DNA from: a virus | Lineage: Duplodnaviria > Heunggongvirae > Uroviricota > Caudoviricetes | Strand: one strand, 5' to 3' | DNA: 43,367 nucleotides | IMG/VR virus record: IMGVR_UViG_2579778784_000007 | Coordinates: 1 to 43,367 of that record | Shown: positions 1 through 43,367 of the stretch, piece after piece | Layout of the letters: every line of letters begins with the position of its first letter | Numbering within the stretch: position 1 is the stretch's first letter | Program-made: the position numbers and the translations under genes | Notes under the pieces: generated by a model | Database searches by the model: none | What the model saw: only the letters and a program-made list of their open reading frames with translations | Told to the model about the DNA's origin: nothing

Positions 1-1284
1 CTACTTCTTCGCCTCTGCAACCACTTTGCTACCCACGCCGCGGTTATTGTATTCCCACATGCGGTTGTAGTTAGTGTCATTCAGATTGCGCTGTACTTCG
101 TCGTTATCATCAACGCTGCCGGTGTTACCCGCAAACGGACGATTAGAGATCACCGCATCAGCCCACGGTTTGGCTGTGTTAAAACCTTCGTTGATGGCGC
201 TATCACGGATCACTACCTGACCGTTGGTATTGGCATCAACATCCAGCGAGCGGCCCAGTTGCGCCACGCCATCACCGGAAGCATTGAAACGGCTGTTTAC
301 GGCGAGGAAACCGTAGTAAATGTTGGACAGCGTAGCCGGTGCAAACACATACGCTTCTTGCTGGGTACGGGAGTTCACCACGCGGAATTCGGTGTTATCG
401 AACACCACTGCGCCGCGACCAGAAACGATATCCACATCCCCTTCAATATAGCTGTTGGTCACCAGCGTACGCGGCTGACGATTCGTTTCCAGACGGTTCT
501 GCACACCGCTGTTGGTGACAAAGAAGGTGTTCTGACGACCGAGAATGTTAACGTTGTTAATCTGTACCTGGTCACCATCAGTACGCAGTGCCACCGCCGG
601 ATGGTTACCCGCATCTACGCTATCGCCCAGCGTGTTTTCGATGGTCAGGTTTTGCAGTTGCAGTCCATTGTTTTGTGACCAGAAGACCGCAGAGCAGAGA
701 ACGCCGATACTGTCGCTGCGTTTACTCTGGCAGCTATCGTACATATACCACGCCGGTTTACCTGGCATATATTTGCCGCGCGGGTTGACGTCGTGACGCC
801 AGTCGGCAGGGCTCATGCCACCATCAAGGGAAAGCCCAATCTTCACATCAATCGGTTTTTCACCTGTACCGTATAGAGTAATTCCACCCGGAGCGGCAGG
901 GACATACACCGTTCCCTGATACTCACCAGGCATCACGGCAATATACTGGCGCTTGTTGGTACGCTTGATAATTGCCGCATCTACCGCCGCCTGAATCGTG
1001 GTATGCGTTACACCTTGAGTACCCGCCGGGCCGACAACAAAGTCAGGTTGCGCAGGCAGGGTAATCGGGGAAGGATTCCACGCTGCCGCACCTGGTGTCA
1101 GGGATGCAAAATAGTGTTGAGCATCGAAATTCTGCGCTTCTTTTGCCGACAGAATCGGGCGAGAAGAGGTACCAGGCGCGGTTTGATCAGAAGGACGTTG
1201 ATCGGGCGGTGTTGAGCTACAGGCGGTCAGCGTCACGCCAAAAGCCAATGTCAGCGCCAGACGGGAAACTGAAAATGTGTTCAC
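1..1284 (-). CDS. ybhC: YbhC, outer-membrane lipoprotein of the pectinesterase/acyl-CoA thioesterase family (host gene, complete)
   Basis: 427-aa ORF with N-terminal lipoprotein signal (LTACSS); recalled as E. coli YbhC, which flanks attB-lambda. Stop codon at 1..3. Confidence 0.88.
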   Translation of the reverse strand: MNTFSVSRLALTLAFGVTLTACSSTPPDQRPSDQTAPGTSSRPILSAKEAQNFDAQHYFASLTPGAAAWNPSPITLPAQPDFVVGPAGTQGVTHTTIQAAVDAAIIKRTNKRQYIAVMPGEYQGTVYVPAAPGGITLYGTGEKPIDVKIGLSLDGGMSPADWRHDVNPRGKYMPGKPAWYMYDSCQSKRSDSIGVLCSAVFWSQNNGLQLQNLTIENTLGDSVDAGNHPAVALRTDGDQVQINNVNILGRQNTFFVTNSGVQNRLETNRQPRTLVTNSYIEGDVDIVSGRGAVVFDNTEFRVVNSRTQQEAYVFAPATLSNIYYGFLAVNSRFNASGDGVAQLGRSLDVDANTNGQVVIRDSAINEGFNTAKPWADAVISNRPFAGNTGSVDDNDEVQRNLNDTNYNRMWEYNNRGVGSKVVAEAKK

Positions 1285-1330
1285 AGGTTGCTCCGGGCTA
1301 TGAAATAGAAAAATGAATCCGTTGAAGCCT

Positions 1331-1345
1331 GCTTTTTTATACTAA
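1331..1345. other. attL: attL core (O) of lambda-type site-specific recombination
   Basis: GCTTTTTTATACTAA preceded by bacterial arm (TGAAGCCTGC) and followed by the lambda P' arm (GTTGGCATTATAAAAAAGCATTGCTTATCAATTTGTTGCAACGAACAGGTCACTATCAGTCAAAATAAAATCATTATTTG) containing arm-type Int sites. Confidence 0.92.
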
Positions 1346-1418
1346 GTTGGCATTATAAAAAAGCATTGCTTATCAATTTGTTGCAACGAACAGGTCACTA
1401 TCAGTCAAAATAAAATCA

Positions 1419-2489
1419 TTATTTGATTTCAATTTTGTCCCACTCCCTGCCTCTGTCATCACGATACTGTGATGCCATGGTGTCCGACTTATGCCCGAGA
1501 AGATGTTGAGCAAACTTATCGCTTATCTGCTTCTCATAGAGTCTTGCAGACAAACTGCGCAACTCGTGAAAGGTAGGCGGATCCCCTTCGAAGGAAAGAC
1601 CTGATGCTTTTCGTGCGCGCATAAAATACCTTGATACTGTGCCGGATGAAAGCGGTTCACGACGAGTAGATGCAATTATGGTTTCTCCGCCAAGAATCTC
1701 TTTGCATTTATCAAGTGTTTCCTTCATTGATATCCCGAGAGCATCAACATGCAATGTTGTAGGGATGGCAATTTTTACGCCCGTTTTGCTTTGCTCGACA
1801 TAAAGATATCCATCTACGATATCAGACCACTTCATTTCGCATAAATCACCAACTCGCTGCCCGGTAACAACAGCCAGTTCCATTGCAAGTCTTAGCCAAC
1901 ATGGTGATGATTCTGCTGCTTGATAAATTTTCAGGTATTCGTCAGCCGTAAGCCTTGATCTCCTTACCTCTGATTTTGCTGCGCGAGTGGCAGCGACCGG
2001 GTTTGTTGTTATATGGCCTTCAGCTATTGCCTCTCGGAATGCATCGCTCAGTGTTGATCTGATTAACTTGGCTGATGCCGCCTTGCCCTCGTCTATGTAT
2101 CCATTGAGCATTGCCGCAATTTCTTTTGTGGTGATGTCTTCAAGTGGAGCATCAGGCAGACCCCTCCTTATTGCTTTAATTTTGCTCATGTAATTTATGA
2201 GTGTCTTCTGCTTGATTCCTCTGCTGGCGAGTATTTTTTCGTAGCGATCAAGCCATGAATGTAACGTAACAGAATTATCACTGTTGATTCTTGCTGTCAG
2301 AGGCTTGTGTTTGTGTCCTGAGAATAACTCAATGTTTGCCTGTATTGCTTCAGTAATTGCTATCCTCCTGTCTCTGCCTAATCCGAACTCTTTACCCGTC
2401 CTTGGGTCCCTGTAGCAGTAATATCCATTGTTTCTTATATAAAGGTTAGGGGGTAAATCCCGGCGCTCATGACTTCGCCTTCTTCCCAT
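1419..2489 (-). CDS. int: Integrase (tyrosine recombinase), lambda Int
   Basis: 356-aa translation MGRRRSHERRDLPPNLYIRNNGYYCYRDPRTGKEF... matches my recollection of lambda Int essentially along its whole length; adjacent to attL P' arm. Confidence 0.97.
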   Translation of the reverse strand: MGRRRSHERRDLPPNLYIRNNGYYCYRDPRTGKEFGLGRDRRIAITEAIQANIELFSGHKHKPLTARINSDNSVTLHSWLDRYEKILASRGIKQKTLINYMSKIKAIRRGLPDAPLEDITTKEIAAMLNGYIDEGKAASAKLIRSTLSDAFREAIAEGHITTNPVAATRAAKSEVRRSRLTADEYLKIYQAAESSPCWLRLAMELAVVTGQRVGDLCEMKWSDIVDGYLYVEQSKTGVKIAIPTTLHVDALGISMKETLDKCKEILGGETIIASTRREPLSSGTVSRYFMRARKASGLSFEGDPPTFHELRSLSARLYEKQISDKFAQHLLGHKSDTMASQYRDDRGREWDKIEIK

Positions 2490-2685
2490 TTCTGATCCTC
2501 TTCAAAAGGCTACCTGTTATTGGTCGATTTAAGTCAACCTTTACCGCTGATTCGTGGAACAGATACTCTCTTCCATCCTTAACCGGAGGAGGGAATATCC
2601 TGCATTCGCGTACCCATCGACGAACTGTTTCAAGGCTTCTTGGGCGTCGCTGGCGTGCGTTCCACTCCTGAAGTGTCAAGTACAT
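2467..2685 (-). CDS. xis: Excisionase, lambda Xis
   Basis: 72-aa MYLTLQEWNARQRRPRSLETVRRWVRECRIFPPPVKDGREYLFHESAVKVDLNRP...; overlaps int start as in lambda. Confidence 0.95.
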   Translation of the reverse strand: MYLTLQEWNARQRRPRSLETVRRWVRECRIFPPPVKDGREYLFHESAVKVDLNRPITGSLLKRIRNGKKAKS

Positions 2686-2710
2686 CGCAAAGTCTCCGCA
2701 ATTACACGCA

Positions 2711-2734
2711 AGAAAAAACCGCCATCAGGCGGCT
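2711..2734 (-). terminator. Intrinsic terminator between the small ORF and xis (lambda tL3-like position)
   Basis: On minus strand: GCCGCC-tgat-GGCGG stem-loop followed by TTTTTTCTT, directly after the stop of the 55-aa ORF. Confidence 0.5.
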
Positions 2735-2892
2735 TGGTGTTCTTTCAGTTCTTCAATTCGAATATTGGTTACGTCTGCATGCGCTATCTGCGCCCATATC
2801 ATCCAGTGGTCATAGCAGTCATTGATGTTCTCTGCTTCGATAACTCTGTTGAATGGTTCTCCATTCCATGCACCTGTGACTCGGAAGTGCAT
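2725..2892 (-). CDS. Small hypothetical protein (55 aa), lambda orf55-like position
   Basis: Not in the supplied ORF track (<60 aa). ATG at 2892 preceded by GGAG; translation MHFRVTGAWNGEPFNRVIEAENINDCYDHWMIWAQIAHADVTNIRIEELKEHQAA; followed by terminator. Confidence 0.45.
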   Translation of the reverse strand: MHFRVTGAWNGEPFNRVIEAENINDCYDHWMIWAQIAHADVTNIRIEELKEHQAA

Positions 2893-3010
2893 TTATCATC
2901 TCCATAAAACAAAACCCGCCGTAGCGAGTTCAGATAAAAGAAATCCCCGCGAATGCGAGGATTGTTATTCATTGCTGATATTCACCCTTATCGCGAACAC
3001 CTTTACCGGT

Positions 3011-3253
3011 TTATCTCCTTTGCATGGCACGTAATTTTTTCAGATGGTTCTCCTGCTCTGTTTCAGCCAGGATCTGGTGATATTCTCTGTGATCAATGTG
3101 TTCGAATAAATTATTGAATTTTCTGATGCACACTCTTCCAGGATAGCCATCCATCCTCTTGAAGAACACTGAGTGATCAGTACTACGAATGATTTTTACT
3201 GGATAGCCAGCGCTATCGGTGTATATCTGACCACGTTGAATCAGAGAGAACAT
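3011..3253 (-). CDS. Hypothetical early-left protein
   Basis: 80-aa ORF in the leftward early operon; no recognisable motif. Confidence 0.5.
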   Translation of the reverse strand: MFSLIQRGQIYTDSAGYPVKIIRSTDHSVFFKRMDGYPGRVCIRKFNNLFEHIDHREYHQILAETEQENHLKKLRAMQRR

Positions 3254-3314
3254 TCGTTTATCCCCAGATAAAAATATAGCAATACCAATTACATAAAATA
3301 CTTCAGGCCAAGCA

Positions 3315-4265
3315 TCATTTCACCTCCTGCGGCGGTTCCGGTAGCGGCATCCAGTGAGTTGCTTGCTCAATACCATTACCCTGCTTAATCGTTGCATCTC
3401 CGCGCCGAAAGGTGCTTCCGGTATAGCGTGCGGAGCATATTAGCGGTTCAACCAGAGAGCTATCGAAATTCACTGAAATAAGCACGTTCTGGCCCTTTTC
3501 AGGCATTCGCTCACTACAGCTTATCCAACCATCCGGAGTTACCGGAGAGTTGCCGGGTTCTTTAATGTGCAAGCGAGGCTCACCATCTTTTGGCTCAGGC
3601 CACTGGCGCTCCATGTTGATCTTCAATTTATCTTCCATAGCAGCGGTAATTTCAGCATCGCTGATGCCAGCACGGCGCTGTGCATCCCACAACAGAAACT
3701 GCATATCAGCCCACTCGCTAAGATCGTCTGGTTCGGCTGCGGCTTCCAGTGCCTCTTTTGAGAGATGTTTCAGCGGGCCAACTGGACCAACACAGCCAAA
3801 CGTCTTATCTGACCATTCAGCATGGCGCTGCCGGATTAAATTGCGCAATTGAAGCGATGATCCGTTCTCCTCTGACAACTCTTCATGATTACTTGCAGGT
3901 TCGACACCCTGAAGCATGGCGGCGCGGCAGGCATTCCAGCCTCTCACCTCTGCAATAGCGGCAACAGCATCGACCGCGTACATTTTAAGAGGGTTGGGCA
4001 TTGGTTTTTCTTCAGGTACTACTGGCATTGGAGGGGCGGCGTATACTTCAATAATCCCATTATCAATAGGCCATTCTCCATCCTTGAGGTAGTCACTTGT
4101 GCCGTCAACTTGCTGTTTTGCAATGTGGAATGCACCTATTGGTTTTGCTTCCAGTGATGCCAGTGCAATTTCATAAGCACGGCGCTCAATATTGTCTCGA
4201 ACGTCCAGGCTGCCTATGCGCTCTTTGATTTCTTTAATCAGTTCTTTGTCGGTGAAAGTTGTCAT
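3315..4265 (-). CDS. Hypothetical protein with C-terminal DUF551-like domain
   Basis: 316-aa ORF; C-terminal segment ...WISCSERMPEKGQNVLI...ATHWMPLPEPP resembles the DUF551 domain common in enterobacterial prophage early regions; GAGGA SD 7 nt upstream. Confidence 0.6.
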   Translation of the reverse strand: MTTFTDKELIKEIKERIGSLDVRDNIERRAYEIALASLEAKPIGAFHIAKQQVDGTSDYLKDGEWPIDNGIIEVYAAPPMPVVPEEKPMPNPLKMYAVDAVAAIAEVRGWNACRAAMLQGVEPASNHEELSEENGSSLQLRNLIRQRHAEWSDKTFGCVGPVGPLKHLSKEALEAAAEPDDLSEWADMQFLLWDAQRRAGISDAEITAAMEDKLKINMERQWPEPKDGEPRLHIKEPGNSPVTPDGWISCSERMPEKGQNVLISVNFDSSLVEPLICSARYTGSTFRRGDATIKQGNGIEQATHWMPLPEPPQEVK

Positions 4266-4268
4266 ATG

Positions 4269-4556
4269 TTAGTCCTCATCCACTTCAACGCCATCTTTCA
4301 GCGTGATGCCGTGCCAATCATCAGCCCAACTGGTTAGCCCTGGCGCATCAATGCTAGGCATATAGACGCTTGCAGTGTGGTAGCCCTTATCGTTATCAAT
4401 GCTGGCAACGTGCTCGCCGTTGTATGCGCTCAGCGTGTCCAGGACGCTATAAAACTTTCCTCCGGCTGCCCTGAAATCCTTTACAGCCTTCACAAGGCGA
4501 TTCCACGCTTTTTCCTGTTCTGGCGTCAGGTCGATTAATTCCTGCAAAGTTGCCAT
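4269..4556 (-). CDS. Hypothetical protein (start moved to internal ATG)
   Basis: ORF-track ORF 4269..4655 overlaps the upstream gene by ~100 bp; ATG at 4556 has GGAGAG SD and an ATGA overlap with the upstream stop, giving 95 aa beginning MATLQELIDL. Confidence 0.5.
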   Translation of the reverse strand: MATLQELIDLTPEQEKAWNRLVKAVKDFRAAGGKFYSVLDTLSAYNGEHVASIDNDKGYHTASVYMPSIDAPGLTSWADDWHGITLKDGVEVDED

Positions 4557-4557
4557 A

Positions 4558-5097
4558 TCACTCTCCTTTGATGCGAATGCCAGCTGCGCTTGCTGATTCT
4601 TCATATGCGCGTTTAGCAGCGTTAAGGATTGCTGCCAGTGGCGTATAGCCGCCATCCATTCGGATTGTGTTGTGGATGCCAGCCATTGTGTCGCGCAATT
4701 TGCTGTGGCTAGCAGACAGTTCTGCTATGCACTTCTCTGCGGCTTCCAGCTCAACACGCAGTTTCCCTACCGTTAGCGCAATATCCTCGTTCTCCTGATC
4801 GCGGCGTTTTATGTATTGCTGGTTTCTTTCCCGTTCATCCAGCAGCGCCAGCACAGTAGCTGGACTGGCTGCGGCGATGAATTCAGCATTGGCCTGCTGT
4901 TCCATTTGGAAATCTTCATCGAAACCGCTTTCTGGATGCGCTCCTTCAATTCTGCAAATTGGAATATATCCAGCAGCCTCGCGATGAATTAGTGCATCAT
5001 CACCATCAAATCGGCCCTCTCCATATTCGAGCGACCACACACCACACGTTGCTTTCTCTGCCTTTTCACGCAGTACCTGATAGTCAATCTTGCTCAC
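4558..5097 (-). CDS. Hypothetical early-left protein
   Basis: 179-aa ORF, translationally coupled to neighbours; no confident family assignment. Confidence 0.55.
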   Translation of the reverse strand: MSKIDYQVLREKAEKATCGVWSLEYGEGRFDGDDALIHREAAGYIPICRIEGAHPESGFDEDFQMEQQANAEFIAAASPATVLALLDERERNQQYIKRRDQENEDIALTVGKLRVELEAAEKCIAELSASHSKLRDTMAGIHNTIRMDGGYTPLAAILNAAKRAYEESASAAGIRIKGE

Positions 5098-5492
5098 TGG
5101 CTGCCTCCTTTGCGAAGCTGGGCGGCTAACTCGTCACATATGTGCGTCAAAGAGCAAAGTTTGATTGATGGGTGTTCGCGCATCATCTCAACCCCCTGCG
5201 CCCGTACTTCAGCCAGGAAAGCGTCGGTGGCCGGGGTTTTGCAGGACATTTGAATTGCCTTCTCTGTGTATAAAACACCCGTTCGATTGGCGGTATACAT
5301 GATGGTGTTTACAGCATCTTGATGTGCTGATTTCACAGCCTCAACTTCAGCAGCCAGCGCCGCGCACTTGGCCTCCGCTTCAGCAAATTTACGCACCAGA
5401 TATTCAGCGTTTGTTTCGTTAACCTTTAAATCTCGTGGGATGCATTTGCCTTTCAGAAAACCATCCATCTCAATTAGTGTCATTTGTTTCAT
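5094..5492 (-). CDS. Hypothetical early-left protein
   Basis: 132-aa ORF; start overlaps upstream small ORF stop (ATGA). Confidence 0.55.
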
Positions 5493-5654
5493 TTCTTACC
5501 ACTCCGCCACATCGCATTCAGATATTTGTTTTGATTCACTGATGGAAAAGAATTTCTCTTAAGCAATTCCTCTCTCGATGGCATTGGCTTTACGCGTTGG
5601 CGAATAATCATTTCTGCCGGAAGAATGCCGGGATTGTATGCAAGTCCTCTCATG
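5489..5654 (-). CDS. Small hypothetical protein (54 aa)
   Basis: Not in ORF track. ATG at 5654 with AAAGAGGAA SD; [54 protein letters not shown]; stop overlaps next start. Confidence 0.35.
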
Positions 5655-5669
5655 GTAAATTCCTCTTTG

Positions 5670-5984
5670 TTAATTTATTCGTATGCCTGCTCTTTCTTCA
5701 TCGAGTTTTTTTAGCTTGTATCGCATAGCTCTTACTGAATAAATTGAGCGGCAGGTTGCAATTGCTATTTCTTCTGCGGAGAACTTACCGAAAAGTGATA
5801 CTTCGGCTCTTGTCCAGCGTCTTCCACGAAGTCGGCTAACAATGTCAGCTCCAATCCTTGTTGCTTTCGCCATTACTGCTTTTTCAGTCCTTTCCAGTTT
5901 TTCAGCGATAACTTCAACTGGCATTGTCGCCGCCACTTCGCGCAAGAAATCGACTTCCCATTTCTCCCATGGAGTCTTTTTCAT
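5670..5984 (-). CDS. Hypothetical protein, possible DNA-binding
   Basis: 104-aa ORF with two internally similar W-containing helical segments; function unknown. Confidence 0.5.
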
Positions 5985-5995
5985 AGGCGATACCG

Positions 5996-6478
5996 TTATT
6001 TGATAAGAAGTGAAGGTTTCCCAACTTTGAGTTGAGCGCCGGGGATATTTATTCCTGCTTTTAGTTGGTGTTTGATTGCCAGTTTGTCGGCTTTAATTGT
6101 CGTTTCAAACTCAACGTATTCAGGAGGAAGGGCGCTTGAGTCGATTATTTCTACAATTTCTGACGGTTTGCGGATTGTTACCTGGTGAATACCTGCTCGG
6201 ATATTTTTCTTGCCAACCATTTCAAGCGATGACGCTATATATGATTTGATGCTGTCAATCTTATTTTGAATTACTGCGGCTCGCTCATTCAGTGACTTTG
6301 CCTCTTCCTTGAGGCGTTCGGCATAACCAGATTCATTTTTAATGACGGAAAGTAGTTGCTCTATTTTATCGGTAAATTCTCCTTCCATACCTTCTATTGT
6401 GTCAGCAATCATCTCTGGTTCTAAATCTGAATCCATCAATTTTGCGTATTCATTGGCTATTTCATACAGTTTGCTCAC
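5996..6478 (-). CDS. Gp157-family protein (recombination-associated; putative host nuclease inhibitor)
   Basis: Acidic helical protein immediately downstream of recT, as is typical for Gp157-family genes. ORF-track start (6484) is TTG abutting the SD; GTG at 6478 lies 6 nt after GGAGG. Confidence 0.55.
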   Translation of the reverse strand: MSKLYEIANEYAKLMDSDLEPEMIADTIEGMEGEFTDKIEQLLSVIKNESGYAERLKEEAKSLNERAAVIQNKIDSIKSYIASSLEMVGKKNIRAGIHQVTIRKPSEIVEIIDSSALPPEYVEFETTIKADKLAIKHQLKAGINIPGAQLKVGKPSLLIK

Positions 6479-7373
6479 TGGCAACCTCCAGTTTCGCTTT
6501 GCATTCTATGTAAATGGCTTGTACGTTCTGCTGCAATTTCATTCCAGATGTCAGGCGATATGCTTCTGCAAAATATCGCTTCAAATCATCCATGTTTTCT
6601 GCCTGAGCCATTTCATCACAAAGAAGTTGTGCTTTATCCATTATTTCCTGCTGGCGTTTCCGTTCATCTTCGCGGATATCTTCCTCTGATTTGTGCGGCA
6701 TAACTGGTTCAGTCCACACACCTTCTTCTTCGTTTAGTACGTGAATAGCACTATCAAGACGTGATGCCTTAGGCCAATACTTGCTTGCACGCTTTACGAC
6801 CGTCTTTCGCGCCATCTCATTCCAGTGATTTACCCATGGTCCTTTATCGCTGAATGCTGCCTTGCTTGTTTTCCTTACAGCCTCAATTTCAGCCAGACTC
6901 ATCTCTTCCGTTAGATAATCACCTGCTGGCGTCTTAACTGTGCAGTAAACGCCAACAATATCACCACGATCACCGAAGGCGTTGTATTTATGGGTTGGTG
7001 CTTTATCAAGCCCGTTTGACTCATAGGTATCGTTAGCATGAACAAGTTTTGCCTGACCCCATGAGATAACACCAGACTCCATTGCAATATGGAGCAATCC
7101 CATATAACTGATATCAAGGCAAACCATGCCGTCGCGCGGAACCAGATAAGCCAGTTTGCTGGCCGGGTTTAAGGTGATGCCGATCGCCGCAACATTGATG
7201 ATGGCGTTCTGTGCACTGGTTGGATTTGCCAGTGCTGTTTTAGCCAGGTAATCATTTTTCTGGAAATACTGAATTGCAAACTGGCTTTCCTTAGCCCATG
7301 TCACCGTCTGTTCAGTCAATGCTCCGCAGAATAACTGCTCCTGCTGTTTAACGAATTCAACGATATTGCTCAT
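6462..7373 (-). CDS. recT: RecT-family single-strand annealing recombinase
   Basis: 303 aa; segment GPWVNHWNEMARKTVVKRASKYWP parallels the conserved RecT motif (GPWVTHWEEMAKKTAIRRLFKYLP in E. coli RecT); occupies the position of lambda bet. Confidence 0.8.
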   Translation of the reverse strand: MSNIVEFVKQQEQLFCGALTEQTVTWAKESQFAIQYFQKNDYLAKTALANPTSAQNAIINVAAIGITLNPASKLAYLVPRDGMVCLDISYMGLLHIAMESGVISWGQAKLVHANDTYESNGLDKAPTHKYNAFGDRGDIVGVYCTVKTPAGDYLTEEMSLAEIEAVRKTSKAAFSDKGPWVNHWNEMARKTVVKRASKYWPKASRLDSAIHVLNEEEGVWTEPVMPHKSEEDIREDERKRQQEIMDKAQLLCDEMAQAENMDDLKRYFAEAYRLTSGMKLQQNVQAIYIECKAKLEVASEQTV

Positions 7374-7681
7374 GCTGCTTCTCCATAAATGTGTCTGCGT
7401 TTGAATATTGCGAAGGCATATTCAGCCTTAACTCTTTCGGTTATTGCATCCCAGAACCATTCAGCGGCTTTTTCCTGATAGTTACAGTCATCATCTTCCA
7501 GCCAGTCGATAGCGTCCTTAGTGTGTTCATCTGGTTTATATGAGCGAAGCATTTCGCTTATTGGGTCGCAACGTTTGCAGAGGCGATCAACTTCACTGTT
7601 AATTCGTTCGTAATCTTCATCAGTAAAACTTGCGATTATTTGCGATATTTCACGCTTATCATTCAGAGTCAGAATCATCAT
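7370..7681 (-). CDS. Hypothetical early-left protein
   Basis: 103-aa ORF, AGGAG SD, ATGA coupling to recT. Confidence 0.5.
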   Translation of the reverse strand: MMILTLNDKREISQIIASFTDEDYERINSEVDRLCKRCDPISEMLRSYKPDEHTKDAIDWLEDDDCNYQEKAAEWFWDAITERVKAEYAFAIFKRRHIYGEAA

Positions 7682-7763
7682 CTTTCTCCTGTTCTTTGTG
7701 CTGATTGAGCATTTTGTTCATCTGACGAATGAATTCTTCGTCTGACCAGTTATCTGTAAAACT

Positions 7764-7916
7764 CATTTCCTGCGATACAACGGAAGGTTGATAGCTGATT
7801 TCATCGCTTTATTTGCTTCAAGCCACATTTTTGAATCACCAATAAATCTGGCTATTACTGCTTTGTTTTGTGCAGCACGAAGCATCTGGTGATTAATGGC
7901 TATTTCATTGCGCATA
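7764..7916 (-). CDS. Small protein in the kil position (Kil-like candidate, 50 aa)
   Basis: Not in ORF track. GGAGG SD then ATG at 7916; MRNEIAINHQMLRAAQNKAVIARFIGDSKMWLEANKAMKSAINLPLYRRK; overlaps the 3' end of the cIII-like ORF as kil overlaps cIII in lambda. Sequence assignment tentative. Confidence 0.3.
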
Positions 7917-8034
7917 ACGCCTCCAGTTGTTTCTTTGCTGCTCTGATTAATTGTTTAACTCGGCGTGATAATTCAGATTCGTGCGGGTAGAAAGCGGACA
8001 TGACGCCGCTACCCGCGAACTGAAAGTGCATCAT
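7900..8034 (-). CDS. cIII: cIII-like protein (FtsH inhibitor candidate, 44 aa)
   Basis: AAGGAG SD 5 nt before ATG at 8034; MMHFQFAGSGVMSAFYPHESELSRRVKQLIRAAKKQLEALCAMK contains an amphipathic-helix motif resembling lambda CIII (ESLLERITRKLRDGWKRLIDIL); position downstream of N matches. Confidence 0.45.
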   Translation of the reverse strand: MMHFQFAGSGVMSAFYPHESELSRRVKQLIRAAKKQLEALCAMK

Positions 8035-8100
8035 GGGTAACTCCTTCTGTTTGATTGCATAACGAAAATGCCTCGAGTGAAGCGTTATTGGTATGCATAT

Positions 8101-8124
8101 AAAAAGGCCCTCACACTGGAGGGC
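8101..8124 (-). terminator. Intrinsic terminator in the pL operon (tL1-like, N-suppressible by analogy)
   Basis: Minus strand GCCCTC-cagtgt-GAGGGC followed by CTTTTTAT; lies between the 156-aa gene and cIII-like ORF. A second 9-bp inverted repeat (GTGTATTCA...TGAATACAC) is at ~8190..8220. Confidence 0.45.
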
Positions 8125-8228
8125 AAAGAAGACTTCCAATAATCAGAACAAGTCGGCTCCTGTTTAGTTACGAGCGACATTGCTCCGTGTATTCACTCGT
8201 TGGAATGAATACACAGTGCTTACTCGTA

Positions 8229-8699
8229 CTAATAAAATACCCAATTTTCTGTTTCTTGGTTGTGCCCAAAGTTATATTCAATATCTGGTGTTGATGTATC
8301 AATATTCTTCATCCCATCAACAAGAGTTGATACAACAGCCAAATCTTGTTTGATTCTCATTAAATGGTATTTCTTCCGGCGCAATAAACTTTCAATGGCA
8401 AGTTTCTTCGTTGGGAATGCAAAAGATCTTTCTGCATTTTTTGCCACTTTCTTAATTGCATATCTATTTCTCTTTTGTTTCCATTCCTGTAACCACTGAT
8501 TTGGTGCTGGTTTAAAATTAACAATCCAATGCGCAGGAACCAACCATGCATAATGCTCTGTCTGATGAAAAGCTATATATTGAAGTGCGAATATTTTGAT
8601 CCCATCTTCTTCAACTGTCGCCTGGAATCTCCAGAAAACAGGCATTCCATCATGTTCAGTTTCTGATTCAGGAAAAGGTACGCTCCATGATTTTGTCAT
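8229..8699 (-). CDS. Hypothetical protein (156 aa), AT-rich accessory gene coupled to N
   Basis: ORF starts 8 nt after the N stop with GAGGTG SD; visibly AT-rich compared with neighbours; no recognisable domain; occupies the ral/sieB region of the lambda map. Confidence 0.6.
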   Translation of the reverse strand: MTKSWSVPFPESETEHDGMPVFWRFQATVEEDGIKIFALQYIAFHQTEHYAWLVPAHWIVNFKPAPNQWLQEWKQKRNRYAIKKVAKNAERSFAFPTKKLAIESLLRRKKYHLMRIKQDLAVVSTLVDGMKNIDTSTPDIEYNFGHNQETENWVFY

Positions 8700-8707
8700 A
8701 TCTCACC

Positions 8708-9034
8708 TCAAATAAGTGGTTTGCTGCCTAATTTCATTTTCTGGCGACCAACACAAGTCACACCCATTTCACTGCGTGGCTTGCTGTACCATGTGCGCTG
8801 ATTCTTGCGCTCAATACGTTGCAGGTTGCTTTCAATCTGTTCGTGGTATTCAGCCAGCACCGTGAGGTCTATCGGATTCAGTGCGCTTTCTACTCGTGAT
8901 TTCGGTTTGCGATTCAGCGAGAGAATAGGGCGGTTAACTGGTTTTGCGCTTACCCCAACCAACAGGGGATTTGCTGCTTTCCATTGAGCCTGTTTCTCTG
9001 CGCGACGTTCGCGGCGGCGTGTTTGTGCATCCAT
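8708..9034 (-). CDS. N: Antitermination protein N
   Basis: MDAQTRRRERRAEKQAQWKAANPLLVGVSAKPVNRPILSLNRKPKSRVESALNPIDLTVLAEYH... matches lambda N including the arginine-rich boxB-binding motif; AGGAG SD. Confidence 0.93.
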   Translation of the reverse strand: MDAQTRRRERRAEKQAQWKAANPLLVGVSAKPVNRPILSLNRKPKSRVESALNPIDLTVLAEYHEQIESNLQRIERKNQRTWYSKPRSEMGVTCVGRQKMKLGSKPLI

Positions 9035-9232
9035 CTGGATTCTCCTGTCAGTTAGCTTTGGTGATTGGATGGCCGGCGCTGAACCCCGGCTTACTGGTTA
9101 GAGCGCCCGCACTACCAGTGACGCTGTCTTGAGGCGCAGATTGGTTACTGCTTGCCATGAGCGCTGTTTATACATTGGTCGAGCATCAGCCTGCTCATTC
9201 ATCCAATCCCAAAGCCTTCTGCTTTGAATGCT

Positions 9233-9263
9233 GCCCTTCTTCAGGGCTAAATTTTTAAGAGCC
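9233..9263 (-). promoter_or_regulatory. nutL: nutL (boxA + boxB) N-utilisation site
   Basis: On minus strand: boxA GCTCTTAAAAA and boxB hairpin AGCCCTGAAGAAGGGCA, as in lambda nutL, between pL and N. Confidence 0.8.
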
Positions 9264-9303
9264 TCACCTTCAATGGTGGTCAGTGCGTCCTGCTGATGGC
9301 TAA

Positions 9304-9332
9304 ATAGTACGATTTGTACTTTATCGAGTCAA
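9304..9332 (-). promoter_or_regulatory. pL promoter with overlapping operator (oL)
   Basis: On minus strand: -35 TTGACT, 17-nt spacer, -10 TACTAT; palindrome AGTAC-N5-GTACT (plus 9306..9320) overlaps spacer and -10; the downstream leader resembles the lambda pL leader (ATCAGCAGGACGCACTGACCACC). Confidence 0.6.
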
Positions 9333-9396
9333 TACAAAATGTTCTAAATATAATTAGTTTTTTATAACGCTTTGTATTTAATGGGTTTATATTTTG

Positions 9397-9425
9397 GAAA
9401 AAGAAAACCCGGCGCTGAGGCCGGG
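9397..9425 (-). terminator. Intrinsic terminator after the cI-operon accessory gene (tIMM-like)
   Basis: Minus strand CCCGGC-ctcagc-GCCGGG perfect 6-bp stem followed by TTTTCTTTTT, 12 nt after the stop of the 348-aa gene. Confidence 0.65.
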
Positions 9426-9436
9426 TTTGGAGTGCA

Positions 9437-10483
9437 TCACTCTGGTTCGCTGGGGAATATATTTATCAATTGCCCTGTTGAAATGTGCCCATTTTCTACA
9501 ACCTCTAGATATGAAATTTCAACAGTTGATTCTTTGGCTACAGCATTCAAAAACTCAAGAAGCTCATCAGTAGATGTTATGTCGGCTGAGGTTTTTATGG
9601 TGAAAGATTCACCATTTGAAACCCTTATGACGTCAATATTTATGTCCTGATTTGTTTCTCCCGAGCGACGAACGCCCGTGACATAAAAGTTATCTCTTCT
9701 AGTTTCCTTTTTTCGATCAATTGATTGTCTTTGGTTTAAGGTATTCAACTGTTCTCTATTTACCACTCTCTGACCAATTGTTACCCTCTCAACTGACGAG
9801 TCTTGAGCAAGCTTTTTAAGCAACTTGCTTTTACCATCCTCGCCGTGAGCCAGAACCTCTCTGCTAATGTTTGTTTGACCGCTAATCAACAACTTGAGCA
9901 CATTGTCTTGTGCTTCGTTTACCGCTTTGGTGCTTTTTTCCACCAATTGCACCTGAGAATCTTGGTCATGTCGCTGTGTTTCGTAGTACTCATTGATCCA
10001 CTTATAGCCTACCGTGCTGGCAGCTAAGACGATAGCGGCGACGGCGCATAGTGCTTGCCTTCCTGTCATTTTGCCTATCGCTTGAGTAAACACTGTCACC
10101 ACTCCGTTTACAATCGGATCTGAGTCACCATCCGCTTGGCTTGAGCCTTCGCTTATTCGGTAGACAATATCCAGCAAACCTTTCTCTGCATCTTTTAGCT
10201 TCTGCCGATTATGAGTGCTGTGACTGACTACCGTAAATGCTTTTTGTATTTCATGCGTAAGCTCTGCCATACCAAAAAGCATTGACGCAGTCAATGAAGA
10301 ATTATATCTATTTGGATCGCCTTTTACATTAATATTGATCTTTGGCCATCCACTGAAAACTACGTTAGGGAATGTGAAGTCGCTTGAGTCGATGTCCTTC
10401 CTTCCGAGCATTTCTGTTACAAAAGATACAAAGTCGTCTTCTGACTTGATAACATATTGCGCAGGTTGATCAATCGCTGACAT
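9437..10483 (-). CDS. Unknown 348-aa protein in the rexA/rexB position downstream of cI (candidate prophage defence/exclusion gene)
   Basis: Starts 25 nt after the cI stop with AAGGA SD, same strand, followed by a strong terminator; central hydrophobic stretch ALCAVAAIVLAASTVGYKWI (about residues 143..162); appears AT-rich; no recognisable motif. Confidence 0.75.
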   Translation of the reverse strand: MSAIDQPAQYVIKSEDDFVSFVTEMLGRKDIDSSDFTFPNVVFSGWPKININVKGDPNRYNSSLTASMLFGMAELTHEIQKAFTVVSHSTHNRQKLKDAEKGLLDIVYRISEGSSQADGDSDPIVNGVVTVFTQAIGKMTGRQALCAVAAIVLAASTVGYKWINEYYETQRHDQDSQVQLVEKSTKAVNEAQDNVLKLLISGQTNISREVLAHGEDGKSKLLKKLAQDSSVERVTIGQRVVNREQLNTLNQRQSIDRKKETRRDNFYVTGVRRSGETNQDINIDVIRVSNGESFTIKTSADITSTDELLEFLNAVAKESTVEISYLEVVENGHISTGQLINIFPSEPE

Positions 10484-10508
10484 TCTTAATCCTTAACATC
10501 CATTCCTA

Positions 10509-11168
10509 TCACCCAAACGTCTCTTCTGGCCACTGGCTGGCGATAACTTTCCCTACAACGGAACAGCTATCATTGCATGGGATCATTGGATATTGCGGGT
10601 TTAGTGGTTGTAGGAACACCTGACCGCTATCCCTGATCAGTTTCTTGAAGGTAAACTCGTCACCACCAAGTCTGGCTATGCAGAAATCACCTGGCTCAAC
10701 AGCCTGCTCAGGGTCAACGAGAATTAACATCCCGTCAGGAAAGCTTGGCTTGGATCCTGTTGGTGCGGTCATGGAATTACCTTCAACTTCAAGCCAGAAC
10801 GCACAATCACTAGCTTTTTTGGTTGTGCTGACCCATCTCTCCGCATCACCTTTGGTAAAGGTTCTAAGCTCAGGCGAGAACATCCCGGCCTGAACATGAG
10901 AAAAAACAGGGTACTCATATTGTTTTTTAACGGGGGCAGATGAGTATTCGCCAACAGGTGAAAATGTACCGTCGTGGTTGAATGAGACGTTATCAATACC
11001 AAGGTATTTAAACACCACACCAATCTCGTCAAGAGATGGATGACGAGATCCGCGCAACCAGTGACCAATTCCACCCTGCGTCATACCAAGCTCTTCAGCT
11101 AACTTCTCTTGAGTTATGCCGAGCTCTTTCATTCTGGATCTAGCCAGTTCATACCATTTCATTTTCAT
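10509..11168 (-). CDS. cI: cI repressor (hybrid: non-lambda N-terminal HTH domain + lambda-like C-terminal S24 autopeptidase/dimerisation domain)
   Basis: C-terminal ~130 aa ([39 protein letters not shown]...[12 protein letters not shown]...FTFKKLIRD...) nearly match lambda CI as I recall it; the N-terminal ~80 aa are a different HTH_XRE domain. ORF-track start at 11210 is TTG; first ATG is 11168, and a better-spaced ATG lies at 11162. Confidence 0.9.
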
Positions 11169-11224
11169 ACCCTTATTATTACGCTCTGTACTAAAACCAT
11201 CCATGCACAAGATGTATTTTTTGT

Positions 11225-11253
11225 TTGCATTCTAAAAGTACATATCGTATTAT
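11225..11253 (+). promoter_or_regulatory. pR promoter with overlapping operator (oR)
   Basis: -35 TTGCAT (11225..11230), 17-nt spacer, -10 TATTAT (11248..11253); operator-like AGTACATATCGTATT (11238..11252) resembles the oL palindrome AGTACAAATCGTACT. Confidence 0.55.
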
Positions 11254-11279
11254 TGTTTCATGGTTACTATGGAGGGCAT

Positions 11280-11495
11280 ATGAGCAACCTACGAAAATAT
11301 CGAGAGTCACTGAATATCTCTCAAACAACACTTGCTAAGGCAGTTGGATGCACACAGGGAGCTATCGGACATTGGGAATCTGGTCGTCGCTTCCCAGACC
11401 TTAAAACATGCCGTGCTCTTGTTGAGTGCCTAAACAAGTTAGGCGCAAAAGTCAGTCTTGATGACGTGTTCCCGCCGGAACACAAAGCCGCTTAA
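11280..11495 (+). CDS. cro: Cro-like repressor (HTH_XRE)
   Basis: 71 aa from ATG at 11280 with GGAGGG SD; divergent from cI; recognition-helix region TQGAIGHW closely resembles the cI N-domain TQGGIGHW, consistent with shared operators. Confidence 0.8.
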   Translation: MSNLRKYRESLNISQTTLAKAVGCTQGAIGHWESGRRFPDLKTCRALVECLNKLGAKVSLDDVFPPEHKAA

Positions 11496-11503
11496 GACAT
11501 TCC

Positions 11504-11535
11504 CGCTCTTACACATCCCAGCCCTGAAAAAGGGC
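11504..11535 (+). promoter_or_regulatory. nutR: nutR (boxA CGCTCTTA + boxB GCCCTGAAAAAGGGC)
   Basis: CGCTCTTACACATCCCAGCCCTGAAAAAGGGC, essentially the lambda nutR sequence, between cro and cII. Confidence 0.85.
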
Positions 11536-11614
11536 ATCAAATTAAACCACACCTATGGTGTATGCATTTATTTGCATACATTCAATCAATTGTTATCTAA
11601 GGAAATACTTACAT

Positions 11615-11893
11615 ATGCAACTTACAAGTACTCGCAAGAAAGCGAATGCAATTACAAGCAACATCCTGAATCGAATTGCTGTACGTGGTCAGCGAAAGGT
11701 TGCTGACGCGTTAGGAATTAATGAATCGCAAATTTCGCGATGGAAAGACAGCTTCATCCCAAAAATGGGAATGCTTCTGGCTGTTCTTGAATGGGGTGTT
11801 GAAGACGAGGAGTTGGCGGAACTGGCTAAGAAAGTAGCCAGAATGCTGACAAAAGAAAAAGCCCCGAAGAACGGCGAATTCTTCGAGGCCTGA
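11615..11893 (+). CDS. cII: cII transcriptional activator
   Basis: 92 aa from ATG at 11615; SQISRWK...MLLAVLEWGV motif matches lambda CII; the leader resembles the lambda cII leader. Confidence 0.85.
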   Translation: MQLTSTRKKANAITSNILNRIAVRGQRKVADALGINESQISRWKDSFIPKMGMLLAVLEWGVEDEELAELAKKVARMLTKEKAPKNGEFFEA

Positions 11894-11927
11894 TGTAGAA
11901 AGACTGGATCAATCCACAGGAGTAATT

Positions 11928-12089
11928 ATGACAAAACGTCGTAAGAAATACCAGGAAAAAGAAGAGATTCGACACCCTGATTCACCTGAGGGATTAGTGG
12001 TAGCCGCAGCAAATAACAGGGCGTTCGCAGAGCGCCTTGTTGGTGTTTACAGACTAGCCAAAGCAGGAGTGAAACATGGGCGTCGTTAA
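11928..12089 (+). CDS. Small hypothetical protein (53 aa)
   Basis: Not in ORF track; ATG at 11928 with GGAG SD; basic N-terminus MTKRRKKYQEKEE.... Confidence 0.35.
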   Translation: MTKRRKKYQEKEEIRHPDSPEGLVVAAANNRAFAERLVGVYRLAKAGVKHGRR

Positions 12090-12138
12090 GTTAGCTGATT
12101 ACAGGCATAACCCTGTACAACATCAGGAGGCATCCAGT

Positions 12139-13032
12139 ATGGGGTATGTCTCTATACACCGCCAGTTTATGGACAGCAGGCTCTATAAGGACTCTCAGGC
12201 AGTACATCTTTGGCTTCACTTAATCCTCAAGGCTAATCACGAATCTACTGTCGTCAATACGGATATCGGTCCGATAACTGTTGATCGCGGTCAGATGATA
12301 ACTGGACGCCCGTCGCTGGTCAGAGAAACATTCATCCCCGACAACAAAGTTAGGAGCTTATTACGGACTTTTGAGTCGAAAGGGATGCTTAATATTTGCT
12401 CGATTGGGAAGAAATTTAGCCTGTTTACAATCGTTAAATATGACGATTTTCAGGCAAAAAATTGTCCAACGGTTGTCCAACGGTTGTCCAACGCAAACAC
12501 CAGTAATGGCGCGGCTCTCAGCGGAGATTGTCCAACGGTTGTCCAACGGTTGTCCAACGCAAACACCAGTAATGGCGCGGCTCTCAGCGGAGATTGTCCA
12601 ACGGTTGTCCAACGGTTGTCCATAAACAATAATATAAATAATATCTCTAATACTGACGTATTAGAGAGTGCCACAGCAGACAAAAAGTCTGACAAGAAAA
12701 AACCTTCCGTCAGCTGTCAGGATGTTGTCGATGCTTACCACGAAATCCTTCCTGAAGCGCCAAGAATCCGCGCACTGAATGACAAGCGTAAAAACCAGAT
12801 CCGAACGTTCTGGCGCAAAGCCGGAGTGATAACCCGCCAGCTTGACGGGCATGGGTTCACGATGCAGGACTGGAGAAATTATTTGAGCTACGTTGGCGAA
12901 AATTGCCGATGGATGTTCGAAGAGCGCCCAAACCATCAACGCGGAACCGTCTGGCACAAAAAGGGATTTGATTTCCTGCTTAACGACAATACCTACCTGA
13001 AAGTTCGTGAGGGTGAACACGATGACCGATAA
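12139..13032 (+). CDS. Replication initiator / replisome organiser (O-like, P22 gene 18 type) containing origin iterons
   Basis: Start chosen at ATG 12139 (AGGAGG SD, 8-nt spacing); N-terminal HTH-like domain, an iteron-encoded 22-aa tandem repeat, conserved C-terminal domain; immediately followed by a DnaB-like helicase. Confidence 0.72.
   Translation: MGYVSIHRQFMDSRLYKDSQAVHLWLHLILKANHESTVVNTDIGPITVDRGQMITGRPSLVRETFIPDNKVRSLLRTFESKGMLNICSIGKKFSLFTIVKYDDFQAKNCPTVVQRLSNANTSNGAALSGDCPTVVQRLSNANTSNGAALSGDCPTVVQRLSINNNINNISNTDVLESATADKKSDKKKPSVSCQDVVDAYHEILPEAPRIRALNDKRKNQIRTFWRKAGVITRQLDGHGFTMQDWRNYLSYVGENCRWMFEERPNHQRGTVWHKKGFDFLLNDNTYLKVREGEHDDR
12472..12625 (+). repeat. ori: Origin-like iteron array: 11-bp unit TTGTCCAACGG in a 66-bp higher-order tandem repeat, followed by an AT-rich stretch
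   Basis: Read directly: three 11-bp units + 33-bp spacer, repeated twice and partially a third time; adjacent AT-rich segment 12622..12670; embedded within the initiator gene as in lambda ori. Confidence 0.7.
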
Positions 13033-14458
13033 TTTTTATGCGCCGCCCCATAGCATCGAGGCAGAGCAGGCGGTGATTGGTGGATTGCTTCTGGATGATG
13101 ACAGCAGTGAGCGCGTCCGGAAAGTTCTGGCGATGCTGAAGCCTGATTCATTTTACAGCCGACCACACAAAATCCTTTTCGAAGAAATAACCAGAATGCA
13201 CCGGGAACAAAAGCCAGTAGATGGCCTGACGCTTTTCGATGAACTGGAGCGTAAATCGTTAACGGCGTCTGTTGGCGGTTTTGCTTATATCGCTGAGATC
13301 GCAAAGAACACGCCAAGCGCAGCAAACATCGTTGCCTATGCAATGCAGGTTCGTGAAACCGCAATGGAACGCTACGCCATCAACCGCATGACTGAAGCGA
13401 CGGAATTGCTCTATTCCCGCAACGGAATGACTGCAACGCAGAAGTACGAAGCTATTCAGGCGATTTTCACGCAACTGACAGACCATGCAAAAACCGGATC
13501 GCGTCGCGGCCTTCGCTCATTTGGTGAGGTCATGGAAGACTGGGTTAGCGACCTTGAGAAGCGATTTGACCCGTCAGGCGAACAACGAGGAATGAGCACG
13601 GGGATCCCATCGCTGGACAGGATGCTGTCACCGAAAGGTCTGGTGAAAGGCTCTCTGTTTGTCATTGGCGCTCGCCCTAAGATGGGGAAAACGACGCTAT
13701 ACAGCCAGATGGCAATCAACTGTGCAGTGCATGAGAAAAAGCCTGCTCTGATGTTCAGCCTTGAAATGCCAGGTGACCAGATACTGGAAAAACTGGTAGG
13801 GCAGAAGTCTGGTGTTAACCCGAATATTTTTTACCTTCCGGCGACAAATGACGCTGATGACGGCTATCAGGGTGATTACGATGGTGACTTCAACAGGGCG
13901 ATCGAAACAGCCAATCGCTTGAGTGAAATCGACATGCTTTACATCGACGACACGCCGGGATTATCTCTGGCTCAAATCGTCAGCGAAAGCCGTCGAATCA
14001 AGCGAGAAAAAGGATGTGTTGGCATGATTCTGGTCGATTACCTGACACTAATGACTGCTGAGAAGGCCGATCGCAACGACCTTGCTTACGGCATGATCAC
14101 CAAAGGACTGAAGAACCTTGCCAAAGAGCTTGATTGCGTTGTTGTGCTTCTGACACAGCTTAACCGCGCACTGGAAAGCCGAACCAATAAACGCCCATTA
14201 CCAAGTGACTCACGAGATACAGGGCAGATTGAACAGGATTGCGATTATTGGGTGGGGATCCATCGTGAAGGTGCTTTTGATGACAGTGTTCCTCCTGGTG
14301 AAACCGAACTAATCCTTCGTCTCAATCGTCATGGCAATACCGGCACGGTGTATTGCATTCAGGCAAATGGCGCTATTTATGACACAGACCAACAGTCTGC
14401 TGAAATGCGCCGACGTGAACGAGAGGAACCGCAGTCCAAGAAGAAAGGAGGATTCTGA
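13022..14458 (+). CDS. DnaB-family replicative helicase (P22 gene 12 type)
   Basis: 478 aa from ATG 13022; N-terminal DnaB-like domain (IEAEQAVIGGLL), Walker A GARPKMGKTT, Walker B region ILVDYLTLM. Confidence 0.85.
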   Translation: MTDNFYAPPHSIEAEQAVIGGLLLDDDSSERVRKVLAMLKPDSFYSRPHKILFEEITRMHREQKPVDGLTLFDELERKSLTASVGGFAYIAEIAKNTPSAANIVAYAMQVRETAMERYAINRMTEATELLYSRNGMTATQKYEAIQAIFTQLTDHAKTGSRRGLRSFGEVMEDWVSDLEKRFDPSGEQRGMSTGIPSLDRMLSPKGLVKGSLFVIGARPKMGKTTLYSQMAINCAVHEKKPALMFSLEMPGDQILEKLVGQKSGVNPNIFYLPATNDADDGYQGDYDGDFNRAIETANRLSEIDMLYIDDTPGLSLAQIVSESRRIKREKGCVGMILVDYLTLMTAEKADRNDLAYGMITKGLKNLAKELDCVVVLLTQLNRALESRTNKRPLPSDSRDTGQIEQDCDYWVGIHREGAFDDSVPPGETELILRLNRHGNTGTVYCIQANGAIYDTDQQSAEMRRREREEPQSKKKGGF

Positions 14459-14486
14459 TGACCATCTACATCACTGAGCTAATAAC

Positions 14487-14518
14487 AGGCCTGCTGGTAA
14501 TCGCAGGCCTTTTTATTT
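14487..14518 (+). terminator. Intrinsic terminator (lambda tR2-like)
   Basis: AGGCCTGC-tggtaatc-GCAGGCCT followed by TTTTTATTT between the helicase and ninB. Confidence 0.7.
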
Positions 14519-14534
14519 GGGGGAGAGGGAAGTC

Positions 14535-14975
14535 ATGAAAAAACTAACCTTTGAAATTCGATCTCCAGCACATCAGCAAAACGCTATTCACGCAGTACAG
14601 CAAATCCTTCCAGACCCAACCAAACCAATCGTAGTAACCATTCAGGAACGCAACCGCAGCTTAGACCAAAATAGGAAGCTATGGGCCTGCTTAGGTGACG
14701 TCTCTCGTCAGGTTGAATGGCATGGTCGCTGGCTGGATGCAGAAAGCTGGAAGTGTGTGTTTACCGCAGCATTAAAGCAGCAGGACGTTGTTCCTAACCT
14801 TGCCGGGAATGGCTTTGTGGTAATAGGCCAGTCAACCAGCAGGATGCGTGTAAGCGAATTTGCGGAGCTATTAGAGCTTATACAGGCATTCGGTACAGAG
14901 CGTGGCGTTAAGTGGTCAGACGAAGCGCGACTGGCTCTCGAATGGAAAGCGCGATGGGGAGATCGGGCTGCATGA
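14535..14975 (+). CDS. ninB: NinB (Orf-family recombination mediator)
   Basis: 146 aa MKKLTFEIRSPAHQQNAIHAVQQILPDPTKPIVVTIQERNRSLDQNRKLWACLGD... matches lambda NinB. Confidence 0.9.
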   Translation: MKKLTFEIRSPAHQQNAIHAVQQILPDPTKPIVVTIQERNRSLDQNRKLWACLGDVSRQVEWHGRWLDAESWKCVFTAALKQQDVVPNLAGNGFVVIGQSTSRMRVSEFAELLELIQAFGTERGVKWSDEARLALEWKARWGDRAA

Positions 14976-15499
14976 CTATCAAATCAAATACGCCAGCACA
15001 CGACAAGGACTGCTGGCAAACGCCGCTTTGGCTTTTTGATGCACTGGATATTGAGTTTGGATTCTGGCTGGATTCGGCAGCGAGCGACAAAAATGCTCTG
15101 TGCGCTCACTGGCTAACTGAGGCTGACGACGCGCTAAATTCTGAGTGGGTAAGCCACGGTGCAATCTGGAATAACCCACCGTACAGCAATATCAGGCCGT
15201 GGGTGGAAAAAGCCGCTGAGCAGTGTATACAACAGCGACAGACGGTAGTGATGCTTGTGCCAGAGGATATGTCTGTCGGATGGTTCAGCAAGGCTCTGGA
15301 GAGTGTTGACGAAGTTCGCATTATCACTGATGGACGGATTAATTTTATCGAACCATCGACAGGGCTGGAGAAGAAGGGAAACAGCAAAGGCTCCATGCTG
15401 CTGATTTGGCGACCGTTCATCAGTCCTCGACGGATGTTTACTACCGTATCCAAAGCGGCATTGATGGAGATCGGGCAGGGCGTCAGGAGGGCAGCATGA
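14972..15499 (+). CDS. Phage-type DNA N6-adenine methyltransferase (orphan, Dam-like)
   Basis: 175 aa from ATG 14972 (ATGA overlap with ninB stop); catalytic NPPY motif (WNNPPYSN); no adjacent restriction endonuclease gene. Confidence 0.8.
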
Positions 15500-15672
15500 G
15501 ACGACGGCGACGAAGTATCACCGACATCATCTGCGAAAACTGCAAATACCTTCCAACGAAACGCTCCAGAAATAAATCCAAGCCAATCCCAAAAGAATCT
15601 GACGTAAAAACCTTCAACTACACGGCTCACCTGTGGGATATCCGGTGGCTAAGAAATCGTGCGAGGAAATGA
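15496..15672 (+). CDS. Small nin-region protein (NinE/NinD-like, CxxC motif)
   Basis: 58 aa [27 protein letters not shown]...; AGGAGGG SD; ATGA coupling. Exact nin assignment (ninD vs ninE) uncertain from memory. Confidence 0.6.
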
Positions 15673-15674
15673 CA

Positions 15675-16076
15675 ATGCTTTTAATTCAACCTGGATTTGG
15701 ACTTAGCATCAAAAAAGGCCACATGTTTGGCGAGAAAGAGTCACAACGAAAAATGGTGTCTATCCGGTTGCCATTTATCAGTATTTATTGGCTAAACAGG
15801 GAGGCAACAAATTATTGGTATACATGCGCCAGAGCAGCATTTAACGACCCTGACTGGTTTGTGAAAAACCACCACGCAGTTCGTCAGGCAAAGAGAAAGG
15901 CCAACATGACATACATGAAGGCGTATCAAAAAGCATGGAAAGAACACCGCGATCGATACCAACAAGACATGGAAAAGCTTGAATCAGAAAACATGGAATT
16001 AAGACGAAAGCTCGGTGAAGCAAAACGAGACATTGATGCTTACAAGCGACTTTTTAATGGTGAAAGCCATGCTTAG
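15675..16076 (+). CDS. Hypothetical nin-region protein
   Basis: ORF 15633..16076; start placed at ATG 15675 (GAGGAA SD, 6-nt spacing); C-terminal coiled-coil-like segment. Confidence 0.45.
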   Translation: MLLIQPGFGLSIKKGHMFGEKESQRKMVSIRLPFISIYWLNREATNYWYTCARAAFNDPDWFVKNHHAVRQAKRKANMTYMKAYQKAWKEHRDRYQQDMEKLESENMELRRKLGEAKRDIDAYKRLFNGESHA

Positions 16077-16245
16077 CCCATCCCAATCCCTTCAATACCA
16101 GAAAGAAAGCGTCGAGCGAGCTTTAACGTGCGCTAACTGCGGTCAGAAGCTGCATGCGCTGGAAGTTCACGTGTGTGAGCACTGCTGCGCAGAACTGATG
16201 AGCGATCCGAATAGCTCAATGTACGAGGAAGAAGACGATGAGTGA
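16069..16245 (+). CDS. ninF: NinF
   Basis: MLSPSQSLQYQKESVERALTCANCGQKLHALEVHVCEHCCAELMSDPNSS... matches lambda NinF (Cys-rich). Confidence 0.75.
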   Translation: MLSPSQSLQYQKESVERALTCANCGQKLHALEVHVCEHCCAELMSDPNSSMYEEEDDE

Positions 16246-16450
16246 TTACATGAAATGGTATCTCTGCCACCGCTGGTTAATTAAGTTTGCTGTAAAAGAC
16301 TGGATGACAGCGGATGCCAACAAGCTTAAGCAACGAAAGGACTATTACTACGCCAGAATGAAGGAAAACTACTGCTCAATTCGCACTCGCATATTTATTA
16401 AAAAAGACCTTCAGTCAATTCTTCAATTGCGAGGGAAGGTAAATGGCTAA
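16238..16450 (+). CDS. Hypothetical nin-region protein (70 aa)
   Basis: ATGA-coupled to ninF; no recognisable motif. Confidence 0.45.
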   Translation: MSDYMKWYLCHRWLIKFAVKDWMTADANKLKQRKDYYYARMKENYCSIRTRIFIKKDLQSILQLRGKVNG

Positions 16451-16733
16451 CCTACGCAAAGAAGCACGCGGCAGAGAATGCCAGGTACGTATTTACGGCG
16501 TATGCAATGGTAATCCTGAAACTACAGTTCTGGCACATTACCGGATGGCTGGAATTTGCGGAACGGGAATGAAGCCTGACGACCTGATCGGCGCATGGGC
16601 TTGTAGCGCGTGTCACGATGAAATCGACCGACGCACCCATAACCTCGACAACAAAGACGCCAGACTTTACCACCTCGAAGGCGTGATCAGGACGCAGGCG
16701 ATACTGCTGAAGGAGGGGAAGATTAAGTCATGA
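16443..16733 (+). CDS. ybcO: YbcO-like DUF1364 protein (putative nuclease)
   Basis: MANLRKEARGRECQVRIYGVCNGNPETTVLAHYR...CSACHDEIDRR resembles DLP12 YbcO; sits before rusA as in DLP12. Confidence 0.72.
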   Translation: MANLRKEARGRECQVRIYGVCNGNPETTVLAHYRMAGICGTGMKPDDLIGAWACSACHDEIDRRTHNLDNKDARLYHLEGVIRTQAILLKEGKIKS

Positions 16734-26454: not shown

Positions 26455-27708
26455 ATGGCTAACCAATTAGCAAAAGACCTTGAAATCATGTTCGAAAACT
26501 ACGTTGAAGGCTTTGAGGCCGCCTGCGTAGTTTCCCGTAACGCTAAAAAATTCCGTCCCGGTGATACAGCAATGCAGCGAGCAGGTGATGTTCTGTATCG
26601 TCCGCAGCATTACCACATGAACATTGAGGAAGGCCTAGACCTCAGCGGCAAAACGCCAACAGCACTGGTTCAGCGCCTTGTTCCTTCTGTGTTCAAGGAG
26701 CCGAAAAACATTCTGTACACTCTGGATGCGCGTGAAATGCGTGACCCGGAACATAAAACTGAAGCTGGTCGCGCCGCAGGTATGCGCCTTGCTGCACAGA
26801 TTGACTCTGACCTGATTTCCATGGTCACGCAGCGTGCTACTAACGTGATCACAATGGCTGACTCAACCACTGGTTCACAGGGCCGTGATTTGTGGAACTG
26901 TGCGGCAGGTATTGATGCCACCATGACGGCGATTGGTGTACCACAGGGTATCAACCGCCGCTCTTTCTGGAACCCCTTCAACTACAAAGACCTTGCTGGC
27001 GAGCTTGGTCACCGTGCCTATGCTCAGGGCGCAACCCTGACAGCATACGAAAAAGCGCAGATCCCTCCGGTTGCGTCCTTCGATAGCTACAAGACCGATA
27101 TTTCTGGTCGTGTTCCGAAGGGTACAGCAACTTCCATTACGCTGGCAGCAGCACCTGCGCACAAGGTTGAAGCGAAAGATGCTAACGAAATGCCAGTGGA
27201 TAACCGACAGGGGACCATTACGGTATCTGCTGAAGGTTTGCAGGTTGGCGATGCGTTTACCATCGCAGGGGTGAATTCCGTACACCAGATCACCAAAGAT
27301 ACCACCGGGCAGCCGCAGGTATTCCGCGTTCTGGCAGTTAGCGGAACGACAGTAACTATCTCCCCGAAAATTCTGCCGCCTGACAACGCGGATGTCGCCA
27401 GCCGTCCATATGCAAACGTTGATGCTAATGCGGCAAGTAGCGCAGCAATCACCATTCTCAACAAAAATGCCGCACCGGCTAACCTGTTCTGGGCTGATGG
27501 TTCTGTTGAACTGATGTACGGCAAGCTGGCGTTCCCAACTGGTCAGGGTCCACAAGTAATGACAGCAACCACCGAGCAGGGCGCTACGCTGATCATGTCT
27601 TACGCCTTCGACCACATCAAAGGTGTAACCACTGCGCGTTTCACCACCCTGTACGGTTGCTCTGTACTTGTTCCTGAATATACGGGCATCGTTATTGCCG
27701 GGCAGTAA
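26455..27708 (+). CDS. Major capsid (coat) protein, P22 gp5-like
   Basis: 417 aa; C-terminal segment NLFWADGSVELMYGKL parallels P22 coat NVFWADDAIRIV; position after scaffold. Confidence 0.88.
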   Translation: MANQLAKDLEIMFENYVEGFEAACVVSRNAKKFRPGDTAMQRAGDVLYRPQHYHMNIEEGLDLSGKTPTALVQRLVPSVFKEPKNILYTLDAREMRDPEHKTEAGRAAGMRLAAQIDSDLISMVTQRATNVITMADSTTGSQGRDLWNCAAGIDATMTAIGVPQGINRRSFWNPFNYKDLAGELGHRAYAQGATLTAYEKAQIPPVASFDSYKTDISGRVPKGTATSITLAAAPAHKVEAKDANEMPVDNRQGTITVSAEGLQVGDAFTIAGVNSVHQITKDTTGQPQVFRVLAVSGTTVTISPKILPPDNADVASRPYANVDANAASSAAITILNKNAAPANLFWADGSVELMYGKLAFPTGQGPQVMTATTEQGATLIMSYAFDHIKGVTTARFTTLYGCSVLVPEYTGIVIAGQ

Positions 27709-27714
27709 TTTTGG

Positions 27715-27738
27715 TGGGGCTTCGGCCCCATTTTTATT
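27715..27738 (+). terminator. Intrinsic terminator (partial) after the coat gene
   Basis: TGGGGC-ttcg-GCCCCA followed by TTTTTATT. Confidence 0.6.
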
Positions 27739-27749
27739 GGGAGAAGACA

Positions 27750-27938
27750 ATGGCACGAACAATGCTCTATAAGCCGGGCAACATGATCACCTGTGGTCAG
27801 TTTGCTGTCGATTACATCATTGTTGATGACGAAGAAGTTAAATCTCACCTGGAAAAAGGCTGGGTAAAAACTCCTGAAGAAACCGCAACGAAGCAAAAAG
27901 TGGCTAAGGCGGAAGAAGATGGCGAAAACGAAGGGTGA
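27750..27938 (+). CDS. Hypothetical small virion-module protein
   Basis: 62 aa from ATG 27750 with GGGAGAAG SD. Confidence 0.4.
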   Translation: MARTMLYKPGNMITCGQFAVDYIIVDDEEVKSHLEKGWVKTPEETATKQKVAKAEEDGENEG

Positions 27939-28380
27939 TCTCGTTCTTAAGGCTTTACGAAAAGCCGGGCTGTATTCCAATGCCACGTTGACAGATGCCG
28001 ACCCTCAGGCAATTGAAGATGCCATTAATGACCTCGAAGACATGATGGCAGCATGGCAGGCGAAAGGTATCGAGCTTGGATATCAGTTTGCGGATACAGA
28101 AAACGGCATCATGCCGTTACCTGACGATGATTCAGGTATCCCTGCATGGGCAAATGATGGCGTCGCTTTGAAGCTCGCTGTGCAAGTGTGCATGGATAAC
28201 GTCATTCAGCCGTCAGACGCTCTCCTTGCCGCTGCTGACAGTGCATATCAGACAATCTGCATCGCTTTAACCAAAATACCACCACTTGAGCGGCGAAATG
28301 ACATGCCTCGCGGTAGTGGTAACAAAAGCGCGTTTACGTGGAATCGGTTTTACATCGAGAAAGATGATCCGAGTACGTGA
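27919..28380 (+). CDS. Head-completion / tail-adaptor protein (P22 gp4-like)
   Basis: 153 aa; N-terminal KTKGDLVLKALRKAGL...TLTDADPQAIEDAINDLEDMMAAW resembles P22 gp4. Confidence 0.78.
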   Translation: MAKTKGDLVLKALRKAGLYSNATLTDADPQAIEDAINDLEDMMAAWQAKGIELGYQFADTENGIMPLPDDDSGIPAWANDGVALKLAVQVCMDNVIQPSDALLAAADSAYQTICIALTKIPPLERRNDMPRGSGNKSAFTWNRFYIEKDDPST

Positions 28381-28389
28381 GGTGAATAA

Positions 28390-29808
28390 ATGCCGATTCA
28401 GCAACTTCCGCTCATGAAAGGTGTCGGCAAAGACTTCCGAAATGCCGACTATATCGACTATCTGCCAGTGAATATGCTGGCTACACCCAAAGAAATCCTG
28501 AACAGCAGCGGATATCTTCGCTCATTCCCGGGCATTGCCAAACGCTCTGATGTGAACGGTGTATCGCGCGGCGTCGAGTACAACATGGCGCAGAATGCTG
28601 TTTATCGTGTGTGTGGTGGGAAGCTCTACAAAGGAGAAAGTGAAGTCGGTGACGTCGCCGGAAGTGGTCGCGTATCAATGGCGCATGGTCGAACATCACA
28701 GGCTGTAGGCGTTAATGGTCAACTGGTCGAGTATCGTTATGATGGCACGGTTAAAACCGTCTCAAACTGGCCTACAGACAGTGGATTCACGCAGTATGAG
28801 TTAGGTTCAGTTCGCGACATTACTCGCTTACGTGGGCGTTATGCGTGGTCAAAAGATGGTACTGATTCATGGTTCATCACTGACCTTGAAGACGAATCAC
28901 ATCCTGACCGTTACAGCGCACAATATCGTGCTGAGTCTCAGCCTGACGGCATCATCGGCATCGGAACATGGCGAGACTTCATCGTCTGTTTTGGTTCATC
29001 GACGATTGAGTATTTTTCCCTGACTGGTGCAACCACCGTTGGTGCTGCTTTGTATGTCGCACAGCCATCGCTGATGGTGCAAAAAGGCATCGCCGGAACT
29101 TACTGCAAAACGCCGTTTGCTGATTCCTATGCGTTTATCAGCAATCCGGCAACAGGTGCGCCGTCTGTGTATATCATCGGCTCCGGTCAGGTATCACCAA
29201 TCGCCAGCGCGAGCATTGAGAAAATACTACGCTCCTACACTGCTGATGAACTGGCTGATGGCGTGATGGAATCGTTGCGGTTTGATGCGCATGAGTTGCT
29301 GATTATCCATCTTCCGCGTCACGTCCTCGTGTACGACGCATCTTCAAGTGCCAATGGTCCGCAATGGTGTGTGCTGAAAACAGGCCTGTATGACGATGTG
29401 TACCGCGCTATCGACTTCATTTACGAAGGCAATCAGATAACGTGCGGCGATAAGCTGGAGTCCGTGACCGGGAAATTGCAATTCGATATCAGCAGCCAGT
29501 ACGACAAGCAACAGGAACACCTGCTGTTTACTCCGTTGTTCAAAGCGGATAACGCCAGAGTTTTCGACCTTGAAGTTGAATCTTCAACTGGCGTTGCGCA
29601 GTATGCTGACCGCCTGTTCCTCTCTGCAACTACTGACGGCATCAATTACGGGCGTGAGCAGATGATTGAGCAGAATGAACCGTTCGTTTACGACAAACGC
29701 GTTTTGTGGAAGCGTGTCGGGCGAATCAGGAAAAATGTCGGCTTCAAATTGCGCGTTATCACGAAGTCACCTGTCACTCTGTCTGGCTGCCAGATAAGGA
29801 TTGAGTAA
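28390..29808 (+). CDS. Tail hub protein (P22 gp10-like)
   Basis: 472 aa, same length and position as P22 gp10. Confidence 0.75.
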
Positions 29809-30761
29809 TGGCTGATTCGAATCTCAATGAGCCGGTAATCATTCAGACTACACGACTCGACACATCAGTCCTTCCACGCAATATCTTCTCGCAGTCGTAT
29901 CTGCTTTACGTTATCGCACAGGGCACTGATGTTGGTAACGTGGCTAACAAGGCCAACGAAGCAGGGAAGGGGGCTTATGATGCACAGGTGAAGAATGATG
30001 AGCAGGATGTCACCCTTGCAGACCATGAATCCAGAATTGAAGCTGCTGAAGCAACTCTCATCAATCATGAAAATAGAATTGCAGCAGCGGAAAGCACTCT
30101 TGCAGATCATGAAACAAGGATTACGGCTGCTGAAACAGAGCTGGCTGATCACGAGACGCGAATTGCTGCCAATGAATCTGAGTTAGCAAAACATGATGCG
30201 CGCATAACTCAGAATACAACTGATATCGACGCACTTGATACCAGGCTCACAGCGGCAGAGGGAAGTATTTCGACGCTACAAAGCACAGTTGGTGATCACT
30301 CAACAAGAATATCTGCGCTTGAGTATGCCACCACGCGCAAGAAATCAGAGGTTGTTTACTCAGGAGTATCAGTAACCATTCCAACAGCGCCGACCAACCT
30401 TGTTAGCCTACTGAAAACGCTCACGCCGTCATCCGGCACGTTGGCACCATTCTTCGACACCGTTAACAACAAGATGGTTGTGTTCAACGAGAACAAAACC
30501 TTGTTCTTCAAGCTGGCGATCGTCGGGACGTGGCCCAGCGGAACAGCCAACAGGTCAATGCAGCTAACCTTTTCCGGCTCTGTTCCTGACACACTGGTAA
30601 GCAGCCGCAACTCGGCGACAACGACCGATAACATCCTGTTAGCTACGTTCTTCAGCGTGGATAAAGACGGCTTTCTTGCCACAAATGGCAGTACGTTAAC
30701 CATTCAGTCGAATGGTGCGGCGTTTACTGCCACAACCATCAAAATCATTGCGGAGCAGTGA
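29808..30761 (+). CDS. Tail needle (P22 gp26-like) with coiled-coil repeats and C-terminal knob
   Basis: N-terminus [45 protein letters not shown] matches P22 gp26; 14-aa repeats ([14 protein letters not shown]-like) at ~30010..30200; extended C-terminal knob as in Sf6/HK620. Confidence 0.85.
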
Positions 30762-31240
30762 TGGAAATAAAGCTCATCGATAATCCGGTGAAGCTTGCAG
30801 AATTCCTCAACAACCCGGCAAACACGGGAAATATCGTAGACAGTGGAGATAAATACTACATCAAGCCTGATGCGGTATATCTCGGCATCTACGAAGGATT
30901 AGTGCTGGCTGGGGTTCATGAAGTGCGTAACTTCTGGCATAGCGTTGTTGAATGCCATGCTGTGTACGACCCCGGATTCCGAGGCGAATATGCACTGCAA
31001 GGGCATCGATTATTCTGCAAATGGCTTCTCGAAAACTCACCATTCCTTAACAGCATCACCATGGTTCCTGACATCACCAAATACGGACGGGCAATTATCC
31101 GTTTGCTTGGCGCTACCCGTGTTGGTCACCTTGATGATGCTTATACCAGCAATGGAAAGCCTGTAGGCATCACGATTTATCAGTTACCGCGCTCAAAATA
31201 CGAGGAGCTAAAGAATGTTAATTTTCCAGATTGCCAATAA
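30761..31240 (+). CDS. Virion assembly protein (P22 gp14-like position)
   Basis: 159 aa after the needle gene, ATGA-type coupling; assignment by order and size. Confidence 0.55.
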   Translation: MEIKLIDNPVKLAEFLNNPANTGNIVDSGDKYYIKPDAVYLGIYEGLVLAGVHEVRNFWHSVVECHAVYDPGFRGEYALQGHRLFCKWLLENSPFLNSITMVPDITKYGRAIIRLLGATRVGHLDDAYTSNGKPVGITIYQLPRSKYEELKNVNFPDCQ

Positions 31241-31868
31241 GCACCTCAGCAAAGCTGTTTACTGCAAAGGCGGCAGCGACTCCGGATCTAAAGCCCAGGC
31301 GCGCGCAACTGAAAAGGGCATCGAACTGCAACGTGAAATGTGGCAGACGAACATGCAGAACCTTGCACCGTTCACGCCACTCGCTCAGCAGTACGTATCA
31401 CAGTTGCAAAATCTTTCCTCTCTTCAGGGGCAAGGTCAGGCGCTTAACCAGTATTACAACTCCCAGCAGTACAAAGACCTTGCTGGTCAGGCGCGTTACC
31501 AGAGTCTGGCAGCAGCAGAGGCAACGGGTGGATTAGGCTCTACAGCAACAGGAAACCAGTTGGCAGCAATCGCACCTACACTCGGTCAAAACTGGCTGTC
31601 AGGTCAGATGAACAACTACAACAATCTGGCAAATATCGGCCTTGGTGCTCTTACCGGTCAGGCAAACGCCGGACAGAACTACGCTAACAACGTCAGCCAA
31701 TTGTATCAACAGCAGGCGGCAGCATCTGCGGCTAATGCGAATAAACCATCAGGATTTCAGAGCGCCTTGGGTGGAGCGGCAGCAGGTGCAGCTGCAGGTA
31801 CTGCAATCATGCCTGGTTGGGGTACAGCAATTGGTGCTGGCGTCGGTCTTCTTGGTTCACTTTTTTAA
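31215..31868 (+). CDS. Ejection (internal virion) protein, P22 gp7-like
   Basis: 217 aa, Gln/Ala/Gly-rich low-complexity protein; assignment by order and composition. Confidence 0.6.
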   Translation: MLIFQIANKHLSKAVYCKGGSDSGSKAQARATEKGIELQREMWQTNMQNLAPFTPLAQQYVSQLQNLSSLQGQGQALNQYYNSQQYKDLAGQARYQSLAAAEATGGLGSTATGNQLAAIAPTLGQNWLSGQMNNYNNLANIGLGALTGQANAGQNYANNVSQLYQQQAAASAANANKPSGFQSALGGAAAGAAAGTAIMPGWGTAIGAGVGLLGSLF

Positions 31869-31880
31869 TGGAGGTGTCTC

Positions 31881-33263
31881 TTGGCTACATGGCAACAGGC
31901 TGGTAATTCAGGCGCGCTTCTTGCCGGGTTAGGCGGCATGAACTCCAACGCTCCAAGAGCAAGTGATGCAGACGCCACGCTTGCATACATTCGCCAGAAC
32001 AACGAAATGGAGCGTTCAGGTCGCAATAACATCGGCCTTCAGGCGTTGCAGGGACTGGGTAGTGTCGCTCAAACATATCAAGCCGCAAAGCAACAGGAAG
32101 CGGATGCTGCATTCCAAAAAGAATATGCGGCAGCCATCCAGTCAGGTGATCGGCAGCAGGTTCGAGATCTGATGACCAAATATCCTGGTCAATTAGAGAA
32201 GATTCAGTCTGGTATGAAGTGGGCAGACGAAGACCAGCGCAATTCTATAGGCACCTTAGCGGCTGGCGCACGCCTTGCGGCCTCGTCTCCAGAAGCAATG
32301 CAATCATGGCTGCAAAACAACGCCAAGGAACTGACTCGCGTCGGTGTTGACCCTAATAACGTTGCTCAGATGTATCAGCAGAATCCTTCAGGATTTGGTG
32401 AGTTTGTTGATCACCTTGGAATGTCAGCGCTTGGTCCTAATGATTATTTCAATGTTCAGGACAAGATGGCTGGTCGTGAGATTGACCGAGGCAGGCTGGC
32501 AGAGACAATCCGCAGCAATCAGGCTGGCGAGGCACTTCAGGCGAGAGGGCAAAACCTTTCCTATCAGTCAGCAATGACTGGACACGGACTTGCAGCAGAA
32601 AGACTGGCACTTGATAAGCAGAAATTCGGTTTTGAAGTACAACAGGCACAAAAGAAGGCCGATGAACTTATTAATGCTGCGCCAAAACTATCCGTGAACA
32701 TGGAAAAGGCTATAGAAAAATCAGCAGGTGATGCGGCAGCTAGTCGTAATGCTGCCGATTCAATGACAACGCTTGCTGACACGCTTGAGAAGGAGAAGCC
32801 AACTCCTGGTTTGTTCGGTAACGCTGAAAATATGTTCACTAAGCTTACGGGGCAAGATAACTACCTCCGAGATATGCGGATTAGATTCAACCAACTAGCC
32901 AATGCGCAGGCAACAAAGCTTCTCCCTCCCGGCCCTGCATCAGATAAGGATATTGAGTTTGCAAGGAAAGGCATTCCAAGCGAAACGGATAATCCAATGG
33001 TCATGGCTCGATGGTTAAGGGGTATGGCAAAAATGGAAAGTAATAACGCGAAGTTCAACGAGTTTAGGTCAGAGTGGATGAGTGCAAATGGCAGCCCAGG
33101 ACAATCTGATCGCAACCGAAACATCATGGGGATGGATGTTAAGAAGGGTGAATCATTGAACTCTGCGGCAAAACGTTTTCTTTCCTCAAGTTATGGCGAT
33201 AGCCAACCTCAACAGCAATTGTCCGATGACGAATTAATTAGCAAATATCTCGGAGGGCAGTAA
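31881..33263 (+). CDS. Ejection protein, P22 gp20-like (TTG start)
   Basis: 460 aa; the frame opens after the gp7-like stop and the only start is TTG at 31881, 4 nt after GGAGGTG. Confidence 0.6.
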
Positions 33264-35386
33264 TGGCCTATAGTCGTGAACAGTTGATGACGGCGTTAAG
33301 GAATGCTGATGCTGCCGGCGATACTGAGGGAGCACGTCGCATTGCTCAGATGCTGTCTTCTGGTGATCAATCCACTCAAAACCAATCGCAGCCAGAAGAA
33401 CAATCTCTGGTGGGAAAAGCTACTGACTGGCTCACTGGTGGTCAAAGTGCAGGGCAAATTGCAGAACAGGCTGGTCGTGGTCTGGTAAACATACCATTTG
33501 ACGTATTGCAGGGTGGCGCAAGTCTGATTAATGCAATCAGTCAGGGGCTTGGTGGCCCCAAGGTTTTGGATGATGTTTATCGCCCTGTCGATCGACCGAC
33601 AGACCCTTACGCGCAAGCCGGTGAAACAATTGGTGGGTATCTCCTGCCAATTGGCACAGCGGCAAAAGCTGCTGGAGCGCCAGCAAAGCTCGCTGAAGAT
33701 ATCGGTTCCGCAGGAAACATGATTGCAGGTTCTCTTGCTGATGCTGCAAATCAGGAGGGCGACTTTGCACAAAATGCTGCCATTAACGGTGGTATCAATA
33801 TTGGTGCTCAGGGGATACTTTCTGGGGCTGGAAGGATCTTAACCTCTAAATCACCTCAAGCTCTTGGTGGCGGGGCAATAAATTCCGCTGCTGATGTTTC
33901 GAAAATGGCAAAGTCTGGTACAGGAAGAGAGATTATTGCCAGACAGTCAGCTAACGTGTCAGACGAAATAGCAAAAGCAGCAGATACTGCTGGAATAGAT
34001 ATCAACGCATTAACTCCTGGCATGAGATCAGGTAGTCGTGGTCTTGCTCAGGCGGAGGGGATTCTGGCGTCAAAGCCCGGAATTACACAGGATGCACATA
34101 CCAAAGCATTCAGTGAAATAGAGTCGAAATTTAACTCAGCATTGGATGAGTTTGGGGCTGAAGCAGGAACTGCATCAGAAAAAAGTGCAGCCATAAAACA
34201 AAGGGTTTTGGCAAGTATTGATAAAATGAAAAATTCAGAAAAGGCCGCATGGGATAGCGTCCGCTCCACGATGCCTGACGCAAAGGCCAGAATGTCAAAT
34301 CTGAACGCTACAATTCAGGGTGATATTTTGGCTGGCATGCCGCTAACTCCTGAGATGAAACAATTCGCATCTGCTTATGCTAAAACTGGTAAAAAAGGAA
34401 TCACGTTTGATGCCATGAAGGCATGGCGAAGTAAACTTGCTGACGCAGAGCAGAAGTATATAAGGTCTGGTGAGGCAAATACGGCAAGGCGCATGGCTGA
34501 GCTTCGTGATGCAGCAACGGAAGATATGCGCATAATGGCTCAAAATGGCGGTTTTCTTGATGACTGGCAAAAAGCTAATGATCTGTCAAAGGCAAGATTT
34601 ACAGCACAAGAACAGGCTGAAGCAGCGTTTGGTAGAGACCTTGCAACTGATCAGTTGGTAACTAATGGCTCTAAGGCGTTACAGGGTTCAGCAAAAAGTG
34701 GAACAGGTCAGTTCCATAAAATAATAAGCGCCCTACCTGAGTCGGAACGCGCGCCAGCAATTGCGTCAATATTACAAGATGCAATGTCGCAAGGGGTACG
34801 CGGAGGTAAGTCTGAAGAGGCTGGAATTAAGCATATCGCGACTATTCTTACCCCACAAAACGTGAAGGCAATTAGTCGATATTCTCCAGAACTTGGCAGG
34901 ATTACAAGTTCATACGGAGAACTTGCACGAGCAGCAACAAAGCCACTTCGATATGTTGAACAGACAGGGCGATCTATGCCAGCCATTAGCACTCTTGAGA
35001 ATGGCCTTCATCCAGTTTTAGAGAGCGTATTGTCTGGCGCTTTTCCAACCGCTGGCGCTATCGCAGGGTTCTCTGGAGGAGGTGTTATTGGAGCAATAGT
35101 GGGTGGCGCTGCAGGTGGAGCAATTGATGCAATAGCAAAAGGATCGATAGCGAAATTATCCGCAACCAGAAGCGGTCGTTACGCTATTGAAAAGGCTGTT
35201 CAAGAGGCAACAAAGGCCGTTAAGGTTGGGGCAAGTGATGGTGCATTAGCGGCGGCTGAACGCAGATTTATGGCAAATAAAGCCGCCGTAAAAGCAATAC
35301 GCGATGCTATTGGTAGCGATGAATTCAATCGCTTGTCGAGAGTTGGTATTGTCGCCTCGTTAAGCGGTATGAATGAATATGAATAG
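33263..35386 (+). CDS. Ejection protein, P22 gp16-like
   Basis: 707 aa, Ala/Gly-rich; TAATG overlap with preceding gene; last gene of the ejection-protein trio. Confidence 0.6.
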
Positions 35387-35388
35387 CT

Positions 35389-35874
35389 TTATCTAATGTT
35401 GCTGCTACTGTTGCATGTGACGGTATTTCCAAATCCTGAATTGCAGTTTGTATAGGTGTCAACACGCGTTGGGTAAGGTTGAGTTATAACAGGCTGTCTC
35501 GCTTTTTGCTCGATCGCTTGCATTGTGTTTACAGCCTGATAATTCAATAAAGCCTGCTGGAATGCTTGGCTTTGTGCTATTTGTTGGGCTTGTTCTTGGC
35601 TTTGTAATTGAACATAAAGATTCTGAAGCTCAAGTCTTGCCTGTGCGTCACTTATCTTGCCTTCATCGACACCTTGCCCGAGCATCTTCGCAGCAAGGAC
35701 ATACAGCTTAGGTGTTGGTGCTGATGCCATGCGTGAGTCGTTCTTCACGCTGGCATCAAGGCAATTAGCCATATCACTAAGCTTTGGATAGCGTTGTTCG
35801 CAACTTGCCTGATAGTCGCTTACTTTTGCGCACCCAGCCAGCAGAAGCGGGATAATTAACAGTGATTTTTTCAT
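35389..35874 (-). CDS. Predicted lipoprotein (candidate superinfection-exclusion factor)
   Basis: 161 aa; signal peptide with lipobox LLAGC; AAGGAGAG SD; encoded antisense to the virion genes in the position of P22 sieA. Confidence 0.7.
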   Translation of the reverse strand: MKKSLLIIPLLLAGCAKVSDYQASCEQRYPKLSDMANCLDASVKNDSRMASAPTPKLYVLAAKMLGQGVDEGKISDAQARLELQNLYVQLQSQEQAQQIAQSQAFQQALLNYQAVNTMQAIEQKARQPVITQPYPTRVDTYTNCNSGFGNTVTCNSSSNIR

Positions 35875-35931
35875 ATAATTAACTCTCCTTAGTTTTGTGC
35901 ATGACGAAATTAACCAGCCATCAGGCTGGTA

Positions 35932-36114
35932 TTAGTCACATTCTATTTCTTTTGTCGACGTCCATACATAAGGGTCTGAGCAAACAACCTCTCCATTTAT
36001 CATGACGTCATAGCCCATTAGATATGAGTTACCACCAACAATCTGAGCGGCGATGACGCTAATGCTGGCGGCGCAGGCTGCACCAAAAACGAAACCAATT
36101 AATATATTTTTCAT
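35932..36114 (-). CDS. Small predicted membrane/secreted protein (60 aa)
   Basis: N-terminal hydrophobic segment [23 protein letters not shown]; immediately upstream of the lipoprotein gene on the same strand; weak SD. Confidence 0.45.
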
Positions 36115-36145
36115 TTTGATTCCAAATAGTTATAGGATGAAAGTT

Positions 36146-36331
36146 ATGACCATAGAAGAACGCCTGAACAACATTGAGTTGAATCAAACCCTGCTTGACC
36201 AGCGACTTTCAGATCTTGAGCTTAAAGATTTGGATGCGCAAATATTAGAAGCAGAGGCCAAGCTCTCCAGCTTAAACCACCGCAAGAAGCAAATCCGCAA
36301 CAGAATTACTCAGGGACGCGGAAGCTGTTGA
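36146..36331 (+). CDS. Hypothetical coiled-coil protein (61 aa)
   Basis: ATG 36146 with AGGA 8 nt upstream; overlaps by 26 bp the 3' end of the minus-strand ORF 36306..36515, so one of the two may be spurious. Confidence 0.3.
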   Translation: MTIEERLNNIELNQTLLDQRLSDLELKDLDAQILEAEAKLSSLNHRKKQIRNRITQGRGSC

Positions 36332-36515
36332 GGTGGGATGCTAGGTCTCTATCGTTAAAATCAAGGCTGCTAATCATTTCATTGTAAATAGCGTTTTTAT
36401 CTTCCATTGGCAGTCTTGAGTAAACCAGACACAGAGCATATTTCAGGGAGTTTAGCTCTTTCTCTAGCTCTTCCTTGCTTGATGTTTTTGACTTAATAAA
36501 CTGTTTTTTATTCAT
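36306..36515 (-). CDS. Hypothetical protein downstream of mnt
   Basis: 69-aa ORF coupled (ATGA-type) to the Mnt-like gene. Confidence 0.4.
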   Translation of the reverse strand: MNKKQFIKSKTSSKEELEKELNSLKYALCLVYSRLPMEDKNAIYNEMISSLDFNDRDLASHLNSFRVPE

Positions 36516-36748
36516 TTTGCATCCTTACCATACATGGTTTTCAGTGTTTCAATCAGCGCATCCCTGAATTTGTCAGCCTCTTTCTGAGCAAATTCATTGC
36601 TATTAAGCGATCTACCACAAACAGCATCTTCGATAATCTGTATTATTTCAGCATTCATGGAACGCTTGTTATGTTGCGCCCTGGCTTTAACCTTTGCCTT
36701 TAACTCTTTGGAAATCCTGATATTTATTTGCGGCTCTTCGCGTGACAT
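36512..36748 (-). CDS. mnt: Mnt-like ribbon-helix-helix repressor
   Basis: EPQINIRISKELKAKVKARAQHNKRSMNAEIIQIIEDAV parallels P22 Mnt DPHFNFRMPMEVREKLKFRAEANGRSMNSELLQIVQDAL; divergent from arc-ant. Confidence 0.75.
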   Translation of the reverse strand: MSREEPQINIRISKELKAKVKARAQHNKRSMNAEIIQIIEDAVCGRSLNSNEFAQKEADKFRDALIETLKTMYGKDAK

Positions 36749-36801
36749 ACCACCTCCATAGCATTTTGGTGATATTACTATTGCATCACTGCGATTACAA
36801 T

Positions 36802-36818
36802 GGTATAACGGTTATACC
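36802..36818. promoter_or_regulatory. 17-bp perfect palindromic operator between mnt and arc
   Basis: GGTATAACgGTTATACC in the 88-bp divergent intergenic region. Confidence 0.6.
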
Positions 36819-36836
36819 AAATTGATTGGAGGTAAT

Positions 36837-37010
36837 ATGATAGTCAAGTCAGACGCACCAAAGTACCCTTTGCGCATCCCATTAGAGGTTAAGTTAGCAA
36901 TCGAGAAGTCAGCGAAAGAAAATGGTCGCTCAATAAATACCGAGATGGTAATGCGGTTAGTGGATAGTTTAAGGCGGGATAGTTCTAAAGGTAATCTAGC
37001 AAAAAGTTGA
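36837..37010 (+). CDS. arc: Arc-like ribbon-helix-helix repressor
   Basis: 57 aa from ATG 36837 (GGAGG SD); PKYPLRIPLEVKLAIEKSAKENGRSINTEMVMRLV parallels P22 Arc PQFNLRWPREVLDLVRKVAEENGRSVNSEIYQRVM. Confidence 0.75.
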   Translation: MIVKSDAPKYPLRIPLEVKLAIEKSAKENGRSINTEMVMRLVDSLRRDSSKGNLAKS

Positions 37011-37072
37011 AGCCCCAACTGCGGTAACAGTCAGGGCTTCGTTATCAACAAATCGGCTTAGGAAATATTGAC

Positions 37073-37951
37073 ATGAAAAGTATAGCAAAGGCACAAAACG
37101 ATTTCACCATCTTCAAATTCGGCGACAGTGAAATCCGCGTCATCAACAAGTGCGGTGAGCCGTGGTTTGTAGCTAAAGATGTTTGTGATGCTTTAGCTTT
37201 GACTAACTCACGCAAGGCGCTTACTGCACTTGATGACGATGAAAAGGGAGTAACTTTAAGTTACACCCTTGGTGGTGAGCAGAATCTAAGCATTGTTAGC
37301 GAATCAGGTATGTATACATTGGTTCTGCGCTGCCGCGATGCTGTCAATAAAGGTTCGGTCCCGCACAAATTCCGCAAGTGGGTAACAGCAGAAGTTCTAC
37401 CTTCAATTCGCAAACATGGCGAGTATGTGAAAGGCAAGAAAACCACTGTTGAGGAAAGAACGCCGCTACGCGATGCAGTAAACATGCTGGTAGGAAAGAA
37501 AGGACTTCGCTATGACGATGCATACAATATGGTTCATCAGCGTTTTGGTATTGACAGCATTGATGAACTTTCAATTGAACAAATCCCGCTTGCCGTAGAG
37601 TACATCCACAGGGTAGTGCTTGAAGGTGAGTTCATTGGCAAACAAGAGAAGAAGACCAACGAGCTTTCTGCAAAAGAAGCAAACAGTCTTGTATGGTTAT
37701 GGGATTATGCCAACCGTTCACAGGCATTATTCCGCGAACTGTATCCGGCATTAAAACAAATTCAATCGAACTATTCCGGCAGATGCTACGACTACGGTCA
37801 TGAATTCTCGTATGTTATCGGAATGGCGAGAGACGTTTTAATAAACCACACACGAGATGTTGATATTAATGAGCCAGACGGACCAGCGAATCTTTCCGCA
37901 TGGATGAGACTTAAGAATAAAGAATTACCTCCTTCAGTACATAACTACTGA
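37073..37951 (+). CDS. ant: Antirepressor Ant (Bro-N domain)
   Basis: 292 aa; N-terminal Bro-N-like domain ([28 protein letters not shown]...); downstream of arc as in P22 immI. Confidence 0.82.
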
Positions 37952-37970
37952 CAGATAACCAACGCAACGA

Positions 37971-37993
37971 CCCAGCTTCGGCTGGGTTTTTTT
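37971..37993 (+). terminator. Intrinsic terminator after ant
   Basis: CCCAGC-ttcg-GCTGGG followed by TTTTTTT. Confidence 0.65.
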
Positions 37994-38061
37994 ATGCCCA
38001 AAATTCACCGTAGCCACGCTGCGGCGATTCCTTGTATCTGGAGCAAATTAAATGACAGACA

Positions 38062-38562
38062 TTACCTACTCAACAGATGGTCAGCAACCATGTTTGCTGC
38101 CTTATAAGCTATAGCCGCTTCATCAATGGTGTTGAATCTCCCAAGGGTTATGTTTTTACCTGAGACATTTATCTGAGCTTGCCATTGATTTCTGGCTTGA
38201 CAGAAAGTTACCCCCTTGATTCCAGCATTGCTATTTCGAGGTCCGACATTTAATGCATTTACGACTCTGCTGACATCCCTAAGGTTTGAGATTGCGTTAT
38301 TTCTTCTGTTTCTATCAATGTGGTCAATCTCTTGTTTGGGCCATTCGCCATATACATACAGCCAGGCAAGTCTATGTGCAAAATATCTTACGCCATCAAT
38401 ATTAATTGCGTTATATCCATAAGAAATTGTGCCAGCAACTTTCCCAACAGCACCTCTGGCGCTTAATTTCTTTTTCCAAGTGAAAATTCCTGTTTCTTTA
38501 TTGTAATCGAGAACCTCCATAAGGCGCTCCCGAGTTACTACCTCGTGACGTCTCTTACTCAT
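38062..38562 (-). CDS. HNH homing endonuclease with AP2-like domain (copy 2)
   Basis: 166 aa from ATG 38562 (GGAG SD; ORF-track start 38604); HNH motif [19 protein letters not shown]; [13 protein letters not shown] segment parallels copy 1; encoded antisense at the tailspike 5' end. Confidence 0.7.
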
Positions 38563-38575
38563 TATTTTCTCCGGA

Positions 38576-41059
38576 ATGTTTATTATGCCAGAACAATTAT
38601 ACAACGTAGTTGTTTCACAACCAAGTCAGTTATTTACTTTAGCTCGCTCGTTTAAAGCAAATGCCAATGGCAAAATTTATATCGGTAAAATTGACACTGA
38701 CCCGGTAAATCCAGAAAACCAGATTCAGGTTTATGTAGAGAACGAAGACGGCTCTCACGTTCCTGTTTCGCAACCAATCATCATTAACGCTGCCGGATAT
38801 CCGGTATATAACGGACAGATTGCCAAATTCGTTACCGTGCAAGGCCATTCTATGGCTGTTTATGATGCGTATGGTGCGCAGCAGTTTTATTTTCCCAATG
38901 TGCTGAAGTATGACCCCGATCAGCTACGGCAGCAATTAGAAGATCCAGATGGCGCTAAAAAATATCCTGAGTTGCAGATAGCACGATGGAGAGATTGTGG
39001 AGATGTTAGAGGTTGGGGAGCAAAAATAGATGGGGTAACAGATGATTCAGATGCTTTTATTAAAGCTTTAAACTCTGGAAGGTCGGTTATAACAATTCCT
39101 GAAGGAATATGCATCATCAAGAAGAATATTAACATTCCTGAAGGGTGTTCACTGGTTGGATCTGGCATTGATTATTGGGATACATATAGACCAGCGCCTG
39201 AAAGATTATTAAAAAGTTGGAGTAAAGGAACCCATCTTGTATTTACTGGTGATGGAGAAAAAAACAAATATTTTTTTAACATCTCTAATGAAAGACCGGT
39301 TAAAATTGTTGAAGGGATATCTTGTAAGTTCACTGAGTTTACGAATGAAGATTCTGTAGGTGTTACTCCTGCTACACCAAAAGCCATGAGCGTAGCTGTT
39401 AGTATCAACAGGGCATCACAGTTACGCAATCTGAGAATAATGGTAAGTAAAAATGGTATTGAAGGATACAATAACCCTGATTCTTATTCATTGGGTGATA
39501 ACTGGGATATAGGGTTGCATGTATACGATAGCTGTGATTCAGTTATTGATAACGTACAGATTGTCGGCTATTGGAGGGTAAAAGGACTACTACTGACAGA
39601 AAATGACGGGAGCCTTTCAATGAAGGGAAATCCTGAAAAAACGCACTTTAATAACGTTTATGTACAGTCAGGAATCGCGATAAGGAATAGCCCTCAGATT
39701 GATCTTGTAAGTAATACTGAAAGCTCAGTGACATTTAAACATAAAAAGTCGATGAGAATAACTTCAGTTAAACAGTTTAAAATTGCTGGCAGTGAATCAG
39801 TATATACGTATTCAGATGCATCATTTGATGGAACTAATATCACACTATCTGGTATTTCTCCTGAAATACAAGGTTCAATAAGTGTAATCAGGTTTCCGTC
39901 AATTGGTAATAATTTTAGTGGGACTGTTTTTGAGAATACAGTAGCCACTACTCTTGATCATACATCAGGTAAGCCATCAGAATACTTTGGCCTTCCTGCA
40001 TCCTTTGCATTAGAGATTGATGGTTTCCCTGTTCGTAATTTAAGGCTTGATAAATTCAAAGCTCAAACTACCTTTGATAAAGGAAATTGCATTTTTGGTG
40101 ATTGCCGTGATGTTAAAATCACATCATCTGAGTTTGAAAATGGAATTATGATTGCGTATAACCTGACCGAGACTCAGGGTTATACAGGAAATCTTAGATT
40201 TTTTGCTTCTGATCTTCAGAGCAGCGTTAACACAAGCGAGTTTAAACCAAGAGACGCATTTGTAGACAATAGACAAATAAAAACGGAGTTTACTGATGGT
40301 TCTTTCATTATAAAGAACTGGAGGCCTACAGATACAAAAATACAATGGTCGTCTGGAGTGGATGCTATTGTTCTTAGAGAGTCACCTGACGAACAATCAA
40401 ACGGAAATATTTACGGGTATCACATTGATGGTAAAAGATGGATTAATGTTAGTGGATATAACAAAGATATAAATATTTCATCAAGAAACTTAAGCGTAAA
40501 AAACCATAGTGATGACTCCGCAGTTATTAATATATTCGGCGACTCTGGAAATATTGCCATTAAAGGTAATTTTTCACCAATTGTTGATAACAGCAAATCT
40601 CTTGGTGCACCATCATTTAGATGGGCTCAGATTTATTCTGCATCTGGGACTATAAGCACATCAGATGAAACACTTAAAACAATATATGACATTACTCAGG
40701 CAGAGCGTGATGCTGCGCTGGAAATAAAGGGAATTATATGCAAGTTCAGGTTTAATGAGTCGATTAATTTTAAAGGATTGGAGTTATCAAGGTATCATTT
40801 TGGAGTTGGCGCTCAAACCGTAGGGGATATTCTTAGAAAGCATGGTTTAAACCCTGAGCAATATGCTTTTTGGTGTTACGATGAATGGCCAGACGTATGG
40901 GATGAAGAGGTGATAACTGAAGAGAGCACAGATCCTGATACAGGTGAGAAAATTTATTCTCAATATAAAACAGGAAATATGATTCTTGTAAAAAAAGCAG
41001 GTGGACGCTACGGAATTCGTTATGACGAATTGGCTATGTTTATATTAATGGCAATGTAG
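38576..41059 (+). CDS. Tailspike: P22 gp9-like N-terminal head-binding domain, divergent central receptor-binding domain, C-terminal intramolecular chaperone (S74-like) domain
   Basis: N-terminus [53 protein letters not shown]...[12 protein letters not shown]...VLKYDPDQ aligns with P22 gp9 residues ~7..120; C-terminal ~130 aa resemble the auto-cleaving chaperone domain of endosialidase/K5 lyase/T5 fibre, with an S-x4-K dyad at SDETLK (Ser codon 40661..40663). Confidence 0.88.
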
Positions 41060-41078
41060 TTGCAATAAATGCAGTATA

Positions 41079-41107
41079 TCCCGCATGAAAACTGCGGGAT
41101 TGTTTTT
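41079..41107 (+). terminator. Intrinsic terminator after the tailspike gene
   Basis: TCCCGCA-tgaaaac-TGCGGGA followed by TTGTTTTTA. Confidence 0.6.
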
Positions 41108-41358
41108 ATCTAGTGTATTTGTGAGTTTTAAATAAAATTTGGTATGGATTCTTGCATCGTAGTGAACGCAGGATTACCTATGAAACAAAACTGAGACACA
41201 CAAAGCTTTGCACTGGATTGCAAGGCTTTGTGTCATTCGATAGTTAAGGTGGATCACTCCACCTTTTCATCAAGACAATCCGCCCACCACTGCATCATGT
41301 CTCTGCGATTATCGAGATACTGAGCATGGTTGTAAATTCAACTAACCCAGTGAGTTGG

Positions 41359-41400
41359 CAAAAAATTAGCGCAAGAGGACAAAAAATCACCTTGCGCTAA
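41359..41400 (-). terminator. sib: sib/tI-like hairpin terminator in the attP P arm (retroregulation element of int)
   Basis: 10-bp stem TTAGCGCAAG / CTTGCGCTAA with T-tract on the minus strand; surrounding sequence resembles the lambda P arm, including arm-type Int sites (CAGGTCACTAAT, AGTGACTGG). Confidence 0.5.
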
Positions 41401-41546
41401 TGCTCTGTTACAGGTCACTAATGCCATCTAAGTGTTTGATTCATAGTGACTGGATATGTTGTGATTTGTAGCATTATGCAGTCTATTTTTTAGACTAAAG
41501 ATATTATAACACATTGATATTAATGGTTTTTAATGTTTCATGTTCA

Positions 41547-41561
41547 GCTTTTTTATACTAA
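41547..41561. other. attR: attR core (O)
   Basis: GCTTTTTTATACTAA followed by bacterial B' arm CTTGAGCGAAACGGGAAGG; identical core to attL. Confidence 0.92.
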
Positions 41562-41651
41562 CTTGAGCGAAACGGGAAGGTAAAAAGACAAAAAGTTGTT
41601 TTTAATACCTTTAAGTGATACCAGATGGCATTGCGCCATCTGGCAGAGTGA

Positions 41652-42128
41652 TTAACTAAACATCGCAGTAATCGAGGCACTCGCCAGAGAGTGAAAATGA
41701 ACGTTAAACCCGACCATCGTGCCGCTGGCACCTTCATCGACATCAATACGTTCTACATCCAGCGCGTGAACGGTAAAAATGTAGCGATGGGTTTCGCCTT
41801 TCGGCGGCGCTGCGCCATCGTATCCGGTTTTACCAAAGTCGGTACGCGTCTGCAAAACGCCGTCTGGCATTGCTACCAGACCAGAGCCAAACCCTTGCGG
41901 TAATACGCGGGTATCAGCGGGTAAATTAACAACTACCCAGTGCCACCAGCCGGAGCCGGTTGGCGCATCCGGGTCGTAGCAGGTGACAACAAAACTTTTC
42001 GTTCCCACAGGAACATCATCCCACGCCAGATGCGGTGAAATATTATCGCCATCGTAACCCATGCCGTTAAAGACATGACGATGCGGCAGCTTATCGCCAT
42101 CGCGCAGATCGTTACTGATGAGTTTCAT
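41652..42128 (-). CDS. ybhB: YbhB, PEBP/RKIP-family protein (host gene)
   Basis: 158 aa MKLISNDLRDGDKLPHRHVFNGMGYDGDNISPHLAWDDVP... recalled as E. coli YbhB, the right-hand neighbour of attB-lambda. Confidence 0.88.
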   Translation of the reverse strand: MKLISNDLRDGDKLPHRHVFNGMGYDGDNISPHLAWDDVPVGTKSFVVTCYDPDAPTGSGWWHWVVVNLPADTRVLPQGFGSGLVAMPDGVLQTRTDFGKTGYDGAAPPKGETHRYIFTVHALDVERIDVDEGASGTMVGFNVHFHSLASASITAMFS

Positions 42129-42236
42129 TAGAATGCCTCCGGGAAACCTCGGCCTTCAGACCGGGGAGGAAAGGAGGCGGTTTTCCGACTAACTGTACTT
42201 TGCATAATCACATTTTCCTCTTTAGTATGTGAACAC

Positions 42237-43367
42237 ATGAAACGCGCATATAAATACCGGTTTTACCCGACAACTGAGCAGGCTGAGCTTTTAGCTCAGA
42301 CGTTTGGCTGTGTGCGCTTCGTCTACAATTCCATCCTTCGTTGGCGTACCGATGCGTACTACGAGCGAAAAGAAAAGATCGGTTATCTACAGGCCAACGC
42401 TCGCCTTACGGCGCTCAAAAAAGAGCCTGAATACATATGGCTGAATGATGTTTCCTGCGTTCCCCTCCAGCAGTCGTTGCGCCACCAACAAGCCGCCTTT
42501 GCTAACTTCTTTGCTGGACGAGTTGCATATCCGGCTTTCAAAAGCAAACGGCACAAACAGGTGGCTGAGTTCACTGCCAGCGCGTTTAAACACCGTGACG
42601 GCGAGTTGTATATAGCAAAGAGCAAGTCGCCGCTGGATGTTCGCTGGAGTCGAGAATTACCATCTGCGCCGTCAACCGTTACCATTTCCAGAGATAGCGC
42701 TGGCAGGTACTTTGTTTCCTGCCTGTGTGAGTTTGAACCTGTATCAATGCCTGTTACCGCTAAAACGGTCGGCATTGATGTGGGCTTAAAAGATTTATTC
42801 GTCACCGATACCGGATTCAAAACCGACAATCCCCGCCACACCGCTAAATATGCGAAGCGATTAACGCTGCTACAGCGACGTTTAAGCAGGAAGCAAAAAG
42901 GCTCAAGAAACCGTATTAAAGCCCGCTTAAAGGTCGCCCGACTCCACGCGAAAATCGCCGATTGCCGGATGGACAATCTGCACAAGTTGTCCCGCAAACT
43001 GATTAACGAAAACCAAGTTGTTTGCGTCGAATCCCTCAAGGTGAAAAACATGATCCGCAACCCGAAGCTGTCTAAAGCAATAGCTGACGCAGGCTGGAGC
43101 GAACTTGTTCGCCAGCTCCAGTACAAAGGCAAATGGGCCGGGCGGTCAGTGGTCGCCATTGACCAGTATTTACCGTCCTCAAAATGCTGTAGTTGCTGCG
43201 GTTTCACCATGCAAAAAATGCCTCTTAATGTTCGTAAATGGCACTGCCCTGAATGCGGCGCAGACCATGATCGCGACATTAACGCGGCACGTAATATTAA
43301 AGCTGCCGGGCTGGCAGTGTTAGCCCACGGAGAGCCTGTAAACCCTGAATCGCAGCACGCGGCTTAG
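42237..43367 (+). CDS. tnpB: TnpB (IS200/IS605-family RuvC-like, RNA-guided nuclease type)
   Basis: 376 aa ending at the window edge with TAG; RuvC-like motifs (GIDVGLKDL; VCVESLKVKNM; HDRDINAARNI) and zinc finger CCSCC...HCPECG; no tnpA in window. Confidence 0.85.
   Translation: MKRAYKYRFYPTTEQAELLAQTFGCVRFVYNSILRWRTDAYYERKEKIGYLQANARLTALKKEPEYIWLNDVSCVPLQQSLRHQQAAFANFFAGRVAYPAFKSKRHKQVAEFTASAFKHRDGELYIAKSKSPLDVRWSRELPSAPSTVTISRDSAGRYFVSCLCEFEPVSMPVTAKTVGIDVGLKDLFVTDTGFKTDNPRHTAKYAKRLTLLQRRLSRKQKGSRNRIKARLKVARLHAKIADCRMDNLHKLSRKLINENQVVCVESLKVKNMIRNPKLSKAIADAGWSELVRQLQYKGKWAGRSVVAIDQYLPSSKCCSCCGFTMQKMPLNVRKWHCPECGADHDRDINAARNIKAAGLAVLAHGEPVNPESQHAA

Follow-up and report, generated by a model that had tools for sequence, protein, structure and literature searches.

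Two genes of a P22-like prophage, encoding a lipoprotein and a small, putatively secreted protein, occupy the interval in which phage P22 carries its exclusion gene sieA. The stretch of DNA that we analyzed (43,367 nucleotides, hereafter "the window") belongs to a P22-like (Lederbergvirus) E. coli prophage that encodes a tailspike and is of the podophage type. We propose that the two genes are independent morons located in a hypervariable slot between the gene for a gp16-type ejection protein and mnt, and that the lipoprotein serves as a periplasmic exclusion factor anchored in the outer membrane. We assign this overall reading a probability of about 0.42. Its components can be graded separately. 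It is very probable that both genes represent envelope cargo expressed in the lysogen from a swappable slot. That the job of the lipoprotein is superinfection exclusion is a tentative assignment, which we hold at somewhat short of even odds. Because a proven exclusion gene occupies exactly this junction in related prophages, the lipoprotein is a testable candidate for a new exclusion protein.

Location of the two genes

A preliminary description of this DNA reported two minus-strand open reading frames (ORFs), opposite in orientation to the virion genes, between the ejection-protein genes and immI. Both are present at the reported positions (Table 1), and they encode a 161-amino-acid lipoprotein and a 60-amino-acid protein that we call the miniprotein. 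The lipoprotein gene is convergent with the gp16-type gene, with 2 nucleotides between the stop codons, and it closes a minus-strand run that is opened by the mnt-like gene. Within this run, orf69 shares 4 nucleotides with the mnt-like gene, at the stop codon of the latter, and has a homologue of 39% identity at the matching position in Xenorhabdus.

The same description placed the pair in the position of P22 sieA. This placement is correct, since P22 carries sieA on the minus strand between gene 16 and mnt, and the gene order around gene 16, mnt, arc, and ant in the window matches the P22 map (gene 16, sieA on the minus strand, orf59a on the minus strand, mnt on the minus strand, arc, ant, and gene 9). 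The sieA position has been defined elsewhere as the interval between homologues of genes 16 and 9 (PMC10883804). BLASTP comparisons of the miniprotein and the orf69 product with P22 orf59a yielded no match.

A further 61-codon ORF runs antisense to this group and is divergent from the miniprotein gene, with 31 nucleotides between the two start codons. It accompanies the miniprotein invariably in E. coli-type loci, and BLASTP gave no match between it and the Xenorhabdus ORF at the corresponding position. The label "XhlA family" or "XhlA hemolysin" was considered for this ORF and was dropped because the score is 12 bits against a cut-off of 34.7.

Table 1. Features of the window in and around the gp16-mnt interval
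Feature	Positions	Strand	Basis
gp16-type ejection (DNA-transfer) protein gene, 707 aa	33263..35386	+	ORF; annotation of matching records; Phage_P22_gp16 Pfam matches in related loci
Lipoprotein gene, 161 aa	35389..35874	-	ORF; phrog_6067, E 2.6e-110; family alignments; AF2 model; dN/dS; orthologue transcribed in LF82 lysogen
Lipobox codons L12-A13-G14-C15	35830..35841	-	Sequence; Cys15 invariance among close homologues
Linker CAAAACTAAGGAG with Shine-Dalgarno sequence	35885..35897	-	Alignment of loci; module ends; upstream-region comparison
7-bp hairpin ACCAGCC-TGAT-GGCTGGT, then TAATTT	35913..35930	-	Folding energy; kept across loci
Miniprotein gene, 60 aa	35932..36114	-	ORF; phrog_37095; alignment; dN/dS 0.055; cross-phylum relatives
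Antisense 61-aa coiled-coil ORF, gene status uncertain	36146..36331	+	phrog_7586
orf69	36306..36515	-	ORF; phrog_16466
mnt-like Arc/ribbon-helix-helix repressor gene	36512..36748	-	Pfam Arc, 5.7e-13; P22 map
arc	36822..37010	+	Locus map
ant	37073..37951	+	Locus map
Tailspike gene	38576..41059	+	Locus map

Both genes encode predicted envelope proteins

Each window protein is a full-length member of a PHROG family (threshold E <= 0.01). The lipoprotein matches phrog_6067 over positions 1-161 of 161, as its only PHROG match, and the miniprotein matches phrog_37095 over positions 1-60 of 60 (E 2e-46). These families carry no functional annotation, and thus membership names the proteins and explains nothing. 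Pairwise dN/dS values of 0.04-0.06 reveal strong purifying selection on both genes, and diverged homologues exist for both proteins. The two ORFs are therefore real, selected genes rather than chance ORFs.

The N-terminus of the lipoprotein (MKKSLLIIPLLLAGC) has the basic n-region, hydrophobic core, and lipobox of a substrate for the Lgt/LspA/Lnt pathway, where a lipobox was defined as the pattern [LVI][ASTVI][GAS]C after an N-terminal signal peptide. The motif LLAGC, noted previously, is indeed present and ends at Cys15. This cysteine is invariant in 29 close homologues, and a lipobox-like motif is found in 72 of 74 wider relatives. At position +2, the window protein has Ala and the family has A, T, V, S, I, L, Q, F, or G, with Asp in none of the 74 relatives. 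According to the +2 sorting rule of the Lol system, which is established in Enterobacteria, a residue other than Asp at this position directs a lipoprotein to the outer membrane. By this rule, the protein is predicted to be lipidated at Cys15 and sorted to the outer membrane.

The signal peptide is the sole hydrophobic stretch of the lipoprotein (maximum KD19 of 1.32, at residue 5). An AF2 model built from a deeper alignment (pLDDT 87.6) depicts a soluble helical protein, and it supersedes a model built from close homologues only (pLDDT 60.8). The predicted mature fold begins with a small helical domain carrying a Cys25/Cys38 pair, continues with a 50-residue Gln-rich helix and a Pro-rich linker, and would end in a C-terminal beta-hairpin with a Cys144/Cys154 pair. 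Across the family, the N-terminal domain is conserved and the C-terminal hairpin is variable, with at least three variants, two of which occur within the same genera.

For the miniprotein, the first 22 residues have the basic n-region and the hydrophobic core of a signal peptide, and cleavage by signal peptidase I is predicted at VIA|AQ to leave a mature part of 38 amino acids. The A/V-x-A site is found in 12 of 13 homologues, and DeepTMHMM assigned "signal 1-22" to the 98% identical protein Kapi1_060. The hydrophobic core is long (KD19 2.36), so this segment might alternatively serve as an uncleaved membrane anchor. The earlier view that both products are targeted to the envelope is thus borne out by a lipobox in one protein and a signal peptide in the other, each conserved in its family.

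Likewise, we agree with the preliminary description that neither protein is recognizable. Scans of both proteins against Pfam (E <= 0.1), NCBIfam, and PADLOC gave no usable match, and a Pfam scan across 74 members of the lipoprotein family gave none. NCBIfam listed only GspK, whose score of 18.9 bits falls far below its cut-off of 130; this also accounts for the stray "GspK" label on one Cronobacter homologue. A sequence-profile search of the PDB with the lipoprotein returned only WTAP (E 0.55), and Foldseek searches of its model against the PDB and BFVD returned no match at E <= 0.001. A profile-based homologue search added few distant members to the family, and a literature search by protein accession found no mention.

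A constant junction is followed by a variable gene

Comparison of related loci revealed a constant left boundary that consists of the miniprotein gene, an 18-nucleotide hairpin, and the linker CAAAACTAAGGAG, which includes a Shine-Dalgarno (SD) sequence. The linker comprises the last constant bases ahead of the variable gene and forms the edge of mosaic modules. Specifically, a module ends at the linker in Gally/720R6/VSe13 and in Kapi1, and the sieA-B module begins inside it. Behind this boundary, sister prophages hold at least five different genes, among them the lipoprotein gene, a type-B-like sieA, and the Kapi1_059 family. An identical junction leads to the lipoprotein gene in the window and in locus L051, to a SieA-like gene whose product is 28% identical to P22 SieA in loci L048 and L050, and to four further genes in other loci. 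Most of the alternative occupants of the slot have a signal peptide or a membrane anchor.

The hairpin begins 1 nucleotide past the stop codon of the miniprotein gene and has a folding energy of -18.1 kcal/mol (z = -2.86). It is conserved in nine loci that differ in their downstream genes, with a single exception in the stem, where two loci have T in place of G. The hairpin was not called in a terminator scan; it may act as a weak terminator or as a stem that stabilizes the mRNA.

The lipoprotein and miniprotein genes had been described as a two-gene cassette. However, they are adjacent in only 3 of the 219 E. coli genomes that carry either gene, and we therefore dropped the idea of a conserved operon and treat the genes as separate mosaic modules. 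As functional evidence, sharing a slot with sieA is guilt by association.

Furthermore, the slot is not reserved for exclusion genes, since the operon led by mnt can also hold a gene for the T6SS immunity protein Rap1a. In E. coli WCHEC050613, which is among the few genomes in which the lipoprotein is present as well, such a gene overlaps the stop codon of mnt; its product scores 55 bits with PF18602, for which the cut-off is 27.7. This arrangement suggests another explanation, in which one or both window proteins are orphan immunity proteins against periplasm-acting toxins, such as T6SS effectors or bacteriocins, that are used in interbacterial competition. Periplasmic immunity proteins are typically small and are made as signal-peptide proteins or lipoproteins. 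The window proteins share with Rap1a/Tai proteins a small size and export, viral contig L059 has a Rap1a-like gene directly upstream of its miniprotein homologue, and the miniprotein is an isolated, highly conserved small gene in many phyla, as is often the case for orphan immunity genes. We nevertheless consider an immunity function unlikely. Neither window protein matches PF18602 or resembles any Pfam immunity family, and an hhalign comparison of the lipoprotein family with Rap1a gave a probability of 1.5%. The neighborhood contains no cognate effector gene. Moreover, the mature miniprotein is nearly invariant across phyla, although immunity proteins as a rule change along with their effectors. 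Finally, the strict adjacency to gp16 and the exchange with sieA at one junction are a better fit for exclusion.

Distribution of the lipoprotein gene

The lipoprotein gene is present in approximately 170 of 5,426 complete E. coli genomes, including those of the adherent-invasive (AIEC) strain LF82, O104:H4, the enterotoxigenic (ETEC) strain B7A, and large EHEC-type genomes. Because the gene is common in E. coli, it may affect host range in phage therapy and competition among gut prophages. In P22-like phages of Escherichia, Salmonella, Serratia, Morganella, and Proteus, it always adjoins the gp16 gene in convergent orientation, often directly after mnt, and sieA is found in none of these loci. 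The lipoprotein occurs without the miniprotein in Gally, in O104:H4, and in Serratia, Morganella, and Proteus prophages. Both genes are absent from most P22-like phages. More distant relatives are carried as cargo by P4-like satellites, in integrase/AlpA/primase contexts, and by phage-like contigs, and some relatives reside in ordinary chromosomal contexts. Overall, the family extends to Enterobacterales from soil, plants, and insects, as well as to metagenomic phages and satellites.

Expression from the prophage

Lack of expression in the lysogen had been named in advance as grounds for abandoning an exclusion role. For the lipoprotein, lysogen expression is evident from its 98.8% identical orthologue GALLYPH_13 of prophage Gally in E. 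coli LF82, which is transcribed at 4.5 times the prophage median, whereas the adjoining ejection-protein genes are at background (PMC9928086, S1/S4 tables). Transcription of this gene in the lysogen is thus independent of the late operon. The authors of that study did not score GALLYPH_13 as a moron (PMC9928086), because its transcripts in LB were 4.5 times, not 5 times, above background.

Transcripts of GALLYPH_13 rise about 18-fold in macrophages, with log2(fpkm+5) increasing from approximately 6.1 in LB to 10.3 at 1 h, and the log2 fold change at 6 h is 2.55 (q = 4.7e-27) (PMC9928086). This induction, together with the presence of the gene in AIEC, O104:H4, ETEC, and EHEC-type genomes, would accord with a host-fitness or virulence factor resembling lambda Bor/Iss, for example one that aids survival in the macrophage vacuole and has no anti-phage role. 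However, the induction in macrophages extends to all five genes at the right end of Gally, mnt and the tailspike gene among them (PMC9928086), and is therefore regional rather than gene-specific. The text on a gut CRISPRi screen of LF82 names other Gally genes, not GALLYPH_13. In addition, the lipoprotein has no Pfam match to Bor at E <= 0.1, and its family also occurs in the soil, plant, and insect bacteria, metagenomic phages, and satellites described above. We therefore judge a pure host-fitness role to be distinctly unlikely.

A search for promoters of the two window genes returned only weak candidates. A candidate Pmnt has its -35 element at 36795..36800 and its -10 element at 36772..36777. 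In the Kapi1 lysogen, mnt transcripts were not detected.

[quoted passage not shown] Rz1 spanins are likewise small lipoproteins, and the block of virion genes is close by. The spanin interpretation was dropped because the window contains a complete lysis cassette at 18991..20103 (holin, endolysin, Rz at 19654..20103, and the embedded Rz1 at 19859..20050), and the lipoprotein gene is on the opposite strand at a distance of 15 kb. Other observations likewise make any lytic-cycle role extremely improbable: the two genes are on the strand opposite to the late operon, the orthologue is transcribed while late genes are at background, and most P22-like phages lack both genes.

Comparison with known exclusion proteins

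Type-B SieA is an experimentally proven exclusion protein against P22-like phages; SieA acts after adsorption, and escape mutations map to gp16/gp20 (PMC10883804). The lipoprotein gene resembles sieA in lying in the sieA slot on the opposite strand, adjoining and convergent with gene 16. Moreover, the lipoprotein gene and type-B-like sieA follow one miniprotein-hairpin-SD junction in different prophages, and each product is an envelope protein with known or expected expression from the prophage. The proteins themselves are dissimilar. BLASTP finds no alignment between P22 SieA and the lipoprotein, and neither window protein contains the cytoplasmic motif FxRYPxEAxxFNK of P22 SieA (FGRYPGEANGFNK). 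SieA is a polytopic inner-membrane protein, whereas the lipoprotein is hydrophobic only in its signal peptide and has its predicted anchor in the outer membrane. SieA is a proven exclusion protein, and the lipoprotein is a candidate one.

Cor (phages phi80, N15, and HK022) and Llp (phage T5) are outer-membrane lipoproteins that block FhuA, and both are much smaller than the window lipoprotein. They are examples of prophage or phage lipoproteins (PMC10883804). The window lipoprotein, which is phage-encoded, has a lipobox, and is expressed in the lysogen (as judged from its orthologue), could act in the same way in the envelope of the carrier cell against related phages. If so, it would mask an outer-membrane (secondary) receptor, and adsorption or triggering would fail rather than DNA transit. 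A check for homology to Cor or Llp had been suggested; in Pfam and PHROG scans, no family with a Cor, Llp, Bor, or exclusion annotation matched either window protein. The 147 mature residues of the lipoprotein, with a long helix, far exceed Cor or Llp in size, and the predicted fold (helical domain, long helix, and hairpin) is the one that lacks PDB and BFVD matches. Furthermore, the carriers are podophages with O-antigen-binding tailspikes, not FhuA-dependent siphophages, and the gene swaps with sieA, whose product acts post-adsorption. Receptor masking is therefore very unlikely in our view.

Ltp of Streptococcus phage TP-J34 is reportedly a lipoprotein that binds the tape measure protein and thereby prevents DNA injection. 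As a prophage lipoprotein that acts after adsorption on a DNA-delivery protein, Ltp exemplifies the mechanism that we propose for the window lipoprotein. Unlike the latter, Ltp functions in a Gram-positive host, and its target belongs to a siphophage rather than being a podophage ejection protein. In addition, the window lipoprotein matched no exclusion-annotated family (Pfam and PHROG), and its model found no counterpart among solved structures or predicted viral ones.

Proposed action of the lipoprotein

Under the exclusion hypothesis, the lipoprotein would be processed by Lgt/LspA/Lnt and carried by the Lol system to the outer membrane, with its lipid anchor in the inner leaflet. The 50-residue helix would then extend the variable, disulfide-bonded C-terminal hairpin into the periplasm, where it might disturb the trans-envelope conduit that a superinfecting P22-like phage must build with its ejection proteins (gp7/gp20/gp16). 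Alternatively, the point of action could be an outer-membrane step just ahead of conduit assembly. In either case, the protein would be a functional stand-in for SieA that works from the outer-membrane side and lacks SieA homology. We infer that exclusion proteins encoded in the slot target ejection proteins as a class. If this is correct, the lipoprotein would provide a second handle, soluble and structurally tractable, on the passage of podophage ejection proteins through the periplasm.

A broader proposal, which we regard as quite doubtful, is that the gp16-mnt slot is a plug-in site, defined by the hairpin and SD linker, for single-gene envelope-defense cassettes. The lipoprotein would then be the founder of a new outer-membrane-acting exclusion class that jams the podophage ejection conduit, and the 38-amino-acid peptide would be a second protectant, broad in its action in the periplasm, whose target is universally conserved. 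Reading the gene that follows the constant hairpin-SD junction could be an easy route to additional envelope-defense genes.

The miniprotein

The mature miniprotein has an invariant C-terminal motif, CSDPYVW...EIECD, and two invariant cysteines (C45 and C59). Its relatives are spread across bacterial phyla, well outside phages. Given this occurrence and its co-occurrence with sieA-B, a phage-specific role is disfavored. The miniprotein may be a separate secreted, disulfide-bonded peptide, for which protection of the envelope against a conserved threat is our best guess.

The miniprotein family is unannotated, and the gene is skipped by RefSeq in some genomes because a longer antisense ORF is called in its place. 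The miniprotein exemplifies conserved small secreted proteins that current annotation misses.

Gene arrangement between gene 16 and the tailspike gene

The window is an E. coli prophage of the P22-like (Lederbergvirus) type in which gp16 is followed by an immunity-I-type region and then the tailspike gene. In P22, the order is gene 16/sieA(-)/orf59a(-)/mnt(-)/arc/ant/gene 9. Because the layout of the window matches this order, the preliminary description correctly placed a lipoprotein gene and the gene of a small hydrophobic protein (the "miniprotein") at the sieA position, and ORF coordinates and comparison with the P22 map also confirm the strand, the sizes, and the LLAGC lipobox that it reported.

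Features of the window and of related loci. Positions refer to the window unless a locus is named; L-numbers denote the homologous loci compared.
Feature	Position	Strand	Remarks
Integrase gene	1419..2489		
Lysis cassette	18991..20103		
gp16 gene	33263..35386		End of virion and ejection-protein gene run
Lipoprotein gene, 161 aa	35389..35874	-	Stop codon 2 nt from gp16 stop codon
Variable lipoprotein codons	35389..35500		Last ~30 residues
Lipoprotein module	35389 to ~35897		
Spacer, 57 nt			Between 60-aa and 161-aa genes
Miniprotein module	35881 onward		
Junction	35885..35934		L041-L053: 3175..3240
Hairpin, 18 nt	35913..35930		-18.1 kcal/mol, z = -2.86
Miniprotein gene, 60 aa	35932..36114	-	
Antisense 61-aa ORF (putative gene)	36146..36331	+	In 190-nt stretch between orf69 and 60-aa gene
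Antisense ORF, 92-aa form	36053..36331	+	
orf69	36306..36515	-	4-nt overlap with stop codon of mnt-like gene
mnt-like Arc-fold gene	36512..36748	-	
Plausible Pmnt	36772..36800		TTGTAA-17-TAATAT, upstream of mnt
HNH/AP2 homing-endonuclease-like gene	38062..38604	-	Between ant and tailspike; 29-nt overlap with tailspike start
158-aa ORF	41652..42128		No assigned function; between tailspike and transposase ORF
Transposase ORF	42237..43367	+	phrog_506, E 3e-158; continues past right end of window
~104-aa family genes	L002 (Kapi1) 2691..2999; L021 (O104:H4) 4011..4325; L041-L051 2457..2768		Directly after mnt or beside gp16
Uncalled 115-aa ORF	L004 (Citrobacter) 5241..5588	+	
Rap1a gene	L027 (WCHEC050613) 3965..4300	-	In mnt operon
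Rap1a-like gene	L059 2539..2976		

Other genes in the region have counterparts elsewhere. Kapi1 carries the HNH/AP2 gene at the equivalent position, and a Xenorhabdus prophage encodes a 39% identical homologue of orf69, which has no export signal, at the same relative position. BLASTP revealed no similarity between the putative 61-aa antisense ORF and the Xenorhabdus ORF at the equivalent place. RefSeq names the 92-aa form "hemolysin XhlA family," an identity that we reject given Pfam XhlA scores of 10-12 bits versus a cut-off of 34.7. The annotation of at least E. coli WCHEC050613 lacks the miniprotein gene, whose start is overlapped by the 92-aa ORF called there.

Two predicted exported proteins of uncharacterized families

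The lipoprotein matches PHROG 6067 over its full length, and the miniprotein matches a single full-length PHROG family; neither family has a known function. Codon-level comparison yielded dN/dS values of 0.04-0.06 for the two genes, both of which we judge to be real. Lipoprotein homologues (94 cluster representatives) are distributed across Enterobacterales, including Escherichia, Citrobacter, Serratia, Cronobacter, Klebsiella, Pectobacterium, Yersinia, Morganella, Providencia, and Tatumella, and a Proteus phage likewise encodes one. Where their context is readable, distant relatives of the lipoprotein reside in P4-like satellites (following an integrase-AlpA-primase set), in phage-like contigs, and in two ordinary chromosomal neighbourhoods.

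Cys15 and the lipobox are conserved (the latter in 72 of 74 wider-family members), the +2 residue is never Asp in this wider family, and exactly four further cysteines are present in 59 of the 74. A confident AlphaFold2 model (deep alignment, mean pLDDT 87.6) predicts a small helical domain (residues 18-70) that holds the invariant Cys25 and Cys38, a single long helix (residues 76-125, 34% Gln), a Pro-rich linker, and a C-terminal beta-hairpin (139-146 and 152-159) that holds Cys144 and Cys154. Conservation is concentrated in the N-domain, and helix length and hairpin sequence are variable. The gene is also internally mosaic, with a conserved N-domain and helix followed by differing final residues. 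At least three hairpin versions exist (...CNSSSNIR, ...CQSY, and ...CNSSY), and the first two both occur in Serratia and likewise in Citrobacter.

Miniprotein homologues comprise 14 cluster representatives. The first 22 residues are variable apart from a retained A/V-x-A cleavage site; for Kapi1_060 (98% identical), DeepTMHMM notes in the Kapi1 record assign residues 1-22 to a signal peptide. Conservation is high over the other 38 residues, which carry the invariant motif C45-SDPY-x-W...EIEC59-D at their C-terminal end; the mature motif of the family is GYLxGWDV...CSDPYVW...EIECD. Copies with 50-62% identity are found in a Xenorhabdus P22-like prophage and, as isolated genes, in alpha-, beta-, and delta-proteobacterial MAGs and in those of Acidiferrobacterales, Saccharimonadales, and Eremiobacterota. 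Non-P22-like viral contigs hold further copies, and identity over the whole set is 42-63%. None of these copies is matched by a Pfam family. This unannotated family spanning phyla extends beyond the original observation, as does the junction described below. The miniprotein genes of Citrobacter prophages begin with an ATG that overlaps the stop codon of mnt. Citrobacter prophages also have an uncalled 115-aa ORF with a signal peptide, Cys pairs, and the C-terminus CNQFGCN; a terminator-like hairpin lies on one side of it and the miniprotein gene on the other.

Separate modules meet at a constant junction

The two genes had been proposed to form a cassette, which the DNA comparison contradicts by assigning them to separate mosaic modules. 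Phages Gally, 720R6, and VSe13 share the lipoprotein module, and Kapi1 shares the miniprotein module, which is followed there by the gene for a different signal-peptide protein of 103 aa. The 752-bp region has matches in 219 complete E. coli genomes, and the match spans both genes in only 3 of them. Furthermore, the lipoprotein gene occurs alone beside gp16 directly after mnt (Serratia, Proteus phage Brookers, and EHEC-type strain TW08637), after mnt and a 104-aa gene (O104:H4), behind a divergent gene (Gally/LF82), or with the immunity-I genes wholly absent (Morganella).

We compared 14 IMG/VR prophages that carry a near-identical miniprotein gene and differ in the gene downstream. This position is occupied by the lipoprotein (L051), by members of the Kapi1_059 family (L040, L046, and L053), by a SieA-like protein (L048 and L050) that is 28% identical to P22 SieA across 148 residues, which is the reported type-B level, or by several other small genes, the majority of which encode an N-terminal signal or anchor. 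A DNA alignment of nine of these loci is near-identical from the miniprotein stop codon through the hairpin (two loci have one stem substitution), identity extends through the full linker TAATTTCGTCATGC(A/T)CAAAACTAAGGAG in seven, and divergence begins at the exact start of each downstream gene. Five different genes begin straight after the junction. The sieA-B (type-B sieA) module in other genomes likewise starts within the linker, as does the lipoprotein module of TW08637 and VSe13.

Because both modules begin in one linker at a constant junction, the lipoprotein and sieA-B genes are, by alignment, positional alternatives at one site with translation signals in common. Type-B SieA of prophage HS1 is as effective as P22 SieA in excluding P22-like phages (PMC10883804), and the lipoprotein gene is allelic with an exclusion gene. 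The miniprotein stop codon, hairpin, and Shine-Dalgarno linker together resemble a site into which single-gene cassettes are plugged, and this junction could serve for mining further envelope genes. These comparisons show the lipoprotein and miniprotein, both predicted exported envelope proteins, to be accessory cargo in a swappable slot.

Kapi1_059 and the O104:H4 104-aa protein (47-52% identical) represent a signal-peptide family of ~104 aa, a further exported occupant of this region. Deletion of "hyp19" from Kapi1 (MT813197) failed, as plasmids with its flanks were toxic in non-lysogens (PMC8787464). Counting the hypothetical proteins identifies hyp19 as Kapi1_058, the gp16 homologue, whose flank would include Kapi1_059 and possibly Kapi1_060.

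Expression in lysogens

The window lipoprotein has a 98.8% identical orthologue, GALLYPH_13, in prophage Gally of E. coli LF82. In the LF82 study, which reanalyzed GEO GSE154648 (PMC9928086), its values, as log2(fpkm+5), are 6.29 and 5.96 in overnight LB, 7.9-8.2 in conditions labelled B1 and B6, and, in macrophages, 10.3 after 1 h and 8.6 after 6 h (log2FC 2.55, q = 4.7e-27 at 6 h). Its 70 normalised counts in overnight LB are 4.5x the prophage median of 15.6, slightly below that study's 5x cut-off for morons. The adjoining gp16 gene remains at 3.6-4.2 in all conditions. GALLYPH_13 is well above this constant low level, so the gene is active in the lysogen and its transcription does not depend on the late operon. 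Silence in the lysogen, which the preliminary description had named, jointly with no effect on superinfection, as counting against its proposal, is thus not what these data reveal.

The macrophage induction also suggests a Bor-like role in host fitness. However, the entire right end of Gally is induced jointly, and the text of a gut CRISPRi screen does not mention GALLYPH_13. A lysis or virion role is excluded for practical purposes by the late-independent transcription and the position of the lysis cassette.

We infer that the window's own genes are transcribed. A plausible Pmnt lies upstream of mnt, and no strong promoter or terminator was found between mnt and the lipoprotein gene. In Kapi1 lysogens, mnt transcripts were undetected, which counts against simple Pmnt read-through, and Kapi1_059-062 are absent from the list of unexpressed genes (PMC12922286). 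The Kapi1 mnt-orf69-miniprotein region is 98.5% identical to that of the window. For an immunity-I repressor gene, such undetected transcription is unusual, and it has a bearing on expression of the genes downstream.

Candidate functions

We tentatively favor, with a probability of roughly 0.4, interference by the lipoprotein with superinfecting P22-like phages. The protein would be anchored in the outer membrane with its hairpin projecting into the periplasm, where it may hinder the ejection-protein conduit or an outer-membrane step of infection. It is at most functionally like SieA, Cor/Llp, or Ltp, and belongs to none of these by sequence or fold. We rate its gene as, in kind, a prophage-encoded, putative envelope protection gene.

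The main alternative is immunity to periplasm-acting toxins. WCHEC050613, which also carries the lipoprotein, has a genuine Rap1a T6SS-immunity gene (PF18602, 55 bits) that overlaps the mnt stop codon, and in L059 a Rap1a-like gene is located immediately upstream of a miniprotein homologue. This explanation suits the miniprotein better than the lipoprotein because of the former's spread across phyla, near-invariant mature sequence, and coexistence with sieA-B. L059 is a non-P22 viral contig in which the Rap1a-like gene follows a primase-polymerase gene.

Follow-up and report, generated by a model that had tools for sequence, protein, structure and literature searches.

A divergent, complete P22 immI-type module in a lambda-integrating prophage

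The prophage sequence analysed here (IMG/VR record IMGVR_UViG_2579778784_000007, 43,367 nucleotides; 'the window') carries mnt, a dyad operator, arc, sar and ant, all intact, in the gene order and orientation of the immI regions of phages P22 and Emek (ORF map and synteny). On comparative grounds we consider it likely that this module is a functional homologue of P22 immI (an 'ant moron') with its own operator specificity, housed in a mosaic P22-like (Lederbergvirus-type) prophage that uses the integrase and attachment site of lambda. The system is well known, the P22 immI circuit having been textbook material since the 1970s–80s; the window holds a divergent member of it, complete but otherwise ordinary. 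The roles of Mnt, Arc, sar and Ant in P22 have been described (PMC11016777; PMC2629481), and sequenced, annotated copies of the window's immI allele already exist in many Escherichia coli genomes and in phage Kapi1. A first-pass annotation of this DNA had proposed a complete mnt/operator/arc/ant module of the P22 immI type, a proposal upheld by homology, synteny and operator covariation, with every feature found at the position it had been given. Its inventory of genes and dyad was correct as far as it went, but it overlooked the antisense RNA sar, the sar promoter and the terminators.

Genomic setting

The mnt gene is divergent from the arc-ant operon (ORF map of the window), and synteny with P22, Emek and Kapi1 places the module in a P22-like late operon, with a gene-16-like injection protein gene on one side and the tailspike gene on the other, just as immI of P22 lies between gene 16 and the tailspike gene 9. 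The structural region is 93–97% identical to P22-like phages. The other end of the mosaic is lambda-like: the prophage is inserted at attλ of E. coli, its Int is 99% identical to lambda Int, the 15-bp att core GCTTTTTTATACTAA is duplicated at the prophage ends (1331–1345 and 41547–41561), and the flanking genes are ybhC and ybhB, all of which bears out the earlier description of a lambda-integrating prophage.

Similar 'ant morons' in epsilon34, Emek, ST64T, HK620, CUS-3 and other phages are highly mosaic late-operon cassettes in which mnt, arc and ant may be present, absent or decayed (PMC2629481). Against this background the window cassette is one more combination, with the full set including sar. 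Emek, by contrast, has a KilA-N Ant and an extra gene, orf73, between arc and ant.

Two ribbon-helix-helix repressors

The mnt gene (36512..36748, minus strand) encodes a 78-aa Mnt-type ribbon-helix-helix maintenance repressor, identified by Pfam (Arc family PF03869, E = 5.7e-13), by alignment with P22 Mnt and by its best PDB match, 1MNT (E = 8e-9, aligned over residues 3–72). Its 35% identity to P22 Mnt runs over the whole length (residues 1–75), C-terminal extension included. In the Mnt family this helical extension makes the tetramer, whereas Arc is without it; here it aligns with the P22 tetramerization region to residue 75 of 78, with the motif ETLK..Y.K common to both, and the protein would by this likeness form tetramers as well. 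The residues of the recognition beta-strand in P22 Mnt are Arg2, His6, Asn8 and Arg10 (Sauer-laboratory literature). Aligned with the P22 strand A-R-D-D-P-H-F-N-F-R, the window strand S-R-E-E-P-Q-I-N-I-R keeps Arg2, Asn8 and Arg10, while His6 is replaced by Gln.

The arc gene (36837..37010, plus strand), the first of the ant operon, encodes a 57-aa Arc-type ribbon-helix-helix repressor (PF03869, E = 2e-12) that is 40% identical to P22 Arc, and several E. coli genomes have a 57-aa Arc-family protein (WP_001549438.1) in this place according to their RefSeq annotation. The first-pass identification of one Mnt-like and one Arc-like repressor is thus borne out for both proteins. The recognition strand is K-Y-P-L-R as against Q-F-N-L-R in P22. 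P22 Arc contacts DNA through Gln9, Asn11 and Arg13; the equivalent residues are Lys, Pro and Arg in the window and Lys, Asn and Arg in relatives. The proline at the Asn11 position weighs against our preferred reading, but the changed contact residues would point to a different specificity and not against the fold.

NCBIfam gave nothing informative on the three proteins Mnt, Arc and Ant. PHROG labels the families of Mnt and Arc 'partition protein ATPase', which we set aside as a mislabel of ribbon-helix-helix proteins.

The dyad between mnt and arc

Within the 88-bp divergent mnt/arc spacer lies the perfect 17-bp palindrome noticed at first pass, GGTATAAC-G-GTTATACC (36802..36818), which reaches 19 bp as the dyad TGGTATAAC-G-GTTATACCA (36801..36819; O_mnt). 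When the window was simulated with a first-order Markov model, 35% of the simulations held a perfect palindrome with arms of at least 9, and rarity was dropped as evidence. Since its length is statistically unremarkable, the significance of the dyad is taken from its position in the spacer, from its uniqueness (it is the sole match in the window even with three mismatches allowed) and from its covariation with Mnt.

The window dyad aligns column for column with a P22 dyad, AGGTCCAC-G-GTGGACCT, that has the same odd-centred 17-bp layout and is equally far from the mnt ATG; we take this P22 dyad to be O_mnt, separate from the 21-bp P22 Arc operator. The half-sites differ (GGTATAAC in the window, AGGTCCAC in P22), so that a different immI specificity is expected.

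Covariation was followed in 80 related loci together with the window, P22 and Emek. Across these 80 loci the dyad keeps its place, and it varies with the N-terminal recognition strand of Mnt, not with the Arc strand. Among the loci in which a dyad was found, nearly all have a perfect odd-centred one that begins 51–66 nt from the mnt ATG, the exception being loci of the RDISPLGIR type (26–49 nt). The Mnt strand ARDDPHFNFR pairs with GGTCCAC-N-GTGGACC (26 perfect, 29 with one mismatch allowed), SRDDPQFKLR with GAACCAC-G-GTGGTTC (11), and SREEPQINIR with GTATAAC-N-GTTATAC (13 perfect and 15 with one mismatch allowed, the window included). On the Arc side, a single strand, PQFNLRWP, was found with three different dyads, and the dyad of the window with three different Arc strands. 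Because the dyad tracks the Mnt recognition strand and not that of Arc, the alignments argue that it is the Mnt operator, and neither an Arc operator nor a shared one.

An Arc operator, an operator shared by both repressors, an RNA hairpin or a mere chance palindrome might be imagined at this site, given that in 43 kb a chance palindrome this long is no rarity and that two ribbon-helix-helix repressor genes flank it. We find such readings scarcely credible in the face of the covariation with Mnt, of the alignment with a P22 dyad distinct from the Arc operator site, and of a position relative to mnt that is conserved across types; as for a hairpin, there is no T-run after the dyad and no terminator call there.

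Candidate promoters and the region of the Arc operator

Promoter candidates on either side of the Mnt operator were read by eye and from conservation. The candidate P_mnt (36772..36800, minus strand) would have its -35 hexamer TTGTAA at 36800..36795, 1 nt from the 17-bp dyad, followed by a 17-nt spacer and a -10 hexamer TAATAT at 36777..36772. The P22 sequence can be read with a like layout (TTGAGA-N17-TATCAT, again 1 nt from its dyad), and every immI type keeps the TTG beside the dyad. The candidate P_ant (36781..36809, plus strand) would comprise a -35 TTGCAT (36781–36786), a 17-nt spacer and a -10 TATAAC (36804–36809) with TG before it. This candidate -10 falls within the left half of O_mnt, so placed that the operator would overlap the arc-ant promoter, whereas in P22 the P_ant -10 is upstream of the operator. 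TGnTATAAC within O_mnt would read as an extended -10 on both strands. All sequences examined from the window-type sub-family keep the combination TTGCAy-N17-TATAAC but differ in the spacer itself. An automatic promoter scan of 36100–38100 called neither P_ant nor P_mnt; the latter scores 8/12, under the threshold of the scanner, and the -10 of the former is without the conserved final T, which weighs against our reading.

The candidate Arc operator region (36768..36789) occupies the place of O_arc in P22, between dyad and mnt. It holds GTGAT-N11-ATCAC and the conserved block GGTGATATTACTATTGCA, and is conserved among phages with the same Arc. Within the window-type sub-family, neither dyad symmetry nor covariation with the Arc strand led to a convincing Arc operator site.

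sar and the terminators

The antisense RNA sar (37005..37071, minus strand), directed against the arc-ant spacer and the ant ribosome-binding site, was recognized by Rfam over its full length (RF00262, positions 1–68; 70.1 bits against a gathering score of 43, E = 1e-12). At its 3' end a hairpin and T-run (37040..37009) reach into the arc stop codon, and a terminator-like site was called for it on the minus strand. The sole call of the promoter scan was a sigma-70-like P_sar (37079..37107, minus strand; GTGAAA-N17-TATACT with TG upstream) within the first codons of ant. Transcription from it is predicted to start just where Rfam places the 5' end of sar, and the -10 hexamer of this promoter (AGTATA on the plus strand) is conserved across most Ant alleles. 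Downstream of ant an intrinsic terminator (37969..37996, plus strand) consists of a stem at 37969–37988 and a T-run; Emek has an annotated terminator in the equivalent position.

Relative to P22, sar and the arc-ant spacer are about 90% identical at the DNA level and the C-terminal half of Ant is 85% identical; Mnt and Arc are only 35–40% identical and differ in their recognition strands (His6 to Gln in Mnt; Gln9/Asn11 to Lys/Pro in Arc).

Ant, its domains and its target

The ant gene (37073..37951, plus strand) encodes a 292-aa antirepressor, identified by Pfam, by PHROG (phrog_245 'anti-repressor Ant', E = 6e-112) and by alignment with P22 Ant. As announced by the first-pass annotation, a Bro-N domain is present (residues 20–110; PF02498, E = 7e-20); it is followed by a conserved middle region and P22_AR_C (residues 192–264; PF10548, E = 7e-30). 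Residues 122–292 are 85% identical to P22 Ant 130–300. The N-terminal domains differ: the Pfam search found Bro-N and no P22_AR_N at the N-terminus of the window Ant, whereas P22 Ant and the Ant of E. coli A28 carry P22_AR_N (PF10547). Both KilA-N and P22_AR_N alleles of Ant are found behind the same mnt/arc genes, and the Bro-N allele is found with at least three Mnt types. A search for solved structures of Ant found none.

The repressor of the prophage, cI (10509..11165, minus strand), has a divergent N-domain and a C-domain (residues about 85–218) about 99% identical to that of lambda cI. The lambda-like C-domain reported at first pass is confirmed, but the hybrid is not an unusual one: the same allele occurs with 100% identity in phages phi458, Dewey, 683R2 and 720R6, and at 97% identity in many Stx phages. 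Nor does this hybrid leave the target of the antirepressor as unclear as had been suggested, since P22 Ant is reported to act on lambda-type repressors and the same Ant occurs in Kapi1 beside a cI only 37% identical to that of the window. According to PMC3121763 and PMC3064807, both of which cite Susskind & Botstein 1975, P22 Ant inactivates the repressors of P22 (C2), L, lambda and 21. We presume that cI is the main target of Ant in this prophage.

A different view would be that Ant is not aimed at the resident cI, and that Bro-N retargets it to repressors of other prophages or satellites, to DNA or to a host factor, immI then being a trans-acting weapon or a crosstalk module between elements. 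Such a view would lead one to expect what is seen, one and the same C-half joined to three unrelated N-domains (Bro-N, KilA-N, P22_AR_N) downstream of the same mnt and arc genes, and the occurrence of the Bro-N allele with varied Mnt types and with the divergent cI of Kapi1 implies that the module is not matched to the resident repressor; P22 Ant has itself been speculated to couple the induction of co-resident prophages (PMC3121763). Moreover, if the N-domain carries repressor binding, the target range of P22 Ant would not be transferable to the window Ant, which weighs against our preferred reading. However, the lack of a match to the resident repressor is equally expected of a broad-specificity antirepressor, and the C-half is 85% identical to that of an Ant with documented activity on lambda-type repressors. 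The Ants of Stx phages (Phi24B, 933W, VT2-Sa) have in common with the window Ant the P22_AR_C C-terminal part; the Phi24B prophage depends on its own Ant to be induced efficiently, although only this part of the protein is common with P22 Ant (PMC3064807). We therefore regard a retargeted Ant as unlikely, and it is likewise doubtful that the interchangeable N-domains are target-selection modules on a constant C-half, with Bro-N acting on partners other than the resident cI. Our preference remains with Ant directed at cI, with the qualification that P22 Ant is dispensable in P22 for induction and for the lytic and lysogenic pathways (PMC3121763), which leaves the biological role of the module in doubt even there.

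Kapi1 and the integrity of the module

A close relative is the model phage Kapi1 (vB_EcoP_Kapi1, MT813197; PMC8787464, PMC12922286), with 98% DNA identity over 35900–38100. Its Mnt is 97% and its Ant 99.7% identical to those of the window, its Arc is identical over 53 residues, and both phages carry the orf60, orf61, orf69 and HNH neighbours. In contrast to the window prophage, Kapi1 integrates at argW. It also lacks 65 bp corresponding to window positions 36783–36847, that is, the dyad, the promoters and the start of arc, a region intact in the window. The deletion of this control region coincides with a published RNA-seq observation that mnt mRNA is undetectable in Kapi1 lysogens, an absence of expression that it probably explains. 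Deletion and RNA-seq report together give the sole, indirect support for the expectation that Mnt would be required to hold ant silent in the lysogen and that Ant would inactivate the prophage repressor.

One may ask whether the module of the window is itself an inert relic, in view of the crippling deletion in Kapi1 and of the decayed ant morons that are common in P22-like phages (PMC2629481). Two features of the window could be cited to this effect: at 36796, adjoining the dyad, it alone has T where its relatives have C, and its Arc has the proline at a DNA-contact position described above. But the proline-containing Arc is the commonest allele in its group, and the mnt, arc and ant ORFs, in which frameshifts had been named as the sign of decay, were checked and found full length and free of them. 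Nor is there damage to the dyad, which is perfect, or to sar, P_sar and the terminators, and Ant is nearly identical to that of a viable phage. When measured against relatives whose dS is not saturated, mnt and arc have dN/dS values of about 0.06–0.10 (arc, 0.08), which indicates strong purifying selection. An inert module thus appears to us very improbable, and we continue with the reading of a functional one.

Small ORFs beside mnt

The flank of mnt is occupied by orf69, orf61 and small secreted/lipoprotein ORFs in the window, and by orf59 and sieA in P22. The two small ORFs of unknown function noted at first pass both exist and belong to conserved phage families. The ATG of orf69 (36306..36515, minus strand; phrog_16466, E = 5e-51) overlaps the mnt stop codon (ATGA), and the gene is probably co-transcribed with mnt in the lysogen; it is annotated in Kapi1, Emek and E. 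coli genomes, while strain UTME-12 has a ClpP-like gene in its place. The second, orf61 (36146..36331, plus strand; phrog_7586), is a small coiled-coil ORF convergent with orf69, with a 26-bp overlap. Some annotations give a 92-aa version from 36053, called XhlA-like, of which phrog_7586 covers only the 61-aa part; Pfam lends no support to XhlA at E < 0.1 and returned only a weak, sub-threshold match to DUF3847 (E = 0.032).

Proposed working of the module

Reasoning by homology to P22, we propose the following circuit. In the lysogen, Mnt would be made from the leftward promoter whose -35 abuts the dyad, and would bind, probably as a tetramer, to the 17–19-bp dyad at 36801–36819. Bound Mnt would lie over the -10 and the start site of the rightward arc-ant promoter, keeping Ant from being made and leaving cI active. 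In a genome entering a cell without the matching Mnt, the arc-ant promoter would fire. Arc would then shut this promoter, limiting Ant to a burst, and sar, transcribed from the promoter inside the first ant codons, would pair with the ant ribosome-binding site and lower Ant translation. Ant itself may bind repressors of the cI/C2 type non-covalently and block their operator binding, acting on the resident cI and probably also on the repressors of other lambdoid prophages.

Gifsy GfoA/GfhA, N15 AntC and 186 Tum are LexA-controlled, work without an Mnt/Arc/sar circuit and provide an induction route for uncleavable repressors. As repressor-binding inactivators they fill the same logical role as Ant (PMC3121763), but we set them apart, by their description, as unrelated small proteins.

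Significance

The window provides an intact reference copy of the Kapi1-type immI region, and thereby exposes the 65-bp deletion in a model phage. For the study of how ribbon-helix-helix proteins recognize DNA, the natural series of Mnt recognition strands and matching dyads is a ready data set. With three N-domains exchanged on one C-half, Ant poses the question of which half binds repressors. Should the doubtful view of the N-domains as target-selection modules prove true, immI cassettes would be anti-immunity weapons shuffled behind a constant sar/terminator joint, and the partners of the Bro-N Ant might be, for example, the repressors of co-resident prophages or satellites. The pairs of Mnt strand and operator (His6/Asn8 with GGTCCAC, Gln6/Lys8 with GAACCAC, and Gln6/Asn8 plus Ile7/Ile9 with GTATAAC) would then be a natural specificity code that keeps the cassettes blind to each other.

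An intact immI cassette with divergent alleles

The first-pass annotation described a P22 immI-type layout of mnt, operator, arc and ant, and both the ORF map and homology to P22 proteins agree with it: three intact genes occupy 36512-37951 in P22 immI order. The first, mnt (36512..36748, minus strand), encodes a 78-aa ribbon-helix-helix protein (Pfam Arc, E = 5.7e-13) that shares 35% identity with P22 Mnt over residues 1-75, including the C-terminal extension that Arc lacks, and whose top solved relative is 1MNT. The arc gene (36837..37010, plus strand) encodes a 57-aa Arc-family protein with 40% identity to P22 Arc; in several E. coli genomes, RefSeq annotation places such a protein at the equivalent position. 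Finally, ant (37073..37951, plus strand) encodes a 292-aa antirepressor (phrog_245, 'anti-repressor Ant') with P22_AR_C at residues 192-264 and the Bro-N that had been proposed, here placed at residues 20-110. Frameshift decay, raised earlier as a possible objection, is not seen, as all three ORFs are full length. The Ant protein differs by one residue from Ant of Kapi1, a viable phage, and dN/dS for mnt and arc is ~0.06-0.10 against relatives with 60-88% protein identity, where dS is unsaturated. At a coverage of at least 80%, the full module was detected in 21 of 5426 complete E. coli genomes. For the module as a whole, those defining immI features open to testing were all found, whereas the window Ant differs from P22 Ant in its N-domain.

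Where P22 Arc has the DNA-contacting Asn11, the window Arc has Pro (strand KYPLR); in related cassettes the strand reads KYNMR or KYNLR. Of the three DNA-contact residues, two differ from those of P22 Arc. Pro is unusual in a recognition beta-strand, but this allele is more frequent than any other in its group and is thus presumably functional.

The prophage and its neighbouring genes

That the prophage sits at the lambda site, as first annotated, is clear from its Int (99% identical to lambda Int), the lambda att core at 1331-1345 and its repeat at 41547-41561, which bound the prophage, and its position between ybhC and ybhB. It combines a lambdoid mosaic early region with P22-like structural genes, which share 93-97% identity with Kapi1, 720R6 and CUS-3. 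Comparison with lambda cI likewise upheld the hybrid nature of cI (10509..11165, minus strand), which joins a divergent N-domain to a C-domain nearly identical to that of lambda. This allele is no rarity: phi458, Dewey, 683R2 and 720R6 carry the very same cI (100% identity), and in many Stx phages cI matches it at 97%. Tandem repeats at 12361-12695 in a replication O-like gene, encoding the repeated peptide CPTVVQRLSNANTSNGAALSGD, are probably origin iterons of a lambdoid replication module. Adjoining ybhB, where we would expect bioA from the E. coli K-12 map, is a gene for an IS200/IS605-family TnpB, an RNA-guided endonuclease (42237-43367, plus strand).

Closer to the cassette, between it and the injection-protein gene, the mnt strand (minus) encodes a 161-aa protein whose lipoprotein-type signal reads LLAGC (35389-35874) and a 60-aa secreted peptide (35932-36114). 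Both are of PHROGs with no assigned function, occupy the site of sieA in P22, and may be exclusion or conversion genes expressed in the lysogen. On the other side, an HNH_3 + AP2 endonuclease gene (38062-38604, minus strand) separates the ant terminator from the tailspike gene and resembles an inserted homing endonuclease; Kapi1 also has it, but E. coli strain 124 does not, and there tailspike comes directly after ant. In E. coli UTME-12, where the cassette is a fragment between IS3 copies, the place of orf69 (36306..36515, minus strand, in the window) right after mnt is taken by a ClpP-like protease subunit gene (1966-2502 of that locus).

The dyad as Mnt operator

The 88 bp mnt/arc spacer contains a dyad, TGGTATAAC-G-GTTATACCA (36801-36819), first annotated as a perfect 17-bp palindrome; it is indeed perfect, but its true length is 19 bp. 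We rejected this length as evidence against chance, since 35% of windows simulated with a first-order Markov model contain a palindrome whose arms reach 9 or more. Just one further perfect palindrome in the window has arms of 8 or more: AACGGCAT-C-ATGCCGTT (8+1+8, 28102-28118), which lies among the structural genes.

Position and covariation are more telling. In the window/P22 alignment, the dyad coincides exactly with AGGTCCAC-G-GTGGACCT, which we take to be the Mnt operator of P22. Among 80 IMG/VR loci encoding Mnt relatives, most have a perfect odd-centred dyad in the spacer upstream of mnt, starting 51-66 nt from the mnt ATG in nearly all dyad-bearing loci, but 26-49 nt away in RDISPLGIR-type loci. 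Across these 80 loci plus the window, P22 and Emek, the Mnt recognition strand ARDDPHFNFR goes with GGTCCAC-N-GTGGACC (26 perfect, 29 with one mismatch allowed), SRDDPQFKLR with GAACCAC-G-GTGGTTC (11) and SREEPQINIR with GTATAAC-N-GTTATAC (13 perfect, 15 with one mismatch allowed, including the window), while ARNDPQFNVR of Emek is paired with GTAGTAC-G-GTACTAT. The dyad does not track Arc: PQFNLRWP, an Arc strand, accompanies three distinct dyads, and loci sharing the window's dyad have three Arc strands among them (KYPLR, KYNMR and KYNLR). Because the dyad varies with the Mnt strand and not with the Arc strand, we infer that 36801-36819 is the Mnt operator. For an Arc operator, no comparable signal in dyad symmetry or covariation was found within the window-type sub-family; the conserved block 36768-36789 is a candidate by position.

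Promoters, sar and the Kapi1 deletion

Every immI type has a TTG on the mnt strand, 1 nt away from the 17-bp dyad. In the window this gives a candidate mnt promoter read from the sequence (TTGTAA-N17-TAATAT, 36800..36772, minus strand), the same layout that we read in P22 (TTGAGA-N17-TATCAT). Rightward, TTGCAy-N17-TATAAC is kept in the window-type sub-family while the spacer sequence diverges, suggesting a candidate arc-ant promoter whose -10, extended by TG, falls within the left operator half. Both candidates fall below the promoter scanner threshold. Mnt bound to the dyad would directly block arc-ant transcription while adjoining the -35 of its own promoter. Right beside the dyad, the window has T at 36796 where 16/16 aligned relatives have C (TACAAT vs CACAAT), which gives a better -10-like hexamer on the plus strand and changes the candidate mnt -35 from TTGTGA to TTGTAA.

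The first-pass list of module parts stands for mnt, operator, arc and ant, but falls short of a fourth regulatory element, the sar antisense RNA, matched by Rfam at full length (37005-37071, minus strand; 70.1 bits, gathering score 43). Its promoter (GTGAAA-N17-TATACT, 37107..37079, minus strand) is the sole sigma-70-like site called by the scanner in the region, and the transcription start implied by its position is the Rfam 5' end of sar. Terminators are called for sar (a 3' hairpin and T-run, 37040..37009, minus strand) and ant (37969-37988, plus strand). The sar hairpin, GAAGCCCCAACTGCGGnAACAGTCAGGGCTTC (37009-37040), has the same sequence in ~40 of the loci L001-L086, although these carry several different arc and ant alleles, and has the look of the recombination joint of the cassette. 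Codons 3-5 of ant (AGTATAGCA, encoding S-I-A, within 37073-37090) hold the sar promoter -10 on the opposite strand, which is why otherwise unrelated Ant N-domains all begin M-x-S-I-A.

Kapi1 lacks 65 bp, window 36783-36847. The gap is seen in its virion record (MT813197), in its prophage copy on the E. coli MP1 chromosome and also at IMG/VR locus L017; the stretch is intact in every other close relative of the window examined. Missing with it are the dyad, the candidate mnt -35, the candidate arc-ant promoter, and the arc ribosome-binding site and ATG. The deletion is a simple and likely candidate explanation for the failure of RNA-seq to detect mnt (Kapi1_063) in Kapi1, which surprised the authors (PMC12922286). 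Kapi1 lysogeny is also unstable (PMC8787464), but to connect this with the deletion is speculative, since the arc-ant promoter goes missing as well.

Ant target and place of the cassette

The lambda-like C-domain of cI had led the first reading to call the Ant target unclear. The puzzle is a weak one: passages citing Susskind & Botstein 1975 state that, besides its own C2, P22 Ant inactivates the phage L repressor and those of coliphages lambda and 21 (PMC3121763), and likewise that it is active on lambda cI (PMC3064807), so a lambda-type C-domain is no obstacle. The same Ant allele occurs in Kapi1 alongside a cI only 37% identical, and the Bro-N allele is found with at least three Mnt types; the cassette is portable and not tailored to the resident repressor. 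Behind the same mnt/arc genes, one C-half carries Bro-N (window), KilA-N (strain SWYH, Emek) or P22_AR_N (strain A28, P22). With the N-domains swapped in this way, either half may be the one that binds repressors; the material examined yielded no statement on this and no solved structure of Ant.

The P22 circuit of mnt, arc, sar and ant has been described (PMC11016777, PMC2629481), and by homology at each functional step the window module would be this circuit with a different Mnt/operator specificity. Cassettes of this type have been described in P22-like phages under the name 'ant moron' and are highly variable (PMC2629481); that of the window is a divergent, uncharacterised allele of this long-known system.

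Follow-up and report, generated by a model that had tools for sequence, protein, structure and literature searches.

The tailspike gene of a P22-like prophage is interrupted by a 536-bp cassette (positions 38067–38602), which is probably a free-standing HNH-AP2 homing-endonuclease cassette dedicated to the 5' end of the tailspike gene in P22-like (Lederbergvirus-type) temperate phages. The window, i.e. the whole stretch of DNA analysed, was the virus record IMGVR_UViG_2579778784_000007 (positions 1–43,367), and it was compared with about 60 related loci. Judged from this comparison, the arrangement is conserved across several genera and is not a one-off: a discrete clade of HNH genes keeps one address, the first tailspike codons, in prophages of Escherichia, Salmonella, Serratia and Mixta. 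It appears to persist within a gene because it supplies a new start codon, without recourse to an intron or intein. Homing endonuclease genes have been well studied in large lytic phages and hardly in temperate phages. The HNH gene is not mentioned in the preprint or paper on Kapi1, which carries the same cassette, and our literature search found no paper that reports an endonuclease of the HNH or homing class at this position in connection with the head-binding domain of the tailspike.

Anatomy of the interrupted tailspike start

In the present left context, the 5' neighbour of the locus is the antirepressor gene ant (37073..37951, plus strand; Pfam Bro-N and P22AR_C, annotated as anti-repressor in Kapi1), which lies outside the mobile unit. 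A terminator scan placed an intrinsic terminator with a stem-loop and T-run 3' of ant (37969..37996, plus strand), within the conserved 'boundary sequence' preceding tailspike genes; the same sequence is annotated as tANT in HK620 and as bsq1 in CUS-3. The tailspike initiation stub (38040..38066, plus strand) follows, with the SD GGAG at 38040–38043 and ATGACAGACATTACC, encoding MTDIT, at 38052–38066. The initial annotation had recognised a tailspike start here from its resemblance to P22, and the reading was borne out: over about 100 nt upstream and the first 14 nt of the stub ORF, the sequence agrees at every base with genuine tailspike starts, those of CUS-3 and vB_EcoP-611R6 (611R6), so a chance resemblance was rejected. 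The stub ORF has 20 codons (38052–38114), one more than first counted. It is a dead end, with the SD and MTDIT left behind and the tailspike read from another ATG.

Alignment with CUS-3, HK620, 611R6 and the uninterrupted allele of E. coli GF43, which opens MTDSINA, defined the insertion limits. Empty sites in CUS-3, HK620, 611R6, GF43 and three further loci (L088–L090) were compared with filled sites in homologous genomes, and the insertion point lies directly 3' of tailspike codon 5. Tailspike homology does resume with NVVVS, as had been noticed, at position 38603 (AAC GTA GTT, encoding NVV) and not at about 38600. The cassette contains the HNH gene, overlapping divergent ribosome-binding sites and a replacement tailspike start (ATG plus five codons). 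The HNH-AP2 gene (38062..38562, minus strand, 166 aa) ends in a TAA stop (38062–38064) that is the reverse complement of TTA within stub codons 4–5, and the HNH stop lies inside the stub in all relatives. The sequence CTCCGGA (38569..38575) reads as two overlapping, putative ribosome-binding sites, one on the minus strand (GGAG, spaced 6 nt from the HNH ATG at 38562) and one on the plus strand (GGA at 38573–38575, spaced 9 nt from the tailspike ATG at 38585). It is kept as CTCCGGA or CTCCGGG in most relatives. A simple sigma-70 scan of 37700–39100, for which 3.1 hits are expected by chance, gave no promoter for the HNH or tailspike gene.

That a free-standing HNH-AP2 gene interrupts the extreme tailspike 5' end stands as initially annotated, while the in-frame restart needs a different account. 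The working start is most likely ATG 38585 (MPEQLY), and it was probably imported with the cassette, which is the simplest interpretation of the sequences. Taken literally, the earlier reading was that the insertion destroyed the gene start and that a fortuitous ATG at 38576 (MFIMPEQ) rescues translation. The long ORF does open at 38576, and MPEQLY is not a known native N-terminus. Nevertheless, this account is very improbable and ATG 38576 was rejected as the start, because its equivalent is absent in three relatives (L039–L041) and GGA directly abuts it with zero spacing, whereas ATG 38585 is conserved in all relatives, has the 9-nt spacing and is the annotated start in Kapi1/RefSeq. Moreover, the restarts of sister cassettes are native-type N-termini (MTDSIIA, MTDNITA, MSDTIIP, MSDSIIP and MTDNIIP), that of a second HNH type is MTDSINA, and the MPEQLY start itself has ATGnCAGAACAA in common with MSEQII, the native start in another lineage; 12/18 nt are the same in the two. 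Scarcely credible is a self-splicing intron or transposable element in place of a free-standing endonuclease gene. The cassette does interrupt coding sequence, and phage tail genes with intron-borne endonuclease interruptions are known (PMC10448857), but the HNH ORF lies on the opposite strand, nearly fills the insert and is followed by a conserved independent start with its ribosome-binding site. An intron was ruled out as no group I/II intron or other Rfam family came near threshold in 37900–38800 (best E 0.58–9.5, far below gathering scores), and a transposon or IS element was ruled out as there are no terminal inverted repeats at 38067/38602 and no transposase, HNH being the sole cassette ORF. 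The similarity of stub and restart is a partial gene-start duplication, not a fixed-length target duplication.

The tailspike gene as probably translated (38585..41059, plus strand, 824 aa) encodes an N-terminal head-binding domain (PF09008, 215 bits, profile positions 1–113 of 113), a beta-helix body and a C-terminal chaperone-like region. Kapi1 forms plaques and is O-antigen-dependent, which indicates that a tailspike with the cassette-type start is functional. In the tail structure of Sf6, tailspike residues 1–3 are unmodelled and residues 4–16 vary among protomers (PMC9728967). For annotation, the tailspike of cassette phages would thus begin at MPEQLY, and the strong SD and ATG upstream would be a dead stub.

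The HNH-AP2 protein

The intervening minus-strand HNH/AP2 gene of the initial annotation is supported by domain searches and by an AlphaFold2 (AF2) model (pLDDT 88.4). Residues 60–103 matched HNH_3 (PF13392) with 59.7 bits against a cut-off of 24.8, and the protein matched phrog_99 with E 7e-63. The match of residues 114–156 to AP2 (PF00847) was weak (27.6 bits, below the Pfam cut-off of 33.3; E 3.6e-6); precomputed PF00847 matches are recorded for most close homologues. Among 83 homologues, D80 is invariant and H81, N89 and N93 are at least 90% conserved, and the motif (I/V)DH(I/K)D..N..NN.I.NLR is retained in every variant of the present HNH type (type A) and in the second type (type B).

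A PDB sequence search with the HNH protein gave no match, so a fold search was needed. Among solved structures, the N-terminal and HNH part matched best to I-HmuI, the HNH nicking endonuclease of Bacillus phage SPO1 (1u3e_M; Foldseek, 96 columns, rmsd 3.1 Å, 26% identity, probability 1.0, E 0.014). I-HmuI is intron-encoded and has a C-terminal helix-turn-helix domain; the present protein differs in being free-standing, antisense to its target gene and with AP2 at its end, and the two have no sequence match. In the C-terminal part, modelled strands 118–121, 126–133 and 136–143 and a helix at 146–165 form a three-stranded sheet on a helix, as in ERF/AP2 domains, and superpose on the AP2 domains of TEM1 (7et5; rmsd 1.4 over 45 columns, 38% identity) and AtERF1 (1gcc; rmsd 1.4, 45 residues). 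The AP2 fold is thus supported by the structure model, and the product is predicted to combine an HNH nuclease resembling I-HmuI with a DNA-binding domain of the AP2 type.

Sequence comparison of the HNH genes gave dN of 0.14–0.2 with saturated dS, and dN/dS of 0.03–0.07 where measurable, indicating strong purifying selection (dN/dS ≤0.07). Dating by dS was discarded since synonymous sites are saturated for most pairs. Decayed copies are occasional (a frameshift in L043 and a truncation in L006), which fits the life cycle of homing genes.

Distribution, site fidelity and diversity around the cassette

All examined members of the HNH clade (67–100% identity) are in antisense orientation and have a tailspike stub on one side and a Head_binding tailspike on the other. 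They come from E. coli, Escherichia sp., Salmonella, Serratia, Mixta and uncultured sources, the hosts of distant lineages being taken from protein records and contigs. The HNH protein is at most 53% identical to anything outside its clade, and the next relative examined (P0043, 52% identity) has a different genomic context. When queried against deposited phages by megablast, the distant lineages L034 and L038 gave no match, and the matches of L039 were limited to HNH and head-binding patches.

A second complete tailspike start follows the HNH gene in every examined locus of the clade. The stub is lineage-specific and matches the local phage, with two haplotypes (MTDIT and MSDIT) among E. coli loci and others elsewhere, while the restart and about 40–60 nt 3' of it travel with the cassette. 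Type B HNH, with 33% identity to type A, occupies the same junction, and the two types share the exact junction ACC|TAC in both MTDIT and MSDIT contexts. This is not predicted by independent illegitimate joins and counts against the explanation that we favour. The initial annotation held that HNH-less relatives with the MFIMPEQ N-terminus and the same upstream MTDIT-like sequence would make the resemblance coincidental; no MPEQLY allele lacking the HNH gene was found either in 5426 complete E. coli genomes, where the 15 with the MPEQLY junction are the same 15 that carry HNH, or in IMG/VR, where 25/25 junction contigs carry it. Presence or absence of the cassette is polymorphic, with about 15 type-A and about 15 type-B carriers among about 1087 flank-matching E. 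coli genomes. It is rare (about 3% of loci), so any drive is weak or its opportunities few.

The cassette is 536 bp long in 25/26 E. coli loci. Across 25–26 of these loci, nucleotide diversity is 0–1% in the cassette and the first 60 nt of the tailspike, 3–10% in the rest of the head-binding domain, 43–54% left of the SD and about 68% downstream. The loci have left flanks of 16 different kinds, and their tailspike ORFs range from 449 to 984 aa. The E. coli cassette forms an almost clonal island while its backgrounds are diverse: its own diversity is 0.4%, in backgrounds with about 10% difference in the head-binding domain and unrelated left flanks. The sharp left boundary could simply mean that the SD and stub are the sole homologous sequence on that side. 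To the right, diversity climbs gradually along the head-binding domain, which is also expected from ordinary homologous recombination around a linked insertion.

The first ~60 nt of resumed tailspike sequence (38603..38662, plus strand) form a co-conversion-like tract that travels with the cassette. In this tract, only 13–15/30 nt are identical to CUS-3, HK620 and 611R6, against 27–30/30 further on, and there is one variable site among 26 cassette-bearing loci versus 99 in the next 270 nt. Loci of the L039 lineage have a stub, MSEQII, that together with the sequence 5' of it equals the native HNH-less allele (L088–L090, MSEQIIP|NVVVS), and their restart MPQQLY with about 40 nt after it is foreign. 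The window shows the same pattern of native stub and foreign tract against CUS-3, HK620 and 611R6. A foreign tract of 40–60 nt is thus present in two independent lineages, which ordinary recombination could also give. All 8 type-A-linked alleles lack the native ATGCCTTCGCA, and this string is present in the examined HNH-A-free alleles except GF43. GF43 has nearly the same tract without a cassette, so the tract is not strictly cassette-specific, and its use as an immunity signature unique to HNH-bearing alleles was weakened.

A proposed homing model and its alternatives

The sequences show directly the anatomy and boundaries of the cassette, its fidelity to one site across genera, the pairing of recipient stub with donor restart, purifying selection and a clonal island amid varied backgrounds. 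From these patterns, we infer cleavage specificity, homing, one-sided repair and immunity as follows. When a relative without the cassette co-infects or resides in the same cell, the HNH enzyme would recognise its tailspike allele near codons 4–22 and nick or cut it, and the break in the recipient would be repaired off the cassette-bearing genome. On the right side, repair would run through conserved head-binding-domain sequence and copy the HNH gene, the donor ribosome-binding site and tailspike start, and the first 40–60 nt of the donor head-binding domain. On the left side, the mosaic immI region offers little or no homology, and the join would therefore be made at or beside the break. The recipient's SD, ATG and 4–7 codons would remain as a dead stub, into which the HNH frame reads until a stop, and translation from the start brought in with the cassette (MPEQLY, ATG 38585) would keep the tailspike functional, with the exchange affecting residues in the flexible tip at the N-terminus of the head-binding domain. 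An allele that bears the cassette would presumably be immune, as its target is split by 536 bp and recoded. If this homing model holds, site-specific cuts are expected within about 30 nt of codons 4–7, or in ATGCCTTCGCAACTCTTCAC. The question is directly testable, because Kapi1 is cultivable and carries the identical cassette (HNH of 166 aa, Kapi1_066).

The HNH-AP2 class of phage homing endonucleases was reportedly described by Magnani et al. in 2004. Members in ICP1-like phages have been named 'IPA-HNH' (Barth et al. 2023, PMC10448857). Phage HNH-AP2 homing genes share with the present one an N-terminal HNH and C-terminal AP2 domain, a free-standing position beside an essential structural gene at an exchange boundary, and presence/absence polymorphism. 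Unlike them, the present gene resides in temperate P22-like prophages and not in large lytic phages, and combines strict fidelity to the tailspike start with the stub-plus-restart anatomy. In Aeromonas phage Aeh1, mobE splits nrdA into 'genes in pieces' (PMC3045599). There too, a free-standing gene of the HNH endonuclease family sits within essential coding sequence, no intron or intein is involved, and the host gene still functions. However, Aeh1 needs both fragments, reassembled as proteins, whereas here a 5-codon stub is probably discarded; the cassette supplies the downstream part with a complete replacement start. Illegitimate (one-sided) double-strand-break repair in T-even phages is said to have been described by Parker, Belisle and Belfort in 1999. 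In intronless homing by seg and mob genes of T-even phages (reviewed in PMC2988022), as proposed for the present cassette, a conserved neighbour gene is cleaved, flanking markers are co-converted and the junction on one side forms without homology. By analogy, homing and one-sided repair of this type would explain both the stub and the 40–60-nt tract.

The tailspike sets host range, and its head-binding domain is a recombination handle for swaps of receptor-binding modules. A nuclease cutting at the tailspike start could affect the exchange of host specificity among P22-like phages and competition inside lysogens. We tentatively raise a wider possibility, in which the HNH clade would be a long-term resident of the tailspike boundary that drives exchange of tailspike (host-range) modules, acts as a weapon versus cassette-free competitors, and enters lineages new to it through illegitimate repair on one side, the stub being the footprint of that entry. 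Breaks would then fall exactly where the conserved head-binding module begins, and the stub positions, 11–21 nt after the ATG, would map the cut site.

Two alternatives to homing concern how the cassette spread. A single ancient insertion inherited vertically, with the head-binding module shuffled by homologous recombination and the nuclease irrelevant, would agree with the notorious mosaicism of P22-like tailspike modules and the conserved 'boundary sequences' annotated in CUS-3, with the gradual increase of diversity away from the cassette and with its rarity. We regard it as decidedly unlikely: a neutral 536-bp segment should gather inactivating mutations, yet dN/dS stays at or below 0.07 over a synonymous divergence that has reached saturation. 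The cassette copies are also almost clonal despite their divergent surroundings, and stubs match the local lineage whereas restarts do not. It is also unlikely, though the selection pattern points to maintained activity rather than a decaying parasite, that the gene serves chiefly as a prophage exclusion weapon, with HNH damaging P22-like competitors, either superinfecting the lysogen or co-infecting, at their tailspike gene or elsewhere, and the cassette spreading mainly by ordinary recombination and selection. The gene lies in the gene 16–immI–gene 9 region, in which the immunity genes of P22-like phages (Arc/Mnt, Ant) are located, its antisense orientation to the late operon could allow expression outside late transcription, and homing-type nucleases are known at exchange boundaries near essential phage genes (PMC10448857). 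A weapon would nevertheless leave unexplained the constant exact site with its stub and donor-type restart, as well as a clonal island that ends about 60 nt into the tailspike. Exclusion and homing overlap in that both would involve the same cleavage, with the benefit of exclusion going to the host phage.

The interrupted tailspike start

The window is a P22-like prophage, and the 1-kb region around the insertion shares 99.9% identity with Escherichia phage vB_EcoP_Kapi1 (MT813197, Lederbergvirus), the only one of 50,697 deposited phage genomes searched to give full query cover. The ant gene (37073-37951) is followed by a terminator, the tailspike stub with the cassette, and the tailspike gene (38585-41059). 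On the 5' side of ant, small divergent ORFs at 36306-37010 are the counterparts of the immI regulators (Arc/Mnt type) in the Kapi1 annotation.

The native tailspike SD, GGAG (38040-38043, plus strand), precedes by 8 nt a stub ORF beginning with ATGACAGACATTACC (MTDIT, 38052-66, plus strand). The initial annotation had remarked on the likeness of MTDIT to a tailspike start, and this likeness reflects homology rather than chance, as the stub and about 100 nt before it (the ant terminator and the 'boundary sequence') match the tailspike starts of CUS-3 and vB_EcoP-611R6 through ORF nt 14. The stub frame does stop early, after 20 codons and not the 19 first counted. Alignment with relatives recovered uninterrupted alleles, reading MTDITA followed by NV in CUS-3 and 611R6 and MTDSINA followed by NV in HK620. 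Tailspike homology, previously placed near 38600, returns exactly at 38603 (AAC GTA GTT, encoding NVV), and the insert therefore spans 38067-38602 (536 bp).

The longest tailspike ORF opens at ATG 38576 (MFIMPEQ), the start proposed earlier, while Kapi1 and RefSeq annotate 38585 (MPEQLY), which we favour as the working start. A GGA (38573-75) is placed 9 nt upstream of 38585, near the native spacing of GGAG plus 8 nt, and directly abuts 38576; in three relative loci (L039-L041) the first ATG has no counterpart. A third point for 38585 is that the HNH ATG (38560-62) has a GGAG 6 nt upstream on the minus strand, so that the putative SDs of the two divergent genes share bases in CTCCGGA (38569-75, both strands), which would carry both ribosome-binding sites back to back. 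CTCCGGA or CTCCGGG was kept in most relatives.

The HNH-AP2 gene and its conservation

The opposite strand of the cassette indeed encodes a predicted HNH-AP2 endonuclease (38062-38562, minus strand, 166 aa), with a Pfam HNH_3 match of 59.7 bits and an AP2 match of 27.6 bits, under the threshold of 33.3. The AP2 assignment is supported by an AlphaFold2 prediction from 83 homologues (pLDDT 88), in which the first two thirds of the predicted structure match the HNH homing endonuclease I-HmuI and the last third matches plant AP2 domains with an rmsd of 1.4 Å over 45 residues. The protein belongs to PHROG phrog_99, 'HNH endonuclease', and its motif residues D80, H81, N89 and N93 vary little or not at all among the 83 homologues. 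Variants at 76-81% identity showed dN of 0.14-0.2 with saturated synonymous sites, and where dS was measurable dN/dS was 0.03-0.07, values that point to maintenance under strong purifying selection. Decayed copies exist but are few. In one of them (L043:3788-4284, IMGVR_UViG_3300011765_000024), a 1-nt deletion relative to the near-identical sister L042 puts the HNH and AP2 portions apart, leaving a decaying copy at the same site. In E. coli 30COLEC (L006:2459-2911, NZ_CP070930), the HNH gene is truncated at its 3' end; unrelated DNA with an ASCH-domain gene and an integrase takes the place of this end and of the stub, and the locus resembles a prophage remnant in which only HNH and tailspike are kept.

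Among phage homing genes, those for HNH-AP2 endonucleases form a recognised class, and homing genes are known to cluster near essential genes and at exchange boundaries (PMC10448857). Free-standing endonuclease genes can also split essential genes, as mobE does in nrdA of Aeh1 (PMC3045599). The HNH gene is mentioned in neither Kapi1 paper, and a full-text literature search returned nothing relevant linking a tailspike or head-binding domain with an HNH or homing endonuclease. We found no earlier description of this HNH clade, of its constant position where the tailspike gene of temperate P22-like phages begins, or of the solution combining a stub with an apparently imported start.

Distribution of the cassette and its empty alleles

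Close HNH relatives (76-100% identity) were taken from IMG/VR and GTDB, and relatives at 67-83% were traced to contigs of Salmonella enterica, Serratia marcescens and Mixta calida, with a Citrobacter protein also listed. At every locus examined, the HNH gene lay antisense between a tailspike SD with ATG and 4-7 codons and a complete second tailspike start with its Head_binding domain. The stubs differed by lineage (MTDIT, MSDIT, MSDS, MSDI, MADII, MADDIT, MSEQII, MSNII, MSET, MADTI and, in Salmonella, MSDITAN). The HNH frame always runs into this lineage-specific stub, with its stop 3-13 nt after the stub ATG, which produces the variable C-terminal tails SR, NQKAV, NLSE, NKCK, NK, NLPSL and NNLR. 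Restarts were either of the form MP(E/Q/K)Q(L/S)Y or had fully native-type N-termini (MSDTIIP, MTDNITA, MTDSIIA, MSDSIIP, MTDNIIP). The next HNH relative examined in context (52% identity) was located elsewhere. At a Salmonella enterica locus (L095:1065-3501, GCA_006404235.1), no gene is called at the tailspike position beside HNH, the DNA does contain a tailspike 5' end, and fimbrial genes come next; this tailspike may be disrupted.

Among 25-26 E. coli-type loci with this cassette (type A), pairwise nucleotide diversity per 30-nt window was 0-1% within it, averaging 0.4% with 18 of 536 sites variable, and the first 60 nt of tailspike after it held 1 variable site. Over the remainder of the head-binding domain diversity was 3-10%, and 99 of the 270 nt that come next were variable; it was about 68% beyond that domain (tailspike ORFs of 449-984 aa) and 43-54% upstream of the SD, where 16 distinct left flanks occurred. 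The left context varies from locus to locus, with ant present, ant absent or gene 16 directly upstream. Many different phage backgrounds thus share one cassette, a sharply bounded and nearly clonal island.

Of 5426 complete E. coli genomes, 15 had the full junction 38563-38665, and they are exactly the 15 HNH carriers; the pattern MP(E/Q/K)Q(L/S)YNV occurred in 25 of 2.9 million IMG/VR contigs, all 25 with HNH. The initial annotation had named relatives without HNH but with the same MFIMPEQ N-terminus and upstream MTDIT-like sequence as the sign of a coincidental resemblance; an MPEQLY allele lacking HNH was found neither in these genomes nor in these contigs. An uninterrupted allele with an MTDSINA start and a downstream sequence nearly as in the window is present in E. 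coli GF43 (L011:1481-1700, NZ_CP172127). Its 60-nt tract is almost identical to the one otherwise seen with the cassette, and the allele is either ancestral and of donor type or the result of losing the cassette. In E. coli MLI104K2 (L012:585-2022, NZ_CP116925), a degraded locus, an IS1 copy abuts tailspike fragments, and some of the tract linked to the cassette lies in the 5' piece.

At the same site, E. coli NRG 857C (L005:2603-3220; NC_017634 1031560-1032177) and the loci L048-L055 carry another HNH-AP2 gene (type B; 169 aa, 33% identity to the window protein, also phrog_99). Among the 5426 complete E. coli genomes, 15 have it (NRG 857C and 14 others), in both MTDIT and MSDIT left contexts, with an intact HK620-type start, MTDSINA, 88 nt after the gene. 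Its stub and junction are as in type A (ATGACAGACATTACC followed by TAC, the junction reading ACC|TAC), and in four combinations of cassette and context these two unrelated-looking cassettes both open with TAC behind the same codon of the stub (window 38067-38069 compared with L005 and L049). The junction positions of closer relatives of type A differ from this shared one.

Probable origin of the second start and proposed route of insertion

The cassette-free native allele of the L039 lineage was found in three contigs (L088-L090), reading ...GGAGAAAGCA ATG TCA GAA CAA ATC ATT CCT AAT GTT... (MSEQIIP followed by NVVVS). L039 is the same as this allele in its stub and in the sequence before it, while the L039 restart (MPQQLY) and the next ~40 nt diverge from it (22/30 nt identical) before identity rises to 27-30/30. 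Compared with CUS-3, HK620, 611R6 and type B alleles, the window likewise gave 13-15/30 nt in the first windows and 27-30/30 from about +60. Since ATGnCAGAACAA is common to the MPEQLY restart and the native MSEQII start, the restart would most simply be a tailspike start imported with the cassette rather than an accidental ATG. Interruption of the gene and its reading from another ATG, as first read, stand, and the native SD and MTDIT are left as a stub.

The anatomy and comparative genomics are solid and the mechanism is unproven. The arrangement is what one-sided repair would be expected to leave behind when a free-standing homing endonuclease gene, lying upstream of its target and divergent from it, enters a new lineage. 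A break near codons 4-7 of the recipient tailspike would be followed by invasion of the donor through conserved head-binding sequence on the right side; copying would run through the donor start and the HNH gene, and a non-homologous join to the recipient left end would leave the recipient SD, ATG and few codons. Once formed, the unit could move within a lineage by two-sided homology. Illegitimate break repair of this kind in T-even phages was reportedly described by Parker et al. in 1999. Cleavage, target and transfer are proposed here by analogy with the T-even seg/mob genes and such repair (PMC2988022).

Carriage of the cassette as a passive passenger of ordinary recombination fits in part, as diversity climbs gradually along the head-binding domain, but it accords poorly with strong purifying selection on HNH and with near-clonality in diverse backgrounds. 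HNH may also serve the prophage as a weapon or in exclusion, a function compatible with the data that could coexist with homing. Neither an intron nor a transposon is supported.

The tailspike clearly tolerates exchange of its N-terminus; Kapi1 forms plaques and is O-antigen-dependent. In the Sf6 tail machine, the tailspike was modelled from residue 4 on, and residues 4-16 vary among protomers (PMC9728967). Despite the same cassette, tailspike bodies differ between the window (824 aa from ATG 38585, a length shared with E. coli Combat2C1 and two IMG/VR prophages) and Kapi1 (791 aa). The window protein has a Pfam pectate-lyase-like beta-helix at residues 144-199, and residues 654-758 in its C-terminal part gave weak, sub-threshold Pfam matches to an endosialidase stalk and the Peptidase_S74 intramolecular chaperone.

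Follow-up and report, generated by a model that had tools for sequence, protein, structure and literature searches.

A P22-like prophage tailspike of Escherichia coli with a predicted self-cleaving chaperone domain and a beta-helix that tracks a capsule locus, most likely K14

The tailspike gene at 38576..41059 (+ strand) of the window, the whole stretch of 43,367 nucleotides analysed here, raises the question of which host surface polysaccharide its product recognises. An initial annotation had read the protein as a three-part spike, consisting of a P22-type head-binding domain, a different centre and an S74-type chaperone domain, and had suggested that its specificity could define the host serotype range. 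Profile, structure-database and fold evidence bear out the three-part reading. An O-serotype range is not what the host genomes point to: the central domain tracks the capsule (K) locus of its hosts, most likely K14, and the protein is probably a self-cleaving tailspike of a P22-like prophage whose beta-helix hydrolyses the K14 capsule.

The gene and its prophage

The reading frame is unbroken and, in its longest form, encodes 827 residues followed by a stop codon (ORF list and translation). The true start is probably the second ATG, at 38585, which would give a protein of 824 residues; this codon is used by the RefSeq annotations of the gene, by cluster P0001 and by the Sf6 alignment. The RefSeq 'phage tailspike protein' coding sequences in 04-00955 and E50 are 2475 nt each, and the alignment to P0001 (824 residues) begins at query residue 4. 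PHROG 1171, 'tail spike protein', matches residues 123-827 with an E-value of 5e-199.

Two exact copies of the lambda att core, GCTTTTTTATACTAA, are present where none is expected, a left copy at 1331-1345 and a right copy, attR, at 41547..41561 (+), which places the tailspike gene last in a prophage of ~40.2 kb. The att copies are flanked by a Pectinesterase-family ORF on the left and a PBP/PEBP-family ORF on the right (ybhB in 04-00955). An intrinsic-terminator-like hairpin with a T run (41078..41110, +; an 8-bp stem with 5 GC pairs, then TGTTTTTATC) begins 19 nt past the tailspike stop codon. Upstream of the tailspike are genes for an Arc/Mnt-like repressor, Arc and Ant; in Sf6 and P22, too, the tailspike gene follows the immI region. 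At the end and flank of the 04-00955 prophage, identity to the window is 99.3%, and ORFs of 1416, 2199, 894, 1254, 462, 1419 and 954 nt have the sizes annotated in that prophage, in order, as terminase, portal, scaffold, capsid, gp4, gp10 and needle. The P22-type tail hub is represented by the ORFs of 462, 1419 and 954 nt, which are matched by size and order alone to the gp4 family, gp10 and tail needle of 04-00955. Taken together, the gene most likely specifies the receptor-binding tailspike of a temperate, P22-like phage that has integrated at the lambda attachment site.

Attachment, folding and self-cleavage

The N-terminal residues 4-116 (38585..38923, +) form the head-binding, or virion-attachment, domain. 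They match the complete Pfam Head_binding profile PF09008 (positions 1-113 of 113; E=1.9e-64; 215.4 bits against a curated cut-off of 24), and a phmmer search of the PDB pairs them with Sf6 gp14 (7sg7, E=7e-61) and with P22 gp9 (E about 1e-47), in agreement with the initial assignment of the first ~115 residues to the gp9 head-binding domain. Identity over this domain is 87% to Sf6 (82-87% in the 7sg7 Foldseek rows) and roughly 60-75% to P22. A helical linker, or neck, follows at residues 117-165 (38924..39070, +); the model shows helices at 114-140. This segment is 71-84% identical to that of P0072, P0073, P0086, P0094 and P0096, whose N-terminus is PF18668 or none assigned, and it is also present in PDB 9vvr_A. 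Nucleotides 58-446 of the gene are ~90% identical to CUS-3 and others. Because the linker is common to tailspikes carrying other N-terminal adaptors, it is likely to mark a recombination boundary.

At the other end of the protein, residues of about 660-827 are similar to solved intramolecular chaperone domains, as had been suggested for the last ~130 residues from their likeness to endosialidases, K5 lyase and the T5 L-shaped fibre. The phmmer matches are to gp51 of the Klebsiella phage Kp7 (7y5s, E=1.9e-15), T5 pb1 (4uw8, 5.6e-12), AS12 gp42 (6eu4, 1.4e-10), endoNF (3gw6, 6.4e-10) and the neck appendage domain of a Bacillus phage (3gud, 7e-6). Pfam Peptidase_S74 scores 21.4 bits, which is 0.6 bit below its cut-off of 22, and PF13884 is present in most homologues. 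The predicted chaperone domain proper (residues 696-827; 40661..41056, +) is modelled with a pLDDT of 80-95 and a helix/hairpin topology, and its Foldseek matches include 3gw6 and 4uw8. It is preceded by a stalk, residues 654-695 (40535..40660, +), whose three copies in the trimer presumably intertwine as a triple beta-helix. The stalk aligns with the segments ahead of the cleavage site in T5 pb1 and endoNF and matches positions 119-160 of the 160-position Pfam End_tail_spike profile at 20.9 bits, under the cut-off of 25. The monomer model has a low pLDDT at 677-693, as expected if this segment folds solely in a trimer.

The residues needed for S74-type self-cleavage are all found: a catalytic serine, a lysine five residues on, and a sensor arginine and an aspartate in the stalk. 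The SDETLK motif, in which a Ser/Lys dyad had been proposed, begins at residue 696, with the Ser696 codon at 40661-40663 and that of Lys701 at 40676-40678; the stalk contains Asp671 (40586-40588), Arg682 (40619-40621) and Thr695 (40658-40660), all on the + strand. At least 90% of 58 homologues keep Ser696, Asp697 and Lys701. The uncleavable mutants solved as 4uw8 and 3gw6 carry their Ser-to-Ala change at the position aligned with Ser696, and their lysine pairs with Lys701. The equivalents in T5 are Ser1264(Ala) for Ser696, Lys1269 for Lys701, Arg1250 for Arg682, Asp1239 for Asp671 and Thr1263 for Thr695; in endoNF they are Ser911(Ala) and Lys916, with the five-residue Ser/Lys spacing kept in both, and Arg682 corresponds to an arginine 14 positions ahead of the mutated serine, where Arg897 lies. 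T5 pb1, endoNF and Kp7 gp51 share the GTI(S/N)T-SDxxLK motif and dyad with this protein, together with Arg at -14, Asp at -25 and a domain of ~130 residues at the extreme C-terminus that is released (here, predicted to be). Chaperone-region identity is modest, and the receptor-binding domains upstream, the bullet domain of T5 and the sialidase of endoNF, are unrelated to the one here. Since T5 is cut on the N-terminal side of the serine, alignment predicts cleavage at Thr695-Ser696 and release of 132 residues (696-827), which corrects an earlier estimate of ~131.

By analogy with homologous tailspikes, three chains would trimerise, and the C-terminal 132-residue domain would nucleate folding of the stalk and beta-helix that precede it. 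Once the stalk is correctly folded, Arg682 of a neighbouring chain may form the oxyanion site together with Asp671, and Lys701 would activate Ser696 for the cut that frees the chaperone domain. The mature spike, of ~690 residues, would dock to the tail hub via its P22/Sf6-type N-terminal domain. The protein thus described, with a P22-type anchor, a beta-helix and a self-removing folding domain, looks like an ordinary modular phage tailspike; this architecture is already known, and the gene adds another member to it.

The central beta-helix

The receptor-binding, presumed depolymerase domain occupies residues of about 143-655 (39002..40540, +). In the AF2 model (mean pLDDT 83; above 90 in the centre), fold comparison identifies it as a right-handed parallel beta-helix, which settles the choice between beta-helix and beta-propeller that had been left to structure prediction. 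In keeping with the lack of Asp-box motifs noted in the initial annotation, the centre is not a sialidase fold; membership of the endosialidases (GH58) is contradicted by the beta-helix, which has no six-bladed beta-propeller, and PF12219 is matched only by its stalk end (profile positions 119-160), under its cut-off. Past about residue 143, phmmer against the PDB and alignments gave no sequence match to the catalytic domains of P22, Sf6 or HK620. The description of this region as unrelated to the P22 endorhamnosidase consequently holds for sequence and fails for fold class, which is the same in P22 and Sf6. Nor is the region altogether unassigned: PF12708 exceeds its cut-off at residues 144-199 and the PHROG 1171 match extends across it. 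Sf6 gp14 and P22 gp9 differ further in being O-antigen endorhamnosidases with their own C-terminal trimerisation domains, and they have neither an S74 domain nor self-cleavage.

At 10-16% identity the fold matches of the central domain are generic, and they fit a hydrolase, a lyase or a pure binding domain alike. That the beta-helix merely binds or de-acetylates a glycan, leaving the backbone uncut, is nonetheless quite improbable: most solved phage spikes with this fold are depolymerases, and Asp308, Asp311, Glu480, Asp501, Asp512 and Glu521, which are candidate acidic residues only, are nearly invariant among the homologues. Of the two chemistries, hydrolysis is the one presumed here. Two specific identities were considered and rejected. 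The K5 lyases KflA and ElmA are capsule-specific, as is proposed for this spike, have a beta-helix catalytic domain, are similar in length and, for ElmA, are reported to have a homologue of the S74-type chaperone domain; there is, however, no sequence match to KflA, and region 2 of the hosts differs. For a colanidase, the PHROG 8280 match, 'colanic acid degradation' (residues 10-371), includes the shared head-binding domain and reaches only the first part of the helix, and the phi92 colanidase is a generic fold match.

Capsule locus and O antigen of the hosts

Of 5426 complete E. coli genomes, 29 carry the central domain; it is also represented in the 654-member cluster P0006. Homologues with 57-70% identity are present in lytic phages (Justusliebigvirus SD2; contigs of P0007 and P0009-P0025). 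A group-2 region-2 kps glycosyltransferase gene of 04-00955 is found in 28 of these carriers, against 108 of the 5426 overall (Fisher odds ratio 1861, p=1.5e-48, in a test that ignores phylogeny), and occurrence is in this sense restricted to hosts with a K14 kps locus. The gene is undetectable in one carrier, GF43; conversely, 80 K14-type genomes are without the domain. Carriers of the domain have P22-like prophages at three sites (att-lambda, beside sbcB and argW), and a non-P22 prophage near yfgI also carries it; no integration site of these prophages is linked to kps. Because several sites and a second prophage type are involved, none of them linked to kps, the hosts can be treated as independent.

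An O-antigen endoglycosidase like those of P22, Sf6 and HK620, setting an O-serogroup host range, would be suggested by the N-terminal domain, the fold class and the gene position, and 04-00955, so nearly identical to the window at the prophage end, is O2/O50. The carriers, however, span at least three O-antigen clusters (O2/O50, O15 and O83) and have other types besides, and O-antigen specificity was rejected as very unlikely. The clusters were found by walking annotated genomes, and all carriers were scored with concatenated queries by counting the places matched per record: the wzy of O2/O50 is present in only 2/29 carriers and that of O15 in 3/29, and direct reading showed O83 clusters in 2 more. 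The mixture of O clusters, the single kps region-2 gene in 28/29 and the variety of prophage sites and types argue that the target is most likely the Kdo-containing K14 capsule and not the O antigen.

The association might instead reflect hitch-hiking in a few successful lineages, with another glycan (colanic acid, ECA or LPS core) as the true receptor. Shared ancestry is not taken into account by the Fisher test, and several of the hosts are clones (E50/E67/E20/E57; the CREC/CRKP set); wca genes are present in 4/4 hosts whose O region was read (as a complete cluster in 04-00955, as the 3' end only in the other three), and the PHROG 8280 match points in the same direction. Hitch-hiking is unlikely, though less so than the O-antigen reading. 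Separately, it may be observed that the M160133 prophage is not at att-lambda, that O15_8X has a large inversion, and that a prophage is a record of past, not present, susceptibility.

The kps locus of the carriers matches K14, an identity that rests on a figure legend, locus length and protein length. JJ1886 has a region-2 gene 97.3% identical, and, judging by the listing order of strains and types in the legend of Fig. 2 (PMC10866875), its locus appears to be K14. The K14 reference cluster of kTYPr measures 13,918 bp, and its K14_8 protein has 761 residues with an N-terminal GT-A domain; the cluster here is 13,933 bp and encodes a 760-residue protein with GT2 at 3-271 and a KpsC/S-like Capsule_synth domain at 429-570, as well as a GalE-like epimerase and a hexapeptide acetyltransferase. 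By MD5 comparison the 04-00955 protein and the kTYPr K14_8 reference are not identical, so the alleles differ, and the papers on EC17GD31 and 04-00955 do not give the K type of these strains.

The E. coli prophage CUS-3 is the K1 counterpart of this architecture. It is likewise a temperate phage with a P22-type tailspike N-terminus, its head-binding domain and linker being ~85% identical (residues 4-166), and its virion is P22-like. Its record annotates an endosialidase tailspike, so the CUS-3 spike targets a group-2 capsule and not the O antigen. The record matches at a second place as well, which fits a shared C-terminal S74-type chaperone domain; the CUS-3 tailspike has such a domain. The two differ in the centre, a sialidase beta-propeller in CUS-3 and a beta-helix here (where only the last 42 endosialidase-profile positions match), and in the target, K1 as opposed to the K14 proposed for this spike. 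No capsule-modifying gene adjoins the spike here, in contrast to CUS-3, which carries an O-acetyltransferase.

In the working proposed for the spike, the beta-helix would bind, and probably hydrolyse, the host surface polysaccharide, which is most likely K14, a group-2 capsule with beta-Kdo in its polymer, and the virion would thereby reach the outer membrane. K14 contains beta-pyranose Kdo, and is said, in work of 1983 by Jann et al., to be a GalNAc-Kdo polymer that is partially O-acetylated. To our knowledge, phage enzymes cutting Kdo polymers are so far known only biochemically. Full-text literature searches turned up neither an E. coli K14-specific phage enzyme nor a published sequence assigned to a K14 depolymerase. 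It is an evenly balanced proposition that the central domain is a gene-identified K14 depolymerase, possibly a Kdo-glycanase, and a cassette that moves among the temperate prophages of invasive ExPEC lineages, both P22-like and other podophage-like ones.

K14 is among the four or five commonest E. coli capsule types and ranked second for estimated invasive potential in cohorts of bloodstream infection (PMC13171598, PMC13171606). A spike domain that tracks it would be a candidate capsule-stripping therapeutic or typing reagent, and could serve as a marker when phage host range is predicted from genomes; if the reading is true, it would supply a reagent specific for K14 and, at the sequence level, a handle on phage enzymes cleaving Kdo polymers. 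It would also be a worked example of how prophage tailspikes may be assigned to K, not O, types through simple co-occurrence. Finally, a recombination junction exactly at the predicted self-cleavage site illustrates the independent swapping of receptor-binding and chaperone cassettes.

The tailspike gene and its predicted maturation

The initial annotation placed a tailspike gene at positions 38576-41059 (+), and both the ORF list and the translation give an uninterrupted single ORF of 827 amino acids there. The true start is likelier to be the second ATG, at 38585 (Met4), because three observations agree: the same gene is a 2475-nt 'phage tailspike protein' in RefSeq, both in 04-00955, an E. 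coli strain with a closely related prophage, and in E50; the alignment with the closest database protein cluster, P0001 (824 residues), begins at residue 4 of the 827-residue ORF; and with Met4 as residue 1, the position of the conserved NVV motif matches that of Sf6 gp14. (Residue numbers are nevertheless kept in the 827-residue frame.) As its RefSeq name and a match to PHROG 1171 spanning the tailspike indicate, the gene is not new to databases.

The three-part architecture of the protein is already established. As had been proposed, the first ~115 residues contain a P22-type head-binding domain (residues 4-116; Pfam Head_binding, E=1.9e-64), which matches Sf6 gp14 with E=7e-61 at 82-87% identity and P22 gp9 with E about 1e-47. 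It is followed by a linker (residues 117-165), helical in the structural model, that recurs at 71-84% identity in tailspikes with PF18668 or an unassigned N-terminus and also in PDB 9vvr_A. Beyond the central, receptor-binding beta-helix (residues about 143-655), a stalk segment (residues 654-695) has a sub-threshold match to the endosialidase profile, at the profile's stalk end; confidence of the monomer model is low here, as would be expected of an intertwined trimeric stalk. The last ~130 residues had been likened to the chaperone of endosialidases and T5, and phmmer against solved domains finds this intramolecular chaperone at residues 696-827, with E-values of 1.9e-15 (Kp7 gp51), 5.6e-12 (T5 pb1), 1.4e-10 (AS12 gp42), 6.4e-10 (endoNF), and 7e-6 (the neck-appendage domain 3gud). 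The same S74-type chaperone is shared by the K5 lyase ElmA, T5 pb1, and the GA-1 neck appendage protein gp12.

In T5 pb1 the bond that is cut is Thr1263-Ser1264; the serine is activated by Lys1269, and the folding sensor/oxyanion site is made up of Asp1239 and, from a neighbouring chain, Arg1250. The corresponding residues of endoNF are Ser911, Lys916, and Arg897. Equivalents are all present in the tailspike: Thr695-Ser696, Lys701, Arg682 (-14), and Asp671 (-25). In the alignment, an 11-residue tailspike motif lies opposite GTINTSDARLK of Kp7 gp51 and GTINTADARLK of T5 S1264A, Ser696 is aligned on the Ala of endoNF S911A, and conservation of Ser696, Asp697, and Lys701 is at least 90% across 58 homologues. 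The candidate Ser/Lys dyad noted earlier, Ser696/Lys701, aligns with the catalytic residues of T5 and endoNF. With these S74-type residues in place, we infer self-cleavage at Thr695-Ser696; the fragment predicted to be freed (residues 696-827) has 132 amino acids, not the ~131 first proposed.

Prophage setting and mosaic structure

Because the lambda att core GCTTTTTTATACTAA occurs without mismatch at both ends of the prophage, 1331-1345 and 41547-41561, the tailspike is the last gene of a ~40.2 kb element; a terminator-like hairpin (41078-41110) begins 19 nt past its stop. A Pectinesterase-family ORF flanks the prophage on the left and a PBP/PEBP-family ORF, ybhB in the 04-00955 annotation, on the right, the P22-like prophage being integrated in the intergenic site between the two. 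A lambda-type integrase (1419-2489, -) has Arm-DNA-bind_1 and Phage_integrase domains. The ORF sizes of terminase, portal, scaffold, capsid, gp4, gp10, and needle are those annotated in the 04-00955 prophage, and an Arc-family (Mnt-like) repressor, Arc, and Ant (Bro-N + P22_AR_C) lie upstream of the tailspike. Between ant and the tailspike start is an endonuclease gene with HNH_3 and AP2 domains (38062-38562, -); its probable start codon, an ATG with GGAG in front, lies only ~13-22 nt away from the candidate ATGs of the tailspike. Relative to the 04-00955 prophage, the whole of 35901-38633 differs, and identity is 99.3% from 38633 on; the differing segment suggests that the immI region was replaced in association with a homing endonuclease. 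The stretch between ybhB and bioA contains a TnpB (InsQ) gene of the IS200/IS605 family (42237-43367, +, truncated at the end of the window); 04-00955 has the same arrangement.

When the gene was compared block by block with phage genomes and with 5426 complete genomes of E. coli (gene nucleotides counted from 38576), nt 1-350 were 98.9% identical to phage Kapi1; nt 58-446 had about 90% identity with numerous P22-like spikes, that of CUS-3 among them. Nucleotides 588-2092 match, at 97.7-97.9% identity, both Phi05_1387 B and a protein annotated 'tail fiber domain-containing protein' in another type of prophage; nt 2083-2484 are about 90% identical to the region encoding the chaperone in spikes that are otherwise unrelated. 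The central block ends on the right at nt 2092 (codon 697/698), on the predicted cleavage site; its overlap with the next block, nt 2083-2092, is at about 40658-40667 of the window. Given this junction and the chaperone identities, the chaperone seems, from sequence, to be exchanged as a separate cassette. At 40-70% protein identity, homologues begin with N-termini of five or more kinds (PF09008, PF18668, PF12236, PF03906, and PF12571); one of these homologues is encoded by SD2, a phi92-like myophage, next to several other annotated fibre/spike genes.

Association with a K14-type capsule locus

The central block (gene nt 600-2080) was joined in searches to a marker gene, and places per record were counted; the counts were consistent across all three joint searches, in one of which the marker was a region-2 gene from the group-2 capsule locus of 04-00955. 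Of the 29 genomes with the block, 20 have it within a P22-type spike and 9 within another (non-P22) protein; four (ECE170, Combat2C1, OZ040490, and E57) hold two copies. The region-2 gene is found in 28 of these 29 carriers versus 108 of 5426 genomes overall; GF43 (NZ_CP172127.1 5035262-5036728) is the sole carrier without a megablast match to it. By Fisher's test, which took no account of phylogeny, the odds ratio is 1861 (p=1.5e-48). Several carriers are clonal, which fits a less probable reading, clonal hitch-hiking of the K14 locus alongside a spike with another receptor. The hosts are independent in that P22-like prophages with this spike lie at att-lambda (04-00955 and the window), beside sbcB (M160133), and at argW (E50), and in ECONIH2 the block belongs to a prophage of non-P22 type close to yfgI; all of these sites are unlinked to kps. 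The O antigen is an unlikely alternative target; the host flank of the window is 99.3% identical to 04-00955, which is both O2/O50 and K14-type. Separately, in L005 (O15_8X) the potCD to flgKL genes at 2715000-2765000 are in inverted order and ~1 Mb off their expected position, a sign that the assembly contains a large inversion of the chromosome.

The capsule locus of the carriers is very probably K14. Region 2 of kps in 04-00955 has three genes, encoding a GalE-like epimerase, a 760-aa protein (GT2 at residues 3-271, KpsC/KpsS-like Capsule_synth at 429-570), and a hexapeptide acetyltransferase, a set that would fit an O-acetylated hexose- or hexosamine-Kdo polymer. The K14 capsule contains beta-pyranose Kdo; Jann et al. 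(1983) reportedly described its repeat as GalNAc-Kdo. The kpsM-to-kpsF span is 13,933 bp, compared with 13,918 bp for the kTYPr K14 reference cluster, whose K14_8 protein has 761 residues and a GT-A domain at 1-227; the two alleles are not identical, since the protein MD5s differ. JJ1886 holds the region-2 gene at 97.3% identity, and its locus is seemingly the K14 one, going by the order of strains and types in the Fig. 2 legend of PMC10866875.

The best reading is that the gene encodes a capsule-specific tailspike that would remove K14 capsule with its beta-helix. Chaperone-assisted trimerisation would be followed by self-cleavage, the N-terminal domain would dock the mature spike on a P22-type tail, and the beta-helix would strip the capsule or, less probably, bind the glycan without cleaving it. 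For the putative depolymerase, hydrolase chemistry is favoured over lyase only because phage enzymes acting on Kdo-containing K antigens have been described as glycanases. The spike of prophage CUS-3 likewise has a P22-type N-terminus (about 85% identity) and carries a chaperone domain of this kind at its C-terminus, but it is a K1 endosialidase, whereas the target proposed here is K14. A literature search found no E. coli K14 depolymerase. Among ExPEC capsule types, K14 ranks with the commonest and the most invasive (PMC13171598, PMC13171606), which gives a spike that tracks K14 moderate practical interest.

Follow-up and report, generated by a model that had tools for sequence, protein, structure and literature searches.

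Evidence for a lambda-type sib/tI retroregulatory element at the attR end of a P22-like prophage in Escherichia coli

The prophage and its integration module

The window, that is, the whole stretch of 43,367 nucleotides that was analysed, comprises the ybhC-ybhB interval of E. coli, in which a prophage of about 40.2 kb occupies the attachment site of lambda. The left flank contains the pectinesterase-family gene ybhC and the right flank contains the PEBP-family gene ybhB. Immediately beyond ybhB, where bioA would be expected, lies a plus-strand ORF (42237-43367) for a 376-aa protein of the IS605 OrfB/TnpB family (PF12323, PF01385, PF07282), and the window ends exactly at the stop codon of this ORF. 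In an identical genome, the ORF has been named 'RNA-guided endonuclease InsQ/TnpB family protein' by PGAP. Just downstream of ybhB, in the B' flank, a 9-bp hairpin (CCAGATGGC-loop-GCCATCTGG, 41622-41644) is present that is followed by a U-tract on neither strand.

The phage is a P22-like mosaic and not lambda. Its tailspike carries the P22 head-binding domain and the closest phage records belong to Lederbergvirus. A previous reading of the locus, which was made from the sequence only, had invoked classical lambda biology. This description suits the integration module and does not extend to the whole phage, of which only about 4.4 kb align to lambda. The attachment sites and the integrase gene are as follows:

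1331-1345, plus strand: attL core GCTTTTTTATACTAA, exact 15-bp match
1346-1418, no strand: P' arm, 73/73 positions identical to lambda 27739-27811
1419-2489, minus strand: int, 356 aa, 353/356 aa identical to lambda Int
41402-41546, no strand: attR on the side of the P arm, with the counterpart of lambda 'int 1' at about 41406-41425
41547-41561, plus strand: attR core GCTTTTTTATACTAA, exact 15-bp match, with the bacterial B' arm and ybhB beyond

The 15-bp core occurs exactly twice in the window. The int gene is located at attL and is transcribed leftward into ybhC, away from the hairpin that is described below, which lies at attR about 39 kb apart from int. The positions of the two cores (1331-1345 and 41547-41561) thus bear out the earlier statement that the hairpin is found at the opposite end of the prophage from int and is uncoupled from it until excision.

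The two halves of attP differ in their relationship to lambda. The segment 1331-2968, which covers the core, the P' arm, int and xis, is 97.6% identical to lambda over 1,638 bp. By contrast, the segment with the hairpin, the P arm and the core (41356-41565) showed 84.8% identity to lambda 27534-27742 in a BLAST comparison and is closer to the relatives of Huey, PDP110P2 and 434. The differing halves are consistent with an earlier exchange in or close to the core that involved distinct lambdoid phages.

The window also contains the phage-encoded parts with which a lambda-type integrase gene is controlled:

2467-2685, minus strand: xis, 72 aa, Pfam Exc PF07825 (1e-40), 70/72 aa identical to lambda Xis
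2698-2711, minus strand: CII-binding repeat TTGCGTGTAATTGC of pI, at the start of xis, identical to lambda
8708-9034, minus strand: lambda-type N antiterminator gene, Pfam N36 PF11438 (E = 1.5e-26)
9232-9248, minus strand: nutL boxB, identical to lambda 35518-35534
11615-11893, plus strand: cII homologue, the pI activator, Pfam Phage_CII PF05269 (E = 1.8e-42)

The repeat TTGCGTGTAATTGC at 2698-2711 is known as the CII site of pI, and the record of phage 434 annotates the equivalent site. The DNA of the N region is 93.7% identical to the N region of lambda. With the pI CII repeat, N, the nutL boxB and the CII homologue, parts by which int would be expressed differently from the two promoters pI and pL are present. 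The host gene rnc is located outside the window.

A hairpin that abuts the P arm

A perfect 10-bp inverted repeat, TTAGCGCAAG / CTTGCGCTAA, is located at 41366-41375 and 41391-41400. The plus strand across the hairpin region reads ggcAAAAAATTAGCGCAAGaggacaaaaaatcacCTTGCGCTAAtgctctg, and its A6 stretch at 41360-41365 provides a U6 tract on the minus strand, directly 3' of the hairpin stem. The earlier description of a long hairpin with a T-tract on the int-coding strand could therefore be confirmed by the repeat, the minus-strand U6 and the minus-strand orientation of int. For the minus-strand RNA of 41350-41410, a fold of -22.8 kcal/mol is predicted (z = -4.8); shuffled versions of this segment gave a mean of -9.8 +/- 2.7, and none of the 200 folded as well as the native sequence. 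Moreover, a hairpin pattern derived from lambda matched once in the window and in none of 100 shuffles. The following parts can be assigned:

41359-41407, minus strand: complete sib/tI element as predicted in read-through RNA, from the folds, the lambda alignment and the conservation in 14 phages
41365-41401, minus strand: tI terminator hairpin proper, the only part that RNA ending at the U-tract is predicted to form
41360-41365, minus strand: U6 tract of the intrinsic terminator tI, invariant in 14/14 aligned phages
41390-41401 with 41365-41376, minus strand: main stem of 12 bp, predicted fold
41378-41388, minus strand: apical 3-bp stem with a 5-nt loop, predicted fold
41403-41407 with 41359-41363, minus strand: lower stem of 5 bp (CAGAG/UUUUG), predicted fold

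The 12-bp main stem is flanked by two 1x1 mismatches, one towards the lower stem and one towards the apical stem. RNA that ends at the U-tract is predicted to fold into the 12+3 bp hairpin only, without the lower stem, whereas read-through RNA is predicted to gain the 5-bp lower stem and thereby a structure of about 20 bp with the two 1x1 mismatches. The sequence-only reading had placed the element at 41359-41400; the location of the hairpin was correct, and the end has to be moved 7 nt further right, as the full predicted structure reaches 41407.

It had also been stated that the hairpin is retained in the attR-side P arm. The hairpin is indeed found at attR. However, counted from the core centre, the end of its main stem is at -153, and the lower stem touches the left edge of the site equivalent to lambda 'int 1'; therefore, the hairpin borders on the P arm and does not lie inside it. 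In lambda, the minimal attP extends from -152 to +82 and the sib hairpin is located outside of it.

The segment 41359-41407 could be aligned with lambda 27537-27585, with 48/49 identical bases, one extra loop base and both stem arms identical. Thus, the alignment that had been proposed for checking the equation of the hairpin with sib/tI speaks in its favour. The lambda element and the element of the window agree in the U6 tract, in their strand with respect to int and in bordering directly on the P arm, and they share as partners N, nutL, Xis, Int (99% identical) and the CII site of pI. Throughout the main stem, every paired base is that of wild-type lambda, which means that the stem arms carry no mutation. 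The element departs from lambda by an additional U in the loop of the apical stem and by a U-to-C exchange at 41377, an unpaired position. A further U-to-C exchange at 41358, just past the element, is the one change in the comparison that is peculiar to the window; through it, the lambda fold loses its lowest A-U pair, which stands below the C-G closing pair. This GCC variant also occurs in several IMG/VR phage contigs, and the lowest A-U pair is therefore not a conserved part of the element. Downstream of the element, lambda continues into the b region (ea59), whereas the window continues into a relic of 27 codons of an IntS integrase gene and then into the tailspike gene.

The same block has been annotated in related phages. 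In the HK97 record (NC_002167, 21042-21091), the homologous block is labelled 'sib retroregulation site', and the record of phage 434 (OL657226, 24828-24869) labels it as a minus-strand terminator. Both copies are placed with respect to int and the att core as the one in the window is, but they possess the lambda-like loop of five U and downstream flanks that are unlike those of the window. The IntS relic stands beside the block in the 434 and JEP4 records, as it does in the window, and is absent from HK97. The sib/tI element is thus already known and publicly annotated in related phages.

Taken together, the minus-strand segment 41359-41407 very probably represents sib/tI, the retroregulatory element of an integration module of the lambda type, in a P22-like prophage that is inserted between ybhC and ybhB, at the attachment site of lambda. 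For this element, the analysis shows the identity to lambda, the predicted structures, the positions and the presence of the phage-encoded partner elements.

The hairpin at 41359-41407 was not listed by a consensus terminator scan, because the 1x1 mismatch below the apical stem breaks the rule of a contiguous stem with a loop of 3-8 nt. The miss is an artefact of this rule and therefore provides no evidence against the hairpin. A search of 40900-41700 against Rfam (E <= 1) yielded no match, including to the Rfam family 'Sib', which represents the antitoxin sRNAs of E. coli (Sib/Ibs). Rfam has no curated family for lambda sib, and the name that the 'Sib' sRNAs share with lambda sib is coincidental, as the elements are unrelated. 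A role of the hairpin as a plus-strand terminator of the late operon was considered and rejected: the hairpin forms in plus-strand RNA, but no U-tract follows, and the tailspike gene already has its own terminator at 41078-41100.

Conservation and neighbourhood of the element

For a comparative analysis, the element was aligned in 14 lambdoid phages, some of which have other att cores, namely mEp235 (HK022 type), Stx1a_99E13, PPompW_699 and BP-4795. The sib/tI block turned out to be the most conserved block, with a mean pairwise identity of 0.955 and 40/49 invariant columns, compared with 0.72 for the P arm and 0.44 beyond the U-tract. In every phage aligned, the homology to the others ends within a few bases of the U-tract. 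Compensatory changes were not observed: none of the 21 pairs changes on both sides and 17 of them never vary in the 14 phages. Covariation thus lends no support, because the stem is nearly invariant. In the same alignment, 98.6% of the cells are paired, compared with 41-61% when the partner was slid by 1-3 columns. Variable columns are more frequent at unpaired (5/9) than at paired positions (5/42; Fisher p = 0.009). Beyond strong conservation, the comparative data add nothing to the structure. The core pattern is present in 68 IMG/VR contigs, which add flank variants only.

The element is also common in E. coli genomes. At least 80% of the window segment 41150-41700 is carried by 603 of 5,426 complete E. 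coli genomes (about 11%), two of which are 100% identical over 41150-41700. In CP035498, the one genome with the attR junction that was inspected, the annotation contains no sib feature.

The sequence between sib/tI and the tailspike gene contains the remnant of another integrase gene. The 27-codon relic (41254-41337, minus strand) corresponds to the C-terminus of an integrase of the IntS/Sf6 type (P4-like), reads IYNHAQYLDNRRDMMQWWADCLDEKVE* and is preceded by an upstream stop codon. In a BLASTP comparison, 23 of the 27 residues were identical to the C-terminus of HK633 IntS. A Pfam search of the 27-aa sequence, which is too short, gave no match. In E. coli 04-00955, PGAP calls the relic a pseudogene fragment. 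The relic adjoins sib in 434, JEP4, Huey, 720R6, PDP110P2 and Salmonella phage SF6, and it is absent in lambda and HK97. This arrangement suggests that a lambda-type sib-attP-int module may have replaced a module of the IntS type. A promoter-like site on the minus strand (41336-41308) lies inside the relic and was discarded, as three such sites were found and 4.2 are expected by chance.

A second long hairpin, GACACACAAAGCTTTGCA-CTGGAT-TGCAAGGCTTTGTGTC, is located at 41197-41236 (z = -2.7), and it is followed by a U-rich run on the minus strand. Its counterparts are found in lambda from about 27473 onward, in epsilon34 (NC_011976, 21499-21525) and in 434 (OL657226, 24670-24693), and many lambdoid phages have kept it, among them lambda, P22, epsilon34 and HK75. 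This hairpin is always located downstream of int and on the int strand. In HK633 it lies between the IntS stop codon and attP, and in epsilon34 it lies beyond attP. It contains TTGC-N6-TTGC repeats, and two records annotate putative CII-binding sites there. Like sib, the int terminator hairpin of the P22-like or IntS type, as present in epsilon34 and HK633, is an int-strand hairpin downstream of the integrase gene. However, its sequence with the TTGC-N6-TTGC repeats is unrelated to sib. In the window, the copy at 41197-41236 is the second hairpin and more distal than sib. To our knowledge, no role of RNase III has been described for hairpins of this type.

On the plus strand, a canonical intrinsic terminator with an 8-bp stem, five G-C pairs and a T-rich tail (41078-41100) follows the stop codon of the tailspike gene at a distance of 19 nt. 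About 260 bp separate it from tI, towards which it points. The late and the early-left transcription units are therefore closed by convergent terminators.

It may be asked whether the sib/tI block represents an unusually constrained module boundary that is exchanged separately. Three observations point in this direction. First, the block is about 95% identical across phages that differ in their P arms, att cores and integrase specificities. Second, the homology stops near the U-tract, and the block of the window is joined directly to the IntS relic. Third, the halves of attP differ, the P' arm and int being 98-100% and the P arm about 85% identical to lambda. We nevertheless consider this interpretation rather unlikely. 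If the edge of the terminator were a preferred recombination joint, this would add a minor detail to what is known of mosaicism among lambdoid phages.

Expected retroregulation of int and alternative readings

It is established for lambda that RNase III cleaves at sib and that the int message is subsequently degraded. The primary studies on sib are those of Schindler and Echols from 1981, Guarneros et al. from 1982, Schmeissner et al. from 1984 and Plunkett and Echols from 1989. Owing to sib, which is located distal to int, the expression of Int differs between the pI and pL promoters, and early after infection sib lowers the amount of int mRNA relative to xis (PMC2951348; PMC5300877).

The prophage of the window probably follows the same scheme. 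In the circular phage DNA, attP would be intact and sib/tI would be located downstream of int on the same strand; in the re-formed attP, the U-tract ends 275 nt beyond the stop codon of int, compared with 274 nt in lambda, because of the 1-nt insertion in the loop. Transcripts starting at the CII-activated pI promoter would end at the hairpin and U6 (tI), and the terminal hairpin would protect them, thereby allowing the synthesis of Int without Xis and thus integration. By contrast, N would act at nutL on the transcripts from pL and allow them to pass tI. The 3' sequence that is added to the pL RNA would extend the stem to about 20 bp and make it a target of the host RNase III. Upon removal of the hairpin, the int mRNA would be open to 3'-to-5' decay, and little Int would be made. 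In the prophage, attP has been split by integration, with the element at attR and int at attL. Since int is transcribed away from attR, the pL transcripts that are made on induction would lack sib, so that both Int and Xis could be produced and excision could occur. Excision would then rejoin int and sib/tI.

The predicted folds of the terminated and the read-through RNA agree with this model of retroregulation. According to the qualitative rules for RNase III that are outlined in PMC6212723, positions between the cuts are paired, usually with a G-C pair. The predicted GCGC stem is compatible with these rules, which do not predict cut sites. The efficiency of termination, the cleavage by RNase III and the effect on the level of Int that may be expected at 41359-41407 are those known from lambda.

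Alternatively, the element could be a plain intrinsic terminator that acts on leftward transcription only, with the retroregulation by RNase III having been lost in the mosaic phage. This is very unlikely. In its favour, one basal pair of the extended stem of lambda is lost by the exchange at 41358, lambda and the window have unrelated sequences beyond the U-tract and the lower stem has no support from covariation. However, the lower stem itself is intact and predicted to form in the read-through RNA, the GCC variant is common to several other phage contigs, and N and nutL are of the lambda type. Moreover, every aligned phage loses homology near the U-tract, and the downstream sequence thus apparently lies outside the conserved element.

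Even less probable is a function in the lysogen that would be additional to the role in the phage cycle, namely that tI ends read-through from ybhB before it runs antisense into the tailspike gene. The geometry would permit such an insulation: ybhB (41652-42128, minus strand) lies directly upstream of attR, the hairpin that follows it lacks a U-tract, and tI is the first U-tract hairpin on the minus strand, with the second one beyond it at 41197-41236. If the hairpin at 41622-41644 terminates poorly, read-through from ybhB would enter attR and meet tI. However, phages with other integration sites show the same degree of conservation of the element, which has therefore not been selected for this host context. 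Finally, the palindrome could be fortuitous, or it could bind proteins as a part of attP, in either case without a function as RNA. The hairpin does border on the P arm, with its lower stem reaching the edge of the 'int 1' equivalent. Both readings can nevertheless practically be dismissed, because the fold statistics (z = -4.8, 0/200 shuffles) rule out chance, the identity of 0.955 is maintained across phages with differing P arms and cores, the U-tract is strand-specific and the element is known to lie outside the minimal attP.

The assignment of 41359-41407 to sib/tI agrees with textbook lambda biology, and beyond correct annotation the finding matters little. The annotation of sib is merited wherever a complete E. 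coli genome has the attR junction, which applies to roughly 11% of them. The prophage possesses a complete and apparently functional module of the lambda type for the control of integration and excision, comprising attL, attR, int, xis, pI, sib/tI, N and nutL. It has therefore likely retained the capacity to regulate both processes.

Follow-up and report, generated by a model that had tools for sequence, protein, structure and literature searches.

The right-hand end of the stretch analysed here (the window, 43,367 nucleotides in all) carries what we take, at a probability of about 0.85, to be a complete copy of ISEc42, a non-autonomous insertion sequence (IS) of the IS200/IS605 family, IS1341 group, that holds only tnpB and is cut only by the window edge. 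The name is almost certainly right; it was given by the match of tabulated attributes (PMC9956272, Table S1), not by comparing the sequence with the ISfinder entry. That table lists ISEc42 as an IS1341-group element of 1294-1295 bp with a TnpB of 376 aa, the left-end (LE) cleavage site TCAT and the right-end (RE) cleavage site TCAA, present as 165 copies in 164 of 2467 E. coli genomes at 99.8% identity. The element in the window resembles it in its E. coli host, its tnpB-only content, its 376-aa TnpB, its length of about 1.29 kb and its cleavage sites (LE TCAT, RE TCAA), and also in having one copy per genome, in about 6-7% of genomes, with about 99.8% identity among copies. By our count the cleavage sites enclose 1291 bp where the table gives 1294-1295, which is consistent with the flanking tetranucleotide having been counted, and no other difference was found. 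An earlier sequence-only reading of this DNA had rightly seen a tnpB of the IS200/IS605 family and missed both the catalogued element and the gene name gipA. The element is thus already known, named and annotated; the pattern of its insertion at start codons, described below, may be new.

Boundaries and a single insertion site

By comparing empty and occupied sites, we located the IS at 42129..43419 (1291 bp). The sequence downstream of the window was taken from E. coli 536, where the element occupies NC_008253.1 822651-823941 and where, as in many other genomes, window positions 41600-43367 are 100% identical. It puts the right end at 43419, past 43367 as the sequence-only reading had expected, with about 52 bp of the right end, and then the guide, beyond the window. 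The ybhB-bioA site of K-12, which that reading had proposed as a check, is indeed empty and fixes both the boundaries and the target motif TCAT: in K-12 and ATCC 11775 it reads gagtttcat directly followed by gaaccctcctttcttg (gagtttcat, then gaaccctcc), and in occupied genomes gagtttcat[tagaatgcc ... ggagccgtcaa]ga(a/g)ccctcc. The two forms differ by precisely the 1291-bp insert 3' of TCAT, and the element ends in GTCAA. The insertion is exact, without target duplication, because the divergent copy of E. coli 23CRST031 (locus L004; IS 97.9% identical, tnpB frameshifted) retains the ancestral flank gaaccctcc. Insertion at a fixed tetranucleotide, with neither target duplication nor terminal inverted repeats, places the element in the IS1341 group of IS200/IS605. 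In 23CRST031 both tnpB (frameshift) and the adjoining ybhB (internal stop) are pseudogenes (L004 2024-3725).

The three bases after the right end (window numbering 43420-43422; L001 5821-5823) are gaa in the ancestral state, gag in the window's lineage (flank gagccctcc) and ggg in GmF052 (L086; flank gggccctcc), while the remaining element is 99.7-100% identical. No empty site with gag or ggg was found, all of them reading gaa, so both variants arose after the insertion. They alter positions 2-3 of the guide, which still matches the joint expected from excision in the same genome.

The left cleavage site TCAT lies at 42125..42128 (+ strand). Across 24 independent insertions in the ISEc42/GipA family the left end is preceded by this tetranucleotide, from which flank we infer it to be the transposon-adjacent motif (TAM) as well. 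Its CAT is the reverse complement of the ATG of ybhB (41652..42128, - strand), an intact host gene of the kinase-inhibitor family outside the IS, and the left end abuts this start codon. The 108-bp spacer between ybhB and tnpB (42129..42236) has the insertion boundary as its first base, just past the ybhB start codon. The sequence-only reading had suggested that imperfect inverted repeats in this spacer may be the IS left end, and such repeats are present (see below).

The ybhB-tnpB junction was found in 342 of 5426 complete E. coli genomes (about 6%), and a copy at 95% identity or above likewise in 342 genomes, with a median of one place per genome. Since the 342 junctions equal the 342 copy-bearing genomes and the median is one place, all close E. 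coli copies sit at one site. The element was inserted once and then inherited at the single ybhB-bioA site in about 6% of complete E. coli genomes.

TnpB, the predicted omega RNA and related elements

The ORF at 42237..43367 (+ strand), whose TAG stop forms the final three bases of the window, is a full-length intact tnpB (alias gipA) of 376 aa, predicted to encode an RNA-guided endonuclease. Its Pfam matches, all above the gathering cut-offs, were HTH_OrfB_IS605 (PF12323), OrfB_IS605 (PF01385) and Cas12f1-like_TNB (PF07282), giving the domain order of TnpB: an N-terminal HTH, the RuvC-containing OrfB_IS605 and a C-terminal zinc ribbon (TNB). NCBIfam guided_TnpB scored 368.8 bits against a cut-off of 100, and the ORF aligned end to end with the ISDra2 TnpB structures 8bf8, 8exa and 8h1j (E 3e-75). 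The alignment showed that the RuvC triad is intact, with D181 (codon 42777-42779), E265 (43029-43031) and D347 (43275-43277) corresponding to ISDra2 D191, E278 and D361, and the four-cysteine zinc ribbon (CxxC...CxxC; C318, C321, C337 and C340, within 43188-43256) is complete. The RuvC-like motifs and C-terminal zinc finger from which the ORF had been called a TnpB are therefore borne out. The sequence-only reading had also named two outcomes that would speak against it, an ORF that was a fragment of a non-TnpB gene and an extended sequence lacking IS ends; by its domains and the ISDra2 alignment the ORF is a full-length TnpB, and both ends were found.

The dN/dS of tnpB against its relatives was 0.09-0.15, and the gene is under purifying selection across the ISEc42/GipA family; the E. 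coli copies are 99.7-100% identical, and selection on the E. coli copy is inseparable from recent common descent. Nuclease activity of the ISEc42-like TnpB is predicted from its position and homology. A domesticated, nuclease-dead TnpB regulator of the TldR type was rejected as an identity for the gene, the triad being intact and both transposon ends present. As the sequence-only reading had it, there is no tnpA beside the gene: tblastn with two Y1 transposase queries found none in the 43-kb window, and the same queries did pick up TnpA genes adjoining three distant relatives. Between the LE boundary and the tnpB ATG there are only 108 bp, and the element is tnpB-only.

A conserved omega-RNA (reRNA) scaffold was found in the last ~120 nt of the element, from ~43302 to the right end at 43419, which agrees with the earlier expectation of an omega RNA overlapping the tnpB 3' end and continuing past 43367. 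RNAalifold, applied to the 200 nt that lead into the right end in 27 members, gave a consensus structure of six helices. Within the window (43302..43367, + strand), helix 1 (43302-43307/43313-43318) and helix 5 (43350-43353/43359-43362) are whole, helices 2 and 3 are represented by their 5' arms (43324-43326 and 43332-43336), and helix 4 (43344-43347/43365-43368) has the last base of its 3' arm one position past the window end. Outside the window, on the same strand, lie the right-end hairpin (43390-43398/43403-43411), equivalent to helix 6 in the RNA alignment, then GTCAA, the right end, with its last base at 43419, and the predicted guide GAGCCCTCCTTTCTTG (~43420-43435, ~16 nt of host DNA). 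In the alignment, 95.2% of cells at the 30 RNA pairs were paired, compared to 38-48% in slid controls; compensatory changes occurred in 22 of the 30 pairs, and 0 of 500 shuffles reached the observed covariation score. These results support a predicted structured omega RNA that spans the 3' end of tnpB and the right end. The Rfam family RAGATH-18 (RF03064) matched 43324-43389 below threshold (29 bits, E 0.006, against a gathering score of 44.9), to be read as a resemblance only; RAGATH-18 RNAs are known TnpB guide RNAs (PMC11061315). A snoRNA match from the same Rfam search of the element was set aside as chance.

The family was surveyed in 79 loci found by scanning one representative genome set of species (Serratia, Citrobacter, Salmonella, Klebsiella, Providencia, Zobellella, Endozoicomonas and others) and a further 57 from viral contigs. 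In all 79 and 57 loci the right end reads ...GGGAG(N)nGTCAA and the next bases are unrelated, and in more than 40 loci it is kept as ...GGGAGCAGTCAA before unrelated flanks. The relatives are tnpB-only too, because in the 29 loci examined in detail the left end lies only 102-132 nt upstream of the tnpB ATG. In one Endozoicomonas genome (OZ246962.1), copies of a TnpB of 62-67% identity with right ends in GTCAA number more than a dozen (L035, L036, L042-L051 and others); the family is strongly expanded there, unlike the single fixed copy in E. coli. A solitary 71-bp fragment on plasmid p21AR0133C (L005 2501-2571) matches the 3' end of tnpB and the RNA region of the right end at 94% identity. It adjoins helix-turn-helix genes without tnpB and may be either a remnant or a guide-RNA module that stands alone.

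On P1-like phage-plasmids there is a copy of about 80% identity (TnpB 85.6%; L003 2891-4185, E. coli plasmid pZ1323CEC0018-4) that is probably ISEc90; it also occurs in phage vB_EcoM-673R5 and about 44-58 E. coli plasmids. It sits at the start codon of pro, within the 8 nt by which prt and pro overlap, and so alters the C-terminus of Prt; its LE hairpin is degenerate. Its boundary has a 3-nt ambiguity (tat), which the invariant right end settles as TCAT, element, GTCAA.

A close known counterpart is GipA of the Salmonella prophage Gifsy-1, reportedly described by Stanley and colleagues in 2000, with which the window's protein shares 86.2% identity along all 376 aa. The Gifsy-1 element shares the LE/RE architecture, the TCAT flank and the length of 1291 bp, and likewise lies antisense in an operon, its LE abutting the start codon of the downstream gpU homologue; it differs in its host site (phage tail genes) and its guide. 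To our knowledge, the virulence phenotype of Gifsy-1 GipA has never been connected to nuclease activity. It was already recognised as a TnpB-like, IS-borne protein (Bao and Jurka 2013, PMC3627910). The gipA PCR primers used in E. coli Crohn's-disease surveys (PMC5443141) match the ORF exactly at 42460-42479 (+) and 42623-42642 (-), and the reference adherent-invasive E. coli (AIEC) strain LF82 carries the same gene between ybhB and bioA. By orthology to Gifsy-1 gipA and by the published primers, the gene is gipA.

Two further elements were compared. ISDra2, whose TnpB and omega RNA (reRNA) are reportedly the subject of work by Karvelis in 2021, has the same TnpB domain order and catalytic residues, the RE cleavage site TCAA, an RNA overlapping the tnpB 3' end and right end, and a guide taken from flanking DNA; it differs in carrying tnpA, in its TAM TTGAT and in its 408-aa TnpB, the two proteins matching strongly (E 3e-75) yet being clearly diverged. 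IS609 (E. coli K-12, yncK/insQ) shares the E. coli host and has homologous end architecture, with GGTTTTCC coming after a two-part LE hairpin and ...GATGTCAA after an RE hairpin. It differs in having a divergent Y1 tnpA (a pseudogene in K-12) and the LE site TTAT instead of TCAT, and its InsQ is only 33% identical to the TnpB.

The left end and the neighbouring start codon

The left end and tnpB 5' untranslated region (42129..42236, + strand) contain a two-part hairpin, in which an outer stem GCCTCC/GGAGGC (42135-42140/42173-42178) flanks an inner stem CCTCGGCC/GACCGGGG (42147-42154/42159-42166). One inner pair is broken in the window's lineage by G>A at 42160, and a single-sequence DNA fold of the LE of this copy was no stabler than shuffled sequence (z -0.44), so it is the family alignment that supports the hairpin. 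There, across 24 left ends, 86% of cells were paired, compared to 35-58% in slid controls, and doubly changed cells numbered 47, compared to 17 in shuffles. The two-part hairpin is conserved with covariation across the family, and subterminal hairpins at both ends are a mark of the IS1341 group.

Two kinds of left end occur in the family, the TCAT type with a GCCTCC/GGAGGC outer stem (enterobacteria) and the TTAT type with a GCGCG-type outer stem. The inner hairpin of both has the form CCTCGGCC-loop-GGCCGGGG; the sequence at the hairpin foot is GGGAAA at TCAT-flanked and GTAAGA or GTAAAA at TTAT-flanked left ends. By eye, TTAT-type relatives (L019, L134, L027 and IS609 of K-12, L087 5140-5165) appear to sit directly after terminator-like hairpins and T-runs (...TTTTAT before the element), and terminator T-runs would then be a different safe site for TTAT-type than for TCAT-type elements. 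In a promoter and terminator scan, counts were not above those of shuffles; a promoter-like site on the minus strand facing ybhB (42233 to 42204) was not taken as evidence.

Of 24 independent TCAT-type insertions, 19 have their left end directly against the start codon of an opposite-strand gene; by source these are 15 of 19 loci in genomes and 4 of a further 5 in viral contigs. The 19 are the window (42125-42140), L003, L008-L011, L015, L017, L020, L026, L029, L030, L064, L065, L088, L108, L114, L133 and L136, with ybhB, P1 pro and the Gifsy-1 gpU homologue as annotated examples. A start codon was called on the reconstructed empty site where a frame pointing away from the IS stayed open for at least 100 codons with few open codons upstream, usually with the native Shine-Dalgarno (SD) also visible in the flank at the right end; L114, a viral locus, was included despite 40 open upstream codons, its native SD lying 6 nt upstream. 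Random ATGA sites in the same flanks were start-like in 5.4%. A second null lets only those insertions persist that lie in non-coding DNA or at starts; by a crude, ORF-based annotation it puts 25% at starts, and 19 of 24 then has a binomial p of 5e-8. The enrichment at start codons is real in this sample of 24; target choice, selection or an adaptive ribosome-binding site (RBS) are all possible causes.

At the ybhB junction, where the bottom strand reads cccGGAGGcattctaATG, the IS separates the native ybhB SD aaggaggg, now in the right-end flank, from the start codon. The element itself places a GGAGG (42136..42140, - strand) 7 nt upstream of the ybhB ATG, a putative IS-supplied SD that may work as the RBS of ybhB. 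The same GGAGG-N7-ATG arrangement occurs on the LE bottom strand of most enterobacterial TCAT-type copies, and Zobellella and Pseudomonas copies have no GGAGG yet still sit at start codons. We tentatively propose, as a reading with rather less than even odds, that the TCAT-targeting members of the ISEc42/GipA family are specialised for the SD-ATG junction of a gene on the opposite strand, the LE outer stem GCCTCC doubling in enterobacteria as a replacement RBS. Our literature search found no report of the start-codon pattern for this family, and a search for ybhB together with TnpB found nothing relevant.

Retention at ybhB and other explanations

ISDra2 and the Geobacillus elements suggest, by analogy, that TCAT followed by the guide GAGCCCTCCTTTCTTG would be recognised and cut by the complex of TnpB and omega RNA. 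This target would be present in the scarless joint left after excision or in the empty allele, and recombinational repair would then restore the element, a mechanism of retention described by Meers et al. (10.1101/2023.03.14.532601). The occupied site would be spared, because there the guide is preceded by GTCAA rather than TCAT. To move, the element would depend on a Y1 TnpA provided in trans, such as that of an IS609-type element, whose hairpin ends are similar; ISEc41 and ISEc46 are other sources of Y1 TnpAs in E. coli. Within E. coli no movement was visible, with no second site in 5426 genomes; since one LE hairpin pair is also mutated, this copy is probably immobile in E. coli in effect.

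Another reading is that the element is an inert relic without a cognate transposase, whose ORF and RNA persist only for want of time to decay. The single fixed site without second copies in the 342 genomes would fit such a relic, as would the broken LE pair in the window's lineage, a change in the RE hairpin of L086, the frameshifted tnpB of L004, stops in the related copies L011 and L021 and the degenerate LE of the P1-plasmid copy. The low family-wide dN/dS and the RNA pairing kept through compensatory changes argue against it, the window ORF has no lesion, and 161 of the 165 E. coli copies of ISEc42 are intact (PMC9956272). We consider a relic unlikely.

Less likely again is co-option by the host as GipA, the gene then no longer acting mainly as a selfish transposon nuclease. 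GipA reportedly promotes survival in or colonisation of Peyer's patches, in Salmonella with Gifsy-1 and in AIEC LF82; the gipA phenotypes reportedly described by Vazeille and colleagues in 2016 are given here in part after reviews. The 86% identity to Gifsy-1 GipA, the primer matches, the same gene at the same site in LF82 and stable retention at one site with the ORF intact in nearly all copies are all compatible with a host role. Against this, the triad, the zinc ribbon, the TAM-adjacent LE, the right end and the covarying omega RNA are all kept, which is the signature of an active nuclease, unlike the catalytically dead TldR forms. According to a review (PMC7205867), the association of gipA with the AIEC pathotype has not been reproduced and probably reflects phylogeny. 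Polar effects could underlie knockout phenotypes, since the IS lies between bioA and ybhB and provides the putative RBS of ybhB.

The sequence-only reading had the tnpB abutting the right flank of the prophage, which does not hold. The lambda att core GCTTTTTTATACTAA at 1331-1345 and 41547-41561 (attR) bounds a prophage of ~40.2 kb at attB between ybhC and ybhB; it ends about 570 bp before the IS, with ybhB between, and both ybhB and the IS are outside it. E. coli 536 and LF82 carry the IS with attB unoccupied, so the IS is independent of the lambda-like prophage, and K-12 has neither. That tnpB is cargo of this prophage and moved in with it is hardly credible given these genomes and the intervening ybhB, although IMG/VR prophage predictions include tnpB up to its stop codon and related copies do sit inside phages (Gifsy-1, P1-like plasmids). 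Eighteen IMG/VR prophage records (L090-L107) end at the same tnpB stop codon as the window (43367), which points to a gene-boundary artefact of prophage prediction.

For annotation, the ORF should be labelled as TnpB of ISEc42 and not as phage cargo, and prophage callers ending at the tnpB stop overshoot the true attR by ~1.8 kb. Nothing here alters what is known of how TnpB works. The virulence marker gipA of AIEC surveys is the nuclease gene of a fixed IS, whose presence tracks phylogeny. If the proposed specialisation for start codons is true, the element could sit in operons (bioA-ybhB, P1 prt-pro, Gifsy-1 Z-U) at little cost, and a change in how the neighbouring gene is expressed could account for part of the gipA phenotypes. 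If confirmed, the pattern at start codons would be a small addition to how minimal transposons limit the cost to their host.
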